Assembly (NCBI GenBank): GCA_029936315.1 | Contig: JAPYTD010000022.1 | Span: forward strand, 5,526 to 59,933 | Source: Planctomycetota bacterium | GTDB taxonomy: Bacteria > Planctomycetota > UBA1135 > UBA2386 | Reading direction: 5' to 3' | DNA: 54,408 nt | Part shown: positions 1 to 54,408 of the stretch, piece by piece | Position numbering within the stretch: position 1 is the first letter of the stretch | Layout: every line of letters begins with the position of its first letter | Notes under the pieces: generated by a model | The model's input: only the letters and a program-made list of their open reading frames with translations | What the model was told of the DNA's origin: nothing | Database searches by the model: none | Program-made: the position numbers and the translations under genes

Positions 1-16
1 GCCGATTAGAAATCGG

Positions 17-1852
17 CTACACGTCGCGGAACTTGCCGCCATTCTGCTTCGCGATGCGGCGCATCAGCTCGGCGGGACTCAGGGTCATCCGGTTTTGGCG
101 TTGTCTCTCTTCGTCCGGCGTTGCCGAGCTGATGAACACAGCGTTGATTCGCACTTCCTTGAAGCGGTTGATCTCCGCAATCAGGCGCAGAATCTCGACT
201 GGGTCCTGCACGTCGCCGACTGACGGCGCGCCATCGGACAGCAAGAAGATCTCATCGACCGTGGTCTCGTAGTGGTTGCCGTAGACGAGCGACTTGATGT
301 TGAGTGCCGATTCCACGCCACTCCACAGGTTGGTGCCACCGAGCGGCTTCAGCTTCGCGACGAACTTCTTGAAGCTCACCTTGTTGCGCTTACTGGCTGC
401 GACGAGCTTCTTGCGCCAGCTGTCGGCCTTGTCGGATCCATTGAACGTGACCAGGTTAAACATCGCGTTTGGCGACAGCCCATCGATCGCCTTGAGCAGT
501 TCGCGCTTGGCGTAGTCGAGGCGGCGCATCTTGCCGCCACCGTCGTTCATCGGCCAATCCATGCTGCCGGACAGGTCGAGGATGAAGACCACCCGTGAGC
601 CTTCGACGGGGATGCCGACGAAGCCGGCTGCTGCGGTGCCAGCCTTGGTAGTCCGCTCGCGCTTCTCGGTGACCTTGATGTTGTCCTTCTCCTTGTCCCA
701 GAGTTCGCGCCATTGGTCTGGTTGGTTGGCGGAGTAGACGGCGCCAGTCATGCTGACCAGTAGGTCGTGCACGCGCGTCTTCAGCAGGTAACTCAGCTTG
801 CCGGACTCAACGTCCTTGGGATTGTCACGGAAGCGCTCGAGCACTGCGATCAGCGCCGGCACAGCTTCACCCGAGCGGAAGTCGTCAAGCAGGCGCACGA
901 GCACCATGTCGGCGCGCCAGGTCGTGCGGCCCAGTGCTTTGATCGCGGCGCGAACGGCAAGGCGTGCCGTCGGTGGCGCCGGGCGAGCGGGAGCTTCCTT
1001 AGCGTCGTCCTTGTCGGCATCGCCTTCGCCAGCTTCGCCTCCCTTGGGCTTCTTATCGTCGCTGGCTCTGATCTTCTCGCGGTTGAGGTCGTCCTCCGCG
1101 TCCCGCATGAACTTTGCGTAGATGGTGCGCAGGGCCTTGGCCGCTGTCACGAGCACCGCGTCGTCGGTCTCTCCATCGACGACGCGGACCAGCGCACGCG
1201 TCGCCTTCTCATCCCCGATCCTCTGCAGGGCATCGATTGCATGGATGCGAACCATCGGGCTGGCATCGGCGAGCGCGGCTTCGATGACCGGCTCGTATGC
1301 CTCATCCTTGATGTAGCCGAGTGCCAACAGTGCGGCGGAGCGTAGCTCCTTGCTGGATTTGCCCTTGTGCCACTCCCCGCGTGCGCCCGCGGCAAGTGCT
1401 TCCTTGGCTTCCTCGCTGGTGAGCATCTTCATGGTCTCGAGCGCGATGGAGCGCACTCGGTAGGGGGCCATGGCGTAGGTGAACTTGCGCTTCGGGTTGA
1501 GTCCGACACTCGCTGCGTCGGCCATTGCGCGTGCCGCCTTGGCATTGTCCAGCGCGGCCGTCGCTTCGAGGATGGCCTTGAGGTCCCCCGCGTTCGTCAG
1601 GTTGCCCGGATCCCCTTTGGCACGGACCTTGTATTTGACGGCGAGCGACTTCTTGCCGATGTCCCGCTTGCTGCGGTAGTTGATTTTGCCCTTGCGGTAG
1701 AGCTTCAGCCACGCGTCGAGCGCCTTCAGGGGCTGGCCCTGTGGCTTCTGAACGAGACCACGGGATTCGACCGCGGACGGCGTGAATGGACGGAAGTCAG
1801 ATTCTGCGGGCGGGAGGGCGCCGCAGATGGTGGCGATTAGCAGGGCGAACAT
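17..1852 (-). CDS. Secreted HEAT-repeat / VWA-domain protein
   Basis: 611 aa ORF with N-terminal signal peptide, HEAT-like helices (LRSAALLALG, VRIHAIDAL) and a C-terminal VWA domain with MIDAS DLSGSM, GGTN and LLSDGAP. Confidence 0.8.
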   Translation of the reverse strand: MFALLIATICGALPPAESDFRPFTPSAVESRGLVQKPQGQPLKALDAWLKLYRKGKINYRSKRDIGKKSLAVKYKVRAKGDPGNLTNAGDLKAILEATAALDNAKAARAMADAASVGLNPKRKFTYAMAPYRVRSIALETMKMLTSEEAKEALAAGARGEWHKGKSSKELRSAALLALGYIKDEAYEPVIEAALADASPMVRIHAIDALQRIGDEKATRALVRVVDGETDDAVLVTAAKALRTIYAKFMRDAEDDLNREKIRASDDKKPKGGEAGEGDADKDDAKEAPARPAPPTARLAVRAAIKALGRTTWRADMVLVRLLDDFRSGEAVPALIAVLERFRDNPKDVESGKLSYLLKTRVHDLLVSMTGAVYSANQPDQWRELWDKEKDNIKVTEKRERTTKAGTAAAGFVGIPVEGSRVVFILDLSGSMDWPMNDGGGKMRRLDYAKRELLKAIDGLSPNAMFNLVTFNGSDKADSWRKKLVAASKRNKVSFKKFVAKLKPLGGTNLWSGVESALNIKSLVYGNHYETTVDEIFLLSDGAPSVGDVQDPVEILRLIAEINRFKEVRINAVFISSATPDEERQRQNRMTLSPAELMRRIAKQNGGKFRDV

Positions 1853-1927
1853 TCGTCGAACGGTTTGGCCAGGGCGGGCCGGAGGGGGTGGCCCACTCTA
1901 GCCAGAGTCCGTCCGCGAGTTGCAGGA

Positions 1928-3097
1928 TCAGCGGTTTTGGGTCCACTCGATCTGGATCCGCATGAAGTTGGCGTTCACTTCGCTGCGCGGTGCTACCCAA
2001 CTCGAACCGCAATCGTTACCAAGCAAGAACGCTGTGCCCGGATGTATCCTCTGGAGTCGGTTGTGCCCTTGCTGCGGGTCGCCAACGATGAGGAACAGCT
2101 TGGCGAACACCCCTGGGCGCTGGGTGTTGAGCACCATCAGGTGGTTATATTCTTCGTGCTGATTGCGTGGTTTGAAGGTGATCGCGCTTGAGATATTGGC
2201 CAGGCGATGGTCACTGAGAATCGGTGCGACGATCGCTTCGATCGTTTGGGCGGTAGGGGCTTCGAATCCTGCTACTTGGTCGAGCCTTTTGACGGCGGAC
2301 CGCAGTTCGAAGCCCACTTCGGCGTCCATGAAGAACAGCGCCTGATGTTCGCGGAGATCGAGCAGTAGGTGGCCAAAGTCCCGCATTTCGTTTGCGCTAT
2401 CCAGGACCTCTTTGATCGCCATGCTGTGATCGAACTCGGGATTGCGCATGTTGCGTATCCCTCGCGCGGCCGTCATGTAGCGGTCTTCGAACTGGCGCGA
2501 CGTTTCGATCGCGACAACCTCGTACGATAGCGGCTTGAGCCACGACGGCTGGTTGCTCAAATTTGGCAGGCGTCGCGGCTCCAGCGTGCCGTGGCTGGTG
2601 TTTGCGGCGAGCTCAGTCCCCGCCCCGCCGCCGACTTGGCGATTGCCGATGAGACTCCGCTCATCCCTGTTCGTAAAGTTCCTGTTCGTAACGTTCCTGT
2701 TCGTAGCGTCCCTGTTTGCAACGTTCGCCGTAGTGGGCGTAGCCAAATCGCCGGACGTGTCATGCAGGTAGCTGACGCCAATCAGTAACGCCGCCGCCGC
2801 CGCAGCACCGGTGAACGCGTAACGCAACTTGCTCCACAGCGGCACATCTTCTTGGAAGACCGCGCTCGGCGTGCCTTCGCCGGCGTGAATGCGCTCCCAC
2901 AGTTGCTCGCGGAAGCCGTTGTCGACCTCTTGCTGATGTAGGGTGAGCGTCAGTTGTTGAGCAGCTTGCAGCTCAAGCCAGAACGTGCCGCAAGTCGCGC
3001 ACGACTCGGCGTGGTTTATGACTTCGCTGCGGCGGCCTGACGGCAGTCGGCCGTCGAGGCACTGAGACAGTTCGTAGCGACAGGTTGTACAGTTCAT
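1928..3097 (-). CDS. Zinc-finger (zf-HC2) transmembrane anti-sigma factor
   Basis: N-terminal C..HAESCATC (HxxxCxxC) motif, one hydrophobic helix (AFTGAAAAAALLIGV), 16 bp downstream of an ECF sigma gene. Confidence 0.8.
   Translation of the reverse strand: MNCTTCRYELSQCLDGRLPSGRRSEVINHAESCATCGTFWLELQAAQQLTLTLHQQEVDNGFREQLWERIHAGEGTPSAVFQEDVPLWSKLRYAFTGAAAAAALLIGVSYLHDTSGDLATPTTANVANRDATNRNVTNRNFTNRDERSLIGNRQVGGGAGTELAANTSHGTLEPRRLPNLSNQPSWLKPLSYEVVAIETSRQFEDRYMTAARGIRNMRNPEFDHSMAIKEVLDSANEMRDFGHLLLDLREHQALFFMDAEVGFELRSAVKRLDQVAGFEAPTAQTIEAIVAPILSDHRLANISSAITFKPRNQHEEYNHLMVLNTQRPGVFAKLFLIVGDPQQGHNRLQRIHPGTAFLLGNDCGSSWVAPRSEVNANFMRIQIEWTQNR
2666..2725. repeat. Four 15-bp tandem units (CCTGTTCGTAnnGTT-like) encoding NRxxT repeats
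   Basis: cctgttcgtaaagtt / cctgttcgtaacgtt / cctgttcgtagcgtc / cctgtttgcaacgtt read directly from the sequence. Confidence 0.85.
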
Positions 3098-3113
3098 CAG
3101 TTGAGGTTCTCGC

Positions 3114-3674
3114 TCACACCTTGATCAAACGGCTTACCATTGAAGTGAATCGTTGGCGCGCGCGGAACAGCCGGGTTGAAACCGTCTTGACGGGGCAGCC
3201 CATCACGGCGGCAGCATCTTCGTAACTCATCCCTTCAACTTCGCAGAGCAAGAAGGCCTCCCGGAACTTGGTCGGCAACTCACTGATTGCTCGCTCGATT
3301 GCGACCTGCGCTTCGCGCGTTTCGGCGATGGCGTCGGGCTGTTCGCTGCGGTGATCCGTCGGCGTAAACGGCTGGTCGTCGTCCTTCTGCAGGTCGCGGA
3401 AGAGGCTTATCTTGAACTTGCGCCGACGTAGTTGGTCGAGGCACAGGTTGCGGGCGACGCGGAACAGCCACGGCCGGAAGGCGGCGGCGGGTACCTGATT
3501 CAGGTGACGGTAGAGCGCCAGGAAGGCGTCCTGGGCAACATCCTCCGCCGCAATAGGGTCGCCAAGAAGCCGGCTCGCGTAGGCCTTGAGGCTGTCGGCG
3601 TGCTCGGCCAGGGCACGATGGTAGGAGACCATCGTGACCGGGTCTGGCTGGTATTCGTGGTTGGACTGTGCCAT
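3114..3674 (-). CDS. ECF-family RNA polymerase sigma factor
   Basis: Region 2 AEDVAQDAFL, FRPWLFRVARNLCLD; region 4 EGMSYEDAAAVMGCPVKTVSTRLFRAR. Confidence 0.95.
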   Translation of the reverse strand: MAQSNHEYQPDPVTMVSYHRALAEHADSLKAYASRLLGDPIAAEDVAQDAFLALYRHLNQVPAAAFRPWLFRVARNLCLDQLRRRKFKISLFRDLQKDDDQPFTPTDHRSEQPDAIAETREAQVAIERAISELPTKFREAFLLCEVEGMSYEDAAAVMGCPVKTVSTRLFRARQRFTSMVSRLIKV

Positions 3675-3841
3675 GACGAAAGGGCGGGTCGGGAGGTGCG
3701 TGGGTAGGGTATCCGGCCGGAACCGTCGACAAGGGCATCATCGGTTGCGGATAGACCTTTGAGGACGGGATCCGAGCTGGGAAACTCCGGGGCGACGAAA
3801 AACAGGTCCCAAAGCGATCTTGAGGCCTACGTCATCCACCT

Positions 3842-4723
3842 ATGAAGACCCAAAACACTGACTTTGCACGCGATGGTATCGGTGCTTTGCTCATTTCGGC
3901 CCTTTTGGGCGCCTCGATGCTGCTCGGCGGCTGCGCGCACCGGTCCGTTGTGAGCATCGACGGGTCGCTGCCATTCGGGCCTGAGGTTCAGAGGATCCGA
4001 ATCGAGATGCAGAACGGTTCGCTCGGGGTCTTGGCCATCGAAGCCTCTGCGGCCGCGAACGAACTGACCTACGTTGGCGGACTCCGCCGGGATGCTAATA
4101 CCGCCGAAGGACTCGTTGCGCTCGCGAACGTGGCCGATGTGCTTAGTGCGGCCATGGATCCGAAGCAGTCGGGCACGCTGGTGGTTCGCTGTCCGACCGC
4201 GCCGGCCGGCGTGCAGGGGATGATCGCCTACGAGGGCAGCATCAGCATCCCGGCCGCAATGCCCTTGGAGGTTACGGTTACGAGCAATGGCCACGTCACG
4301 CTGATGGACCGCGGCGCGTCCAGCAAGGTCGTGACACGGCGCGGGGACCTGCGCTTCGAGCGATGTAAGGGCGCCATCGAGGCCAACACGGGCCAGGGTA
4401 TGTTGATCGCGTTCGACCATGAGGGCGACATCGATGTGCGCACCGGGCTTGGCGACATGCAGGTGTTCGTGGTCAAGCCAGGCGACCAAATCACCCTTAG
4501 CACCGGCAAGGGAACCGTGCAGTGTCACGTTCCAGGGGACATTGGCTGCGAGGTCGATGCGCGCGCAGAGATTGGGCGGATTGGCAATGACTTCGGCTTT
4601 GAGGTGCGCAGAGTCGGCGACTACAGCGCGGCAATGACTGGCAGGCGCGGCACTGCGAAAACCCGCGTGATTCTGCGTACGGCTTCGGGACACATTTCTC
4701 TCATCCAGCGCAAGTCTCCCTAG
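3842..4723 (+). CDS. Lipoprotein with DUF4097/adhesin-like beta-strand repeats
   Basis: Lipobox LGGC; repeated motifs TSNGHV, TRRGDL, TGQGML, TGLGDM, TGKGTV, TASGHI. Confidence 0.7.
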   Translation: MKTQNTDFARDGIGALLISALLGASMLLGGCAHRSVVSIDGSLPFGPEVQRIRIEMQNGSLGVLAIEASAAANELTYVGGLRRDANTAEGLVALANVADVLSAAMDPKQSGTLVVRCPTAPAGVQGMIAYEGSISIPAAMPLEVTVTSNGHVTLMDRGASSKVVTRRGDLRFERCKGAIEANTGQGMLIAFDHEGDIDVRTGLGDMQVFVVKPGDQITLSTGKGTVQCHVPGDIGCEVDARAEIGRIGNDFGFEVRRVGDYSAAMTGRRGTAKTRVILRTASGHISLIQRKSP

Positions 4724-4808
4724 CCGCGGGGTTTCGGGGCTGACGGAGGGAGCAAGAACAGGGTCGGTAGTTACCTGCACCGAGATGTGGCCTAGGCGGC
4801 GGTGGCTT

Positions 4809-4840
4809 CCGACTTCCTTTTCTGAATTAGGAAATGTCGG
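4809..4840. promoter_or_regulatory. Imperfect inverted repeat, possible operator
   Basis: CCGACTTCCT-N10-AGGAA(AT)GTCGG in the intergenic region upstream of the Fis-HTH gene. Confidence 0.3.
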
Positions 4841-4970
4841 CAGGAACCTCACGAAATCGCCCACGTCTCGTAGCAAGCACTAGCCCCCAAGACCCCTGAC
4901 CCTAGTCGCCCGCACTGCGCTTCGGTATCGCCGCCGCAAACGCAAATAATACGGGTGAAGCCAATCAATC

Positions 4971-5381
4971 ATGACCCTCGGCAAAAGACTGCTCGTCTAT
5001 TCCGCTCAAGACCCATCCGCACAGAACCTGACGAAGGCCACCGCTGAGTGGGGATGCATGGTCTCCGCATGTGGCTCAATCGATGAACTGCGCGGCCGCA
5101 TCGAAGGTGCTGATTTCGACTACGTGTTGGTCGAGTCCTCCGTGGACTTGCAACGCCTCCTCGCGGAGAAGAGCATCCAAGAGACGCTGACGTTGCCCCT
5201 CGCCGAAGTCGAGAAGCGCCACATCCAGCGCGTCCTCGCTTCGACCGGTGGCAACAAGACTCGTGCTGCTCGCGTGCTCGGGATCGACACCAAGACGCTC
5301 TACAACAAGCTCAAGAGCTACAAGTCGTCCGAAGAGCTCGCGCGCAAGCGTGGTCTTGGCGCCGGGTCAGTGGCGATCTAG
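4971..5381 (+). CDS. Small Fis-family HTH regulator with degenerate receiver-like N-terminus
   Basis: C-terminal LAEVEKRHIQRVLASTGGNKTRAARVLGIDTKTLYNKLK is a typical NtrC/Fis HTH; no AAA+ domain. Confidence 0.8.
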   Translation: MTLGKRLLVYSAQDPSAQNLTKATAEWGCMVSACGSIDELRGRIEGADFDYVLVESSVDLQRLLAEKSIQETLTLPLAEVEKRHIQRVLASTGGNKTRAARVLGIDTKTLYNKLKSYKSSEELARKRGLGAGSVAI

Positions 5382-5512
5382 CCCAAGATCATTGTGCAAA
5401 GCGCGACCGTTGCCATTGGCGGTTTGCGCATCGGTAGTCCGCGGTGCCAGCCAGATTGGGTTTGGTGAGGCAGACTGTTTCGGCGCGCCGAGTCCGGCCG
5501 CCGGGAAAGCCT

Positions 5513-5767
5513 ATGGACCGCGTAGACACCCTCATCGCTGAGCTTTCTTGCCGTTATCAGAACACCAACAGCAAGTTCTTGACGGCTGTTCGGCCCTTCG
5601 TCGTGAAGATCCTCGACGCCAAGACTTCGGAAGATGCGCGAGTTCCTCTCCTTGAGATGCTCGCTGAGACCTTTGAACGCGATGTCACCGTGCGGGCAGG
5701 CTGCGAGTCCGCCCGCGTCGCATGGGCTCAGTTCACGGAGCTCTTGATGCGCCTGCTCAAGGGCTGA
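5513..5767 (+). CDS. Hypothetical helical protein (84 aa)
   Basis: ATG at 5513 (MDRVDTLIAELS...), codon usage typical of neighbouring genes; no family recognised. Confidence 0.6.
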   Translation: MDRVDTLIAELSCRYQNTNSKFLTAVRPFVVKILDAKTSEDARVPLLEMLAETFERDVTVRAGCESARVAWAQFTELLMRLLKG

Positions 5768-5774
5768 GAAACCC

Positions 5775-5895
5775 CACACTCGCCTGGGAGGAGTCCAACT
5801 CCGAGAGTTTCTACCGTTGCCCGAACTTAGGCGTATTCGGGGAAACCTCGATGTGACCGTGCGAAGCCCCAACGTTGGTTTGCGGCGTAAGTGAG
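5775..5895. ncRNA. Candidate structured RNA (long irregular hairpin); family unassigned
   Basis: Nested complementarity: CACTCGCC 5777-5784 with GGCG(TA)AGTG 5884-5893; CGAG(A)GTTTC 5802-5811 with GAAACCTCG 5842-5850; CCCGAA 5820-5825 with TTCGGG 5836-5841. Confidence 0.3.
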
Positions 5896-6111
5896 ATCGC
5901 TGCCAGCAAGCACTTATGCACTGTCAGCGGGAGCCGAGAATGGGCTGATCGCCGGGGGCGCGATCCAATCGCACACCTGAATCCGCGATGGGCCATGATT
6001 CGCCGGCTTCGATCCTTTGCCTGCAGTGCCCGTCGTGGATTCTACTTTTCCGGCCGCTAACCCTAGCCACGCTGGACTCCTCTGAAGCCAGACGCCAAAG
6101 TGCTCGCCCCA

Positions 6112-7222
6112 ATGGGTCTGCAAGAGCACAAAGAGGTTCTCAAAGCGGCCGACGAGCGGCTCCAATCGCTCAAGGTGTCACTTTGACTACGTTCGTCACC
6201 ACCGCGAGCTAGCGGATATCGAAAACCAGATGTCCCAGCCCGGCTTCTGGGATGACGCGGAACGCGCCCAGAAAGTCGTTCAACAAAAGAAATTATGCAC
6301 GCAGGTGGTCGAACCAATCGACCGCCTCGGCCAGTTCCTTGAAGACGGCTACGTTTTGGTCGAGATGGGCGAAGACGATCCGCGGGCCGTCGAAGCCGAG
6401 CTGCAAGCGGGCAAGGCTGCGTTGGCTGAGGGCATGGATACTCTTGAGTTCCAACTGATGCTGGGCGGTCCGCACGACGTGTCCAATGCCATTGTCACTT
6501 TGCAGCCGGGAGCCGGCGGCGTCGATGCATCGGACTTCGCCGAGATGCTGCTTCGCATGTACGTGAAGTGGGCCGCCAAGCGCGACTACGACGTTGCTGA
6601 GATGGACTTCCAGAAGGCAGAAGAGGCCGGCATCCGTAACGTCACGATCATCATCAAGGGCCCGTATGCCTACGGCCGGATGAAGGCCGAGCAGGGCGTG
6701 CACCGTTTGGTGCGCATCTCGCCGTTCGACGGCAACGCGCGTCGGCAGACGTCGTTTGCGTCGGTCGAAGTTGTGCCCGAGCTTGAAGATGATTTTTCGA
6801 TCGAGATCCGCAAGGACGACCTGCGCGTCGACACGTATCGCGCGTCCGGCGCAGGTGGCCAGCACGTCAACAAGACGGAGTCAGCGATTCGGTTGACGCA
6901 CTTGCCAACGGGCCTGGTCGTTGCGTGCCAGACCGAGCGCAGCCAACACAAGAATCGCGACTCCGCGATGAAGGCGCTGCGTTCGAAGCTCTACCAACTC
7001 GAATTGGCCAAGCGCGAAGAGGAGCTGGCCAAGTTCTACGGCGATCGCGGTTCGATCAGCTGGGGCAACCAGATTCGAAGCTACGTGCTGCAGCCTTACC
7101 AGATGTGCAAGGACCTGCGCACTGAAGTTGAGACATCGGATGTTTCCGGGGTTCTGGACGGCAATCTCGATCCATTCATCGAAGGTTATTTAAAGATGCG
7201 AAAGAGCGAGGCAAAGGCATGA
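6112..7222 (+). CDS. prfB: Peptide chain release factor 2 (programmed +1 frameshift)
   Basis: First frame 6112-6183 (MGLQEHKEVLKAADERLQSLKVSL) ends in CTT TGA C; the +1 frame (DYVRHHRELADIENQMSQPGFW) joins the ORF containing SPF and GGQ motifs. Confidence 0.95.
6172..6187 (+). promoter_or_regulatory. RF2 frameshift cassette (internal SD plus CTT TGA C)
   Basis: AAGGTG TCA CTT TGA C matches the established SD-N3-CUU UGA C layout. Confidence 0.92.
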
Positions 7223-8796
7223 GGCGCGCGCTGTTGTCAGTAACGGACAAGCAGGGAATCACTGAGTTCGCTGCTGGGTTGGTCGAAGCGGGGTTCTCGC
7301 TGTTGTCGACGGGTGGCACGCACCGTGCGATCGCCGGAGCCGGTGTCGAGGTGCAGGAAGTCGCGGACTACACGGGCTTCCCCGAGATGATGGATGGTCG
7401 GGTCAAGACACTGCATCCCAAGGTGCACGGTGGGTTGTTGGCACGGCGCGACGACGAAGCGCACGTTGCGGCGATGGGGGAGCATGGCATCGACGCGATC
7501 GATCTACTGTGCGTCAACCTCTACCGCTTCCGCGAGACGGTTCGGCGCGAGGGCATCGATCGCCAGGAGATCGTCGAGAACATCGACATTGGTGGCCCTG
7601 CGATGATCCGCAGCGGCGCCAAGAACCACCGGAACGTCGCGGTCGTGGTTGACCCCAGCGACTACTCACAAGTGTTGCAGTTGCTGAAGGAGAACGACGG
7701 CCAGCTACCGAAGGACTTCCTGCGGCGGCTTGCCGCGAAGGCCTATGCGCACACTGCTGCATACGACTCGGCGATTGCTCAGTGGTTTGACGGCGAGCGT
7801 CGTGAGCAACCGGAGCAGCCATTTTTCGCGAGCAACGTGGTAACTGCCGGCGAGAAGGTCAGCGATCTTCGTTACGGCGAGAACCCGCACCAGAAGGCTG
7901 CCTACTACACAGTTGGAGATTCTGCACCGAGTCTGGCTGGCGCCAAGCTGCTCGGTGGCAAGGCGCTCAGCTACAACAACATCCTCGACGCCGATGCGGC
8001 GATGCAGCTCGCCTTTGAGTTTGATCGAACCAGTTGCGTGTTGGTGAAGCACAGCAACCCGTGTGGCACGGCCGTCGCGGGCGACCTGCCGCGCGCCTTT
8101 GAGTTGGCGCTGTCGGGTGACCCGGTGTCCGCGTTTGGCGGCATCTTCGCAACCAACGTCACGTTTGACGCAACTACGGCTGCAGCGATCGTCGCGAGCG
8201 GAACGTTCCTCGAAGTCGTGATCGCACCGGCGATCGAGCCGCAGGCCATCGTCGAGTTGCAGAAGGCTAAGTGGGGCGCCAACGTCCGCATTCTCGAACT
8301 CGGGGGTGTGCCCGACAAGAGTGCGGGCCGTCTGGTGATGCGCCAGGTCAGCGGCGGGTTCCTGCTACAGACCGCGGACGTTCCGGCTGAAGCGCCTAAG
8401 CAGGACCTCGCGACCGAACGGGCCCCGAGCGATGCCGAGCAGAAGGCGCTCGCGTTTGCGTGGCTGTGCTGCAAGCACGTTAAGTCGAACGCAATCGTTC
8501 TGGCCCGCGCAACTGACGATGGCGCTTGCTACACGGTCGGAGTTGGCGCTGGCCAGATGAGCCGCGTTGACTCGGCCAAGATCGCGGTCGACAAGGCTGG
8601 CGATGCCACCGTGGGCTGCGTCGTCGCCAGCGATGCGTTCTTCCCGTTCGCGGATGGTCTGATCGTGTGTGCCGACGCCGGTGCAACGGCTGTGATCCAA
8701 CCGGGCGGCAGCAAACGTGACGCCGAAGTCGTGGCGGCCGCCGAAGAGCGCGGCATGGCCATGTGGATGACCGGCCAGCGCCATTTCCGCCACTAA
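7219..8796 (+). CDS. purH: Bifunctional AICAR transformylase / IMP cyclohydrolase
   Basis: [42 protein letters not shown]-terminal RHFRH. Confidence 0.97.
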
Positions 8797-8803
8797 CGTT
8801 CTC

Positions 8804-9175
8804 ATGGTTGCAGCCAAAGAAATCAGTCGTGGGGTCAAGGACGTACTGCTCGGTGCGTCGATGCGTCAGGTCGCGGATGAATACCGCGAACGACTGGTTG
8901 AGGACTTTGGCTTTCGGCCAGATGAGGTTGAGTCAACCACGTTCAGCAAAGAGGTCGGCGCTTACATGCGTGCGCTGGCTCGCCACCTCGGTGATCGTCA
9001 CCAGGGCGACGTTCGCGTTGGCGAAGCACTGGCGACGTGGGTGCGGTTTACAGAGCACTACGAAGCGTGGGATGCGTTGCTGACAGGCTTCGAAGTCGAT
9101 GGCAAAGACGCGCTGATCCGTCGCGGTCGCTTGCTGTTCCCGAGCAGCCTGACGCATCACTGGGACGAAGAATGA
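8804..9175 (+). CDS. Hypothetical protein (123 aa)
   Basis: 7 bp after purH; stop overlaps the yggS start (ATGA); typical codon usage. Confidence 0.7.
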   Translation: MVAAKEISRGVKDVLLGASMRQVADEYRERLVEDFGFRPDEVESTTFSKEVGAYMRALARHLGDRHQGDVRVGEALATWVRFTEHYEAWDALLTGFEVDGKDALIRRGRLLFPSSLTHHWDEE

Positions 9176-9861
9176 CCGACATCGCGGCCAACTTCGCTGA
9201 GGTGCAACAACGCATCGCGGCTGGCTGCGTCGCCGCTGGTCGCTCACTTGATTCGGTCGCCTTGCTGGCAGTCAGCAAATACAGCCCTGCCGATGCTGTT
9301 CGCACGGCGTTGGCTACAGGCCACCTGGCGTTCGGTGAGAGCCGCGTGCAGGACTTGATTGGCAAGGCAAACGAGTTGCAGGCCGAGTCGCAGTTGCAGT
9401 GGCACCTGATCGGTTCGCTGCAGACCAACAAGGTCCGCGATCTGCTGCAGGTTCCCAACCTGACGCTCGTTCACAGCGTTGATCGCAACAAGCTCGCGGA
9501 CCAACTGCAGCGCGAACTGGTTGTTGCCGGCAAGAAACTCAACGTGCTGTTGCAGGTCAATGCAACCGGCGAGGAGTCGAAGCATGGCTGCCGACCGGAG
9601 ACCTTGTCCGAACTGTTGGATCACGTGCAGACGAACTGCACCGCGCTGCATGTGCAGGGGCTGATGGCCATGGGGCCGTTGCATGGCACGGCGCGTCCGG
9701 TGTTCGATCGCGTCGTTGCTTTGCGCGATAACCAACGCCAGCGTTCGGGGCTCGCCCTCGACACGCTGAGCATCGGCATGTCGGGCGATCTCGAGGATGC
9801 GATCGCTGCCGGCTCGACCATGGTTCGCGTTGGCACGTCACTGTTCGGCGACCGTTCGTGA
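9172..9861 (+). CDS. yggS: PLP homeostasis protein, YggS family
   Basis: LLAVSK, FGESRVQ, WHLIGSLQTNK, LSIGMSGD, GSTMVRVGTSLFG; start placed at ATG 9172. Confidence 0.95.
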   Translation: MTDIAANFAEVQQRIAAGCVAAGRSLDSVALLAVSKYSPADAVRTALATGHLAFGESRVQDLIGKANELQAESQLQWHLIGSLQTNKVRDLLQVPNLTLVHSVDRNKLADQLQRELVVAGKKLNVLLQVNATGEESKHGCRPETLSELLDHVQTNCTALHVQGLMAMGPLHGTARPVFDRVVALRDNQRQRSGLALDTLSIGMSGDLEDAIAAGSTMVRVGTSLFGDRS

Positions 9862-10064
9862 AGTCTTGGTTTGAGCCAACGGCATGAGCAGAGCTCAATC
9901 CGCCACCCAGCGCGAATGGTCGGTAACAACGGCGTCCGCAGACGTACCGACAACCCGCGGCCAGGTATGTTGGAGGTGTGGTCAGATCTCGCGAACCCGG
10001 CTAGTGCTGGGTCGGGCGATGTTACGATAATTGCCTATGGCCGTCGCTCCGGCCGCCTGTACCG

Positions 10065-11525
10065 ATGCCCACGATTGAGTTTGATGCCCTGGACTACCTC
10101 GCCGACCAGCGCTTCGCTGCGGCTCACTACCTGCTAGACGGGGATGAGACGCGCGGTTGGCAGGTGCATCGAGATGGCAACCTGGCCCTCGAACTTGGTC
10201 CAGGCTACCGCCTGCTGCGCACCAGGCAGTGTGGCATCTGCTCAACGGACTTGGCGCGCCATTTCTTGCCCTTCCCGTTGCCGCAGGTAATCGGTCACGA
10301 AGTCATCGCGACCGACAACGAAGGGCACCGCTACGTCGTTGAGATCAACGCTTCGCATGAAGCGCGCGGCGTTGCCAGCGAGTGCGCGTTCTGCAGTGTG
10401 GGGCTCGCGACGCATTGTCCCGAACGCCTTGTGTTGGGGATTCATGATCTGCCAGGAGGCTTCGGCCCGTGGATCTTGGCGCCTGTAGAATCGTGCCTGG
10501 CCATCCCGGACAACGTGCCCGACAGCGCCGCCGTGCTGGTCGAACCGTTCGCTGCCGCATTGCACGGCGTGAAGACGATTGCGCCGCGCGCTGGCGAATG
10601 CGTTGCTGTTTTGGGGCCAAGGCGGCTCGGCATGCTGGTGGTTGCGGCGTTGGCTGGTGTGCGCACGCGCGAACAACTTGATGGTCGCGACTTTGCTATC
10701 GCTGCGATTGCGCGTGATCCGGCGATGCTGCCGTTGGCAACTTCGTTTGGCGCGACCGAGACACACCACTTGAGCCCCGAGGCTCCGGCACTCGCCGATC
10801 AATCGTTCGATGTCGTCGTCGACACAACTGGCAACCCCGACGGATTGACGACTGCGGTGCGGTTGGCGCGACGCGAAGTGCATCTGAAATCAACACACGG
10901 CCAACCAGCTTGCGGCCTCGCGCACCTGACCGAGTTGGTCGTCGACGAGTTGTCGATCGAACCGTTCTCAGCTCAACAACCGGAGACGGGCACCGGTGCC
11001 TGGCAACGGTTGACGACCGGTGTTCGGCCGCGCATCGCGTGGCTGGCTTCGCAGGAGCCACCGCCTTGGCTCATGGAGCAGGCAGATGTGCAACGCGGTG
11101 TGGCACCGGCGCTCGCCGACCACTACGCCAGCATGTCACATGGCCTGCCGCGCGCGGATGTGGCGGTCGTCGACTCTGCGGCGCAGGCCGATGCTGCTAT
11201 TCGACCGCAGCGCGGCAAGGGCGGCAATGAGTTGGCGCTCGTTCGGCCCCGCGGTGCGGTGCTCGTGCATCCTTCGGCGAGCGTCGCCGATTCCGTGCTG
11301 CTAGAAGCGGTTGTCGCGCGCGGCTTGCGACTGACCAGTTCACGATGCGGCGACTTCCAGGCGGCGCTCGACTTGTTGGCGACTGACAGCGAACTTCGCC
11401 GAATTGGTGAACGACTCGTCACCCATCACTTCCCCGCGAGCGATCTCAAGGAAGCGTTTGCCGTGGCTGGATCCCGCGCGTGCGTCAAAGCCGTCATCAC
11501 CCACCGTGAGGCAGGCAACTCGTGA
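10065..11525 (+). CDS. Zinc-dependent medium-chain dehydrogenase (MDR) with a large insertion
   Basis: CGICSTD, GHE, CxxC..C, EPFAAA, DTTGNPDG, LKST...SRCG motifs; 486 aa is longer than a typical MDR. Confidence 0.8.
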   Translation: MPTIEFDALDYLADQRFAAAHYLLDGDETRGWQVHRDGNLALELGPGYRLLRTRQCGICSTDLARHFLPFPLPQVIGHEVIATDNEGHRYVVEINASHEARGVASECAFCSVGLATHCPERLVLGIHDLPGGFGPWILAPVESCLAIPDNVPDSAAVLVEPFAAALHGVKTIAPRAGECVAVLGPRRLGMLVVAALAGVRTREQLDGRDFAIAAIARDPAMLPLATSFGATETHHLSPEAPALADQSFDVVVDTTGNPDGLTTAVRLARREVHLKSTHGQPACGLAHLTELVVDELSIEPFSAQQPETGTGAWQRLTTGVRPRIAWLASQEPPPWLMEQADVQRGVAPALADHYASMSHGLPRADVAVVDSAAQADAAIRPQRGKGGNELALVRPRGAVLVHPSASVADSVLLEAVVARGLRLTSSRCGDFQAALDLLATDSELRRIGERLVTHHFPASDLKEAFAVAGSRACVKAVITHREAGNS

Positions 11526-13975
11526 CCGAGCAACGCCCGCAACAATTGGAGACGTCGCTCGGGCCGCCGCTGGTGCGAGAAGGTGCCGTTTGGCGGCTCG
11601 ACCTGGAGTCGTTGCCCATCCTTCACGGCTTGTCGGTTATCTCACGCGCACTGTCCGAGATGGTCTTGGCTCAGGCACGTGCTGACCGAGTGGATGTCAC
11701 CGTCGAACGTAAGCTTCGCGCGAGTGAGAACCCTGAGTTGATCGAGATGTTTGGCATCGAGCTGGTCAAGGTCTCGGCCGAAGTTGCTCCGATCGCGGAC
11801 TTCATCGATAACCCCGAAGTGCTCGAGGCTCGACTGCGTGCCTTGCTCGGCAGTCTGCAGCGGGAACGCTATCGCGATGCCGTGATGCCGCAGGACGGTA
11901 GTGATCCGCGCGCGCTTGTTGCGCACTTCGATGCGGAGTACGCCGCCCAGTCCGCGGTTGGTTCGAGCAAGCAACGCTACGTGCTTGAGCGACTGGCGAC
12001 CCGCAACGACAAGGGTCGTGGAGGCTTGCGTATCACGATCGAGGACTTGGCGAAGCCGCGCCTCAATCTCGATGTGGTGCCGCACCTCGTGATCGATGAT
12101 GTCGCCGGGCGTCAGTTTATCGCCGGTTCGACGCGCATAGCCCAGTCGTGGACCGAATCGCTGCGGCGCGAAGCCGTGCGTAGCCGGCGGTCGTTCTTCG
12201 AGGACCGCGATCCGCACAGCCACCTGTTCCGCCAACTCGATCAAGCGGGGCTCGGCACGCTGCAGCGAGTTTCGATGCAGTGGTCGGAGCACGTCCTACC
12301 GTTCTTGCTCGAAAACGAACCAGCGGTGCCACAAGAACTGATGAAGCGTGTGTTGCTCGCGCTCGAGGACCGCGGCTTGCGGGATCTGCTGGCCGAACGC
12401 GAAGTCGTGCGCGTCGATGCCGGTGCGGTCCCGGTCTATCTCGACATTGCGCAACTGGGCCGCGTGCTGGAGTTGTCGTTGGGGCAGCGTCGCCAACGTG
12501 ACGATGCTGATGCGTTCTTGGCGCGAATGCCCGCGCTCAGTGGCATCATCAAGAAGAACGGCAGCGACCTGCCGCTGAGATCGACGCCGGTCTTCTTGGT
12601 GCACCACATGACCGGTGAAATCGTCGGCTTGATCGCGGCACTGCGAGCTTTGGGGTGTCGCGACCTGACGGTCTTGTTCGTCAGCTATGCCAGTGAACCG
12701 CCGGCTAGTTACCTCGATGCCGTTCTCGATCTACCGGCTGATGAGTTCCGGGCGTTGTCGCTCGTCAATGTGCCGCAGCGCGGCAGCGTCGAAGGCGCGT
12801 ATCACCTGTCGCATCAGTATTCGAAGCTCGACGAAAACGATGAGATCGAACGAGCGATCGGCACGACGCAGCACTACCTCGAAGCGATGCGCGCGGCGGG
12901 GGTGGTGCCGTTTTTGCGGCAGGTTGCACGCGCCGAGGCCAATGGGCAGCGTTGCCTGCTTGTCGAAGACGGCGGCTACCTTGCGCCCGCGTTGCACGAA
13001 GGACTGTTGCGCGGACTCACCGTCAAGCAGTTTGCTGGCGAGTTGGGTCACGAAGTCGACGATGAGCGTTCGTTACAGGACGCAGTCGGCAGCCGCCTGC
13101 TCGGCACCGTCGAACACACCCGCAACGGTTTTGATCGCATCGTTAGCGTTCAAGAACGGCACGGTCGCCTACCGCTACCGGCCTATTCGATCGCGATCTC
13201 CCAACTGAAGCGAGAAGTCGAGTCGCGGGAAGTCGCGGCGTCGGTGCTCAACGCGATCGAAGCTGTGCTCAATGCCGACGGTCGCGTACTGGCTCGTCGG
13301 TCGTGCCTCGTGCTCGGTTCGCGCGGCGCCATTGGCCGCGAATTGTGCCGCAGCCTGCAGCCCCGTCTCGACAACCCCGAGCACAATCTGGCTGGCATCG
13401 ATCGTGTCGTCACCGAGTTGAGCGATGTCTTTGGCTTGATCGAAGCAAACGCCATGGCCGATCTGCCGAGTGGCTGCTGGCTCGATGTGGATCTGGTCAT
13501 CGGTGTAATTGGCCACAGTCTACTGACTGGCAACGATGTCGAAGACTGGCTGATCAACAGTTCGAAGCGTGCGCTCGTGCTCGTCAGTGGTTCGACCAAG
13601 AAGGTCGAGTTCGGCGCCGTCATGGAGTGGTTCGACGGTCTGCTGCACCAAGATGAGCCGACGCTCTCCGGCGTCCCAGTCAGTGTCAAGGTCGAGGAGC
13701 TGCTGGACCCACGCACTGCGCGGGTCTATGGCCACCGGTGGATTTTCGGCTTTGCCGACGATCGCGCGCCGCGAACGGTCCTCTCGCTGGCCAACATGAC
13801 GCCGATCAACTTCCTGTTCTACGGCGTCGCGACCGAGATCATTGACGAAGTGCTCGGACAGCTGCTCTCCGCCACGCTCGCTGCAGTGAACCGCGCCGAT
13901 GACCCGGCCGCGACGGGCTGCATGCTGGCCGTGGATCACCAGATCGACGAGAACGGCAACCCTCTAGCGAAGTAG
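11522..13975 (+). CDS. Divergent adenosylhomocysteinase-like NAD-binding protein with long N-terminal extension
   Basis: C-terminal ~470 aa carries HHMT, VEDGGY, TVEHTRNG, LPAYSIAISQLK, LVLGSRGAIG, colinear with AhcY motifs; GTGA overlap with the MDR gene. Confidence 0.6.
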   Translation: MTEQRPQQLETSLGPPLVREGAVWRLDLESLPILHGLSVISRALSEMVLAQARADRVDVTVERKLRASENPELIEMFGIELVKVSAEVAPIADFIDNPEVLEARLRALLGSLQRERYRDAVMPQDGSDPRALVAHFDAEYAAQSAVGSSKQRYVLERLATRNDKGRGGLRITIEDLAKPRLNLDVVPHLVIDDVAGRQFIAGSTRIAQSWTESLRREAVRSRRSFFEDRDPHSHLFRQLDQAGLGTLQRVSMQWSEHVLPFLLENEPAVPQELMKRVLLALEDRGLRDLLAEREVVRVDAGAVPVYLDIAQLGRVLELSLGQRRQRDDADAFLARMPALSGIIKKNGSDLPLRSTPVFLVHHMTGEIVGLIAALRALGCRDLTVLFVSYASEPPASYLDAVLDLPADEFRALSLVNVPQRGSVEGAYHLSHQYSKLDENDEIERAIGTTQHYLEAMRAAGVVPFLRQVARAEANGQRCLLVEDGGYLAPALHEGLLRGLTVKQFAGELGHEVDDERSLQDAVGSRLLGTVEHTRNGFDRIVSVQERHGRLPLPAYSIAISQLKREVESREVAASVLNAIEAVLNADGRVLARRSCLVLGSRGAIGRELCRSLQPRLDNPEHNLAGIDRVVTELSDVFGLIEANAMADLPSGCWLDVDLVIGVIGHSLLTGNDVEDWLINSSKRALVLVSGSTKKVEFGAVMEWFDGLLHQDEPTLSGVPVSVKVEELLDPRTARVYGHRWIFGFADDRAPRTVLSLANMTPINFLFYGVATEIIDEVLGQLLSATLAAVNRADDPAATGCMLAVDHQIDENGNPLAK

Positions 13976-14033
13976 CGGCACCGGCCCTCAGTTCTTCGCG
14001 CGATCCAAGTGCATTCGCGGTAGCGTTCGGTTC

Positions 14034-14780
14034 GTGGTGACCAAGAAGAAGTCTCGCAAGGCGGCTCCCGCGATCGTCTCTTCGGGACCACCGCCGTCTC
14101 GCAAAGAACTGCTCGAGCGATTGGTGGCGGAGATCCCCGCGCCGAAATGTGAACTCGATCACATCGACGGTTGGACCCTGTTGATTGCGACCATCCTCAG
14201 CGCGCAGAGCACGGATAGAACCGTCAACACCGTGACACCGGTGTTGTTCGGCAAGTGGCCGACGCCGCAAGCACTGGCATCGGCACCGCGCGAAGAAGTC
14301 GAGGAAGTCGTTCACCGCACGGGATTTTTCCGCAACAAGGCCAAGGCCATCCAAGGTGCTAGCCTGGCGATTCATACCGAGCACAACGACGAGGTGCCGC
14401 GCGATCTCGAGACGCTGATCACGCTGCCAGGTGTCGCGCGCAAGACTGCCAACGTCGTGCTCGGCATTGCATACCGCATTGCCTCGGGCATCGTCGTTGA
14501 TACCCATGTCACGCGCGTCAGCCAGCGGCTCGCACTGACGACCGAGAAGAACCCGGAGAAGGTCGAGAAGTCGCTCTGCGAGTTCTTCGACCACGACGAG
14601 TGGATCGATAGCGGCCACCGGATCCTGTTGCATGGCCGCTATGTCTGTCTCGCTAAGAACCCAGACTGCGCCAACTGCGCGCTTGCCGAGATCTGTCCAT
14701 CGCGCGCTGCCGATGCGCTCGGCAGCTGGCAGGATCGTGCGGAGCACTCGCGCGCCCACATAGAGAGTAGTGGCGCGTGA
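14034..14780 (+). CDS. nth: Endonuclease III
   Basis: LLIATILSAQSTD, HhH LPGVARKTANVV, VDTHV, C-x6-C-x2-C-x5-C FeS motif. Confidence 0.95.
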   Translation: MVTKKKSRKAAPAIVSSGPPPSRKELLERLVAEIPAPKCELDHIDGWTLLIATILSAQSTDRTVNTVTPVLFGKWPTPQALASAPREEVEEVVHRTGFFRNKAKAIQGASLAIHTEHNDEVPRDLETLITLPGVARKTANVVLGIAYRIASGIVVDTHVTRVSQRLALTTEKNPEKVEKSLCEFFDHDEWIDSGHRILLHGRYVCLAKNPDCANCALAEICPSRAADALGSWQDRAEHSRAHIESSGA

Positions 14781-15526
14781 TTGCCTTCCGCTCGGTGCGC
14801 AAGACGTTCGCCGACGCGAACGGCCAAGAGACCGTGGCCCTTCACGATCTCAACCTGCGCATCGAAACGGGTGAAGTACATTGCTTGATCGGTACCAGCG
14901 GGTGCGGCAAGACAACGTCTTTGAGGCTGGTCAATCGGCTCGAAGAACCGACCGCCGGGCAGGTGCTGGTGGGGGGTGAAGATGTCGTTGGTGTCGACAT
15001 CATCCGGTTGCGCCGACGCATCGGCTACGTGATCCAAAGCGGCGGCTTGTTCCCACACATGACCGTAGCGCAGAACATCTCGGTGCTGAATGTGCTCGAA
15101 GGCCAGCAAGCCGGCGAGATCGAACGCCGAGTGAACGAACTGCTTGAGCTGGTCCACCTCGCGCCCGACCAGTTTGCTTCTCGCTATCCCAAGGAATTGT
15201 CCGGTGGTCAACGGCAACGGGTTGGTATCGCCCGCGCGTTGGCGCTGGATCCCGACTACCTGTTGATGGATGAGCCGTTTGGTGCGTTAGACCCGATCAC
15301 GCGCGTGCAACTGCTCGAAGACCTACAGCCGTTGTTTCGGGACTTTGGCAAAACGGTGCTGCTGGTCACGCACGACCTCGAGGAAGCCTTTGCCATCGGT
15401 CACCGCGTGACGTTGATGCACGAAGGCAACCTCGTGCAGACTGGTACACGCGACGATCTAACGAATGCTCCCGCCAACGAGTTTGTGGCGCGATTCGTGC
15501 GAACAGTGGGGAGGGTGCGGCAATGA
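14777..15526 (+). CDS. Osmoprotectant-type ABC transporter ATP-binding subunit (OpuA/ProV family, no CBS domains)
   Basis: GTSGCGKTT, IGYVIQSGGLFPHMTV, LSGGQRQRV, MDEPFGALDP. Confidence 0.9.
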   Translation: MIAFRSVRKTFADANGQETVALHDLNLRIETGEVHCLIGTSGCGKTTSLRLVNRLEEPTAGQVLVGGEDVVGVDIIRLRRRIGYVIQSGGLFPHMTVAQNISVLNVLEGQQAGEIERRVNELLELVHLAPDQFASRYPKELSGGQRQRVGIARALALDPDYLLMDEPFGALDPITRVQLLEDLQPLFRDFGKTVLLVTHDLEEAFAIGHRVTLMHEGNLVQTGTRDDLTNAPANEFVARFVRTVGRVRQ

Positions 15527-17109
15527 GGACTCTCTTTATCGGGTGCAGTCTGGTCGCCGCATTGTCTGCGCAGGACACCATCCGGATCGGCGCCAAGAAC
15601 TTCACCGAGTCTGCGATCCTCGCTGAGTTGATGGCGCAGACAATCGAAGCGCACACCGATCTTCTGGTAGAGCTGCGCACTGGGCTGGGCGGCACGATGA
15701 TCTGCTGGTCGGCTCTGAAGTCCGGCGAGATCGACATCTACGCAGAATACACCGGCACTGGTTGGGCGACGATTCTCGGCCAGACCGACAAGGTGACGGA
15801 TCCTCTGCGCACGTTTTTCTACGTGCGTCAGCGCTGCCGTGATGAGCACGATGTGCTTTGGCTCGAGCCGTTTGGTCTCAACAACAGCTACGCGCTCGTG
15901 ATGCGCGAGGACAAGGCGGACGAACTCGGGATCACGCGCATCTCGGATTTACTGGATCACCAGCGGAGCCTTCGTGCCGGCTTTGGGTTTGAGTTCGCTG
16001 ACCGAAATGATGGCTACCCCGGCCTGGTGGCTACGTATGGCTTGAATCTCGCGAACATGCGCACGGTCGAGCACGCACTTGCATACGAGGCAATCGAATC
16101 CGGCGCGATCGACTTGATGGATGCCTACTCGACCGATGGCAAGTTGCTGCGGTTCAAGCTGCGCGTGCTCGAAGACGACCGCCAGTTCTTTCCGCCCTAC
16201 AACGCTGCGCCGATGGTCCGCGGAGCGACACTGCGCAAGCACCCCGAGATCGAGCGGGCCTTGTCGAAGCTCGCGTTTCGGTTGTCGAACCTCGACGCGC
16301 AGGCGCTGAACTACATCGTCGAGACGGAGGGAATCTCACCAGAGCTCGCCGCGAGGGCATTTCTGGAGATCGAGGAATTGATCGGCGGCGCCTCAGCATC
16401 AACGGCCGAGGCGCGCCGGGCATTCGCCGCAGTGCGCAAGTCACCGCCGACTCCCGGTGCCGCAGCAACGGCGAGACCTGGCTTCCTGGCGTTGCTAGCT
16501 GCGAAGTCGGCCAAGATCTGGTCGCTGACGCTGGAGCACATGTGGTTGGTGCTCGTCGCAGTTCTCGGTGCGACGTTCGTGGCGGTGCCACTTGGAATCG
16601 CCATCACTACGCGTCGCCGAATGAGGCGCGTGCTGCTCGGCATCGCCGGTGTCTTGCAGACGATCCCGAGCCTGGCGTTGCTCATGGTCATGATTCCATT
16701 GCTCGGTTTGAGCCCAAACTCCGCGATTGTGGCGATGCTTCTGTATGCGCTGCTGCCAATCCTACGCAACACGTACACGGGGATCGCTGGTGTGGCAGTG
16801 GAGCTTGTCGATGCTGCGCGCGGGATGGGCATGAGGCCAAACCAGGTGCTTCGTCGAGTGCAGTTGCCGCTGGCCCTGCCAACGATCATGGCGGGCATTC
16901 GTACTGCAGCTGTGATCAGTGTCGGAGTGGCAACCCTCGCTGCGTTCATCGGCGCTGGTGGCTTGGGGGAACTCATTGTCGAGGGCCTCTACCTCAACTA
17001 CATCGAGATGATCCTGCTGGGAGCGATAGCTGCAGCAATCTTGGCTTTGCTAACGGATTGGATTCTCGAACGGGTCGAAGCCAGACTCCGCTCACCGGGC
17101 ACTACGTAG
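15523..17109 (+). CDS. Fused substrate-binding + permease subunit, glycine betaine/choline (OpuBC/OsmF-like) ABC family
   Basis: N-terminal IGAKNFTES, YAEYTGT, NNSYAL, AYSTDG, FFPPY; C-terminal permease QTIPSLALL, AARGMGM, IGAGGLG. Confidence 0.88.
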   Translation: MRTLFIGCSLVAALSAQDTIRIGAKNFTESAILAELMAQTIEAHTDLLVELRTGLGGTMICWSALKSGEIDIYAEYTGTGWATILGQTDKVTDPLRTFFYVRQRCRDEHDVLWLEPFGLNNSYALVMREDKADELGITRISDLLDHQRSLRAGFGFEFADRNDGYPGLVATYGLNLANMRTVEHALAYEAIESGAIDLMDAYSTDGKLLRFKLRVLEDDRQFFPPYNAAPMVRGATLRKHPEIERALSKLAFRLSNLDAQALNYIVETEGISPELAARAFLEIEELIGGASASTAEARRAFAAVRKSPPTPGAAATARPGFLALLAAKSAKIWSLTLEHMWLVLVAVLGATFVAVPLGIAITTRRRMRRVLLGIAGVLQTIPSLALLMVMIPLLGLSPNSAIVAMLLYALLPILRNTYTGIAGVAVELVDAARGMGMRPNQVLRRVQLPLALPTIMAGIRTAAVISVGVATLAAFIGAGGLGELIVEGLYLNYIEMILLGAIAAAILALLTDWILERVEARLRSPGTT

Positions 17110-18154
17110 GCGCGACGCGGAACTCGGTCGCCTTGATCGCCGCCCACACTTCGCCGCGTCCATCGAGGTCGAGGTCCTTGACGGCAGATTCGGTTACTTC
17201 CGCAATGATCGGCAGATCGCCGCCAAGTTGTACGCGGATGCAGCCGAGCGCGCGCTCTGTCGAGAGGATTGGCGCGCGGAATACGTTGCGGGGAGAACCT
17301 GCTGGCCGTTCGCGGAACAGCGCCACGGCGCGCGGATGAACCGTGGCGATCACTTCGCCGTCGTGCTTTGTGCCGACGATCACGGTCTTGCCGTTCTTGA
17401 CCGTCAGTACGTTGCCAGAGCAGGTGCCCCGGAAGCAGTTCAACCCGATCAGGTCCGCGACGTAGCGTGACGCCGGCTTGTTGCCGAGTTGATCCATCGT
17501 GCCGACCTGCACAATGCGCCCCTCCTCCAACACAGCGATGCGGTCTGCGAGAGCCAGTGCGTCGCCAATATCGTGTGCAACCAACACGCACGACCCTTGG
17601 AACGCTTGGATCTGCGACCGCAGGGTGCGCCGCAGTTCGACGCGCGCGCTCGCGTCGGCCGCGGCCAACGGTTCGTCGAGTAGTAGCAGCTTTGGGGTTG
17701 TCGCGAGCGCTCGTGCCAACGCGATGCGTTGCGCCTGACCGCCGGAGAGCTCGGTCGGCGTGGCGTTGCCGTACTTGATCATGCCGAGGCGTTCGAGCCA
17801 GGTCTGGGCGACAGTACGCGCGAGCTTCTTCTTGACGCCACGACTCGTTAGTCCAAATGCGATGTTGTCGAGCACGCGAAGATGGGGGAACAGCAGGTGC
17901 TCCTGGAAGACGACGCCAACGCCGCGTTCTTCGGGCGGCACGAAGACGCCGTTGGGGCCAGCATCTACTGGCTCTTCATCGAGCCGAACATGGCCGGTCT
18001 CAATTTCATGCAGACCGGCGAGCACGCGTAGCAGCGTCGACTTGCCTGCGCCGTTGGGGCCAAGCAGTGCGAGGGTTTCGCCGTTCTGCACCTGGAGTGC
18101 GACGTCGAGATGCAGCGTGCCGCGGTTGGTCGTGAAGTTTGCGTCGACGCTCAT
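17102..18154 (-). CDS. modC: Molybdate ABC transporter ATP-binding subunit with TOBE domain
   Basis: GPNGAGKST, LSGGQAQR, LDEP, C-terminal GSPRN...WAAIKATE; start at 18154 overlaps the modB stop. Confidence 0.88.
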   Translation of the reverse strand: MSVDANFTTNRGTLHLDVALQVQNGETLALLGPNGAGKSTLLRVLAGLHEIETGHVRLDEEPVDAGPNGVFVPPEERGVGVVFQEHLLFPHLRVLDNIAFGLTSRGVKKKLARTVAQTWLERLGMIKYGNATPTELSGGQAQRIALARALATTPKLLLLDEPLAAADASARVELRRTLRSQIQAFQGSCVLVAHDIGDALALADRIAVLEEGRIVQVGTMDQLGNKPASRYVADLIGLNCFRGTCSGNVLTVKNGKTVIVGTKHDGEVIATVHPRAVALFRERPAGSPRNVFRAPILSTERALGCIRVQLGGDLPIIAEVTESAVKDLDLDGRGEVWAAIKATEFRVAPT

Positions 18155-18942
18155 CGGATCGGGAACCACTGGCGACGAAGAAGGAACAAGACGACGGCAG
18201 AGACGACTAGCAGGATCAGACTTAACGCGATCGCAGCCGCGGGTTGCGACTCAAGGGCGTGGTGGATGGCGAGCGGCATTGTGCGCGTGCGGCCCTGAAA
18301 GCTGCCCGCAAACGTGATTGTCGCGCCAAACTCCCCGAGCGCCCGCGCCCACGCAACCAACAGGCCTGCGCGCAGCGACGGTGCGATCATCGGCAGCGTG
18401 ATCGAGCGAAAGCTACGCCATGGGTTGGCGCCCAGCGTTGCCGCCGCTTCGCTGTAGCGCGGATCGAATGCGCGTAGACCGCCTTCGACCGTCAGCACGA
18501 AGAACGGCATCGCGACGTATGTTGTCGCGAGCACCACGCCAGCCCAAGTAAATGGCACTACGATGCCAAACCAACGATCGAGCGAGCCGCCAATGACGCC
18601 GTTCTTGCCAAATGCCAGCAGCAGAGCCAGGCCGCCGACGATCGGTGGCAAGACCATCGGCAAGGTGATCAGCACCCGCACCCAGGAGCGAAGCGAGTCG
18701 TTGCCGTGGGCAAGCCAGGTGGCGAGTGGCAGGCCGAGAACGACACACAAGCAGGCTGCTGCGAGTGAGCACTCCAGCGAAAGCAGTAGAGCGTCGAGTG
18801 TGGCCCGATCGGTGATCAGGGTTGCGAGGTCTGTCCACGGCGTGGCTGCCAGCAGTCCGATCAGAGGTAGCAAGAACAGGATCGCGGCGAACACCGCAGG
18901 CACGAGTAGCCATCCCGGCAGAGGTGTGCGGCGTCTGGTCAC
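18151..18942 (-). CDS. modB: Molybdate ABC transporter permease
   Basis: LPMVLPPIVGG, WARALGEFGATITFAG, TRTMPLAI. Confidence 0.92.
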   Translation of the reverse strand: MTRRRTPLPGWLLVPAVFAAILFLLPLIGLLAATPWTDLATLITDRATLDALLLSLECSLAAACLCVVLGLPLATWLAHGNDSLRSWVRVLITLPMVLPPIVGGLALLLAFGKNGVIGGSLDRWFGIVVPFTWAGVVLATTYVAMPFFVLTVEGGLRAFDPRYSEAAATLGANPWRSFRSITLPMIAPSLRAGLLVAWARALGEFGATITFAGSFQGRTRTMPLAIHHALESQPAAAIALSLILLVVSAVVLFLLRRQWFPIR

Positions 18943-19736
18943 GGCGTGCCAAACCCGTGCGAGGTCAAGATACGTTGTCCGTCTGGGCTCAACACAAACG
19001 CTACGAATGCTTCTCCCAGCGGGCGCTGGCGGCCAGTCGACAGCGCGACGATCGGGTATGAGGCGCTGATGTTGTGAGCCTTCGGAATCACGATTGCGTG
19101 CAGTTCGTCACTGTCCTGGCTATCAATCGTGCGGGCATCGGTTGCGTAGACAATACCTGCGTCGACCAATCCCAGCTTCACTTTGCTGAGCACGGAACGC
19201 ACGCTCGGTTCATCGGACCTCGATTCCAAGTGCACGTTGGCCTTGGCCAGAGCGGAGCGCGCGTATCGTCCGGCGGGAACTTCGGGGCTGCACATCAGCA
19301 TGGTGACTGGATGTTGCAGGTCCGCGAGCGTCGCGATGCCATGCGGGTTTTGCTTGGCCGTGACGATCGCGAGGTTGTTGCTTGCGAACACCTGGGGAGG
19401 TGCCACGGTTTGTCCCGCGTCGACCACGCGCTGCATCTGCAAGGTGTCGGCCGAGGCGAACACATCGGCGGGGGCACCTTCGCGCAGTTGCAAAACCAGT
19501 CTCGTCGTTCCAGCGCAATGCAGCTCTACGCGCGTGTCTGGGTGGGCACTCTCGAAGGCCTTGCTCAGCTCTTCGAATACGTTGGTAAGCGAGGCAGCGG
19601 CGAAGACGGTGACGCGGTGCGAATGGTCTTGCCGGCAAGCGTTCGCGAGCAACAGGAGTAGTCCGAGCAGAAGTGTCGGCAGGAAGCGACGTTTCGTGGC
19701 CGTGGGTGCGAGGGCGTGAGGAGACACAGCTACCAT
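18939..19736 (-). CDS. modA: Molybdate-binding periplasmic lipoprotein
   Basis: VFAAASL, GAPADVFASA, VPAGRYA, DAGIVYATD; lipobox ANAC; start placed at ATG 19736. Confidence 0.9.
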   Translation of the reverse strand: MVAVSPHALAPTATKRRFLPTLLLGLLLLLANACRQDHSHRVTVFAAASLTNVFEELSKAFESAHPDTRVELHCAGTTRLVLQLREGAPADVFASADTLQMQRVVDAGQTVAPPQVFASNNLAIVTAKQNPHGIATLADLQHPVTMLMCSPEVPAGRYARSALAKANVHLESRSDEPSVRSVLSKVKLGLVDAGIVYATDARTIDSQDSDELHAIVIPKAHNISASYPIVALSTGRQRPLGEAFVAFVLSPDGQRILTSHGFGTP

Positions 19737-19918
19737 TAGTAGCTGACCGCTGGGCTGACTGCAGCCTGTTGACCTTGTGAGATTGAAGCAAATGTGCCGA
19801 GGCGCTCTGGGGGGCAGCGGGGCCCACCCACGACCATCGATGGTTAGGCGGGCTGATTCGGGTGAACGGCGACAAGACCCTGGTGTCGCGCTAAGCATCC
19901 CGCCGTTACGGTTTCGCT

Positions 19919-21574
19919 ATGGCCCAACTAGATGGTGTCGCGAAAAAGATCGTTCGGGTGATGTGGTGGCTCCTTGCCGCCTTGCCGATTGCTGCCGCGT
20001 GCTATTGGGCATCGTTCGCAGCCCGCATGCCCGAGGCATTGGCGAATCGCATCTCGCTGGGCGAAGTGACGCCGCGTTGGGAGATCGAGGAATGGACCAA
20101 CGTGGTATCAGAACCAATGCACGTGCTGGCAAGGCTATTGCACTTGACGGCGCTGCAGATCCCAGGCGCGACGATTGCGTCCGTTGTCTGGGTCAACGTG
20201 GTATTGGCGCTGGTGCTCGTCGTATTGCTCGTCGACGTCTTGCGACGTGCGTTCCCCACGACCGGTAGTGCTGGGCCCCTGGCGTTCCTGGTATTCGGCT
20301 TGTTGGTGGCATCGCCTTCGTTCGGCACCAATTGGCTGCACGGCCAGCGGGTCGGCATCTTCGCGGTGCCCGTGCTGTTTGTCCTGGCGTTGACGTGGTT
20401 GCAGACCAACAAGACCGCGCGCATCGTGATGGCGTTCGTGTTGGCCGGTCTCGCGCCATGGTTTCATGTGCACGGTGCGATCGTTGCGATTGCCCTGATT
20501 CCAGCGACGCTCTGTGCGACTACGGCCGTTGCTAGCCAGCGTCGCATGGTTTGGATCGGCGTGTTGCTGCTGCTGGGCGTTGTCGGAGCGATCCTTACCA
20601 TGCAACCAAACGGTGGCTTGGCGGCTGTCGGAGCCGATTGGTTGGGTTCGTTGACGTCGGATCCGAAAGCAACAGTGCTGGCCCTGATGACCGCGACCGG
20701 CAACTTGTGGCTAGACCTGTTGCCCGGAACGGACGTCGATGCGCAAGCGTTCGGTATTGTCAGTTGGTTGATGCCGGTGGCTCTCTTGCGGTTGGGCAAC
20801 CGTTCCCCGGAGGCGCGCGCCGCTGCGGCACCGTGGTGGAGCTGCTGGTTGTTTGGCCTGCTGATCGTTGTCGTGAATGCCATTCGCTACGATTTGGATC
20901 CCGCGGCCGGCACCTTGCGGGAAGCGATGTTCGGCGCATTCTTGTTGCCGATTGGATTGCTGGGTGTGCTCGCAGCGCGATTCGGACCGGGCGTGTTGAC
21001 GCTGGCGGCTGGCGCAATTGCTGTTCTTGCGGTGCAGGATTGGCGCGATGGCATCGAGGACTTTCGCATTGCGCATTTGCGCGCGGAGCAAGTCGAAGCC
21101 TTGACCATTGTCCCAGAGTCGGTAAGTGCTGGTGCCGCCTTACCGACGCGAACTGCCGAGCAGTTTGCCACCCTCGTCAAGAACGGTTGGGTGCCGGGTG
21201 CCACTCCGGTCAAAGTCGATGACGTGTTCGCGCAGTTCGAAGAGTACGCGGCACCTGGCCTCGGTGTCTTGTCTGGCGGTAGGAGTGACTTGGTCACGGG
21301 ATCGCTGCGCACGTCATTGCGCGCGCCCGGTGTCCAGTGGATTGCGCTCGTTGGTCGGGTGGCGGATGAGCCGCTGCGCATCCTTGGCTACATGTGGCCA
21401 CGCTATGTGAGCAAGAACCGCGATGTGCAGTGGCAGATCGCACCATCTCCAGCCCTGGTCGATGGCGTGCATATTCGAGCGGTGGGCCTACTCGTTCGAG
21501 AACGCAAATTGGTGACGCTTGGTCAGGAGTTCATCATGTTTGACGGGGCGCTCGTCTCAGCCAACGGTGGCTGA
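19919..21574 (+). CDS. Polytopic membrane protein of unknown function
   Basis: 551 aa with about 10-12 hydrophobic segments followed by a soluble C-terminal domain. Confidence 0.7.
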   Translation: MAQLDGVAKKIVRVMWWLLAALPIAAACYWASFAARMPEALANRISLGEVTPRWEIEEWTNVVSEPMHVLARLLHLTALQIPGATIASVVWVNVVLALVLVVLLVDVLRRAFPTTGSAGPLAFLVFGLLVASPSFGTNWLHGQRVGIFAVPVLFVLALTWLQTNKTARIVMAFVLAGLAPWFHVHGAIVAIALIPATLCATTAVASQRRMVWIGVLLLLGVVGAILTMQPNGGLAAVGADWLGSLTSDPKATVLALMTATGNLWLDLLPGTDVDAQAFGIVSWLMPVALLRLGNRSPEARAAAAPWWSCWLFGLLIVVVNAIRYDLDPAAGTLREAMFGAFLLPIGLLGVLAARFGPGVLTLAAGAIAVLAVQDWRDGIEDFRIAHLRAEQVEALTIVPESVSAGAALPTRTAEQFATLVKNGWVPGATPVKVDDVFAQFEEYAAPGLGVLSGGRSDLVTGSLRTSLRAPGVQWIALVGRVADEPLRILGYMWPRYVSKNRDVQWQIAPSPALVDGVHIRAVGLLVRERKLVTLGQEFIMFDGALVSANGG

Positions 21575-21631
21575 GATGGCGATGAAGTTCGCCTGCAGCA
21601 CTGTTGCACCGCCGCAACTTCGTTGCTGTGA

Positions 21632-22606
21632 CTAGCGGTTGGCGACGACTTCGGCGATCGCCTTGGTCAGTGCGGGCACGACTTCGAACGCATCGCCGAC
21701 GATGCCAAAGTCGGCGACCTTGAAGATTGGCGCGTCGGCGTCTTTGTTGATCGCAACGATTGTGCCTGCGGTACGCATGCCGGCGAGGTGCTGGATGGCG
21801 CCACTGATGCCAATGGCGAAGTAGAGCGGCGGACTTACGACCTTGCCGGTTTGGCCAACCTGCTCGGAGTGCGGACGCCAGCCGGCATCGACGACGGCGC
21901 GCGAAGCACCAACTGCTGCGACACCGGGCCCAAATGCCGCGGCGAGCTCTTCGATGAGCTTGAACTTCTCGGGCGCCTTGAGGCCGCGACCGCCTGCGAC
22001 GACGACCTTGGCTTCGGCCAGAGGTGTTGTGCCGCCACCGGCAGCGATGATCTCCTTGACCACCGACAGCATGTCGCCGCTCGGGGCGTCGACCTTGGCG
22101 ACTTCGCCGCTGCTACCGCTGGCAGCTTCGAAGTTGTTCGGGCGAATCGTCGCGCAGAACGGCGACTTCGTGGCTCTGATGGTCATCGTGGCCTTGCCGC
22201 CAAACACCGGCTTCCGGGCTCCGAACGTGCCGTCATCGCAGCTGACCGAGACCACGTCGGTGATGACACCGGTGTCGAGCAGGCCCGAGACACGCGGCAG
22301 CAGGTCCTTACCCATGGCCGTGTGCGCCATAAGCACGGCGGCACCGTTGTTGGCCTTGACCTGCTCCACGATGGCCTTGGCCCACGCGTCGCCGGAGTAA
22401 TTTGCAAAGCCCGCGCCATCGATGGCGATGACCTTGCTGGTGCCAGCGAGTTCGCTGGTTGCGGCGTCGATACCGTTGCCGCAGGCAATGGCGATGACCT
22501 GGCCACCGCTCGCGGTTGCGAGTTGCTGGGCGGCAGTGATTGCTTCGAGGGACGGGCGCTTCAGGGATCCGCCGCGGACCTCAGCGATGACGATGATGTT
22601 GCTCAT
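21632..22606 (-). CDS. etfA: Electron transfer flavoprotein alpha subunit
   Basis: [44 protein letters not shown]. Confidence 0.97.
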
Positions 22607-22626
22607 TGTTGATGTCTCCGTGCGGA

Positions 22627-23379
22627 TTAGATGACCTTGGCTTCGTTGCGCAGCGCTTCGATTAGCGCCGGCACTGCATCGGCACCTTCGCCGATGATCC
22701 TGCCTTCGGCGCGCGCCGGTGGCAGTTCGAGAGATACGATCTCCATCGCTGGAGTCGGCAAGTCGGCGGCGCTCACTTCGAGCGGCTTCTTCTTGGCCCC
22801 CATGATGCCCTTGAGGTTGGCGTAGCGCGGCTCGTTGAGGCCCTTGTTGCAGCTGATTACCGCTGGGGTCTTGCAGGTCACGATTTCGCGTGCACCTTCA
22901 ATGTCGCGCTCCGCCGTGAACGTGTCGTCGGCCACTTCGAGCTTGTTGACTTCGGTGATGCAGGCAAAGCCAAGGCGCGCGGCGAGGTTGCCGGGAAGCT
23001 GGTTGTTGTCCGAGTCGACCGCCTGCTTGCCGCAGAGCACGAGCTGGCACGGGTTGGCCGCGAGCCAGGTCGCGAGAGTTTGCGCCGTCGCTGCACCGTC
23101 GTAGATCCAATCGTCGGTCGTCAGCAGCACCGCCTTGTCGGCTCCGCGGGCGAGCGCGTCGCGCATCACCTTCTGGGCGAGCTCCGGCCCGATCGTAAGA
23201 GCGGTCACGGTGCCTGTGCCCAGCTGCTCCTTGATGCGCAGGGCCTGCTCTAGGGCAAACTCGTCGTACGCGTTCATCTCGAACGACACGCCAGTGGTTT
23301 CGATTGATTTACCGTCGGCGGCAATCTTGATGGTCGTGTCGGTCGCGGGAACGCGCTTGATGCAGACTACAATGTCCAT
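22627..23379 (-). CDS. etfB: Electron transfer flavoprotein beta subunit
   Basis: IVVCIKRVP, MNAYDEFALE, CGKQAVDSD, NEPRYANLKGIMGAKKKP. Confidence 0.97.
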   Translation of the reverse strand: MDIVVCIKRVPATDTTIKIAADGKSIETTGVSFEMNAYDEFALEQALRIKEQLGTGTVTALTIGPELAQKVMRDALARGADKAVLLTTDDWIYDGAATAQTLATWLAANPCQLVLCGKQAVDSDNNQLPGNLAARLGFACITEVNKLEVADDTFTAERDIEGAREIVTCKTPAVISCNKGLNEPRYANLKGIMGAKKKPLEVSAADLPTPAMEIVSLELPPARAEGRIIGEGADAVPALIEALRNEAKVI

Positions 23380-23820
23380 GGTCGGCTTAGGGGTGCTCGG
23401 AAAATGCGGGCGAACAGTCTACCGATGGCAACCGCGGGGTCGACCTCAAATTGCGTGCGGTTGCGGCCAGAATAGTCGCTGCCCCCAATTCCCTCGCTTC
23501 AGCCAGCGATGGCAGCGGCGGAAGCGCCGAGTCAGACCGAGTCGAGGCCGTTGATCCAGCAGGGTCGGGTTGGATCTCTGCCCGGTCGCATCATTGGGCC
23601 CGGCACCGAGATGGCATCGATGGTATGGGGGGCGAGGCGGTCGGGCAGTTCGGGACGATACGGCGGCAGCAGCAGCGCCGCCTCGATCTGGTCGGTCATG
23701 TGCATGGCCGCTGGGATCAATGCCGCGAGGTCTTCGTCGCTGCCACCGAGCTTATGCTACCTTGGGCAGTCTTCGCGAAGCGAAGGAGTCATTGGCCGAG
23801 CGTGGTTTCTGCGCGGACTC

Positions 23821-23847
23821 TCAAGTGGTCGCCGCCGCTGCCTATGA
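23821..23847 (+). promoter_or_regulatory. Putative sigma-28 (FliA)-type promoter
   Basis: TCAA-N15-GCCTATGA versus consensus TAAA-N15-GCCGATAA, 33 bp upstream of the FlgM-like gene. Confidence 0.5.
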
Positions 23848-23880
23848 TCTCTCAGAGAACCAGACGCACTGGGGTCCCAC

Positions 23881-24189
23881 ATGGACATTCGAAACATAGG
23901 TAACAACGGCCAAATCGATCGCCCGGGTGAGCGCGGACAGCGTTCGGAGCCCAAGACGGTTGTGCTGACTCCATTCGTTGCCAAGGACGATGCCCAGATC
24001 AGTTCGGTTGGTCGTGCGACCGCCGCCAAGGTAGATCAGCTCGCGAAGACCGCGCGTGGTCAAGAAGGCGATCGTGACGCGCTGGTGGAAGCGGCTCGTG
24101 AAAAGCTGCTATCGGGTGAGCTTGACACCAATGAGGTCTTTGCAGCGACCGCTGAGAACCTCGCGAACTGCGGTTTCCTCAGCGTTTAG
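23881..24189 (+). CDS. FlgM-like anti-sigma-28 factor
   Basis: 102 aa; MDI start, DDAQIS motif and DRDALVEAAREKLLSGEL resemble FlgM D-x-V-x-IS and R-x-x-x-V-x-x-x-K-x-x-I-x-x-G-x-Y. Confidence 0.6.
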   Translation: MDIRNIGNNGQIDRPGERGQRSEPKTVVLTPFVAKDDAQISSVGRATAAKVDQLAKTARGQEGDRDALVEAAREKLLSGELDTNEVFAATAENLANCGFLSV

Positions 24190-24384
24190 TCACGCTTTGC
24201 GCCGCTGGTGTCTTTGGCGTTGGGCCACGGCAAAAATCGACAGGGTGTCTTCGGCTTTGTTACAGACAAGCAGCCGGTCGCCGGCGGGCGGCGGTGGCGT
24301 AGAAAGTTGCCGGGGTTGTGGTTCCTGGGCCATTGCTGGTATCGCAAGGCAGGCCAGGAACATGAGGCCGTTGGGGCGAAGCAT
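24190..24384 (-). pseudogene. 5' stub of a secreted YVTN/YncE-type beta-propeller gene
   Basis: Signal peptide MLRPNGLMFLACLAIPAMAQ, then one blade start RLLVCNKAEDTLSIF, then stop after 64 aa. Confidence 0.5.
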
Positions 24385-24498
24385 GGCCGCTTCTACGCCG
24401 TCTTGGCTGCGCCTGTGAGCGAGACAGTGGATTCGTCGAGGGGCTTGGTGCAAACGCCTTGGTGGCTACAGTCTTGTGGCCCCCTCTCCGCCCGCCGA

Positions 24499-26583
24499 AT
24501 GCACTTCTTATCGACACTCCGCGATGTGCCGCTGACCGCAGCGGCATTGCTGGCGTTCGCCTCATCAGGCACATATGTGTGCGCGCAAGCACCCGGGCAG
24601 TCGCCCCAAGGTGAAGCCGTTTTGGATGACAAGGCTGCCGCTGCGGCCGCGCTGACCAAGCGCGTCGAGAAGGCGATCGCCGACTACGAAACTGTTCGCA
24701 AGGCGGAGATGAAGTCGAAGGGCAAGGGCAAGGCGAAGATGCGCCGTCGATTGCTCGGTTGGCTCGGGGAGATCGATGATCCGCGCGTGACGGAGTATCT
24801 CGCGAAGGAACTCAAGAAGTATGCGCGGGCGACCTGGGCGACGCACATCCTCGAAGCGATGGGCAAAGTGCCGCGCCCTGACCTTGAGCTCTTGTTGTTC
24901 AAGGTCGCAGGTAGTGCAGCTTCGCCGCATCCGGTTCGGGTTGCGGCGACGACCCAGATCATGAGCCTCGGCACCAAGGCGAGCTCGGAACTGCTGGATC
25001 TTGCGACCGAAGTGAAGAATGGCGGGGTGCGCTTGAGCGTGCTGACTGGCTTGTGCAAGAGTGAGTCGCCGCAAGTGTTGCGCAAGCTCGCCAAGTTGAT
25101 CCTCGCCGGTGATCATGCGCATCGTCTGATGATGCTGCGCGCGACGCGGTCGTCGCAAGGCAGTAGGCGCATCGATGACGCGCGCGTCAAGTGCGTCAAG
25201 GAAGGCAATCTGGTTGTCTCGGCAACAGCCTGGCGAATCTTGGTGGATCAAGGCCACAAGCGTGCCAACAACCTGACGCTTGACGTGCTGGAACGCGTGT
25301 TCGACAAGCCGGACGCCGTGTCGGCTGCCGAACTTGTTCGCGGCTTGGTGTTGGTCGGTGATACCGACTTCTTCCCCGCGATCCTGCGCTTCGGCGCGAC
25401 GCGCAGTGGCGTCGTCAAATCGGCGCTTCGTGCCATTGCTCCCGTTGCTGGCAAGAACCGGGAACTGGTTCAGTTCTTGATCGAGGAAGGTCTCGAAGCC
25501 GAAGGGCCTGGGCAGCGCGGTGTCGCAAAGATCTTGCTCATGGACGCGCCGCCAGAAGCCGTTGCACCGCTCGTCGCGAAGGTGCGAGCGCAGCTAAAGC
25601 GCAACCGTCGGCAAGTGCTCGAGAGCGCGGCGGGCCTGCATGACCTACTCAAGAAGGATCCGACCTGGGTGCAGGATCTGGTTGCCTTGGCAGCGGCTTC
25701 GGACCTCGAGAGCCGTTTGCTTGGCCTCGCGATGTTGCTCGAGATGGAGTCGCCCGCGGCGATTTCGTATGCCCAGAAGTACCTCAGGCACAGTGCCTGG
25801 GAACTGCGCTCGCTGTCGATCCGCTACCTCACCAAGTGCCGTGACGTGACGACGATCCCGCTGTTGATTGCGCGCTACAGCAGCGAAAAGGGGCGGTTGG
25901 CGCACGAGTTGAGCACGGCGTTGTTCGTGCACACAGGCACACGTTGCTGGAAAATGTCCGAGTGGAGTAGGTGGTGGCGCAAGCACAAGGTTGGCTTCGC
26001 GTTGCCTCACCCCGAGAGCGTCAAGGGCGGAGGTGGTACGTCTGGTGGCAAGACGATCAGTTACTACGACATCCCGCTTGTCAGTTCGCGCATTGCGTTC
26101 TTGGTCGACCACAGCGGTTCGATGGGTGCCAAGGTCGGCACCGACCGGAAGCACAATCGCCTCGACATGGCGAAGGAGCAGCTTGTCGCGGTCGTCAAGT
26201 CGCTACCGAAGACGCACAAGGTCAACCTGATCGAGTTCGACTCGGACGTCAATCGCATCTGGCGTGATATCAGGCGACTGAGCAACGTCAACCGCGAGGA
26301 GCTGCTCGATTTCGTCGAGAAGATGAAGGTCGCTGGCGGCACCAACACCTACGGCGCGTTGATGTTGGCCATGGAGGACCCGGACGTCGACACGATCTAC
26401 TTACTGACCGATGGTCAGCCGTCGGCCGGCGAGATCACCGATCCAGATGATATCCTAGATGCCGTGCAGCGCGAGAATCGCACCCGCCAGATCGTCATCC
26501 ACTGCATCTCGATCGGGCTTGATTCAACGCTACTGCAGGATCTGGCGGCGCTGACTGGCGGCGTCTACAAGTACGTTCGTTAG
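24499..26583 (+). CDS. Secreted HEAT-repeat / VWA-domain protein (paralog of 17..1852)
   Basis: Signal-like N-terminus, helical repeats, W-x-x-WW motif, VWA DHSGSM, GGTNTYGAL, YLLTDGQP; start placed at ATG 24499. Confidence 0.8.
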   Translation: MHFLSTLRDVPLTAAALLAFASSGTYVCAQAPGQSPQGEAVLDDKAAAAAALTKRVEKAIADYETVRKAEMKSKGKGKAKMRRRLLGWLGEIDDPRVTEYLAKELKKYARATWATHILEAMGKVPRPDLELLLFKVAGSAASPHPVRVAATTQIMSLGTKASSELLDLATEVKNGGVRLSVLTGLCKSESPQVLRKLAKLILAGDHAHRLMMLRATRSSQGSRRIDDARVKCVKEGNLVVSATAWRILVDQGHKRANNLTLDVLERVFDKPDAVSAAELVRGLVLVGDTDFFPAILRFGATRSGVVKSALRAIAPVAGKNRELVQFLIEEGLEAEGPGQRGVAKILLMDAPPEAVAPLVAKVRAQLKRNRRQVLESAAGLHDLLKKDPTWVQDLVALAAASDLESRLLGLAMLLEMESPAAISYAQKYLRHSAWELRSLSIRYLTKCRDVTTIPLLIARYSSEKGRLAHELSTALFVHTGTRCWKMSEWSRWWRKHKVGFALPHPESVKGGGGTSGGKTISYYDIPLVSSRIAFLVDHSGSMGAKVGTDRKHNRLDMAKEQLVAVVKSLPKTHKVNLIEFDSDVNRIWRDIRRLSNVNREELLDFVEKMKVAGGTNTYGALMLAMEDPDVDTIYLLTDGQPSAGEITDPDDILDAVQRENRTRQIVIHCISIGLDSTLLQDLAALTGGVYKYVR

Positions 26584-26667
26584 AACGGCAACTCGTTAGA
26601 GCGGCAAGCGACCTGCTTAGGCGCGCAAGGTGATCGCGCGCGCCATCGAACTACAGCGCGAAGGCGG

Positions 26668-26696
26668 TGAGCTGATCGCGTTGGCGGATCAGCTCA
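26668..26696. terminator. Hairpin between convergent genes
   Basis: TGAGCTGATC-N9-GATCAGCTCA perfect 10-bp stem; only a short U-rich run (minus strand precedes rather than follows), so terminator function is uncertain. Confidence 0.35.
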
Positions 26697-26708
26697 AGAA
26701 GTAGGCGT

Positions 26709-27527
26709 CTACCGCAGCGCGCTCTCAAGCGCCGTCGAGGCGTCGGTGCGCTCGTCGCGGTACTTGACGATCATCGGTGCCGCGATCTGCAGGCCGCGTT
26801 CTTTGGCGAACTCGCCACTCGCCGGGCGGGTCCCCGGAACCACGACGGCGTTGGCGGGCACTTCGCCGCGGCGCTCGACGCCGTGCACGAGATCGTAGAT
26901 CACGGTTGCGGCAGTCAAGGTTACGCCGGTGGCGAGCACGGCGCGTTCGCGCACGACAAAGCCCTCGAAAACGCCGCAGAGTGCGGCGACGAACACGTCG
27001 TCCTCGATGATAACCGGGCTGGCGTTGATCGGCTCGAGCACGCCACCGATCTGCGCGCCGGCGCTCAGGTGCACGTTCTTGCCGACTTGCGCACACGAAC
27101 CGACGAGCGCGTGGCTGTCGATCATCGTGCCCGAATCGACGTAGGCGCCGACGTTGACATAGGCCGGCGGCATGATCACGACGCCCGAGGAGACATACGC
27201 GCCGCGCCGAACGGACGTGCCGCCCGGCACCACCCGCACGAGGTCGGTCGGTTCGAATGAACGTGCCGGGTAGGACTCCTTGTCGAAGAATGGCGGTTGA
27301 CCGATGGGGCCCTGGCGCACGACATCGGCGTTCTTGAAGCCGGTCAGGATCGCGCGCTTGACCCACATCACTGCGTGCCAGTTGCCATCCCGTCCGCGCT
27401 CGGCTGCGCGGATGCGGCCAGACTCAAGGCCGCGCAATAGTTGTTCGTGGCTCTGTTGCCAGTCATCCTGGCTCGCCGGCGTGTCTTCACTGCGTTCGTA
27501 GAACGCCTGCAATTGTTCTTCAGACAT
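26709..27527 (-). CDS. dapD: Tetrahydrodipicolinate N-succinyltransferase
   Basis: WVKRAIL, FFDK, RVVPG, YVNVGAYVD, VGSCAQVGKNVHLS, GGVLEP. Confidence 0.95.
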   Translation of the reverse strand: MSEEQLQAFYERSEDTPASQDDWQQSHEQLLRGLESGRIRAAERGRDGNWHAVMWVKRAILTGFKNADVVRQGPIGQPPFFDKESYPARSFEPTDLVRVVPGGTSVRRGAYVSSGVVIMPPAYVNVGAYVDSGTMIDSHALVGSCAQVGKNVHLSAGAQIGGVLEPINASPVIIEDDVFVAALCGVFEGFVVRERAVLATGVTLTAATVIYDLVHGVERRGEVPANAVVVPGTRPASGEFAKERGLQIAAPMIVKYRDERTDASTALESALR

Positions 27528-28428
27528 GGATCGTGATGCTTCGGGTTTGTTGCAAGGCCATCTTCAGGATGGCTCGCGTCTCGTCAGTCGCGGGCAACAA
27601 AGGCAGTCGAGGGGCGGAGTAGGTCATGCCGGCAAGGGCAAGTGCCGCCTTGATCGGGATTGGGTTCGGTTCGAGGTTGAGCGCGTTTAGCAGCGGCAAC
27701 AGCGTTGCGAACTTTGCTTGTGCCGACGCGAGGTCGTCGTTGCGCGCGGCAATCAGCAATTCGCGCATGGCCTTGGGCACGACGTTGCCGGCAACGGACA
27801 CGAGGCCGTGACCGCCAACGGCGATCGTCGGCAACACTAACGCGTCATCACCGGCGAGCAGCGTGCGGCCCTCGGGGATCTCGGCGGCAATGCGCAAGAT
27901 CTGGTTCAGATCACCCGACGATTCTTTGAGCGCGACGACCGTGGGCACCTGCCACAGTTTCGTCATCGTCTCCGGGGTGAGGTTGACGCCAGTTCGCGAC
28001 GGTACGTTGTAGGCGATCAATGGCAACTCGGGCACCGCATCAGCGATCGCGGCGAAGTGTGCGACGATGCCGGCCTGGGTTGGTTTGGTGTACGGCGGCA
28101 CTGTGATCAACGCGCCATCGGCGCCACTATCCGCGGCTACGCGGGTCCACGTGCAGGTCGACTTGGTCGCTGATGTGCCCGTTCCGACGATCAGCTTGGC
28201 ATCGCCTCGATGCTCGGAAACGATCGCGACGACGCGTTGCCGTTCGCTCTCGTCGAGCATCGCTGCTTCGCCGGTGGAGCCGAGTGCTACCAAGAAGTCG
28301 ACGCCGCCGTGCACGACGTGTTGCACCAAACGAACGAGCCCTTCTTCGTCGATCTGGCCTTCGGGCAGAAACGGCGTCGCCAAGGCCACGCCAAATCCAC
28401 TGCCAAACAAGTTGCTCAAGTCGTTCAT
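27520..28428 (-). CDS. dapA: 4-hydroxy-tetrahydrodipicolinate synthase
   Basis: ALATPF, GSTGE, PPYTKPTQ, YNVPSRTG, ALKESSG, NPIPIK. Confidence 0.95.
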   Translation of the reverse strand: MNDLSNLFGSGFGVALATPFLPEGQIDEEGLVRLVQHVVHGGVDFLVALGSTGEAAMLDESERQRVVAIVSEHRGDAKLIVGTGTSATKSTCTWTRVAADSGADGALITVPPYTKPTQAGIVAHFAAIADAVPELPLIAYNVPSRTGVNLTPETMTKLWQVPTVVALKESSGDLNQILRIAAEIPEGRTLLAGDDALVLPTIAVGGHGLVSVAGNVVPKAMRELLIAARNDDLASAQAKFATLLPLLNALNLEPNPIPIKAALALAGMTYSAPRLPLLPATDETRAILKMALQQTRSITIHV

Positions 28429-29183
28429 GGTTGGTCTCCCATCAATCCTTCGAACAGTGGATCGAGAACCGAAGCCGACACGTTGTCCATTGTGAAGACG
28501 CCGGTCTTACCTTGGATCCAGTTTGCCGCCGTCAGCGCACCATCTGCGAACGCCAGCGGGCTGCGCGCCGTGTGGCGCAGTTCGAGCACTTCGGCCGGCG
28601 CATCGATGCCAACGCGGTGCTCGCTGTAAGTGTGGCCGGAGCGGATCACGGCGACGCTCAGTTCGTTCTGACCGACCGGACCGCCAATACGCCATGACTC
28701 CTTGCGCGGGCAGCCTTCGAGTATCGTTGCTGCCAGCAGCTTGGCCGTGCCCGACGGAGCGTCGTGCTTCTTGGCCTGGTGGTGCTCGACGATGTAGGGG
28801 TCGAGCAGTTCGTCGCGCGCCGCAAAACGTGCCATGACGAGACTCAGGCGACGCAGCATGGCTACGCCGAGTGAGAAGTTGGGTGCCGTGACGACACCGA
28901 TGTTGCTACCGACCCGCTCTTCGAGATCGGGCACGTGCCAGCCAGTGCTCCCGATGATCAGTGGCACCTTGTTGGTTAGCGCCCAATCGAGGCGTGCGGG
29001 CACCTGCGAGCCACTGGACGCCTCGATGATGGCGTCGACGTTCGCGTTGGGCGGAGTATCACGGGTGACCTGCCACGCCAGGCGGTCACCTAGGTGTTCG
29101 GCAATGGCCTGGCCGAGCCGGCCAGCTCCGAAGAGACCAATTCGAATGTCAGTTCGAATTGCGTTGGCACCAGGTGCGGTCAT
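28425..29183 (-). CDS. dapB: 4-hydroxy-tetrahydrodipicolinate reductase
   Basis: GAGRLG, GSTGW, APNFSLG, EHHQAKKHDAPSGTA, FADGAL. Confidence 0.93.
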   Translation of the reverse strand: MTAPGANAIRTDIRIGLFGAGRLGQAIAEHLGDRLAWQVTRDTPPNANVDAIIEASSGSQVPARLDWALTNKVPLIIGSTGWHVPDLEERVGSNIGVVTAPNFSLGVAMLRRLSLVMARFAARDELLDPYIVEHHQAKKHDAPSGTAKLLAATILEGCPRKESWRIGGPVGQNELSVAVIRSGHTYSEHRVGIDAPAEVLELRHTARSPLAFADGALTAANWIQGKTGVFTMDNVSASVLDPLFEGLMGDQP

Positions 29184-30589
29184 CAGTTGATCTCCTCGAG
29201 GGTGGTGTGCGCGGCAGGAGTTTCGCGTGTCGTGCCAAAGAACTCCTCGTGCAGTCGCTGCAAGGCTGCGTCTTGTTCGATGCTGCGCACGACAAAGGAC
29301 AGGTTGCGGCTGTTGCCGCCGAAGCTGACCATGCGAGGCTTGATGGGGTGGAGGGCGCGGCAGGCGCGTTCGAGAACGCGTTCGGTGTGTTGCAGCCCGT
29401 CGCCGATCGCCGCGACGATCGCGCAGTCCGTCGTGATTTCAACGTGAGCGTGGCCGTCGAGCGCGGTGACCAAGCGTTCGATCGGAGCATCGGCTTCGAC
29501 GGTGCACGCAACCGAAACTTCGGCAGTCGTGACCAGGTCGATGGGGATGCCTAGTTCGCCGAACACTTCGAACAGTCGCGCCAGGTAGCCACTTGCATCG
29601 AGCATGCGGCGACTGGTCATCGTCAGCACGGTGATTGGGCCGCGTGATGCCAGCGCCGTGATGCCGCCGGCTGCGTCAGGCCCATGCTTGTCGATGCGCG
29701 TGGAGCCACCTGCGGGCTGCATCGTGTGGCGCACGGTGATCGGGATGCCCTTGTCGACAACTGGTCGAATCGTTGCCGGATGCAGAACGCGCGCTCCGAA
29801 CGCGGCCAGCTCGGCCGCTTCCTCGGGCGTCAGGTGGGCGATCGGTTGCGCGTTGGACACGGTGCGCGGATCGCAGGTGAGGATGCCTTCGACGTCGGTC
29901 CAGATCTGAAGTTCGTCACCGCCCAAGGCCGCGCACAACAGTGCCGCCGACCAATCGCTGCCGCCGCGGCCGAGTGTCGTGGTCGATCCGTCCGGCGCAC
30001 TGCCGATGTAGCCTTGCGTGACGACAATCACACCGTGGGCGAGATGCGGGCCGATATTCTGGTGGGTGCGTTGCAGGATCGGGCCCTTCTTGGGCTTGGC
30101 CTTGCCGTAGGAATTGTCGGTGAGGATCACGTCGCGTGCGTCGACGGCCATGACCTGCTTGCCCAGCTCCCGCAGGTGCTCGGTCAGCAGTAGAGTGGCA
30201 ATGCGTTCTCCGTGGGCGAGGAGCGCGTCCGCTACTTGCGCAGAACGGGCGGGATCCGCGGTTTGGTCGGCGTCGCGAACGAACGCGCGAACGAACAGAC
30301 TTGCATCACTATGCAGTTGCTTCAGGCCAGTTGTGGCCGCGCCCGCGTCTTGCAGCAATTCTGCTGCGGCTGCATTCGCCGCGGCAAAGATCGTGTCCAG
30401 CTTGGTGGTGGCTGGTTCCGCCTCGCCGCGTCCTGCCATCTCGGCCACGTCGACGAGTTGGTTGGTCGTGTCACCCATTGCGGACAACACAACGCACGGC
30501 GCCGGATCGCACTGTGCGACCAGGAGGGCAACCTTCTGGATGCGGGCGGCACTCGCGAGCGACGAGCCGCCGAACTTCATGACGATCAT
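29183..30589 (-). CDS. lysC: Aspartate kinase (lysine-sensitive type, two ACT domains)
   Basis: VMKFGGSS, TQGYIG, TTLGRGGSD, WTDVEG, GARVLHP. Confidence 0.95.
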   Translation of the reverse strand: MIVMKFGGSSLASAARIQKVALLVAQCDPAPCVVLSAMGDTTNQLVDVAEMAGRGEAEPATTKLDTIFAAANAAAAELLQDAGAATTGLKQLHSDASLFVRAFVRDADQTADPARSAQVADALLAHGERIATLLLTEHLRELGKQVMAVDARDVILTDNSYGKAKPKKGPILQRTHQNIGPHLAHGVIVVTQGYIGSAPDGSTTTLGRGGSDWSAALLCAALGGDELQIWTDVEGILTCDPRTVSNAQPIAHLTPEEAAELAAFGARVLHPATIRPVVDKGIPITVRHTMQPAGGSTRIDKHGPDAAGGITALASRGPITVLTMTSRRMLDASGYLARLFEVFGELGIPIDLVTTAEVSVACTVEADAPIERLVTALDGHAHVEITTDCAIVAAIGDGLQHTERVLERACRALHPIKPRMVSFGGNSRNLSFVVRSIEQDAALQRLHEEFFGTTRETPAAHTTLEEIN

Positions 30590-31650
30590 CCGGGGCTTCC
30601 TTCGAGCAGAGTCGTTGCCAGTGCCGTCAACATTCCGAAGCCTTGCTCCATGTCTGCGCCGGTGATGTGTTCATCGAGCGTGTGCGCGACCTTGATCGTG
30701 CCCGGACCACACAGCGCGACCTTCTTGCCGCCGATGAGTTGTCGCAGGCGTGGCGCGTCGCTGCCGAACGGCACGACCGCGTGTTCGAAGCCCGGAATGC
30801 GATCAAAGACTTCCGGTGGTGTGAACGAGATGAGATCGAGGCGTCCTTCTTCGGGTGCGAGTTGGCGTGCCCGCTCTTCGAAGGTCGAGTTGGGTAGCGA
30901 CCGCACGAACAGGCGCGCTTCGGCACTTGCCGGAATCACGTTGGGTGCCGTGCCGCCTTCGAGCTTGCCGAGGTTCCAGATCTCTGAGCCGAGGTCCGGG
31001 TCGACGTCGCTGTGCAATTCGCGCAGCCTCTGCACCCATTCAAGCATCGGCCAGATTGCCGAATGGCCGAGCTCTGGCAGGCCAGAGTGCGCGGCGACTC
31101 CCTTGGTCGACAGTTGCAGTTGCAGCGAACCTCGCTGGCCAGTCGCGAGTTTGTTCTCGGTGGGTTCACCGTTGATCACCGCGATGCACTTCGCGAGTTG
31201 TGGTGCCAGGTCGTCGGCAGCCGCGGCGCCGATACTATCCGTCTCTTCGCCGACGACGCCGAGCCACCCAAGGTCCGTGTGGCCGCGCGAGAGCAGTTCT
31301 TGGATCGTCGCGAGTTGCGTGACGATCTGGCCTTTGGCGTCACAAGTGCCACGACCCGACAACAAGTCGCCGGCACGGCGCGGCGGCAGAAACGGTGGCA
31401 CTGTGTCGAGGTGTGTCGAGAACAACAGCTTTGGCTCGCCCCAGGTCGCGAGCACGTTGTGCCGCTTGGGTGTGACTTGTTGCAGTTCGACTTTGGCGTC
31501 GAGTTCGGTCAGCAGGCTGCGCAGCAGCGGCAAGCCGTGGTCTTCGCGGCCGGTGGTGGTGTCGGCGCGACAAAGTGCTTCGGTGCGATCGAGAAGCCAG
31601 GCCCTGCGAGAAGAACTGCTGGGAGCGTTGGACGGTTGCGGTGCGGTCAT
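30586..31650 (-). CDS. M20-family metallohydrolase (ArgE/DapE-like)
   Basis: STHLDTVP, GRGTCDAKG, GEET, GEPT, AHS, AHTLDE; start placed at ATG 31650; first gene of the lysine operon. Confidence 0.85.
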   Translation of the reverse strand: MTAPQPSNAPSSSSRRAWLLDRTEALCRADTTTGREDHGLPLLRSLLTELDAKVELQQVTPKRHNVLATWGEPKLLFSTHLDTVPPFLPPRRAGDLLSGRGTCDAKGQIVTQLATIQELLSRGHTDLGWLGVVGEETDSIGAAAADDLAPQLAKCIAVINGEPTENKLATGQRGSLQLQLSTKGVAAHSGLPELGHSAIWPMLEWVQRLRELHSDVDPDLGSEIWNLGKLEGGTAPNVIPASAEARLFVRSLPNSTFEERARQLAPEEGRLDLISFTPPEVFDRIPGFEHAVVPFGSDAPRLRQLIGGKKVALCGPGTIKVAHTLDEHITGADMEQGFGMLTALATTLLEGSPG

Positions 31651-31720
31651 CGTGTTGGTGTCGGGCGTGCTGATGTCAGCGCCTTCGGACACCAAGGACC
31701 GATGTACGTCGCACATCAGC

Positions 31721-31897
31721 CTCTGGCTCTTCACATCACTCACAAGTGACGCGACAGCCACGAGGATATTCATCCTCGCAGCCAACAGCGACATGTTCGG
31801 TATGGCGCAGCTTCGGCGACCGTCGCCTTTTGCCAGTGCTCGTCGCGGGCTCCGAAGCCCTGACACTGGTTACTGATCGCGGCCGCTCCTCCAGCGG
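31721..31897 (-). ncRNA. Lysine riboswitch (L-box)
   Basis: Minus strand shows the ordered L-box elements ctggAGGAGC..ATCAGTA..AAAGG..GCCGAA..TTGG..gcgaggaTGAATAtcctcgt..GCTGTC..GAAGAGccag upstream of a lysine biosynthesis operon. Confidence 0.88.
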
Positions 31898-31904
31898 TGC
31901 GTGC

Positions 31905-31933
31905 AGGATGCTGGGGGAGATCCCCTACGTCAA
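31905..31933 (-). promoter_or_regulatory. Putative sigma-70 promoter of the riboswitch/dap operon
   Basis: TTGACG-17 nt-CATCCT, ending about 7 nt before the riboswitch 5' end. Confidence 0.55.
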
Positions 31934-31988
31934 TGGGGACCCTGGTTTGTTGCTAACAACCAATCAGTTTGCGCAGTCCAATGGCGTC

Positions 31989-32248
31989 ATGATGCGTTGG
32001 CTCGCCATTCCGATTTTCGCAGCTGCTGCCATTGGCCAGGGACCCGGCAGTCTTGCCGGCCGCGAGGTCGCGTCGTTCTCCGGTGGCTCGAAGCATGTGG
32101 CAGTTGCACCGGATGGCTCGGCGGTCGCCACCGTCGACCACAAACGCATGGTGGCCGTGATTCTGGATCCGGCAAAGGGCACCGTGAAGGAGTCTCCCCA
32201 CCAAGGTTCGGTCAGTTCGATTGCGCTGCTTGCGAATGGGCCGCTACT
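31989..32248 (+). pseudogene. 5' stub of a secreted WD40-like protein
   Basis: Signal peptide MMRWLAIPIFAAAAIGQ, blades VAVAPDGSAVATVD and HQGSVSSIAL; the frame then runs antisense into the DegT gene. Confidence 0.45.
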
Positions 32249-33370
32249 TCACGCATCCCTAACGAAGCGTGAGAGCGTGCCGACGACGTCGATCTGCTCC
32301 GCTTCGGTGAGCCCTTGGAAAATCGGCAGTGCCAGCGAACGCAGACTCGCTTCTTCCGCAACGGGGAAGTCCTTGCCGTCACACCCGAGGTAGGCAAAGC
32401 ACGGCTGTCGATGGAACGGCACCGGGTAGTAGACTGCGCAGCCAATGCCTTGCTGGCGCAGGTGGGCAATCGCATTGTCGCGCTCGTCCTTCGGGACATG
32501 CAGCACGAACTGGTGGTAGGCGTGACGATCCATATCGACGGGTAGCTCGGCCCACTCGAGCAGGTTGGCTTTGGCGAACAGTTCCCGATACTTCGCGGCG
32601 TTCTGCCGGCGGGTCTCGGTGACGGCTTCCATCGAATGCAGCTTCACCCGCAAGGCCGCGGCTTGCAGCGCATCCATGCGGAAGTTGCCGCCGATCATGT
32701 GGTGCAGGTACTGCTCCGCCATGCCGTGGTTGCGCATCAACCGGCACTTTTCGAAGAAGTCGGAGTCGTTGGTGGTCAAGAAGCCACCGTCGCCGATGCC
32801 GCCGAAGTTCTTGGTCGGGAAGGTCGACCAGCCAGCGCACAAGCCGTAGCCGCCGAGCATGCGACCCTGATACTTCGTGCCAATCGCCTGCGCCGCGTCT
32901 TCGATCAGAGGCACCGAGTGCGCGTTGCAGATCTTGAGGACCTCGTCGACGTCGAACGCCGAGCCAAACAGGTGCACGCCGATGACGGCCTTCGGTCGCT
33001 TGCACTTCTTCAGTGCCTCGTCGAGCCGCTGTGGGTCGATGTTCTTGAAGGTTGGCTCCGAGTCAACGAACACGGGCGTGGCGCCGAGTCGCGCGACCAC
33101 GCCTGCGGTCGCAAAGAACGAGTAGTTCGGCAGCACGACTTCGTCGCCATGCGTGATGCCCAATGCCATCAGAGGCAAGAGCAAGGCATCGGTGCCGGAC
33201 GACAGACTTAGCGCGTGCTTGCAGCCTAGGTATTGCGTCAGTTCGGATTCGAAGTTCTCGACCTCTGGTCCCAGGATGTAGCCGCCACTGCGGACGACAC
33301 GCACGACGGCGGCTTCGATTTCGGCGAGTTGCGCTTGGTTGCGCGTGAGATCAATCAGTGGGACGGGCAT
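32249..33370 (-). CDS. DegT/DnrJ/EryC1/StrS PLP-dependent sugar aminotransferase
   Basis: SSGTDAL, VHLFG, IEDAAQAIG, STFPTKNFGGIGDGG, GGNFRMDALQAA. Confidence 0.95.
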   Translation of the reverse strand: MPVPLIDLTRNQAQLAEIEAAVVRVVRSGGYILGPEVENFESELTQYLGCKHALSLSSGTDALLLPLMALGITHGDEVVLPNYSFFATAGVVARLGATPVFVDSEPTFKNIDPQRLDEALKKCKRPKAVIGVHLFGSAFDVDEVLKICNAHSVPLIEDAAQAIGTKYQGRMLGGYGLCAGWSTFPTKNFGGIGDGGFLTTNDSDFFEKCRLMRNHGMAEQYLHHMIGGNFRMDALQAAALRVKLHSMEAVTETRRQNAAKYRELFAKANLLEWAELPVDMDRHAYHQFVLHVPKDERDNAIAHLRQQGIGCAVYYPVPFHRQPCFAYLGCDGKDFPVAEEASLRSLALPIFQGLTEAEQIDVVGTLSRFVRDA

Positions 33371-33543
33371 GAGGCGAATCAGATGGGCCTGTCACGCTAC
33401 CCGGTTCCAACATCGAGGCGCTTCAAGGAACACGCTTCAAACAGCTTTGGACCCCGTACTGCAAGACCCATTCGTGCGCTCGCTGCGCCCGCGGAGCGGG
33501 TTTGCGGGTGGTTTGGGAGCCTGGGGCCGTTCTCGTGGTAGCG

Positions 33544-36500
33544 CTAATTGGCGTGCAGCGTGCCCGGACGCCACCGGTCGGCCAGCGAATCGATCGGGTC
33601 GCAGAGCAAGTCAACGACCCGCATCGTGGCCATCAGGTCTTCATCGAAGGTCGGCTCGGTTTCGGTTACGGCGTCGGCAAGCGATTGGTAGCGGTTGCGA
33701 TAGCCGCCGAGCACCGAGCGCAGGGCCTGGGCGTCGAGGTGATCTTGGAAGCGAACGTGCAACAAGGTCAGGCCGACCGTCTGGTTGTTGTGCACTTCGG
33801 GAATGATGACGACGGTGCGGTCGTCATTGCGCCCCTTGGCGACCGTCAGCAAACGCTCGGTCGCGACCAGGTGCTTGGTGCCCCGCAGGACCGAGTTCTC
33901 CTCGGTGCGCGAACGCAGGTCCTTGGCAATGCCGCGGCGGTCGATGACCTGAGCAGTGTCGTTGCCCTCTTCGGTCGGATCCATCTCGATGCGGTAGCGC
34001 GTGCTGCCGAGCACTTCGACCACGGCGGGATCGAGGCTGGCGAGGGCACGCAGGTCGCGGTAACCGACGTGATCGCGGACCGCGCCAGCTGCGAGTGCTT
34101 CGCGCACGAACGGTGCGGTCAGCAGTGCTTCGTCGGTTCGCGAAATGCCGACCGTGACCGTCTTGGCCTGGTGCTTGATCGCATCAACCGGCCGCGTCAG
34201 TTCGTCGATCGCCTTGGTTAGTTCTTCGGTCAACCGGTCGACGACCACGCCGGGTGTGCCGGGTTCGCTAAACTCCACGGCGAACACATCGAGCGGGGCA
34301 AGCTTCAGCGCGTAGTTGCACAAGGACGTCAATCGTGAGGCAGTGCGCGCTTCGAGGGTGCCGTCGTAGCGGCCGAGCAGTAGGTCCTTGCGGAACGCGA
34401 TCCAGTGCGGTTGTAGGCGCGGTGCCAGTGTTTCGAGCACGCGGGTTGGCGTATCATCCTTAAACGTCTCCTCAACAGCACCACGCATCAGGCGAAGTGG
34501 TCGAGCGAGCTCATCGATGGCCAGTGCCGCGCGGTAGCCAAACAGGTGGCCGCCCATCGTTGACAAGATGTAGGCCAATGCTGGATGGCATGCAGGCACT
34601 TCGATGATGCCGTCGGCGGCGTCAAAGCGCGTTTCGCCGGCTGTTGCAATCACGATGGGCGAAGCCTTGTGGGCCTTGTAGATCGCGATTTCCTTGCCGA
34701 CGTCGTCGGCGGTCGAGCCGGTTAAGCCAGCCGCGCAGCACAAGATCATCGGTTCGCATGACAAGTCTATGTGCTTCTTGTCCTCGGTCGCATCGCACGC
34801 GATCGACTTGTAGCAGAGCTCGGACAGCTTGATCCGGACCTCGGCGGCGGCGACCCGGTTTTTGCCGTTGCCGACGAGCGCCCAGTAGCGGCGTTGCGGC
34901 GCAAGCGAGCGTGCGATTGCGGTGATGTTGGCGTCTTGCTGCAGAACGGTGCGCATCGCATTTGGCAGGTCGACGAGCGCCGTCAGCAGTTCGTGTTCGT
35001 GCTGGTCGTTGCTACAACCGGAGGCGCGTGCGATAGCCATCGCGAGCAGTTGGCCGGCGGCGCATTGCGCGTAGAACGCCTTGGTGCTCGCGACACTCAT
35101 CTCGACGTCCCGGCCATCACTAGTGTAGATGACGCCGTTGGCCTTGTCGGTGAGGTCACTGCCGCGACGATTGACGATCGCCACGACTGTGCAGCCGCGG
35201 CCGCGAACGAGGTCTACCGTGCGGTTGGTGTCTGTGGTGGTGCCGGATTGCGAAATGGCGACGATCAGCGTGTCGCTCATGTCGTCGCCGAGGCCAAAGC
35301 CCGACAACTCCGTCGCTGGCGTTGCCTGCACGGCGATCTTCGAACCGGCGACGGCGTCGGCGATGGCGCCTGCGATTGCCTGGCCAGCAACGGCTGCAGT
35401 GCCTTGGCCGATGACGAGAATGCGTCGGGTCTTGCCCTGTTGCAGCGACTCGACGGCCTGCTTGGGCAGCGAGCTCTCGGGCAGCGCGACCTCAAGCCGA
35501 GGGCTGCCCTGCGAGTCGGTCTTTTGCACAATGCGCCCACGTAGCGTCTTCTGCAGCGAGTTCGGCGATTCGCCGATCTCTTTCAGCAAGTAGTGCGGGT
35601 AGTCACCGCGATCGATGTCCCTGGTCGTGATTGACGCTGTGGTGAGATCATCCTCGGTAACCGGCAGTTCGGTTGCGTCGTAGGCGATACGCGTGATCCC
35701 GGCCACTTCGCCGGCACCGTCACGATCGAGCACCACGACTTGACCGCGCGATGCAGCGGGGTTGTTGGGGTTGCCGGGGGTCTCGCCATCCATGCGCAGG
35801 TAGCGATCGCAATCCTCGATGACGCCGTACGGCTCGCTGGCAATGACGTAGGTGTCGCGTGCGAGTCCGATGTAGAGCGCCTGGCCCGAGCCACGCAATG
35901 CGAGTGCGAGCTTGCTGGGTTCTTTCGTCGAAGCCGCGCCGATGGCAACCGAGCCTTCGAAGGAACTAACCGTGCGGCGGAACCCGCTGATCAGGTCGTG
36001 ACCGTTCGCCATCTGCTTGGAGACGAGCGCCGGGATAACCTTGGCGTCGGTGGTGATCGCATCGTGCAACTCAAGATCGTGCTGTTGCACGAGATCGTGG
36101 TAGTTGTCGACGTCACCATTGAGCGCGCCAATGACATAGGGGCCACTTTCACCGGAGGTCTCTTCGCTGTTGAGCGGGTGTGCATTGGGTTGGCTGATGA
36201 TGCCGACACTCGCCCAGCGCGTGTGGCCGAGCACCAGGCTCTGCACGTCCGGTTGCCGGAACGCAGCTTGCAGCAGTTCGTCGTTGATGATGGTCTGACG
36301 CAGCGCGCGCACGTTGTCACCCAGCTCGCCGATTTCGGCGGCGTGCTTGTAGACGAAATTGAGGTTGTCGTTGGCGAGGCGAACTGAAGCGTTGCCAAAC
36401 AACGTGTCCCCGGTGTGGTCGCCAGCGCGGCCGGCCAGGAGCTTGCTGAGCGGGTCGGTCGCGATGTCGGAGACGATCACCGAGATGCCGGCGGAGTCAC

Positions 36501-37017
36501 GGCCCCGAACTTCGAGGCGATCAAGTGCCGACAAGGCCAACTGCAGCGAGGAGAACGCCGCGGCGGAATTTTGGTGCGGTACCTTGCCGCCGGCGATTTC
36601 GATCACCTGCTTGGCGTGCGGGACGCGATCGCGAGCCACGGCCCATAGTGCATCCTTCAGGCGCACCATGGTCTGGTTGCGCTGTTCGATATCGCGGTCG
36701 CTGATATCGCCGTCGTCGTTGCTGGCAACATCCGCATCGAAGCTCTTCTCGACGGACGCGAGCTGCGCCTGCATCTGGCCGCTGCGTTGCTCGAGGTCCG
36801 TTAGCAGTTGGCCGTTTTCGATCAGGGTCCACAATCCCGGGACACCGCGCAGCTGGCTATCGAGTTCTGCCAGAGCCTTGGTGGCCCCACCGAGGTGCTG
36901 GGTCGTCGGCGCACCGGCGAGATTGCTCTCGGCCTCGGCTAGCAACGCTAGGAGGGCTTCGGGAGCGGGTGGATGTTGCCGGCTGGTCCGGCGGAGCACG
37001 GCGATGATGCCACACAT
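33544..37017 (-). CDS. glmS: Expanded glutamine-fructose-6-phosphate transaminase (GlmS-like, 1157 aa)
   Basis: MCGI N-terminal nucleophile, RLEVRGRDSAG, GHTRWAS, NAHP, ISQSGTTTDT, VASTKAF, IKLSE, KH, AKTVTVG. Confidence 0.85.
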   Translation of the reverse strand: MCGIIAVLRRTSRQHPPAPEALLALLAEAESNLAGAPTTQHLGGATKALAELDSQLRGVPGLWTLIENGQLLTDLEQRSGQMQAQLASVEKSFDADVASNDDGDISDRDIEQRNQTMVRLKDALWAVARDRVPHAKQVIEIAGGKVPHQNSAAAFSSLQLALSALDRLEVRGRDSAGISVIVSDIATDPLSKLLAGRAGDHTGDTLFGNASVRLANDNLNFVYKHAAEIGELGDNVRALRQTIINDELLQAAFRQPDVQSLVLGHTRWASVGIISQPNAHPLNSEETSGESGPYVIGALNGDVDNYHDLVQQHDLELHDAITTDAKVIPALVSKQMANGHDLISGFRRTVSSFEGSVAIGAASTKEPSKLALALRGSGQALYIGLARDTYVIASEPYGVIEDCDRYLRMDGETPGNPNNPAASRGQVVVLDRDGAGEVAGITRIAYDATELPVTEDDLTTASITTRDIDRGDYPHYLLKEIGESPNSLQKTLRGRIVQKTDSQGSPRLEVALPESSLPKQAVESLQQGKTRRILVIGQGTAAVAGQAIAGAIADAVAGSKIAVQATPATELSGFGLGDDMSDTLIVAISQSGTTTDTNRTVDLVRGRGCTVVAIVNRRGSDLTDKANGVIYTSDGRDVEMSVASTKAFYAQCAAGQLLAMAIARASGCSNDQHEHELLTALVDLPNAMRTVLQQDANITAIARSLAPQRRYWALVGNGKNRVAAAEVRIKLSELCYKSIACDATEDKKHIDLSCEPMILCCAAGLTGSTADDVGKEIAIYKAHKASPIVIATAGETRFDAADGIIEVPACHPALAYILSTMGGHLFGYRAALAIDELARPLRLMRGAVEETFKDDTPTRVLETLAPRLQPHWIAFRKDLLLGRYDGTLEARTASRLTSLCNYALKLAPLDVFAVEFSEPGTPGVVVDRLTEELTKAIDELTRPVDAIKHQAKTVTVGISRTDEALLTAPFVREALAAGAVRDHVGYRDLRALASLDPAVVEVLGSTRYRIEMDPTEEGNDTAQVIDRRGIAKDLRSRTEENSVLRGTKHLVATERLLTVAKGRNDDRTVVIIPEVHNNQTVGLTLLHVRFQDHLDAQALRSVLGGYRNRYQSLADAVTETEPTFDEDLMATMRVVDLLCDPIDSLADRWRPGTLHAN

Positions 37018-37055
37018 AGTTAGACTGTTTTCCTGGAGCTCGGTCGCGAGGTGGG

Positions 37056-38279
37056 CTAGCGCCCTTCAAATTGGCTGAAGCCGCGTCGCAAGTTGGCCGA
37101 AAGCTCGGTCTCATTAGCCTCTTCGAGCGTGAGTGCGAGTCGCTTGAGCCACTCTGAAGCTGCGCTAGGGAGACTCCCGGGAGCCACATCGATGCGCGTC
37201 TTGGGGTCGACGAGCACCACTTGCATCTTGTCGCAAACGACTACACCCACGTTCTTCTCGAGTGCGAGCACTGTTCGTTGTTGCAACAGTTCTTGCCATT
37301 GCCCGGTCGGCAGCTTGGCAGTGCGGGCGCCATCGATGCCGAACTTCAAGGTGCCATCGGCCTGCCACTGAACGAACTGGTCGCCATACTTGCACGACGC
37401 GATTGCGAAGCCGCCGATGACCACAGACCCTTGATCCACAGACTCCTGATCCACCTTGGCCTTCGGCTCGGTCAGTTCTTGGCCCGACTTCCTCTTGGCG
37501 GCTGCGAGGATTGCGGCGATCGACTTGCCGTAGTCACCACCGACCAACTCTGGGAAGTCCGCGCCAAGCCAGACATTTAGCGCCTTGCTCGATTCGAGGC
37601 CCAGTCGCGCTCCCCACGGAATCCCGAGGAACGTGCGTTGGTCGGCGAGCGCGTCGATCAGCGGTTGCAGTGGCGGCGTCCGGCCTTGCTCGAGCAGCAG
37701 GCGGGTCAGGCGAACGCGCGCCCGCGGGTCGGCCTCGGCCAGCGCGAAGACCTTGTCTGCGCCCGTTCCTTCAGCGTTGATGATGGCGAGGCCGAGGCGC
37801 GCGTTGGTACGCATCTTCCACGCGGGGTCATCGCGGTACTTGTCAAACAACAACGTTTGCTTCGCTGTCGCGACGTTGTCGCCGGCGGTTGCCTTCGAGC
37901 CATCCTGCGCTCGCAGGGCCAGGCCGCGTAACGCACTCGACCGCCAGTAGAAGTCCAGGTCCTCGGCCCACGCCTGCAGCAATACGACGGTCTCGGGGCT
38001 GGTCGTCTTGCTATTGGCAATGAGATCTACCAACGAAATCGGCACCGCGTTGCGGCCCTTCTTATGGGAGTACGCCTTGATCGCCGGCACCGCCGCCGCC
38101 CCGGCTGTGGCGACGCGCCTTGCCGCCGCGAGACGAGTGCCATAGCGGCGCGCTTCGCACGCATTCTTGACGTGCTTCTGCCACTGATCAGGATCTTGCT
38201 CGCCATCGGGCCAGAACGCGAGAACGGGAGCGGCGACAACTGCGAAGAGCAGCAGCAGCATCGATGTGTTTGCCTTCAA
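37056..38279 (-). CDS. Secreted HEAT-like repeat protein
   Basis: Signal peptide; WRSSALRGLA and DPAWKMRTNARLGL helical repeats. Confidence 0.65.
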   Translation of the reverse strand: MKANTSMLLLLFAVVAAPVLAFWPDGEQDPDQWQKHVKNACEARRYGTRLAAARRVATAGAAAVPAIKAYSHKKGRNAVPISLVDLIANSKTTSPETVVLLQAWAEDLDFYWRSSALRGLALRAQDGSKATAGDNVATAKQTLLFDKYRDDPAWKMRTNARLGLAIINAEGTGADKVFALAEADPRARVRLTRLLLEQGRTPPLQPLIDALADQRTFLGIPWGARLGLESSKALNVWLGADFPELVGGDYGKSIAAILAAAKRKSGQELTEPKAKVDQESVDQGSVVIGGFAIASCKYGDQFVQWQADGTLKFGIDGARTAKLPTGQWQELLQQRTVLALEKNVGVVVCDKMQVVLVDPKTRIDVAPGSLPSAASEWLKRLALTLEEANETELSANLRRGFSQFEGR

Positions 38280-38294
38280 TGGTCGAATCGTCTG

Positions 38295-38714
38295 CTAGTT
38301 GGCTGTGACCGTGTCCGAGTCCATCGCGTAGACGAGGATGACGTCGCCGTCCTCCTTTTCTTCGCCGACGTACAGCTTGCCGGTCACCGTGACGACACCC
38401 GTCAGGATGTCCATGGTGACGTCTTCAGGCAGCGTGCAAAACACGATCTCGTTCATCATCGGCGTGCCGTTGCAACCGCACGCGTCGTTGATCAGCATGA
38501 ACGAGTTGACCGGACCGCTGCCGGCGAACTCGCGTCGCATGAAACCACGGATCTCAACGACCTTCTCGTCGAGATCGGTGACCTCCTTCGGCAGCGTCAT
38601 TCCCTCTTCGTACGTGTAGCCAGCCAGCACGGGGAAGCCGATGGGCTCCGGATCGGTGCAGGCTGGCCCGCCAATGGCGGACAGCAAGAACAGGGTGAAT
38701 GAGGCACGCAACAT
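38295..38714 (-). CDS. DUF3299-like exported protein
   Basis: LDEKVVEIRGFM, FMLINDACGCNGTP..NE, VTVTGKL OB-fold-like pattern; start placed at ATG 38714. Confidence 0.65.
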   Translation of the reverse strand: MLRASFTLFLLSAIGGPACTDPEPIGFPVLAGYTYEEGMTLPKEVTDLDEKVVEIRGFMRREFAGSGPVNSFMLINDACGCNGTPMMNEIVFCTLPEDVTMDILTGVVTVTGKLYVGEEKEDGDVILVYAMDSDTVTAN

Positions 38715-38805
38715 GGTCAATCTTCGGGCCACACAGCCTACCAAAGCTGTGTGGCCATCGGGGATCCTTATGTCATCGGCAGGCGGACGGCGGATACTGC
38801 GATGC

Positions 38806-39183
38806 ATGACGTCCAGGCCCAAGAACCTGCTGGACCGTGTTCGCAAGATTGCGCTGAGTTTCCCCGATACCGAGGAGTCCTCGCGACTTGGCGGATCTCC
38901 GCACTTTTACGTGCGCGGCAAGATCTTCTCCGGCTGTGGTGACGAGGGCGGGACCTGGTCGGTCGGGGTCAAGGTTGGCCTCGAGTTACAGTCTCTGATG
39001 GTCGAGCGACCGGGCATCCACATCGCAAAATACGTCGGTCGCTATGGCTGGATCAGTGTCGATGAGGAGGCTCTGCAGGATGAGGACGAGCTGCATCACT
39101 TGATCGAGTTGAGTTACGACCAGATCCGTTCGAAGGCGCCGGGTGGCAAGAAGGCCGCAAGTAAGAAAGCCGCGAAGAAGTAG
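38806..39183 (+). CDS. MmcQ/YjbR-family DNA-binding protein
   Basis: VRKIALSFP, FYVRGKIF, AKYVGRYGWISV, LIELSY. Confidence 0.85.
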   Translation: MTSRPKNLLDRVRKIALSFPDTEESSRLGGSPHFYVRGKIFSGCGDEGGTWSVGVKVGLELQSLMVERPGIHIAKYVGRYGWISVDEEALQDEDELHHLIELSYDQIRSKAPGGKKAASKKAAKK

Positions 39184-39225
39184 GGGCCTCGGATCATTCC
39201 TTGTGCGTTCTTGGCGAGAGCGCAA

Positions 39226-41115
39226 CTACAGCCGCACCACAACCGGCGCCACTTCGAACATCTTGATCTGCACGTAGCGTTTGTGCTGCGCGAAGCCGTC
39301 GATGTCGATCAGCAACTCGTATGGGCCGGGTGCCAGGATATCGGTGCATCGTGCGGTCTTGGCGCCGAAGACGCCGGGCTTGCCACCGACCTCCATGCGC
39401 ACCATGCGTTTTTTGCCATCCACACCGCGCACGGTGCAGCTTCCGGCGACGTAGCGGCCGCGATCGTCGAGCACCTGCAACGCGAACGTGCCGCCGAATC
39501 GGGCGGGCAGGACCAGCTTGTTGGTAGTGCGCGTGTTGAACGTGCGATCGATCGGAAGCAGGAAGGTGCCGTTGCGTTCGCCGCGGCCTGCCGACACGTG
39601 GAGTTCGTAGTCTCCTGGATCGAGCCACATTCGAAACGGTCCGCTGCTGTCGCCGCGCGAGAGTGTCTCCGTGGCCTTGCGGCCATCGGCGCACTGCCAC
39701 GTGAACTGTGCGTTGCGAACCCGGATCTTGCCGTCGAACTCGATCTGAAGTTCGACGAGCTGGTTGCGCATGACCATGTCGATGGTCTGTTCGAGGTGGC
39801 TCGAAGCGAGCGACTGCCAGGGCGACCGCAAGGGGCCTTGTTCGGCGCGTGCCATGGCGTCCGTTGCGAACAGCACACTGCTCGTGCCGTCCGCTTCGGC
39901 GCGGTGAGGTGAATGGCCGTGGATCAGCACGCGTGCATGCGGCACAAGCTGTCCATCGTGCACGGCGCGCACCGTGACCGGGAACGGCAGCATGATCTCA
40001 GTCGTCGCGGGGGCGCCGACGTGTTGCGTTGGCAGCTTGCCGATGATGCGGGTCTTGCCGACGGCGATTACCGTTAGCGTGGCTGCGGCGGATGGTGCGG
40101 TTGGCACGGAGAATCGACCTTTGTCGTCGATTTCGGCAATGCCGTTCGCAACGACGCTGCCGCTCTGCTGCCACATCACTTCGGCATGTTTGCTTAGCGC
40201 CAGTTTGATGCCGTCGCCGAGCACGAAGCGTAACTGTGCTCCGACGGCAGGCGTGCGGTCCGGCCAGAGCACGGTGCCGTCGATGCTATCGGCGTCGGCG
40301 AGTGTGAAGTCGCACGCGGTGCCGGGGTGGTTGATCGCCAATTGTACAGGGCGTGTTGTCGGCAGCAGGTCCCCGCGGAAATTGCCACTGTCGTTCACGC
40401 CGTCCATGGTGCGCCACATCATCACGTTCGGCGTCATCGCGCTCACTACGATGAGCAGGCGCATGTCGGGTGGTGCCCGCAAGTGATAGTTGCCATGGTG
40501 GTCGGTGCCGGTTGCCCCGAGTAACTCGCCAGTCGGTTGGCCGGCCCGCATGGCAAATGCCGAGATGCGGGCGCTGGCGATGGCTTTGCCACGGCTGTCG
40601 GTGACCTTGCCGTTGAGCGCGGCGACCGGTTGCACCTCGATCTTGAGCACGTTTTCGAGCGCCAGCGTGCCGCGCTCGCGGTGAACGAGTTCTCGGTAGT
40701 GCTCGTTGCGTCCTGAGATGCTCAGTTTCACCGGCATGCCTGACTGCCACCATTCGGGCAGCTTGAGGATGCACTTGCCGGTAGCAGTCACCGGCGCATC
40801 GCAATGGTGCTCGTCAAACCTGCGGCTGCGGTCCTTCATTTCGAGGCGCAGATCGTTGGTCCACGGCACGTCTTGGTGGATGCCGCGGAGTTGAACGCTA
40901 AGGATGCGATTCTGACCGGATCGAGTCTTCAGGCCGTTGGACCGCAGCGGGATGCGGGTGATGTCGCCCGAGTTGGCCTGTGGATACCCGGATTCGATCT
41001 GGCTGCCCGGGTCGTCGTAGCGCGGTGGTGCCACACTGCGCGGCCACCAGAACCATGTCGACACCGCTGCCGCGATGGCGAGCAGGCAGGCCATGAGCAC
41101 CAGGCTTCGCTGCAT
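39226..41115 (-). CDS. Membrane-anchored protein with carboxypeptidase-regulatory-like (Cna-B type) repeats
   Basis: N-terminal anchor; GKVTDSRGKAIASARI, GTVLWPDRTPAVGA, TDHHGNY, LAPGPYEL. Confidence 0.7.
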   Translation of the reverse strand: MQRSLVLMACLLAIAAAVSTWFWWPRSVAPPRYDDPGSQIESGYPQANSGDITRIPLRSNGLKTRSGQNRILSVQLRGIHQDVPWTNDLRLEMKDRSRRFDEHHCDAPVTATGKCILKLPEWWQSGMPVKLSISGRNEHYRELVHRERGTLALENVLKIEVQPVAALNGKVTDSRGKAIASARISAFAMRAGQPTGELLGATGTDHHGNYHLRAPPDMRLLIVVSAMTPNVMMWRTMDGVNDSGNFRGDLLPTTRPVQLAINHPGTACDFTLADADSIDGTVLWPDRTPAVGAQLRFVLGDGIKLALSKHAEVMWQQSGSVVANGIAEIDDKGRFSVPTAPSAAATLTVIAVGKTRIIGKLPTQHVGAPATTEIMLPFPVTVRAVHDGQLVPHARVLIHGHSPHRAEADGTSSVLFATDAMARAEQGPLRSPWQSLASSHLEQTIDMVMRNQLVELQIEFDGKIRVRNAQFTWQCADGRKATETLSRGDSSGPFRMWLDPGDYELHVSAGRGERNGTFLLPIDRTFNTRTTNKLVLPARFGGTFALQVLDDRGRYVAGSCTVRGVDGKKRMVRMEVGGKPGVFGAKTARCTDILAPGPYELLIDIDGFAQHKRYVQIKMFEVAPVVVRL

Positions 41116-41321
41116 GGCGCGCACGATACCTGTTTGGGACGGTGCGTGGTCGCACGCCGTTGCGAATCCACACCAGCCTCGGGGAACATAGTGACAAAAG
41201 CTGGCGGGCTGATTCCCGTAACGTCGCCTTAGCATTAGCCAGTCCTCTGTCTGGTGCGGATACTCGTCCCAACTCGGAGTGCACTCTTGCGTGTGCTCGC
41301 AACCTCATCCCAGGAGATCTC

Positions 41322-42152
41322 ATGCGTTCGTCTAGTTGGTTACCGCTCATTGCCGTTGCGACTCTTGGTCTTGGCTCTTGCGACAGCAAAGTCAGTTCAC
41401 TCACCGATCCGAATCTGTTGGCGCGGATCGAAGTGATTCGGGACTGCTTCCCGAGTCTGTGGACATTCGTTGATGGCGTCACCGACATCGCCGGCACCTG
41501 GAAGATGACCAACGGCGGAACCACGCCGGACCCCGCGGGTCTGACCCATACCGTGAATGGCGATGGCAGCATCACCGCGACGTTGCTGGTCGGAAGCACG
41601 ACGATCGAGATGGTCATCAAGTTCTACGGTCCGGGTGGTGCGGAACAGGACCTGACGTCGGTCATCGATCCGCCAACCACGTTGGGCGACAAGATCGACG
41701 CAGCTGCGACGGAGCTCCGCGACCTATTCGCTTCCGACGAGAAGTTCATCCACGGCGTCTACTCGATCACTGGCGGGGGCGTTTCGGCCACGGGCGAAGC
41801 GTTGACCGGCATCATCGGGGGTTCGCTCAACCAAAACGAACTCGAGGAGCTGCGCTCCACGCTTGAGCTGGTAACGACCGGCATTCCAGCAGTTGATCCG
41901 AGCACGATCATGGACAGTGCTTCGACCCCGCCATGCACGTTGACGTTCACGATCCCCGGGTTGATCACCGACGAGGAGCCGGGTCAGGAGTATCCACGCG
42001 GCACGATTAGCATAGTTATTGATGACGGCACCACGACTACGAATGCGACCATGGTGTTCGACAAGACCGCGATTGCCAAGATCACGCTCGAAGGGCTTAT
42101 TGGCGGGTTCGACCTCAACCTCGACACTCTGATGCTTACGGAGTCATTCTAA
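41322..42152 (+). CDS. Lipoprotein of unknown function
   Basis: AGGAG SD before ATG 41322; lipobox LGSC; acidic beta-rich body ending in a YPRG-T-I motif. Confidence 0.75.
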   Translation: MRSSSWLPLIAVATLGLGSCDSKVSSLTDPNLLARIEVIRDCFPSLWTFVDGVTDIAGTWKMTNGGTTPDPAGLTHTVNGDGSITATLLVGSTTIEMVIKFYGPGGAEQDLTSVIDPPTTLGDKIDAAATELRDLFASDEKFIHGVYSITGGGVSATGEALTGIIGGSLNQNELEELRSTLELVTTGIPAVDPSTIMDSASTPPCTLTFTIPGLITDEEPGQEYPRGTISIVIDDGTTTTNATMVFDKTAIAKITLEGLIGGFDLNLDTLMLTESF

Positions 42153-42155
42153 GCT

Positions 42156-42905
42156 ATGCGCACTCGCACACTACTTCTCGCAAGCTTGGCGCTGATGACC
42201 GTGCCTGCCTGCTCGGTTCCGACTGTGGCAGTACAGGCGGGCTTTGCCCAGCTGTCACTCGATGGTGACATCGGCTACGTGCAAAACACGGAGCCGGTCA
42301 GCATTGGTCAGGACGCGAAGGCGTTCGGTCTCGGTGACAAGCAAGGGTCGCCATATGTGCGCGGTCAGGTCGACTTCGGGATGCCGGTCTTGACGGTGTC
42401 TGGCTTCAGTTTCGAAGATGAAGGCCAAGGCACCTTGGGGGCCGACTTCGGTAACTTGACGCAAGGCGTGGCGGTCAACAGCACGCTGGAGATGCAGGCA
42501 TTGAAGCTCTCGTATGCCTTCGACATCGGCTTTGGTCCGGTAGCTATCTCTCCCGGTTTTGCGGTCGACTACTTCGACTTGTCGATTGAGGCGACCAACG
42601 GGCTCATTACCGAGCAGGTAGACCTCAACGGTCCGTTCCCGCTCCTTTTCCTCCGTGCGACGGTCGACTTCGGCACCGTTGGCGCGTTTGTCGAAGCGGG
42701 CTACCTCGGCGCCGATGTCGATGACGTCGATGGCGCACTGCTCGACATCGAGGCCCAGCTGCTGGTCCGGCCGTGGAGCGCGCTTGAGCTGTTCGTTGGT
42801 TACCGCTACCTGCAGTTGCAGCTGGATGGCTTGATTGACGACGACTCGTTCGACACCGATCTGATCATCTCCGGCCTGATCTTCGGCGGCGGCCTGAAGT
42901 TCTAG
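42156..42905 (+). CDS. Outer-membrane beta-barrel protein
   Basis: Alternating amphipathic strands, FVGYRYLQL, C-terminal GGGLKF; lipobox-like VPAC. Confidence 0.75.
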   Translation: MRTRTLLLASLALMTVPACSVPTVAVQAGFAQLSLDGDIGYVQNTEPVSIGQDAKAFGLGDKQGSPYVRGQVDFGMPVLTVSGFSFEDEGQGTLGADFGNLTQGVAVNSTLEMQALKLSYAFDIGFGPVAISPGFAVDYFDLSIEATNGLITEQVDLNGPFPLLFLRATVDFGTVGAFVEAGYLGADVDDVDGALLDIEAQLLVRPWSALELFVGYRYLQLQLDGLIDDDSFDTDLIISGLIFGGGLKF

Positions 42906-43117
42906 GTCTTGCCCAGGGGCCGCCGATGGTGGCCCCACGAGCGGGTGCGCACTCAGGCAAATTGAGCAAGACGGCCTGCCGTAAGGGCCACATTTGGGAC
43001 ACTTACGAGAGTCGGGAAGGTCCCACAATCTCCAGATGTGGGTATCCTTGTTCGCATCTTGTGGCCTCGCGATCTCTGTCTGGGCTACTCGTCCCTGCTT
43101 GTCCTGGAAGGAACCCC

Positions 43118-44842
43118 ATGAAGATTCTCTCTGCTATTGCTGTCCTATCCTTGGCGGCATCGGTTTGCGCTCAAGTGCAGACCCTCAATGTCGCGCCCAA
43201 CGGCATTGCTCTTACCTACACCAACCCAGGCGCGAACTTCTTCGACCTGACTGTTACGAGTTTGACCGGCATCACGCTGCAAGAACTGAACGTTCAGCTC
43301 AACTCGCCGGCCGGAATTGTTGGCACGATTGAAGTTTGGTCGACGGCGACCACACACATCGGCCAGGAGAACACGCCAGGCAACTGGCAGCAGCGCTCCA
43401 GTGGCACGATCATCTCCGCTGGCACTGCTTCGACCTGTCAGAACGCCCTCGGTCCGAACACCTTGTTCTTCGGCCCCGGCACCTACGGCATCGCGGTCGT
43501 CTACGTCGGCGTCAACCACGTCTTCGACGGCACGGTAACCTACCCGTCGGGTCCGTACTTTGACGCCAACATCAGTGTCAACAACGGCACCACCCAAGCT
43601 AATGCATGGACTTCCGCGCCGTTGACCGCGTTCACCTTTGGTGGCACTGCCTACAGTGGCACGCTGATGCAGTTCGACCTGAGCTACTCGGTTGGTCCGA
43701 TCACCCACGCTTGCGCGACCTGTGGCACGACGGGCGAAGGCTCGAACCTGCACTCCGCCTCGGCGTTCCAGCTCTTTGGTGAGCCGAACCCCAACGCGAC
43801 CGCCAGCGCCGCCCTGCAGGGCAATGTCTTGACGTTCATCCCGAACGGCTCGGGCAACGGCTACATCCTCACCGATGGCACCGGCACTGGCCCGGTCTAC
43901 GTTCCGCCGAGCGGCAACGAGACCAACCTGCCGCTCGTGGACAACCAAGAAGTTCAGGTCACGACGGCGCTGCCTTACCAGTTCCCTGGTGATACGGGCG
44001 TGCAGCTGACGCAAGACTTCTTCATCAACTCCAACGGCTACGTGTCGCTAGTCCAAGCCCAAACGGCGTTCGTTGGCGCCCCGCGTGACGCGCAGGCGAT
44101 CATGCAAGGCGTCTCCGCGGCGTACTACGCCTACCACGACTACGACAACAGCGAAGCTGGCAGTGGCAACATCTCCTACGAGGAAGATCTGGTCAATGGC
44201 ATCTTCTACGTCACGTGGGACATGGTCGAAGGCGTCCCGAACACGCTTGCCAACCCGAGCACAATCCAGTTCCAGTTCGAAGTCTTCACCGGCTTTGTGC
44301 ACATCATCTTCGACCTCATCGATCCGGTTGGTGGCAGCAACGTCTCCGGTGGTGACAACATGATGATCGGCTGGTCGCCGGCCGGCCCGTCGCCGCGCAC
44401 GGACGAGTTCGACTTCGCGACGTTGTCTGGTGCTCCGCTGACGCTGACGCAACCGGAAGTGCTTCCGTTCACCCTGGAGAACGTTGGCCCGCCGATCATC
44501 AACAGCATGTTTGACTTGGTCACGAGCGTCGAGCCGACCGCGAGCATCGGTATCAACCTGCTCGGCACGACCACGATGGCGACACCGCTCGATCTGGGCG
44601 CCCTCGGTGGCCCGGCTGGCACGCTGCTCTACCTCGATCCGGCGACGTCGATCCTCAACACCATCTCCAACATCCCTGGTGTTGGCACGATGTCGTTGAC
44701 GATCCCGGTCCCGAACAACCCGGCGCTGTCGGGCATCGAGATCAACAGCCAGTCGTTCTGGCTCGACCTGGCCGGCGCGAACTTCCCGTTCACGAACGTG
44801 GTCGGCTCGAACCTCGTCACCTGCACGGTCGGCAACTTCTAG
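43118..44842 (+). CDS. Secreted beta-rich protein of unknown function
   Basis: Signal peptide MKILSAIAVLSLAASVCAQ; Thr/Gly/Asn-rich; strongly biased codons; C-terminal IPVPNNPALSGIEINSQ. Confidence 0.85.
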   Translation: MKILSAIAVLSLAASVCAQVQTLNVAPNGIALTYTNPGANFFDLTVTSLTGITLQELNVQLNSPAGIVGTIEVWSTATTHIGQENTPGNWQQRSSGTIISAGTASTCQNALGPNTLFFGPGTYGIAVVYVGVNHVFDGTVTYPSGPYFDANISVNNGTTQANAWTSAPLTAFTFGGTAYSGTLMQFDLSYSVGPITHACATCGTTGEGSNLHSASAFQLFGEPNPNATASAALQGNVLTFIPNGSGNGYILTDGTGTGPVYVPPSGNETNLPLVDNQEVQVTTALPYQFPGDTGVQLTQDFFINSNGYVSLVQAQTAFVGAPRDAQAIMQGVSAAYYAYHDYDNSEAGSGNISYEEDLVNGIFYVTWDMVEGVPNTLANPSTIQFQFEVFTGFVHIIFDLIDPVGGSNVSGGDNMMIGWSPAGPSPRTDEFDFATLSGAPLTLTQPEVLPFTLENVGPPIINSMFDLVTSVEPTASIGINLLGTTTMATPLDLGALGGPAGTLLYLDPATSILNTISNIPGVGTMSLTIPVPNNPALSGIEINSQSFWLDLAGANFPFTNVVGSNLVTCTVGNF

Positions 44843-44885
44843 TCGCCTCTGTGTTTAGGTAGCGGTCGGTTCGCCGGCCGCTTGC

Positions 44886-44929
44886 AACATGGCCTCCGCT
44901 CCTTGGGTGCGGAGGCCATGTTCGTTTGT
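44886..44929 (+). terminator. Rho-independent terminator
   Basis: AACATGGCCTCCGC-N9-GCGGAGGCCATGTT 14-bp stem followed by CGTTTGT, 44 bp after the stop. Confidence 0.75.
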
Positions 44930-44957
44930 AGGGCAGAGTGCTGTCAGCGTGCTGCTC

Positions 44958-45125
44958 TCAAACCGCGCAAGTAGGTGCGGGCTGTGGTGCGGCCTGCGCC
45001 ATCATCGCTTGCCACACGGCCAGCGTGCGTTGTGCCGTGGCTTGCCACGTGAACATTTGCGCTTGCCGGTAGCCGCAGTTCGTTGGCCGGGGCGTTCGGC
45101 TGAGGGCGAGAAGCTGTGCAAGGTC
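44958..45125 (-). pseudogene. C-terminal stub resembling a GT4 glycosyltransferase
   Basis: GYRQAQMFTWQATAQRTLAVW matches the GT4 terminal helix pattern G-x-x-x-A-x-x-F-[ST]-W-x-x-x-A-x-x-T-L-x-V-Y; no upstream body. Confidence 0.45.
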
Positions 45126-45289
45126 TTCCTGCTGGAGCGGCCCGACAGCGCAGCGGTGAAACAGGCCCTTACTGGGTTGCACCCGGTCGGTTCCTGATTG
45201 CCCAGAAAAGGCGGCACAGAAGAACTCCCGAGAACTTCTTCTGTGCAATCGGTGTCGTGTCGCGATGGGTTCGTATCATCGCCGCCCCG

Positions 45290-47767
45290 ATGCAATCCCG
45301 CTTTACCTGGTCCTTGTTCCTGCTCGCGTCGCTACTCACGCCGCTGACTTCGCAGGACGATCCCAAGTTCACGCTCGTCGCGACCCTTGAGCCGGCTGCC
45401 GCCAAACCTGGCGAGCAGGTCAAGCTGGTGCTGCACGGCACGACCGCGCACGGTTGGCACGCCTACGGCACAATGGAGACCGACAACACTCCGGTGTCGA
45501 TTGATACCGCGGCGTTGCAACTGACCGGCTTCGAACTCGCAGGGCCGGCGGTGATCCCCGGTGGCTCGCCGAAGTTCACGCCGATTGGCACGTCGTACCC
45601 ATTGCCGGAGACCTTCAAGGTCGTTGTGCCGCTGAAGGTCTTGGCTGGCGCGACGGCGAGGAAGGTAGAAGGGGTGCTCGGCTACCAGATCTGCGATGCC
45701 TCGATGTGCGAGCGGCCCAACGAGGCTGCGTTCGTCGCGAAGATGGGGAGCGGCGGTGCTGGTGGTGCGGTTGCGAAGCCGGCAGCGCAGCAGCCGGCAA
45801 CCCAGGGGCCGGGCAGTGGCAGCAAGCCCGAACCAGTTTTGGGACTCGGCACTGCGCCGGGACTTGTGCTCGATGAAGAGAAGATCACGATTCGCGCGAG
45901 CTTCGATCCTCCGACGGTACGTGCTGGCGAAGTGACCACGCTTGTTCTCGATGTGGATGTGATCGACGGATGGCATGCCTACGGCACGCTCGAGCCGATC
46001 AACGTTCCCGTCGGCTTTGACGCGTTCAAGCAAGACGCTGGCGACTTGGAGTTCGAAGGCGAGGCGATCATTCCGCCCGGCATCGAGCAATCGACTCCGG
46101 TTGGGCCGACCTTTCCGTTACCGCACCACTTCCGGGTGAAGCAACACGTGCGCGTGCCAGCTGGCACGGCAGCGGGCACGATCGATGTGGTCGCCGTGCT
46201 CGACTACCAGATTTGTGATGAGAGTGGTTGTGAGAATCCGACCGAAGGCGACGCCGAAGTGACGTTGACGGTGGTCGCTGGTGAGGCGCGCTCCGAGCGC
46301 ATGGACGTGCCACAAGACCCGGTCGTCGTGGGCGCTGAGCCTGACAAGGGCGATGCCGGCCAAATCACCGAGCCTGAAGGGGGTGGCGCCGGAGTAGCTG
46401 GTTCGTGGTGGGAGCTGATCTTGTTGTGTATCGGGGGTGGCTTGTTCGCACTCGCGATGCCGTGCACATATCCGATGATTCCGATCACGTTTAGCTTCTT
46501 CACGAAGCAGGCAGAGAAGCGCGGCGGAAACGTGTTAGGGCTGACGCTGGTTTACGGTCTTGGCATCGTGGCCATGTTCGTGTTTGTCGGCGTTGGGCTC
46601 TCCTCGGTTATCCGAGACGTGACGAATCACTGGATCACCAACACGATCATTGGCGCCTTCTTCTTCTTCTTCGCCTTCGTGTTGTTTGGTTGGGTCAATC
46701 TGAATCCACCACAGTGGATGAATCGTCTGGCCTACAAGGCGCAGAGCACTGCTGGCTCAGGCCGTGGGATGATTAGCGCGTTTCTCGGAGTCTTCTTCAT
46801 GGGTGCGACGCTCGTGCTCACTTCCTTTACGTGTACCGCACCGATTGTTGGCACCCTTATTGGGAGTGTTGCGAAGCATGGCCCGGTGCGGGTTGGCGTC
46901 GGAATGGGCGTCTTCGGATTGACCATGGCGATTCCGTTCATGGCACTTTCCCTGATGCCCGGCAAGGTCAAGTCCATGCCTAAGTCAGGCGAGTGGATGG
47001 AGACGCTGAAGATTTCGCTCGGCTTCGTTGAACTGGCGGCGGCCTTCAAATTCGTGTCGATGGTCGATATGGCCTTTGACTGGCAACTGTTGCCGCGTGA
47101 ACTCTTCCTGATGCTGTGGGCTGCGATCTTTGGCCTGTGGGCGATGTACCTGTTCGGCATCTTGCGCAAAGCAGGCACCGTCAACGAGGGTGTGAGTAGC
47201 GGTCGAATGGCAACCGGCATGGTGGTTACGTTGTTGTCGGCCTACTTCCTCTTCGGGGCTCTTGGCAACAAACTCGACGCGGGCATGACATCGTTCGTGC
47301 CCCCGTACTCAAACTCGTTGATTGCCAATGCGGGCGGTGAGTCCAAGCTCAAGTCGCAGCACGTCATCGTAAAGGACCACCCCGACGAGGCGATTGCGAA
47401 GGCGACTAAGGAGGGGAAGATGCTGCTGTACAACTTCACTGGATTCAATTGAGGTTCGTGCCGCATCATGGAAGACAGTGTCTTCCCGAGTGAGGCGGTC
47501 GCCTCCTTCATGAAGGACCATGTAGTCGAGAGTCGGTTGCACACGGACTTGCAGGGTTCCCTGACCGATGAACAGTTCTCCAGGAACCGCAAGCTGCAGG
47601 ATGAGATCGCGGATGGCAGCACTGCGAACCCTTATTTTGTCATGGTCGACGCGGCGTCCGGCAAGCCGATCATGCACTTTGCGTTGTCGGGTTACTTCCC
47701 GGCCTGGCCCGATCTTTGGATGAAGTTCCTCGAGGCCTCAGCCAAGAAGATCGGCCGAACCATCTGA
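45290..47767 (+). CDS. dsbD: Thiol:disulfide interchange protein DsbD, predicted selenoprotein (Sec at TGA 47450-47452), 825 aa
   Basis: Two Ig-like N domains (YQICDASMC, YQICDESGC), TM domain PCTYPMIP / FTCTAP / PKSGEWM, and thioredoxin NFTGFN-TGA-GSCRIME continuing in frame into ORF 47468..47767. Confidence 0.85.
47453..47500 (+). promoter_or_regulatory. Candidate bacterial SECIS element
   Basis: Upper stem GGAAGAC 47470-76 / GTCTTCC 47480-86 with loop AGT 24 nt after the UGA; lower stem GCCGC-A-TCA / TGA-G-GCGGT. Confidence 0.7.
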
Positions 47768-47787
47768 GGCTCTTCTGAACCGGCCTG

Positions 47788-49356
47788 CTACCGCGGGCCG
47801 CGGTTGACCTCGACGGCCCAAGTCATCTTCTTGGTCCACACAACCTTACCGGCCTTGTCGAACTCACGAACGCGCGTGGTCTCGGCGACGATCGTGTGAC
47901 CATTGGGCAACCGGTCGGCGTCGCTGGGTGACGAAAGGCCGGTGACCTGCCAGACGATCTCGCCGTTTGGGCTGTATTCGGCGATCGTGCCTTTGTTGCG
48001 CAGGGTCACGAGAGTGTTGCCGTTGGGCAGGCGGTCGGCGTCGTGCACGTTGGGCACTCCGCCAAGTTCCCAGACGATCCTGCCAGCACGGTCGACTTCG
48101 ATCACGCGATCCTGGAGCACGTCCGCGATCAGGACCGTGCCAACGTTGGTCGCCTCTGCATCAAACGGGCGAATGTCATTGTCGTAGGTCCAAACGACCT
48201 TGCCCTGTTGGCTGACTTCGATGACCCGGCCGCCAAACGTGTCGGCGATCAGCGTGTTGCCGTTGGCGAGTCGCTGCGCGCAGTACGGGTTCTTGAGCTT
48301 CTCATACGTCCAGACCACCTTGCCCTTGCGCGTGATCTCCTGCACTCGGCTGACGCTGAACTCGACGATCAGCAAGTTGCCGTTGGGCAGGATGTCCGCG
48401 TCCCATGCGCCGAAGATCTCGTCCCAGGACGCGATCTCCTTGCCTTGAGCATCCACCTCGACGACGCGGTTCTCGGAGTAGTCCGCGATGATCGTGGTGG
48501 CGGGTTTCGGCGTGCGCATTGGTTTGGCCTTCATGGCTTGCTTGGGAGCAGGCTGCCAACGGCTGACTTCCACAGCCCAGACCATCTCCTTCGCCCAGAC
48601 GACCTTCTTGGTGCGGTCGAACTCGCGAACGATCTTGTTCTCGGCGACGATCGTGTTGCCATTGGGTAAGCGATCGGCATCGCTGGGGTGTGCAAGGTCG
48701 AACAGGCTCCAGACGATCTCGCCCTTGCCGTTGACCTCCATGACGGTGCCCGTAGCCCGCAGCGTGATCAGCGTGTTGCCGTTAGCCAGGCGATCGGCGT
48801 CGTGGGGCGTCGGCAACTCGCCGATCTCCCAGACGATCTCGCCTTCTCGATTCACTTCAATGACTCGGTTGTTGAGCACATCTGTGATCAGCACCGTGTT
48901 GGTTGGGGTCAACTCGGCGTCGAACGGGCGGATGTTCTTGTCGAACCTCCAGACGACCACGCCAACCGGGTCGACCTCGATGACTTCCGAGGCAAACGTG
49001 TTCGCGATCAGGGTGTTGCCGTTGGCGAGCCGCTGCGCGCTGTATGGGTTCTTGAGCTTGCCGTAGGACCAGACGCTGTTGCCATCACGGTCTAGCTCGC
49101 TGACCCGACTGACACTGAACGCAACGACCAGGATGTTGCCGTTGGGCAGATAGTTCGCGTCCCACACGCCGAAGATATCCGCCCACTCGGCGCACTCCCG
49201 GCCATTGCGGTCGACTTCGACGACGCGGTTGGCGGAGTAGTCGGCAATCAGCGAGTTGCCGGGCTTCTGCTGGAGAACGGGGTCGAGTGTCAGTGCGGTG
49301 CAGCCAGCGACACTCAAGCCCACGATCATCGAGACACCGGTCATGCAACGGTTCAT
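47788..49356 (-). CDS. Lipoprotein with two tandem beta-propeller domains (PQQ/arylsulfotransferase-like repeats)
   Basis: Lipobox VAGC; two near-identical ~235-aa halves built of ADRLPNGNTL...V.E...G.VVW blades. Confidence 0.8.
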   Translation of the reverse strand: MNRCMTGVSMIVGLSVAGCTALTLDPVLQQKPGNSLIADYSANRVVEVDRNGRECAEWADIFGVWDANYLPNGNILVVAFSVSRVSELDRDGNSVWSYGKLKNPYSAQRLANGNTLIANTFASEVIEVDPVGVVVWRFDKNIRPFDAELTPTNTVLITDVLNNRVIEVNREGEIVWEIGELPTPHDADRLANGNTLITLRATGTVMEVNGKGEIVWSLFDLAHPSDADRLPNGNTIVAENKIVREFDRTKKVVWAKEMVWAVEVSRWQPAPKQAMKAKPMRTPKPATTIIADYSENRVVEVDAQGKEIASWDEIFGAWDADILPNGNLLIVEFSVSRVQEITRKGKVVWTYEKLKNPYCAQRLANGNTLIADTFGGRVIEVSQQGKVVWTYDNDIRPFDAEATNVGTVLIADVLQDRVIEVDRAGRIVWELGGVPNVHDADRLPNGNTLVTLRNKGTIAEYSPNGEIVWQVTGLSSPSDADRLPNGHTIVAETTRVREFDKAGKVVWTKKMTWAVEVNRGPR

Positions 49357-49372
49357 AGGTGATCCCTTTGTG

Positions 49373-49452
49373 CTAGCGCGGGTAGCGGTTGACCTCGATG
49401 GCCCAGGTCATTTGCTTGGTCCAGATCAGCTTCTTGTTCTTATCGTCATCAT
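49373..49452 (-). pseudogene. Deletion remnant of a paralogous beta-propeller gene
   Basis: DKNKKLIWTKQMTWAIEVNRYPR* nearly matches the C-terminus of the adjacent gene (DKAGKVVWTKKMTWAVEVNRGPR*). Confidence 0.75.
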
Positions 49453-50399
49453 GCCAGCGAGAGGCCCGGAACCCGCGCCACGATCTCGGCCAGACGTGTG
49501 CGGCACTCGGCTTGGGTGCCGTCGGGCTCTGGGATCGCAAACCGGTGCACTTTGGTGAAGCCGAACGCGGCCTCCGTCTTGGTCCATCGGCGCACTTCTT
49601 CTTCGACGGCGCGCAGGAGGACTTCGTCGTCTTTGGGCAGCTCGTTGCCAGCCGTTTCGACACGCACGAGGAAGCGATCCGGCATCGAACGATTCGGGAA
49701 CACATTCGTGCAGAAGATCATTTCGGCGAGTGGGCTCTCAAGTTCTGGGTGGGGGAGCACGCCATAGCCCTGCAGTTCGGGCGCGTCTTTGCTAAGGCCG
49801 CCAAGCCAGACGAATGCCCGTTCGGATGTCGATTCGCGCTCGGCGACGACCGGCAGTTCGGGCTCGAACGCGCCGAGAATGCGGGCGGCGTCGCACGTGG
49901 ATACGGCCAGCACGACCTCCTTGGTCTCGAGTTCGCTTGGCACTTCGCCGCCGAGCGTGACCACGAAGCCGCCACCTTCCTGCGGTTGCACTTGCGTTAC
50001 GGCGCGACCAAGGCGCAGGCAGCCGTCTAACTCACGGCGATAGGCCTGCACGAGGTCCTCACAGCCAGTTGCGAACGAGAACGGCTCGGGCTCGACGCGC
50101 AGCGCACGGAGGTTGTCGCCATCGAACAACCAGCCGGTTTTCCCTTCCGGTTTGCTGCCGATTCTGCGTGGTGGTTTTTTCAGCAGTTCGAGGTGCGGCG
50201 CGAGATCGTCGTCGGTGAACGCAAAGGGGCCGAGTTCACAGGTGAAGCCATTGCTTCGCTGCGTACGCACGTCGTTGCCCGGCCACGCTTGACGATCGAC
50301 GACGAGCGTTTGCGCACCCTTGTGGTGGGCACGAGTGCGCAGCGCCGTTTGCAGGCCTCGAAGCCCGCCACCGACCACGGTGATATCGAATTGTGTCAT
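49449..50399 (-). CDS. Shortened protoporphyrinogen/coproporphyrinogen oxidase (HemY)-like flavoprotein
   Basis: VVGGGLRGL, RT..SNGFTCELGPFAF, FSFATG, GYGVL, VFPNR, AIP; only 316 aa; start placed at ATG 50399. Confidence 0.65.
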   Translation of the reverse strand: MTQFDITVVGGGLRGLQTALRTRAHHKGAQTLVVDRQAWPGNDVRTQRSNGFTCELGPFAFTDDDLAPHLELLKKPPRRIGSKPEGKTGWLFDGDNLRALRVEPEPFSFATGCEDLVQAYRRELDGCLRLGRAVTQVQPQEGGGFVVTLGGEVPSELETKEVVLAVSTCDAARILGAFEPELPVVAERESTSERAFVWLGGLSKDAPELQGYGVLPHPELESPLAEMIFCTNVFPNRSMPDRFLVRVETAGNELPKDDEVLLRAVEEEVRRWTKTEAAFGFTKVHRFAIPEPDGTQAECRTRLAEIVARVPGLSLA

Positions 50400-50490
50400 G
50401 AACGCAGATAACTTTGCCGACACGAAAATGCGATGACAACAAGCTTTGCGTGTCGGAATGCCGATCTCATGCTTGGCCCCCTGCTCGTCC

Positions 50491-52431
50491 ATGGCTCAAC
50501 ACAAAGCTCGCACCACCTGTAACCGAGACTGCCCCGACGCGTGCGGCATTATCGCTACGCTCGATGACGGCGTTGTCACCAAGCTGGAAGGTGATCCCGC
50601 CCATCCGGTGACCAAGGGCTTCCTGTGCTTCCGCACGAGTCGCTTCCCTGAGTTGATGGCATCCTCGGTGCGGGTGGCGCAGCCAATGGTGCGACGCAAC
50701 AACCGCCTCGAACCGGCGACTTGGGAAGTTGCGCTCAGCTTGATCGCCGCGAAGCTGGTGCAGGTTCGTGAGGAGTCGGGCGCGGAAGCCATCTTCCACT
50801 ACCGCGCGGGAGGGTCGCTCGGGATCCTCAAGCACATGACGGACTTGCTCTTCGACGAGTTCGGTCCGTGCACGACCAAGGTTGGTGACGTCTGTTCGGG
50901 TGCCGGAGAAGCGGCGCAACAAACCGACTTCGGTACGAGTGACAGCAACGACCTGTTTGACCTGCTCAACAGCAAGCACATTGTGTTGTGGGGCAAGAAC
51001 CCGCGCGTAAGCAACGTGCATCTTGTGCCCGTTCTCAACGACGCGAAGAAGGGTGGCACCCAGATCGTTTCGATCGATCCCCTGCATCACAAGTCGAGCA
51101 GCCTCGCCGACTGTTCGATGCAGCTACGGCCTGGCAGTGACTATGAACTTGCGATGGGCGTGGCGCGGGTGTTGTTTGACAGTTGCCAGGTGCACCCCGA
51201 TGCGCCTGATTACTGCGACAACTTCGATGCGTATCGCGCGCTCGTGCATCAGTGTGATGTCGCGCAGTGGGCGGCGAAGACGGACCTGTCGGAAGCCGAT
51301 GTTCGGCTGCTTGCCGAGCGCTTTGCCGAAGGGCCGACTGCGATCTTGGTTGGTTGGGGCATGCAACGGCGGCAACGCGGTGGCGCCATCGTGCGCGCAC
51401 TGGACGCACTGTGTGCGATCTCCGGCAACCTGTTTCGTTCGGGTGGCGGCGTTTCGTTCTACTTCGCGCGCCGCAAGTCCTTCCGTGCGTTCGGGCCCGT
51501 AGTCAAGCATCCGCGCACGATCCGCGAACCGTTGCTGGGCCAAGACATGCTCGCGGCGGATCCGCCTATCCGCGTCATGTGGGTCACGGCTGGCAATCCG
51601 GTTTCGATGCTGCCCGACGCCAAAAACGTCGCGAAGGCGATTGAGCAGACCGAGTTCGTGGTGGTCGCAGACTGCCTGATGACCGATACGGCGCGTCGTG
51701 CTGATGTCGTCTTGCCGATCCCGACTCTGCTCGAAGACAGCGACCTGCTGGGCTCGTACGGCCATCACTGGATTGCGGAGTCGCAGCCGGTAGTGGCGGC
51801 ACCTTCCGGCGTGCGTCATGAAGTGCGCATCTTCCAGGACCTGGCCAAGCGTCTTGGTCTCGAAGACTACCCGCAGGCGAGCATTGACCAACTCAAGCGA
51901 AAGGCGTTGGCAACGGTCTCTGGGCAGGGCGCGGGACTGGACTCGTTGCGTCGTTCGGGTGCGTTGCGCAGTCCCTTGGCCAGTCCGCTGTTGTTTTCCG
52001 ACGGTCGCGTGCTGACGAAGAGCGGTCGCGTACAGTTGCTCGATGTGGCGCCGGATGAGGTACAGACGTCGGCGCCGCCCGCCAAGAATTCGTCCAGCGA
52101 GCCGTTGTGGTTGTTCTCCAACTCCACGGCGAAGAGCCAAGGTTCGCAGTGGGTTGGCGACGGCCTAGGCGACCGGTCGTGGATCAAAGTGCATCCCGAC
52201 GCGTTGCCCGGCATCGCCGAAGGCACGATCGTGAAGGTTGCGAGCACGACCGGCGAGATCGAAGTCGAACTGCGCCACGACGCACAGCAGCGCGTCGATG
52301 TCGCGATTATGCCGAAGGGCGGCCACTTCGATCGCGGCCAGAGCGCCAATGTGCTGATCGCCGCCCGCGCTACGGATGTCGGGCTCGGCGCTGCCTATCT
52401 GGACTGCCTGGTCCGCATCGGACCGCGGTAG
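50491..52431 (+). CDS. Molybdopterin-dependent oxidoreductase with N-terminal 4Fe-4S cluster
   Basis: CNRDCPDAC..GFLC, DVC (putative Mo ligand), VLWGKNP, GWGMQR, TDTARRADVVLP; no Tat signal. Confidence 0.9.
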   Translation: MAQHKARTTCNRDCPDACGIIATLDDGVVTKLEGDPAHPVTKGFLCFRTSRFPELMASSVRVAQPMVRRNNRLEPATWEVALSLIAAKLVQVREESGAEAIFHYRAGGSLGILKHMTDLLFDEFGPCTTKVGDVCSGAGEAAQQTDFGTSDSNDLFDLLNSKHIVLWGKNPRVSNVHLVPVLNDAKKGGTQIVSIDPLHHKSSSLADCSMQLRPGSDYELAMGVARVLFDSCQVHPDAPDYCDNFDAYRALVHQCDVAQWAAKTDLSEADVRLLAERFAEGPTAILVGWGMQRRQRGGAIVRALDALCAISGNLFRSGGGVSFYFARRKSFRAFGPVVKHPRTIREPLLGQDMLAADPPIRVMWVTAGNPVSMLPDAKNVAKAIEQTEFVVVADCLMTDTARRADVVLPIPTLLEDSDLLGSYGHHWIAESQPVVAAPSGVRHEVRIFQDLAKRLGLEDYPQASIDQLKRKALATVSGQGAGLDSLRRSGALRSPLASPLLFSDGRVLTKSGRVQLLDVAPDEVQTSAPPAKNSSSEPLWLFSNSTAKSQGSQWVGDGLGDRSWIKVHPDALPGIAEGTIVKVASTTGEIEVELRHDAQQRVDVAIMPKGGHFDRGQSANVLIAARATDVGLGAAYLDCLVRIGPR

Positions 52432-54407
52432 GGCGTGTTGTCGCGCGACGAGTTGTCACGGGTCTGGCCCCGGGCGCCACGAAAGTTGCCGCCACCATGC
52501 GAGTTGCCGCCACCGTGGAAGTTGCCGCCACCGTGCGGGTTGCTGCCACTGTGAGAGTTGCTGTTGTGACGCGCGCGGTCGAACGTCTCGCGGTGGATGA
52601 TCAGGTGCGGGTCGCGGCGATCGCGACGCTGCACGCGTTGCGCGAAGTCGTCGGCAATCGAGTTGGAGACTTCAAACGTGCTGTCGTTGCTGTCCATCGA
52701 GATTGAGCCGATCATGTTGCTCGGCACATCGCCACGGCGGCAAATGTGAGCCATGATGCGGCTCGGGTTGGCGCCATCACGCGGACCCCAGTTGATGCGG
52801 AAGCGCGTGAAGCCAGCTTCCGGCGCACGCACTTCCTGGCGGTTGGGCTTCTGCCACGATGGGGCGGAGCCGGGTTGGCCACGGTTCTCGCTTCTCAGCT
52901 TGGGGAACGACTTGTTGTTGCCGAAGCTTGCCGGCTTCTGCTCGTCGCCTGAAGACGTGAAGTTGCGCGGCGTGAAGTTGCGCGGCGCATCCTCACGATG
53001 GGCTGACTCCGGCCTCGGTCGAATCAAGTCGAATGGTTCGCGCGTCGTCGTCATCGTCTTGGCGAGCAGTAGCGCGACGACTTCGACGGGGTCACGCTCG
53101 CGCAGCAAGTTAGCCGCCATGGCCCTTTTTTCGGGTGTGGCCGCCGGAGCAGCCGTCAGCATCGTCAACGCATCGCCTTCGGCGCGCTCGAGTTGCTTTT
53201 TGTTGATCACTTCCGCTGTCGGGGCCCAGACCCAGCGCGCCTCGAGGCGCAGCATGCGGAACAGGCGGGTCGTGCGGCCGGCGCGCGACTTCGGCACGAG
53301 CAGCACGCTCTTGCCCTTCTGCCCGGCGCGACCAGTTCGGCCACTGCGATGCACGTAGGTAGCGCTATCGATCGGCAGCTCGACGTGGACGACCATCGTC
53401 ACCGACGGGATGTCGAGCCCGCGCGCCGCGACGTCGGTCGCGATCAGCGTCTTGGTGCGGCCACTGCGGAACGCGGCGAGGGTGCGCGTGCGTTGTGCCT
53501 GGGCCAGGTCGCCGTTGATGGCTGCTGCGGCGAAGCCGTCGCCGGCCAGCTTGTCGGCCATGCGGGTCGTTTCTTCGCGCGTGCGCACAAACACCAGCGT
53601 GCGCTCATCGCCCGCCATCAACAGCATGTTGACGACGGCCTGGTAGTGTTCGCGGTCGCCGATGCGGCATGCGACGTGTTCGATGTCGTCGTGGGCTTCG
53701 CCCGGAGCCGTGCCCTGGATTTGGATCGGCTGGTTTTGGAAGCGATTGGCCAGCGCCAGCACTGCCGGCGGGAACGTTGCCGAGACAAGGTGGGTGCGAC
53801 GTTCTTCCGGCAGGCACTCGAGGATGCCGTCGAGTTCGTCCTTGAAGCCGAGGTCGAGCATCTGGTCTGCTTCGTCGAGCACGAGTTGTGAGACCGAAGA
53901 GATGTCGACCGAGCCGCGGCGAAGGTGGTCGAGCAAACGGCCCGGCGTGCCGACCAGCACCGATGGCTTGCGGCGCAGACGCAGGCGTTCGCGGTCGAGG
54001 CTTGTGCCACCGGTCACGACTTCGCAAGCCACGCCGCTCAGGTCGGCGAACAGCCACGCGAGCTCTTCCTTGACCTGCATCGCGAGTTCGCGCGTTGGCG
54101 CAATGATCAGTGTCGTAGGTCCAACGCGATCCCGGTCGCAGACTCGCTCGGCGAGTGCGAAACCAATCGCGACCGTTTTGCCCGAACCCGTCTGGGACGA
54201 CATCCGCAGGTCACGTCGGCCATCGTCGGCGTCGGCGACTGCCTGCTGGACAGCGGTGAGCTTCTCGAATCCGCGGCGCTTCAGCGCCGGCGCGAGTGCT
54301 TCGGGAGCCCCGGCAAGAGGATCCGGAGTGCTCTCGGTGGTCGGATCGCTCTGGTTCGAATCGCATGGTGTCGAATCGCATGGTGCCGAATCGCATGGTG
54401 CCGAATC
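52395..54407 (-). CDS. DEAD-box RNA helicase with DbpA-type RNA-binding domain (5' end outside window)
   Basis: Frame is open to the window edge and includes the Q motif GFEKLTAVQ upstream of 54203; then SQTGSGKT, PTRELA, DEAD, SAT, HRSGRTGRAG. Confidence 0.93.
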   Translation of the reverse strand, partial: DSAPCDSAPCDSTPCDSNQSDPTTESTPDPLAGAPEALAPALKRRGFEKLTAVQQAVADADDGRRDLRMSSQTGSGKTVAIGFALAERVCDRDRVGPTTLIIAPTRELAMQVKEELAWLFADLSGVACEVVTGGTSLDRERLRLRRKPSVLVGTPGRLLDHLRRGSVDISSVSQLVLDEADQMLDLGFKDELDGILECLPEERRTHLVSATFPPAVLALANRFQNQPIQIQGTAPGEAHDDIEHVACRIGDREHYQAVVNMLLMAGDERTLVFVRTREETTRMADKLAGDGFAAAAINGDLAQAQRTRTLAAFRSGRTKTLIATDVAARGLDIPSVTMVVHVELPIDSATYVHRSGRTGRAGQKGKSVLLVPKSRAGRTTRLFRMLRLEARWVWAPTAEVINKKQLERAEGDALTMLTAAPAATPEKRAMAANLLRERDPVEVVALLLAKTMTTTREPFDLIRPRPESAHREDAPRNFTPRNFTSSGDEQKPASFGNNKSFPKLRSENRGQPGSAPSWQKPNRQEVRAPEAGFTRFRINWGPRDGANPSRIMAHICRRGDVPSNMIGSISMDSNDSTFEVSNSIADDFAQRVQRRDRRDPHLIIHRETFDRARHNSNSHSGSNPHGGGNFHGGGNSHGGGNFRGARGQTRDNSSRDNTPYRGPMRTRQSR
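52485..52556. repeat. Four 18-bp tandem units encoding HGGGN-type hexapeptides
   Basis: gttgccgccaccatgcga / gttgccgccaccgtggaa / gttgccgccaccgtgcgg / gttgctgccactgtgaga. Confidence 0.85.
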
Positions 54408-54408
54408 G
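54357..54408. repeat. 15-bp tandem repeat CGAATCGCATGGTG(C/T), at least 3.5 copies, running off the window
   Basis: Read directly; encodes DSAPC/DSTPC in the helicase frame. Confidence 0.9.

Follow-up and report, generated by a model that had tools for sequence, protein, structure and literature searches.

Does the TGA at positions 47450-47452 of this DNA end a gene for a DsbD-type protein-disulfide reductase, or is it decoded as selenocysteine (Sec) within a longer protein? The open reading frame (ORF) that starts at ATG 45290 is closed by this TGA, and past it the frame continues unbroken through GGT TCG TGC CGC ATC ATG into a 99-aa ORF that ends at 47765-47767. A sequence-only reading of the window (the whole stretch of DNA analysed, 54,408 nt from a planctomycete contig) had joined the two ORFs into one 825-aa selenoprotein, and the end of the DsbD ORF, the frame continuation, the UxxC motif and the downstream hairpin on which it drew were all recovered where it had placed them. 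Our analysis indicates that 45290-47767 very probably encodes a single 825-residue DsbD-type membrane protein-disulfide reductase in which UGA 47450-47452 is decoded as Sec.

The reading frame specifies a complete DsbD architecture across the UGA

Read through with TGA as U, the frame gives 825 residues that include ...LLYNFTGFN-U(721)-GSC(724)-RIMEDS.... The codon for C724 lies at 47459-47461, and the in-frame ATG at 47468 is the origin of the 99-aa ORF. The gene and its parts are as follows.

45290..47767, + strand: predicted full coding sequence of the Sec-DsbD, 825 codons that include the internal UGA as Sec, followed by the terminal TGA at 47765-47767
45290..45355, + strand: probable signal-peptide-like N-terminus MQSRFTWSLFLLASLLTPLTSQ, read from the translation
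45353..45739, + strand: first DsbD-alpha-like domain, Cys pair C135/C140 (YQICDASMC), 41% identical to the second copy (E 2e-32)
45860..46270, + strand: second DsbD-alpha-like domain, Cys pair C309/C314 (YQICDESGC), from Pfam DsbD_N and the internal duplication
46409..47059, + strand: DsbD_TM (beta) membrane core from Pfam, redox cysteines C392 (MPCTYP) and C515 (FTCTAP)
47108..47263, + strand: two more hydrophobic segments, residues 607-625 and 640-658, from a Kyte-Doolittle scan
47330..47764, + strand: gamma (thioredoxin-like) domain spanning the UGA, from profile, AF2 and Foldseek comparisons
47450..47452, + strand: putative UGA Sec codon (U721), first position of U-G-S-C, at the TGA/Cys column

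Alignments to close relatives span residues 1-825. The Pfam domains in the 825-residue protein are DsbD_N (PF11412, residues 210-317, 31.3 bits against a cut-off of 25), DsbD_TM (PF02683, residues 374-590, 73.6 bits, E 1.8e-20) and thioredoxin-like, with the individual Pfam thioredoxin models scoring below their cut-offs. An N-terminal alpha domain with a Cys pair and a DsbD_TM core with two cysteines, both expected of a DsbD, are thus present, and a hydropathy scan placed C392 and C515 within hydrophobic segments. The Kyte-Doolittle scan gave seven clear peaks and one weak one, rather than eight clear peaks. By analogy with DsbD, segments 607-625 and 640-658 would bring the chain back across the membrane to the side of the alpha domains, and DsbD topology and homology would place the gamma domain and Sec721 in the periplasm. 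Operon context, judged from Pfam matches of the adjoining genes, was uninformative: the upstream neighbour has no Pfam match. The downstream neighbour is convergent and encodes an arylsulfotransferase-like propeller.

The gamma domain depends on sequence downstream of the UGA

A profile of 56 relatives matched PDB 3f9u_A (E 3.8e-16), with FTGYGCVNCRKME opposite U-x-x-C; the same profile matched E. coli DsbD-gamma at E about 2e-3. An AF2 model of a 126-aa gamma fragment reached a pLDDT of 92.4 and placed U directly ahead of helix 42-51, and the part downstream of the UGA was required for a confident thioredoxin fold. When this model was searched with Foldseek, the top matches were 3f9u, DsbH and thioredoxins, with 3f9u first (E 7.6e-7) and 1vrs_E at rank 45. 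Thirteen columns, among them C44, R45, E48, H71, D73 and P101, did not vary in the 56 sequences, and the majority lie beyond the UGA. The C-terminal thioredoxin-like domain that a DsbD carries with a CxxC motif is therefore found here as a domain with U-x-x-C.

TGA alternates with cysteine codons at a single column

If the TGA encodes Sec, the corresponding column in relatives should alternate between TGA and Cys, and this alternation, which the sequence-only reading had proposed as a check, was found at exactly column 721. Among 30 loci from 41 related genomes, 29 could be mapped and showed 25 TGA and 4 Cys, and a set of 80 loci (79 mapped) showed 65 TGA and 14 Cys. At the level of the phylum, 40 mapped loci comprised 34 with TGA and 6 with TGC/TGT; TGA occupied the column in 34 of the 35 matches flagged as having one TGA, and Cys in all 5 flagged as having none. 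The three locus sets partly overlap and the relatives are kin, so these counts are not independent. TGA was retained in relatives down to 29% protein identity, with TGC/TGT as the sole alternative, and was verified at this column in 38 of 150 other sampled Planctomycetota genomes. The middle residues of U-x-x-C vary among relatives (UNSC, UVNC, UATC and others). Two hallmarks of bacterial selenoproteins, a UGA aligned with Cys and coding conservation on both sides of it, were accordingly both observed.

Three other studies yielded contigs (runs X4, X5 and X9) that cover 47000-47800 with one to four differences each, at 47148, 47329, 47407 and 47635, and none of these falls within the TGA or the two downstream hairpins described below. 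Because these contigs retain it, TGA 47450-47452 is not an assembly error. The sole RNA run with part of the stretch covers 47000-47152, short of the TGA.

The genome encodes Sec machinery and other candidate selenoproteins

A third hallmark, the presence of tRNA-Sec with SelA, SelB and SelD, was also found. The genome, which is 92% complete, contains a tRNA-Sec (69.7 bits, anticodon TCA) and selA (466 bits), selB (343 bits) and selD (356 bits), each scoring over its cut-off, so that the machinery called for by the earlier proposal is all there. The selD gene has an in-frame TGA of its own (...SSSG-U-AAK). Eight other in-frame TGAs in the genome are followed by a hairpin with a GGUC loop, and Pfam redox domains span the TGA in seven of them; the eight genes comprise five of the AhpC/TSA-redoxin type, two that are deiodinase-like and one further gene. 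The chance expectation for a hairpin with a GGUC loop and a stem of 5 bp or more is 0.0017 of 49-nt spans. A composition-based scan of the genome returned additional candidates with GGUCU or AGUU[U/C] loops, the same two loop types that are seen for the second downstream hairpin in DsbD relatives. No Sec formate dehydrogenase (FdhA) was found in the genome, the best match scoring 110 bits against a cut-off of 814. The selenoproteome of this organism appears to consist of SelD and mostly exported thioredoxin-fold proteins.

These results bear on whether the UGA is translated at all, and as what. Gene callers treat the locus as though the TGA terminates, as they would for a nonsense-mutated or split pseudogene whose 99-aa ORF is a remnant or, from the in-frame ATG at 47468, a separately translated piece: 19 of the 20 public protein predictions for which the C-terminal region was found stop at the TGA, a truncation that the sequence-only reading had foreseen. 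We consider a pseudogene extremely improbable, given that the TGA column is held across the range of identities above with Cys as its sole alternative, that x-x-C-R-x between the TGA and ATG 47468 is conserved with C and R invariant, that a start at this ATG would split CxxC from its fold, and that Sec-specific RNA structure accompanies the TGA in a genome with complete Sec machinery. Read-through alone does not prove Sec, and we also considered that a suppressor, or a code that departs from the usual one, might place one of the standard amino acids (Trp, Cys or Gly) at the UGA; nothing specific was found for this reading. TGA is also the codon that ends the gene, the genome encodes selA, selB and selD and a tRNA dedicated to Sec, TGA occurs only at the redox Cys column, Cys forms lack the second hairpin, and the hairpin type is common to other UxxC, CxxU and deiodinase-type genes, all of which make such a reading very improbable.

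Decoding of UGA as Sec competes with termination. From this competition it could be argued that the gene yields two products, with a truncated alpha-alpha-beta protein made beside the full-length one, or replacing it when selenium is scarce. A protein without gamma would lack the step that reduces the alpha domain in the E. coli mechanism, as set out in PMC2631958, and we regard two products as unlikely; they would be compatible with a full-length Sec-DsbD. The in-frame UGA, its alternation with Cys, the machinery, the fold and the Sec-specific covarying RNA were observed directly, and together with the conserved protein downstream they support the proposal of one 825-aa selenoprotein.

Two hairpins lie downstream of the UGA

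The sequence-only reading had taken a hairpin just 3' of the UGA as the Sec insertion element (SECIS). We found that this hairpin, H1, is followed by a second one that had been overlooked, H2.

47470..47486, + strand: hairpin H1, GGAAGAC-AGU-GUCUUCC, 7-bp stem, +20 to +36 from the UGA
47492..47505, + strand: hairpin H2, GAGGC-GGUC-GCCUC, loop at 47497-47500, +42 to +55 from the UGA

Alone, H1 folds at -8.7 kcal/mol, a value matched by 1 of 200 shuffled sequences, and H2 at -7.9 kcal/mol; the 61 nt from the TGA reach -26.4 kcal/mol (z = -3.2), equalled by 0 of 200 shuffles. The covariation score across relatives was 0.236, compared with 0.081 +/- 0.015 for shuffled alignments, none of which reached it in 500 trials, and at most 0.142 for slid controls. 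Changes on both sides of the stem occurred in 4 of the 7 H1 pairs and 4 of the 5 H2 pairs. A long lower stem around H1 (columns 9-14 with 44-49) was also considered, for which none of 6 pairs changed on both sides; the local H2 was preferred.

Conserved, covarying structure is confined to TGA forms, as expected for a Sec-specific element, with the proviso that in the 80-locus set all 59 distinct Sec forms had an H1-type hairpin, as did 3 of 14 distinct Cys forms. H2 was present in 49 of the 59 Sec forms and in none of the 14 Cys forms of this set, and was absent from all 22 distinct Cys forms examined. The GGUC loop of H2 was invariant in 25 of 25 Sec forms. The H1 loop varies in close relatives (UCA, UCG, CAACA, AAG, GAC and others), and it starts with N?G[G/U] in 8 of 59 Sec forms with H2 compared to 21 of 35 without. 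By the definitions used here, 14 of 94 distinct Sec forms have neither the H1-loop motif nor H2. Most deep relatives have a hairpin at the H1 position only, often with a G-rich loop. A search of 47380-47580 against Rfam (E <= 1) gave no match, which is uninformative because, to our knowledge, Rfam has no curated family for bacterial SECIS.

Which hairpin SelB binds is a question on which the two differ. GGUC is also the apical loop of E. coli fdhF. The consensus bacterial SECIS (bSECIS; Zhang and Gladyshev, in PMC13188914) is a stem-loop within the coding region, close behind the UGA, whose short apical loop opens with G and then G/U, a pattern that H2 GGUC fits; unlike that consensus, the hairpin with the conserved loop stands at 44 nt, and another conserved hairpin, H1, occupies the canonical position. 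The bSECIS model specifies a loop of 3-9 nt, a stem of 4-16 bp, G in the first two loop positions, a distance of 16-37 nt from the UGA and an MFE <= -7.5 (PMC13188914). H2 satisfies the loop, stem and energy rules, and its 44 nt compares with the 16-37 nt of the model. H1 in the window satisfies every rule, with its AGU loop carrying G at position 2 and beginning 24 nt past the TGA, so that H1 could itself be the SelB-binding SECIS of the same selenoprotein, with H2 accessory (pausing, mRNA stability) or unrelated. The presence of H1-type hairpins in every distinct Sec form, the covarying H1 pairs and the H1-only arrangement of most deep relatives speak for this assignment. Against it, close relatives differ in the H1 loop, part of the conservation of H1 is protein-level because it overlaps the conserved peptide M-E-x-x-x-F, and the H2 loop is invariant and recurs after eight other in-frame TGAs of the genome. 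On balance, we regard H1 as SelB's binding site as possible and rather doubtful.

We favour SelB binding to the invariant GGUC loop of H2, with H1 as a conserved folded spacer or accessory hairpin, as the probable arrangement. The earlier assignment of H1 thus held in that the hairpin is real, covarying and bSECIS-compliant, and gave way on its role, for which the GGUC of H2 is the likelier candidate. Tentatively, and with a little less than even confidence, we suggest that the SelB-contact loop moved in this clade from an ancestral H1 (about +27) to H2 (GGUC, +47), with H1 kept as a spacer. The hairpin downstream of the selD TGA lacks a GGUC loop, and GGUC is accordingly not the only loop that the organism's SelB can use; as a second SECIS example selD was of no help in choosing between H1 and H2.

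The proposed Sec-DsbD differs from catalogued DsbD and selenoprotein families

E. coli DsbD (NCBIfam NF001419/PRK00293; structures 1vrs, 2fwe and 1uc7) shares with the window protein the order of alpha, membrane beta and gamma-thioredoxin domains and the Cys pairs. It differs in having a single alpha domain where the window protein has a duplicated one, and in having Cys461 at the position of residue 721, where Sec replaces it (PMC2631958). Six residues before Sec, an invariant Asn probably corresponds, by spacing, to E. coli Asp455, and an invariant Glu likewise to Glu468. The NCBIfam DsbD model NF001419 scored 106.4 bits against a cut-off of 330; the window protein has DsbD architecture, but is outside the curated NF001419 subfamily. 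Among solved structures, PDB 3f9u (the C-terminal domain of a Bacteroides fragilis 'putative exported cytochrome c biogenesis-related protein') is the one most closely related to the gamma domain; it places FTGYGCVNCRKME opposite FTGF-U-xxCRxME, and differs in having Cys for Sec and in being solved only as an isolated domain.

Among catalogued selenoproteins, the rhodanese/DsbD fusion-like TsoB (NF045694) shares the DsbD-type membrane core (model residues 183-473), and the window protein scored 83.9 bits against its cut-off of 805, over that core only. In TsoB, a rhodanese domain accompanies a UxxxxU motif that contains two Sec residues (PMC13188914); the window protein has neither feature, and its one Sec lies in UxxC. 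The 'Thiol:disulfide interchange protein' selenoprotein family (PF13098, UxxC; PMC1794560, PMC13188914), which was reported from three Deltaproteobacteria-type genomes (Zhang et al. 2006, PMC1794560), also combines a thioredoxin-fold UxxC with a Dsb-like name; compared by description and PF13098 only, it is a weak match to the window protein (17.9 bits against a cut-off of 27). The name of the UGSC-containing protein (NF041046) coincides with the U-G-S-C active site, and this model was not among the NCBIfam matches of the window protein at E <= 0.01. No curated NCBIfam selenoprotein model fits the window protein, and a Sec-DsbD family is not listed in a 2026 catalogue of 119 selenoprotein families. 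Our searches of the literature gave no description of a Sec-DsbD; Table S9 of PMC4807772, which covers candidates from two Planctomycetes, may list one.

A model for Sec-DsbD and its implications

We propose that the organism's own SelA, SelB, SelD and tRNA-Sec would decode the UGA under the direction of the RNA element formed by the two hairpins that follow it (H1 at +20 to +36, H2 at +42 to +55). From its N-terminus, the resulting protein would consist of a signal peptide, a tandem pair of alpha-like domains with one Cys pair apiece, the DsbD_TM core with its two membrane cysteines, and a C-terminal gamma domain with the active site U721-G-S-C724. If it works as E. coli DsbD does, cytoplasmic thioredoxin would supply electrons to the membrane Cys pair, which would hand them on to the gamma U-x-x-C, where selenolate 721, in the place of Cys461, may reduce the alpha domain or domains, which would in turn reduce periplasmic clients in the envelope.

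A selenol at the attacking position is far more acidic. Cys461 of E. coli DsbD, which attacks the Cys103-Cys109 disulfide to give Cys461-SS-Cys109, has an unusually high pKa of 10.5 and is unreactive until docked on the alpha domain, according to PMC2631958. A natural Sec-DsbD is thus a ready test of the need for pKa gating.

The internal TGA almost certainly specifies Sec, and what gene callers cut short is then a selenium-containing DsbD that is widespread in marine Planctomycetota. Proteins cut at residue 720 are recorded as DsbD without gamma, and the envelope redox pathway is thereby misrepresented across a large part of the phylum. SECIS programs that require a G-first loop within 37 nt of the UGA may miss or mis-assign the two-hairpin element, and if the SelB loop has moved to H2, the element would represent a bipartite class of bacterial SECIS beyond the 16-37 nt rule of these programs. 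The same genome encodes no fewer than five exported TlpA-like U-x-x-C redoxins, and if Sec-DsbD works as proposed, these marine Planctomycetota would use selenium twice in succession in their envelope-reducing pathway, first in DsbD and next in its clients.

Reading frame, TGA codon and alternation with Cys

The DsbD-type open reading frame starts at ATG 45290 and stops at TGA 47450-47452, beyond which the same frame continues GGT TCG TGC CGC ATC ATG... up to a second TGA at 47765-47767, as the sequence-only reading had described. With the first TGA translated as Sec (U), the product has 825 residues and reads ...LLYNFTGFN-U721-GSC724-RIMEDSVF... On the comparative evidence, UGA 47450-52 is very probably decoded as Sec, and the product is a putative selenoprotein. 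Contigs from three other studies (runs X4, X5 and X9) span 47000-47800 with 1 to 4 differences each, none of them in the TGA or the two hairpins that follow it. The TGA is neither an error nor a recent nonsense mutation.

Alternation between TGA and Cys codons at the U721 column had been proposed as a check, and it was found in relatives of every set mapped; because these relatives are kin, the locus counts that follow are non-independent samples. Six-frame searching of 41 related genomes, the window's own among them, detected a homologue in 36. Of the 30 loci retrieved, 29 could be mapped at the column (TGA in 25, TGC/TGT in 4), and the other was a fragment. Scanning species-representative genomes gave 324 loci encoding a relative, and 79 of the best 80 were mapped (TGA 65, TGC 13, TGT 1), from genomes that overlap in part with those of the 41-genome search. 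From 151 evenly sampled Planctomycetota genomes, each at least 80% complete, 69 gave a match at E <= 1e-30. With the window's genome left out, 58 matches cover residue 721, 43 with one in-frame TGA and 15 with none. We fetched 35 of the former and five of the latter: TGA lies exactly at the U721 column in 34 of the 35, the other having TGC there and its TGA at another place, and all five no-TGA matches have TGC/TGT. Four of the eight unfetched one-TGA genomes had been confirmed in the 41-genome set, and four are unconfirmed. Identity of the Sec forms of this sample to the query protein falls to 29%.

When 56 non-redundant C-terminal regions are aligned, 13 columns are invariant, including the second Cys, the Arg right after it, the Glu four residues on, H71, D73 and P101; this clearly indicates protein-level constraint on the region 3' of the TGA. 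Standard annotation had been predicted to break the gene at the TGA; 19 of 20 public protein predictions with the C-terminal region indeed stop there, named DsbD or unnamed, and the single one that continues past the column is a Cys form.

Protein architecture and fold

Pfam places DsbD_N at residues 210-317 (31.3 bits) and DsbD_TM at 374-590 (73.6 bits), with weak thioredoxin-like matches over 697-794. The N-terminal part is internally duplicated (residues 22-150 against 191-327, 41% identity, E 2e-32), both copies ending with YQIC-x4-C. The protein has nine Cys/Sec positions: 135/140, 309/314, 380, 392 (MPCTYP), 515 (FTCTAP) and U721/C724. A hydropathy scan shows seven membrane segments clearly and one more weakly, a number compatible with DsbD's eight without proving it.

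The 56-region profile matched PDB 3f9u at E 3.8e-16, with FTGYGCVNCRKME aligned over U-x-x-C, and E. coli DsbD-gamma chains at E about 2e-3; the 3f9u structure is the C-terminal domain of an exported Bacteroides protein related to cytochrome c biogenesis. From the C-terminal alignment AlphaFold2 predicted a thioredoxin fold (mean pLDDT 92.4), with U modelled as residue 41 of the fragment, immediately ahead of helix 42-51. Foldseek matches included 3f9u, DsbH and thioredoxins, with 1vrs (E. coli DsbD gamma-alpha complex) at rank 45. Only one strand-helix-strand of the gamma fold lies 5' of the TGA, so a product stopped at the TGA would have no gamma domain.

The next gene downstream, 47788-49356 (-), is convergent and encodes an arylsulfotransferase-like beta-propeller (PF14269, PF05935) that is internally duplicated and has a signal-like N-terminus.

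Sec machinery and other probable Sec genes in the genome

The window's own genome (4.98 Mb, 180 contigs, 92% complete) holds selA (466 bits), selB (343 bits), selC and selD (356 bits), each above its curated cut-off; the tRNA-Sec scores 69.7 bits and has anticodon TCA. We scanned for GGUC-loop hairpins with a stem of 5 bp or more lying 12-60 nt past a TGA, the frame being open on both sides. Nine of the 61 matches look coding across the TGA, DsbD among them, and a Pfam domain covers the TGA in seven of the eight others (five AhpC-TSA/redoxin, two deiodinase-like, one TPR protein). Such GGUC hairpins number 346 over both strands of the genome, a background rate of 0.0017 per 49-nt span. A second scan used third-position GC alone, free of the GGUC requirement.

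Selenium-related genes and candidates, by contig position
C26:27594-28532 (-): selD (L018), in-frame TGA in ...YASSSG-U-AAKLPPG
C26:28618-29952: selA, adjoining selD
C11:33115+, C23:96355+, C42:28211+, C71:18580+, C107:927-: five paralogous AhpC-TSA/redoxin (TlpA-like) genes, L130-L134
C8:84693-, C45:78737+: two iodothyronine-deiodinase-like genes (PF00837), L135 and L136, GGUC loop at +24
C93:16731+: L137, TGA context ...TANGCW-U-PAAEVL..., GGUC hairpin at +22
C124:2618+, C8:65485-, C44:709+, C29:8699+, C78:76417+: candidate Sec genes by third-position GC

Each of the five TlpA-like genes has the motif DFWG-x-W-U-x-P-C, an N-terminus resembling a signal peptide and a long non-catalytic N-terminal region, and all share a near-identical SECIS hairpin (CACGAGC-GGUC-GCUCGUG) whose loop is at +34. 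Most also have a small hairpin right after the UGA. The deiodinase-like proteins share GS-x-T-U-x-P-F fused to EF-hand repeats; TPR is the sole Pfam match type in the L137 candidate. Candidates from the second scan are GCHY-U (an AhpD/CMD-like CxxU motif; loop GGUCU at +21), two paralogues with U-C-I...PQFVD (AGUU[U/C] at +22), T-U-HNC (AGUUC at +29) and W-U-GPC. Sec formate dehydrogenase was not found in this genome: the best TIGR01553 match, which has no in-frame stop, scores 110 bits where the cut-off is 814. The selenoproteome seems to be SelD plus mainly thioredoxin-fold proteins. A molybdopterin oxidoreductase gene in the window, 50446-52431 (+), matches PF00384, PF04879 and PF01568, has no in-frame stop and matches the FdhA model weakly.

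Two hairpins downstream of the TGA

The 7-bp hairpin noticed by the sequence-only reading, GGAAGAC-AGU-GUCUUCC, is present, its loop starting 24 nt past the TGA. Alone it folds at -8.7 kcal/mol, and one of 200 shuffles folds equally well; the 61 nt counted from the TGA fold at -26.4 kcal/mol (z = -3.2). A second hairpin had been missed. Both were followed in an RNA alignment of 25 Sec forms covering 66 nt from the TGA, using simple scripted hairpin definitions.

Hairpins 3' of the TGA
47470-47486: H1, columns 21-27 with 31-37, loop variable, both-side changes in 4 of 7 pairs
47492-47505: H2, columns 43-47 with 52-56, loop GGUC in 25 of 25, both-side changes in 4 of 5 pairs

Stem variants of H2 are GAGGC/GCCUC, CCGGC/GCCGG, CCAGC/GCUGG, UUGGC/GCCAA, CCGGA/UCCGG and CCCGC/GCGGG. 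The covariation score was 0.236 compared to 0.081 +/- 0.015 in 500 shuffles, none of which reached 0.236, and slid controls were all <= 0.142. A long stem rival to H2, sharing its 3' bases, had no compensatory pairs and was rejected. At the three codons that cover the H2 loop, the 65 Sec forms of the 80-locus set use GCG in 48, GTC in 55 and GCC in 45, while the middle codon in its 14 Cys forms is mostly ATC (9/14); these counts indicate that H2 synonymous sites are frozen in Sec forms. Among distinct sequences of the 80-locus set, an H1-type hairpin occurs in 59/59 Sec and 3/14 Cys forms, and H2, taken as a stem of 4 bp or more capped by an [AG]GU[CU] loop, in 49/59 and 0/14.

We favor H2 as the likely, though putative, SelB-binding hairpin. 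Its loop is constant, whereas that of H1 differs in close relatives (UCA, UCG, CAACA, AAU and others), and GGUC-loop hairpins also follow in-frame TGAs of other genes in the genome. GGUC and AGUU, the two H2 loop types among DsbD relatives, recur at candidates from the second scan. The hairpins also appear complementary: across 94 distinct Sec forms pooled from all three sets, H1 has the published model's N?G[G/U] loop start in 21 of 35 forms without H2 compared to 8 of 59 with it. In H2-less clades H1 is longer, reaching 10-11 bp at most, and its loops contain GU (seven with CGUGA, others GGUCA and AGGUG).

That H1 itself binds SelB in the DsbD gene is a doubtful alternative, for which there are nevertheless several points. 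The H2 loop lies 44 nt past the UGA, beyond the 16-37 nt of the published bSECIS model, which the window's H1 meets in full (PMC13188914). Most deep relatives have a hairpin at the H1 position alone, and the hairpin 3' of the selD TGA lacks the GGUC loop of other Sec genes. As to the original SECIS proposal, H1 is real, covarying and model-fitting in this stretch, but its loop is variable and H2 is favored for SelB. With H2 as the binding site, folded H1 would take 17 nt out of the path and could bring H2 to an effective distance of ~30 nt.

Distribution, history and known families

Record titles of related loci are nearly all Planctomycetota MAGs, and several studies of marine, hydrothermal-vent and cold-seep metagenomes supplied the runs that contain the window stretch. 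Some loci bear the titles Luminiphilus sp. (L073), Candidatus Kuenenia stuttgartiensis (L080) or Brocadiaceae; in other respects they cluster with unclassified Planctomycetota MAGs, and these titles may be binning or labelling problems. A maximum-likelihood tree built from the 56 C-terminal regions (131 columns, midpoint root only) requires two changes of the Sec/Cys label. Because the 11 Cys rows fall into two clades (8 and 3) nested inside Sec-bearing lineages, Sec is probably ancestral within this sample. The sister of the larger Cys clade is a Sec clade (L069, L070, L078, L093, L095, L096, L097) with the peptide ...CRIVEGVTF..., no H2, and an H1 of 7-11 bp with an invariant CGUGA loop.

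Among bacterial selenoproteins the thioredoxin-fold UxxC type is the most common, which makes the chemistry of Sec-DsbD unsurprising. Of the 119 families listed in a 2026 review of prokaryotic selenoproteins, compared by description, none has DsbD architecture with Sec in the gamma domain (PMC13188914). The nearest entries include TsoB (rhodanese/DsbD fusion-like, UxxxxU), 'UGSC-containing protein', and TlpA-like, redoxin and deiodinase-like families (PMC13188914). The catalogued 'Thiol:disulfide interchange protein' selenoprotein family might already include Sec-DsbD. No NCBIfam release 20 model matched at cut-off (DsbD 106 against 330, TsoB 84 against 805). A literature text search found no description of Sec-DsbD; the supplementary Planctomycetes candidates of PMC4807772 might contain the family.

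Proposed role of Sec in the gamma domain

E. coli DsbD has one Cys pair in each of three domains, and in its last internal step Cys461, the first Cys of the gamma CxxC, attacks the alpha Cys103-Cys109 disulfide via Cys461-SS-Cys109 (PMC2631958). The pKa of Cys461 is unusually high (10.5) due to Asp455 and Glu468, leaving it unreactive before domain docking (PMC2631958). U721 stands where E. coli DsbD has Cys461. Motif spacing would put an invariant Glu of the window family (E728, 47471-47473, four past the second Cys) at the Glu468 position and an invariant Asn (N715, 47432-47434, six before Sec) at the Asp455 position. Compared with a thiol, a selenol is a much stronger acid, a better nucleophile and a better leaving group. 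Sec at 721 would be expected to exchange more quickly with the membrane Cys pair and the alpha domains, and to resist irreversible over-oxidation. The five exported TlpA-like Sec redoxins of this genome are plausible clients of Sec-DsbD.
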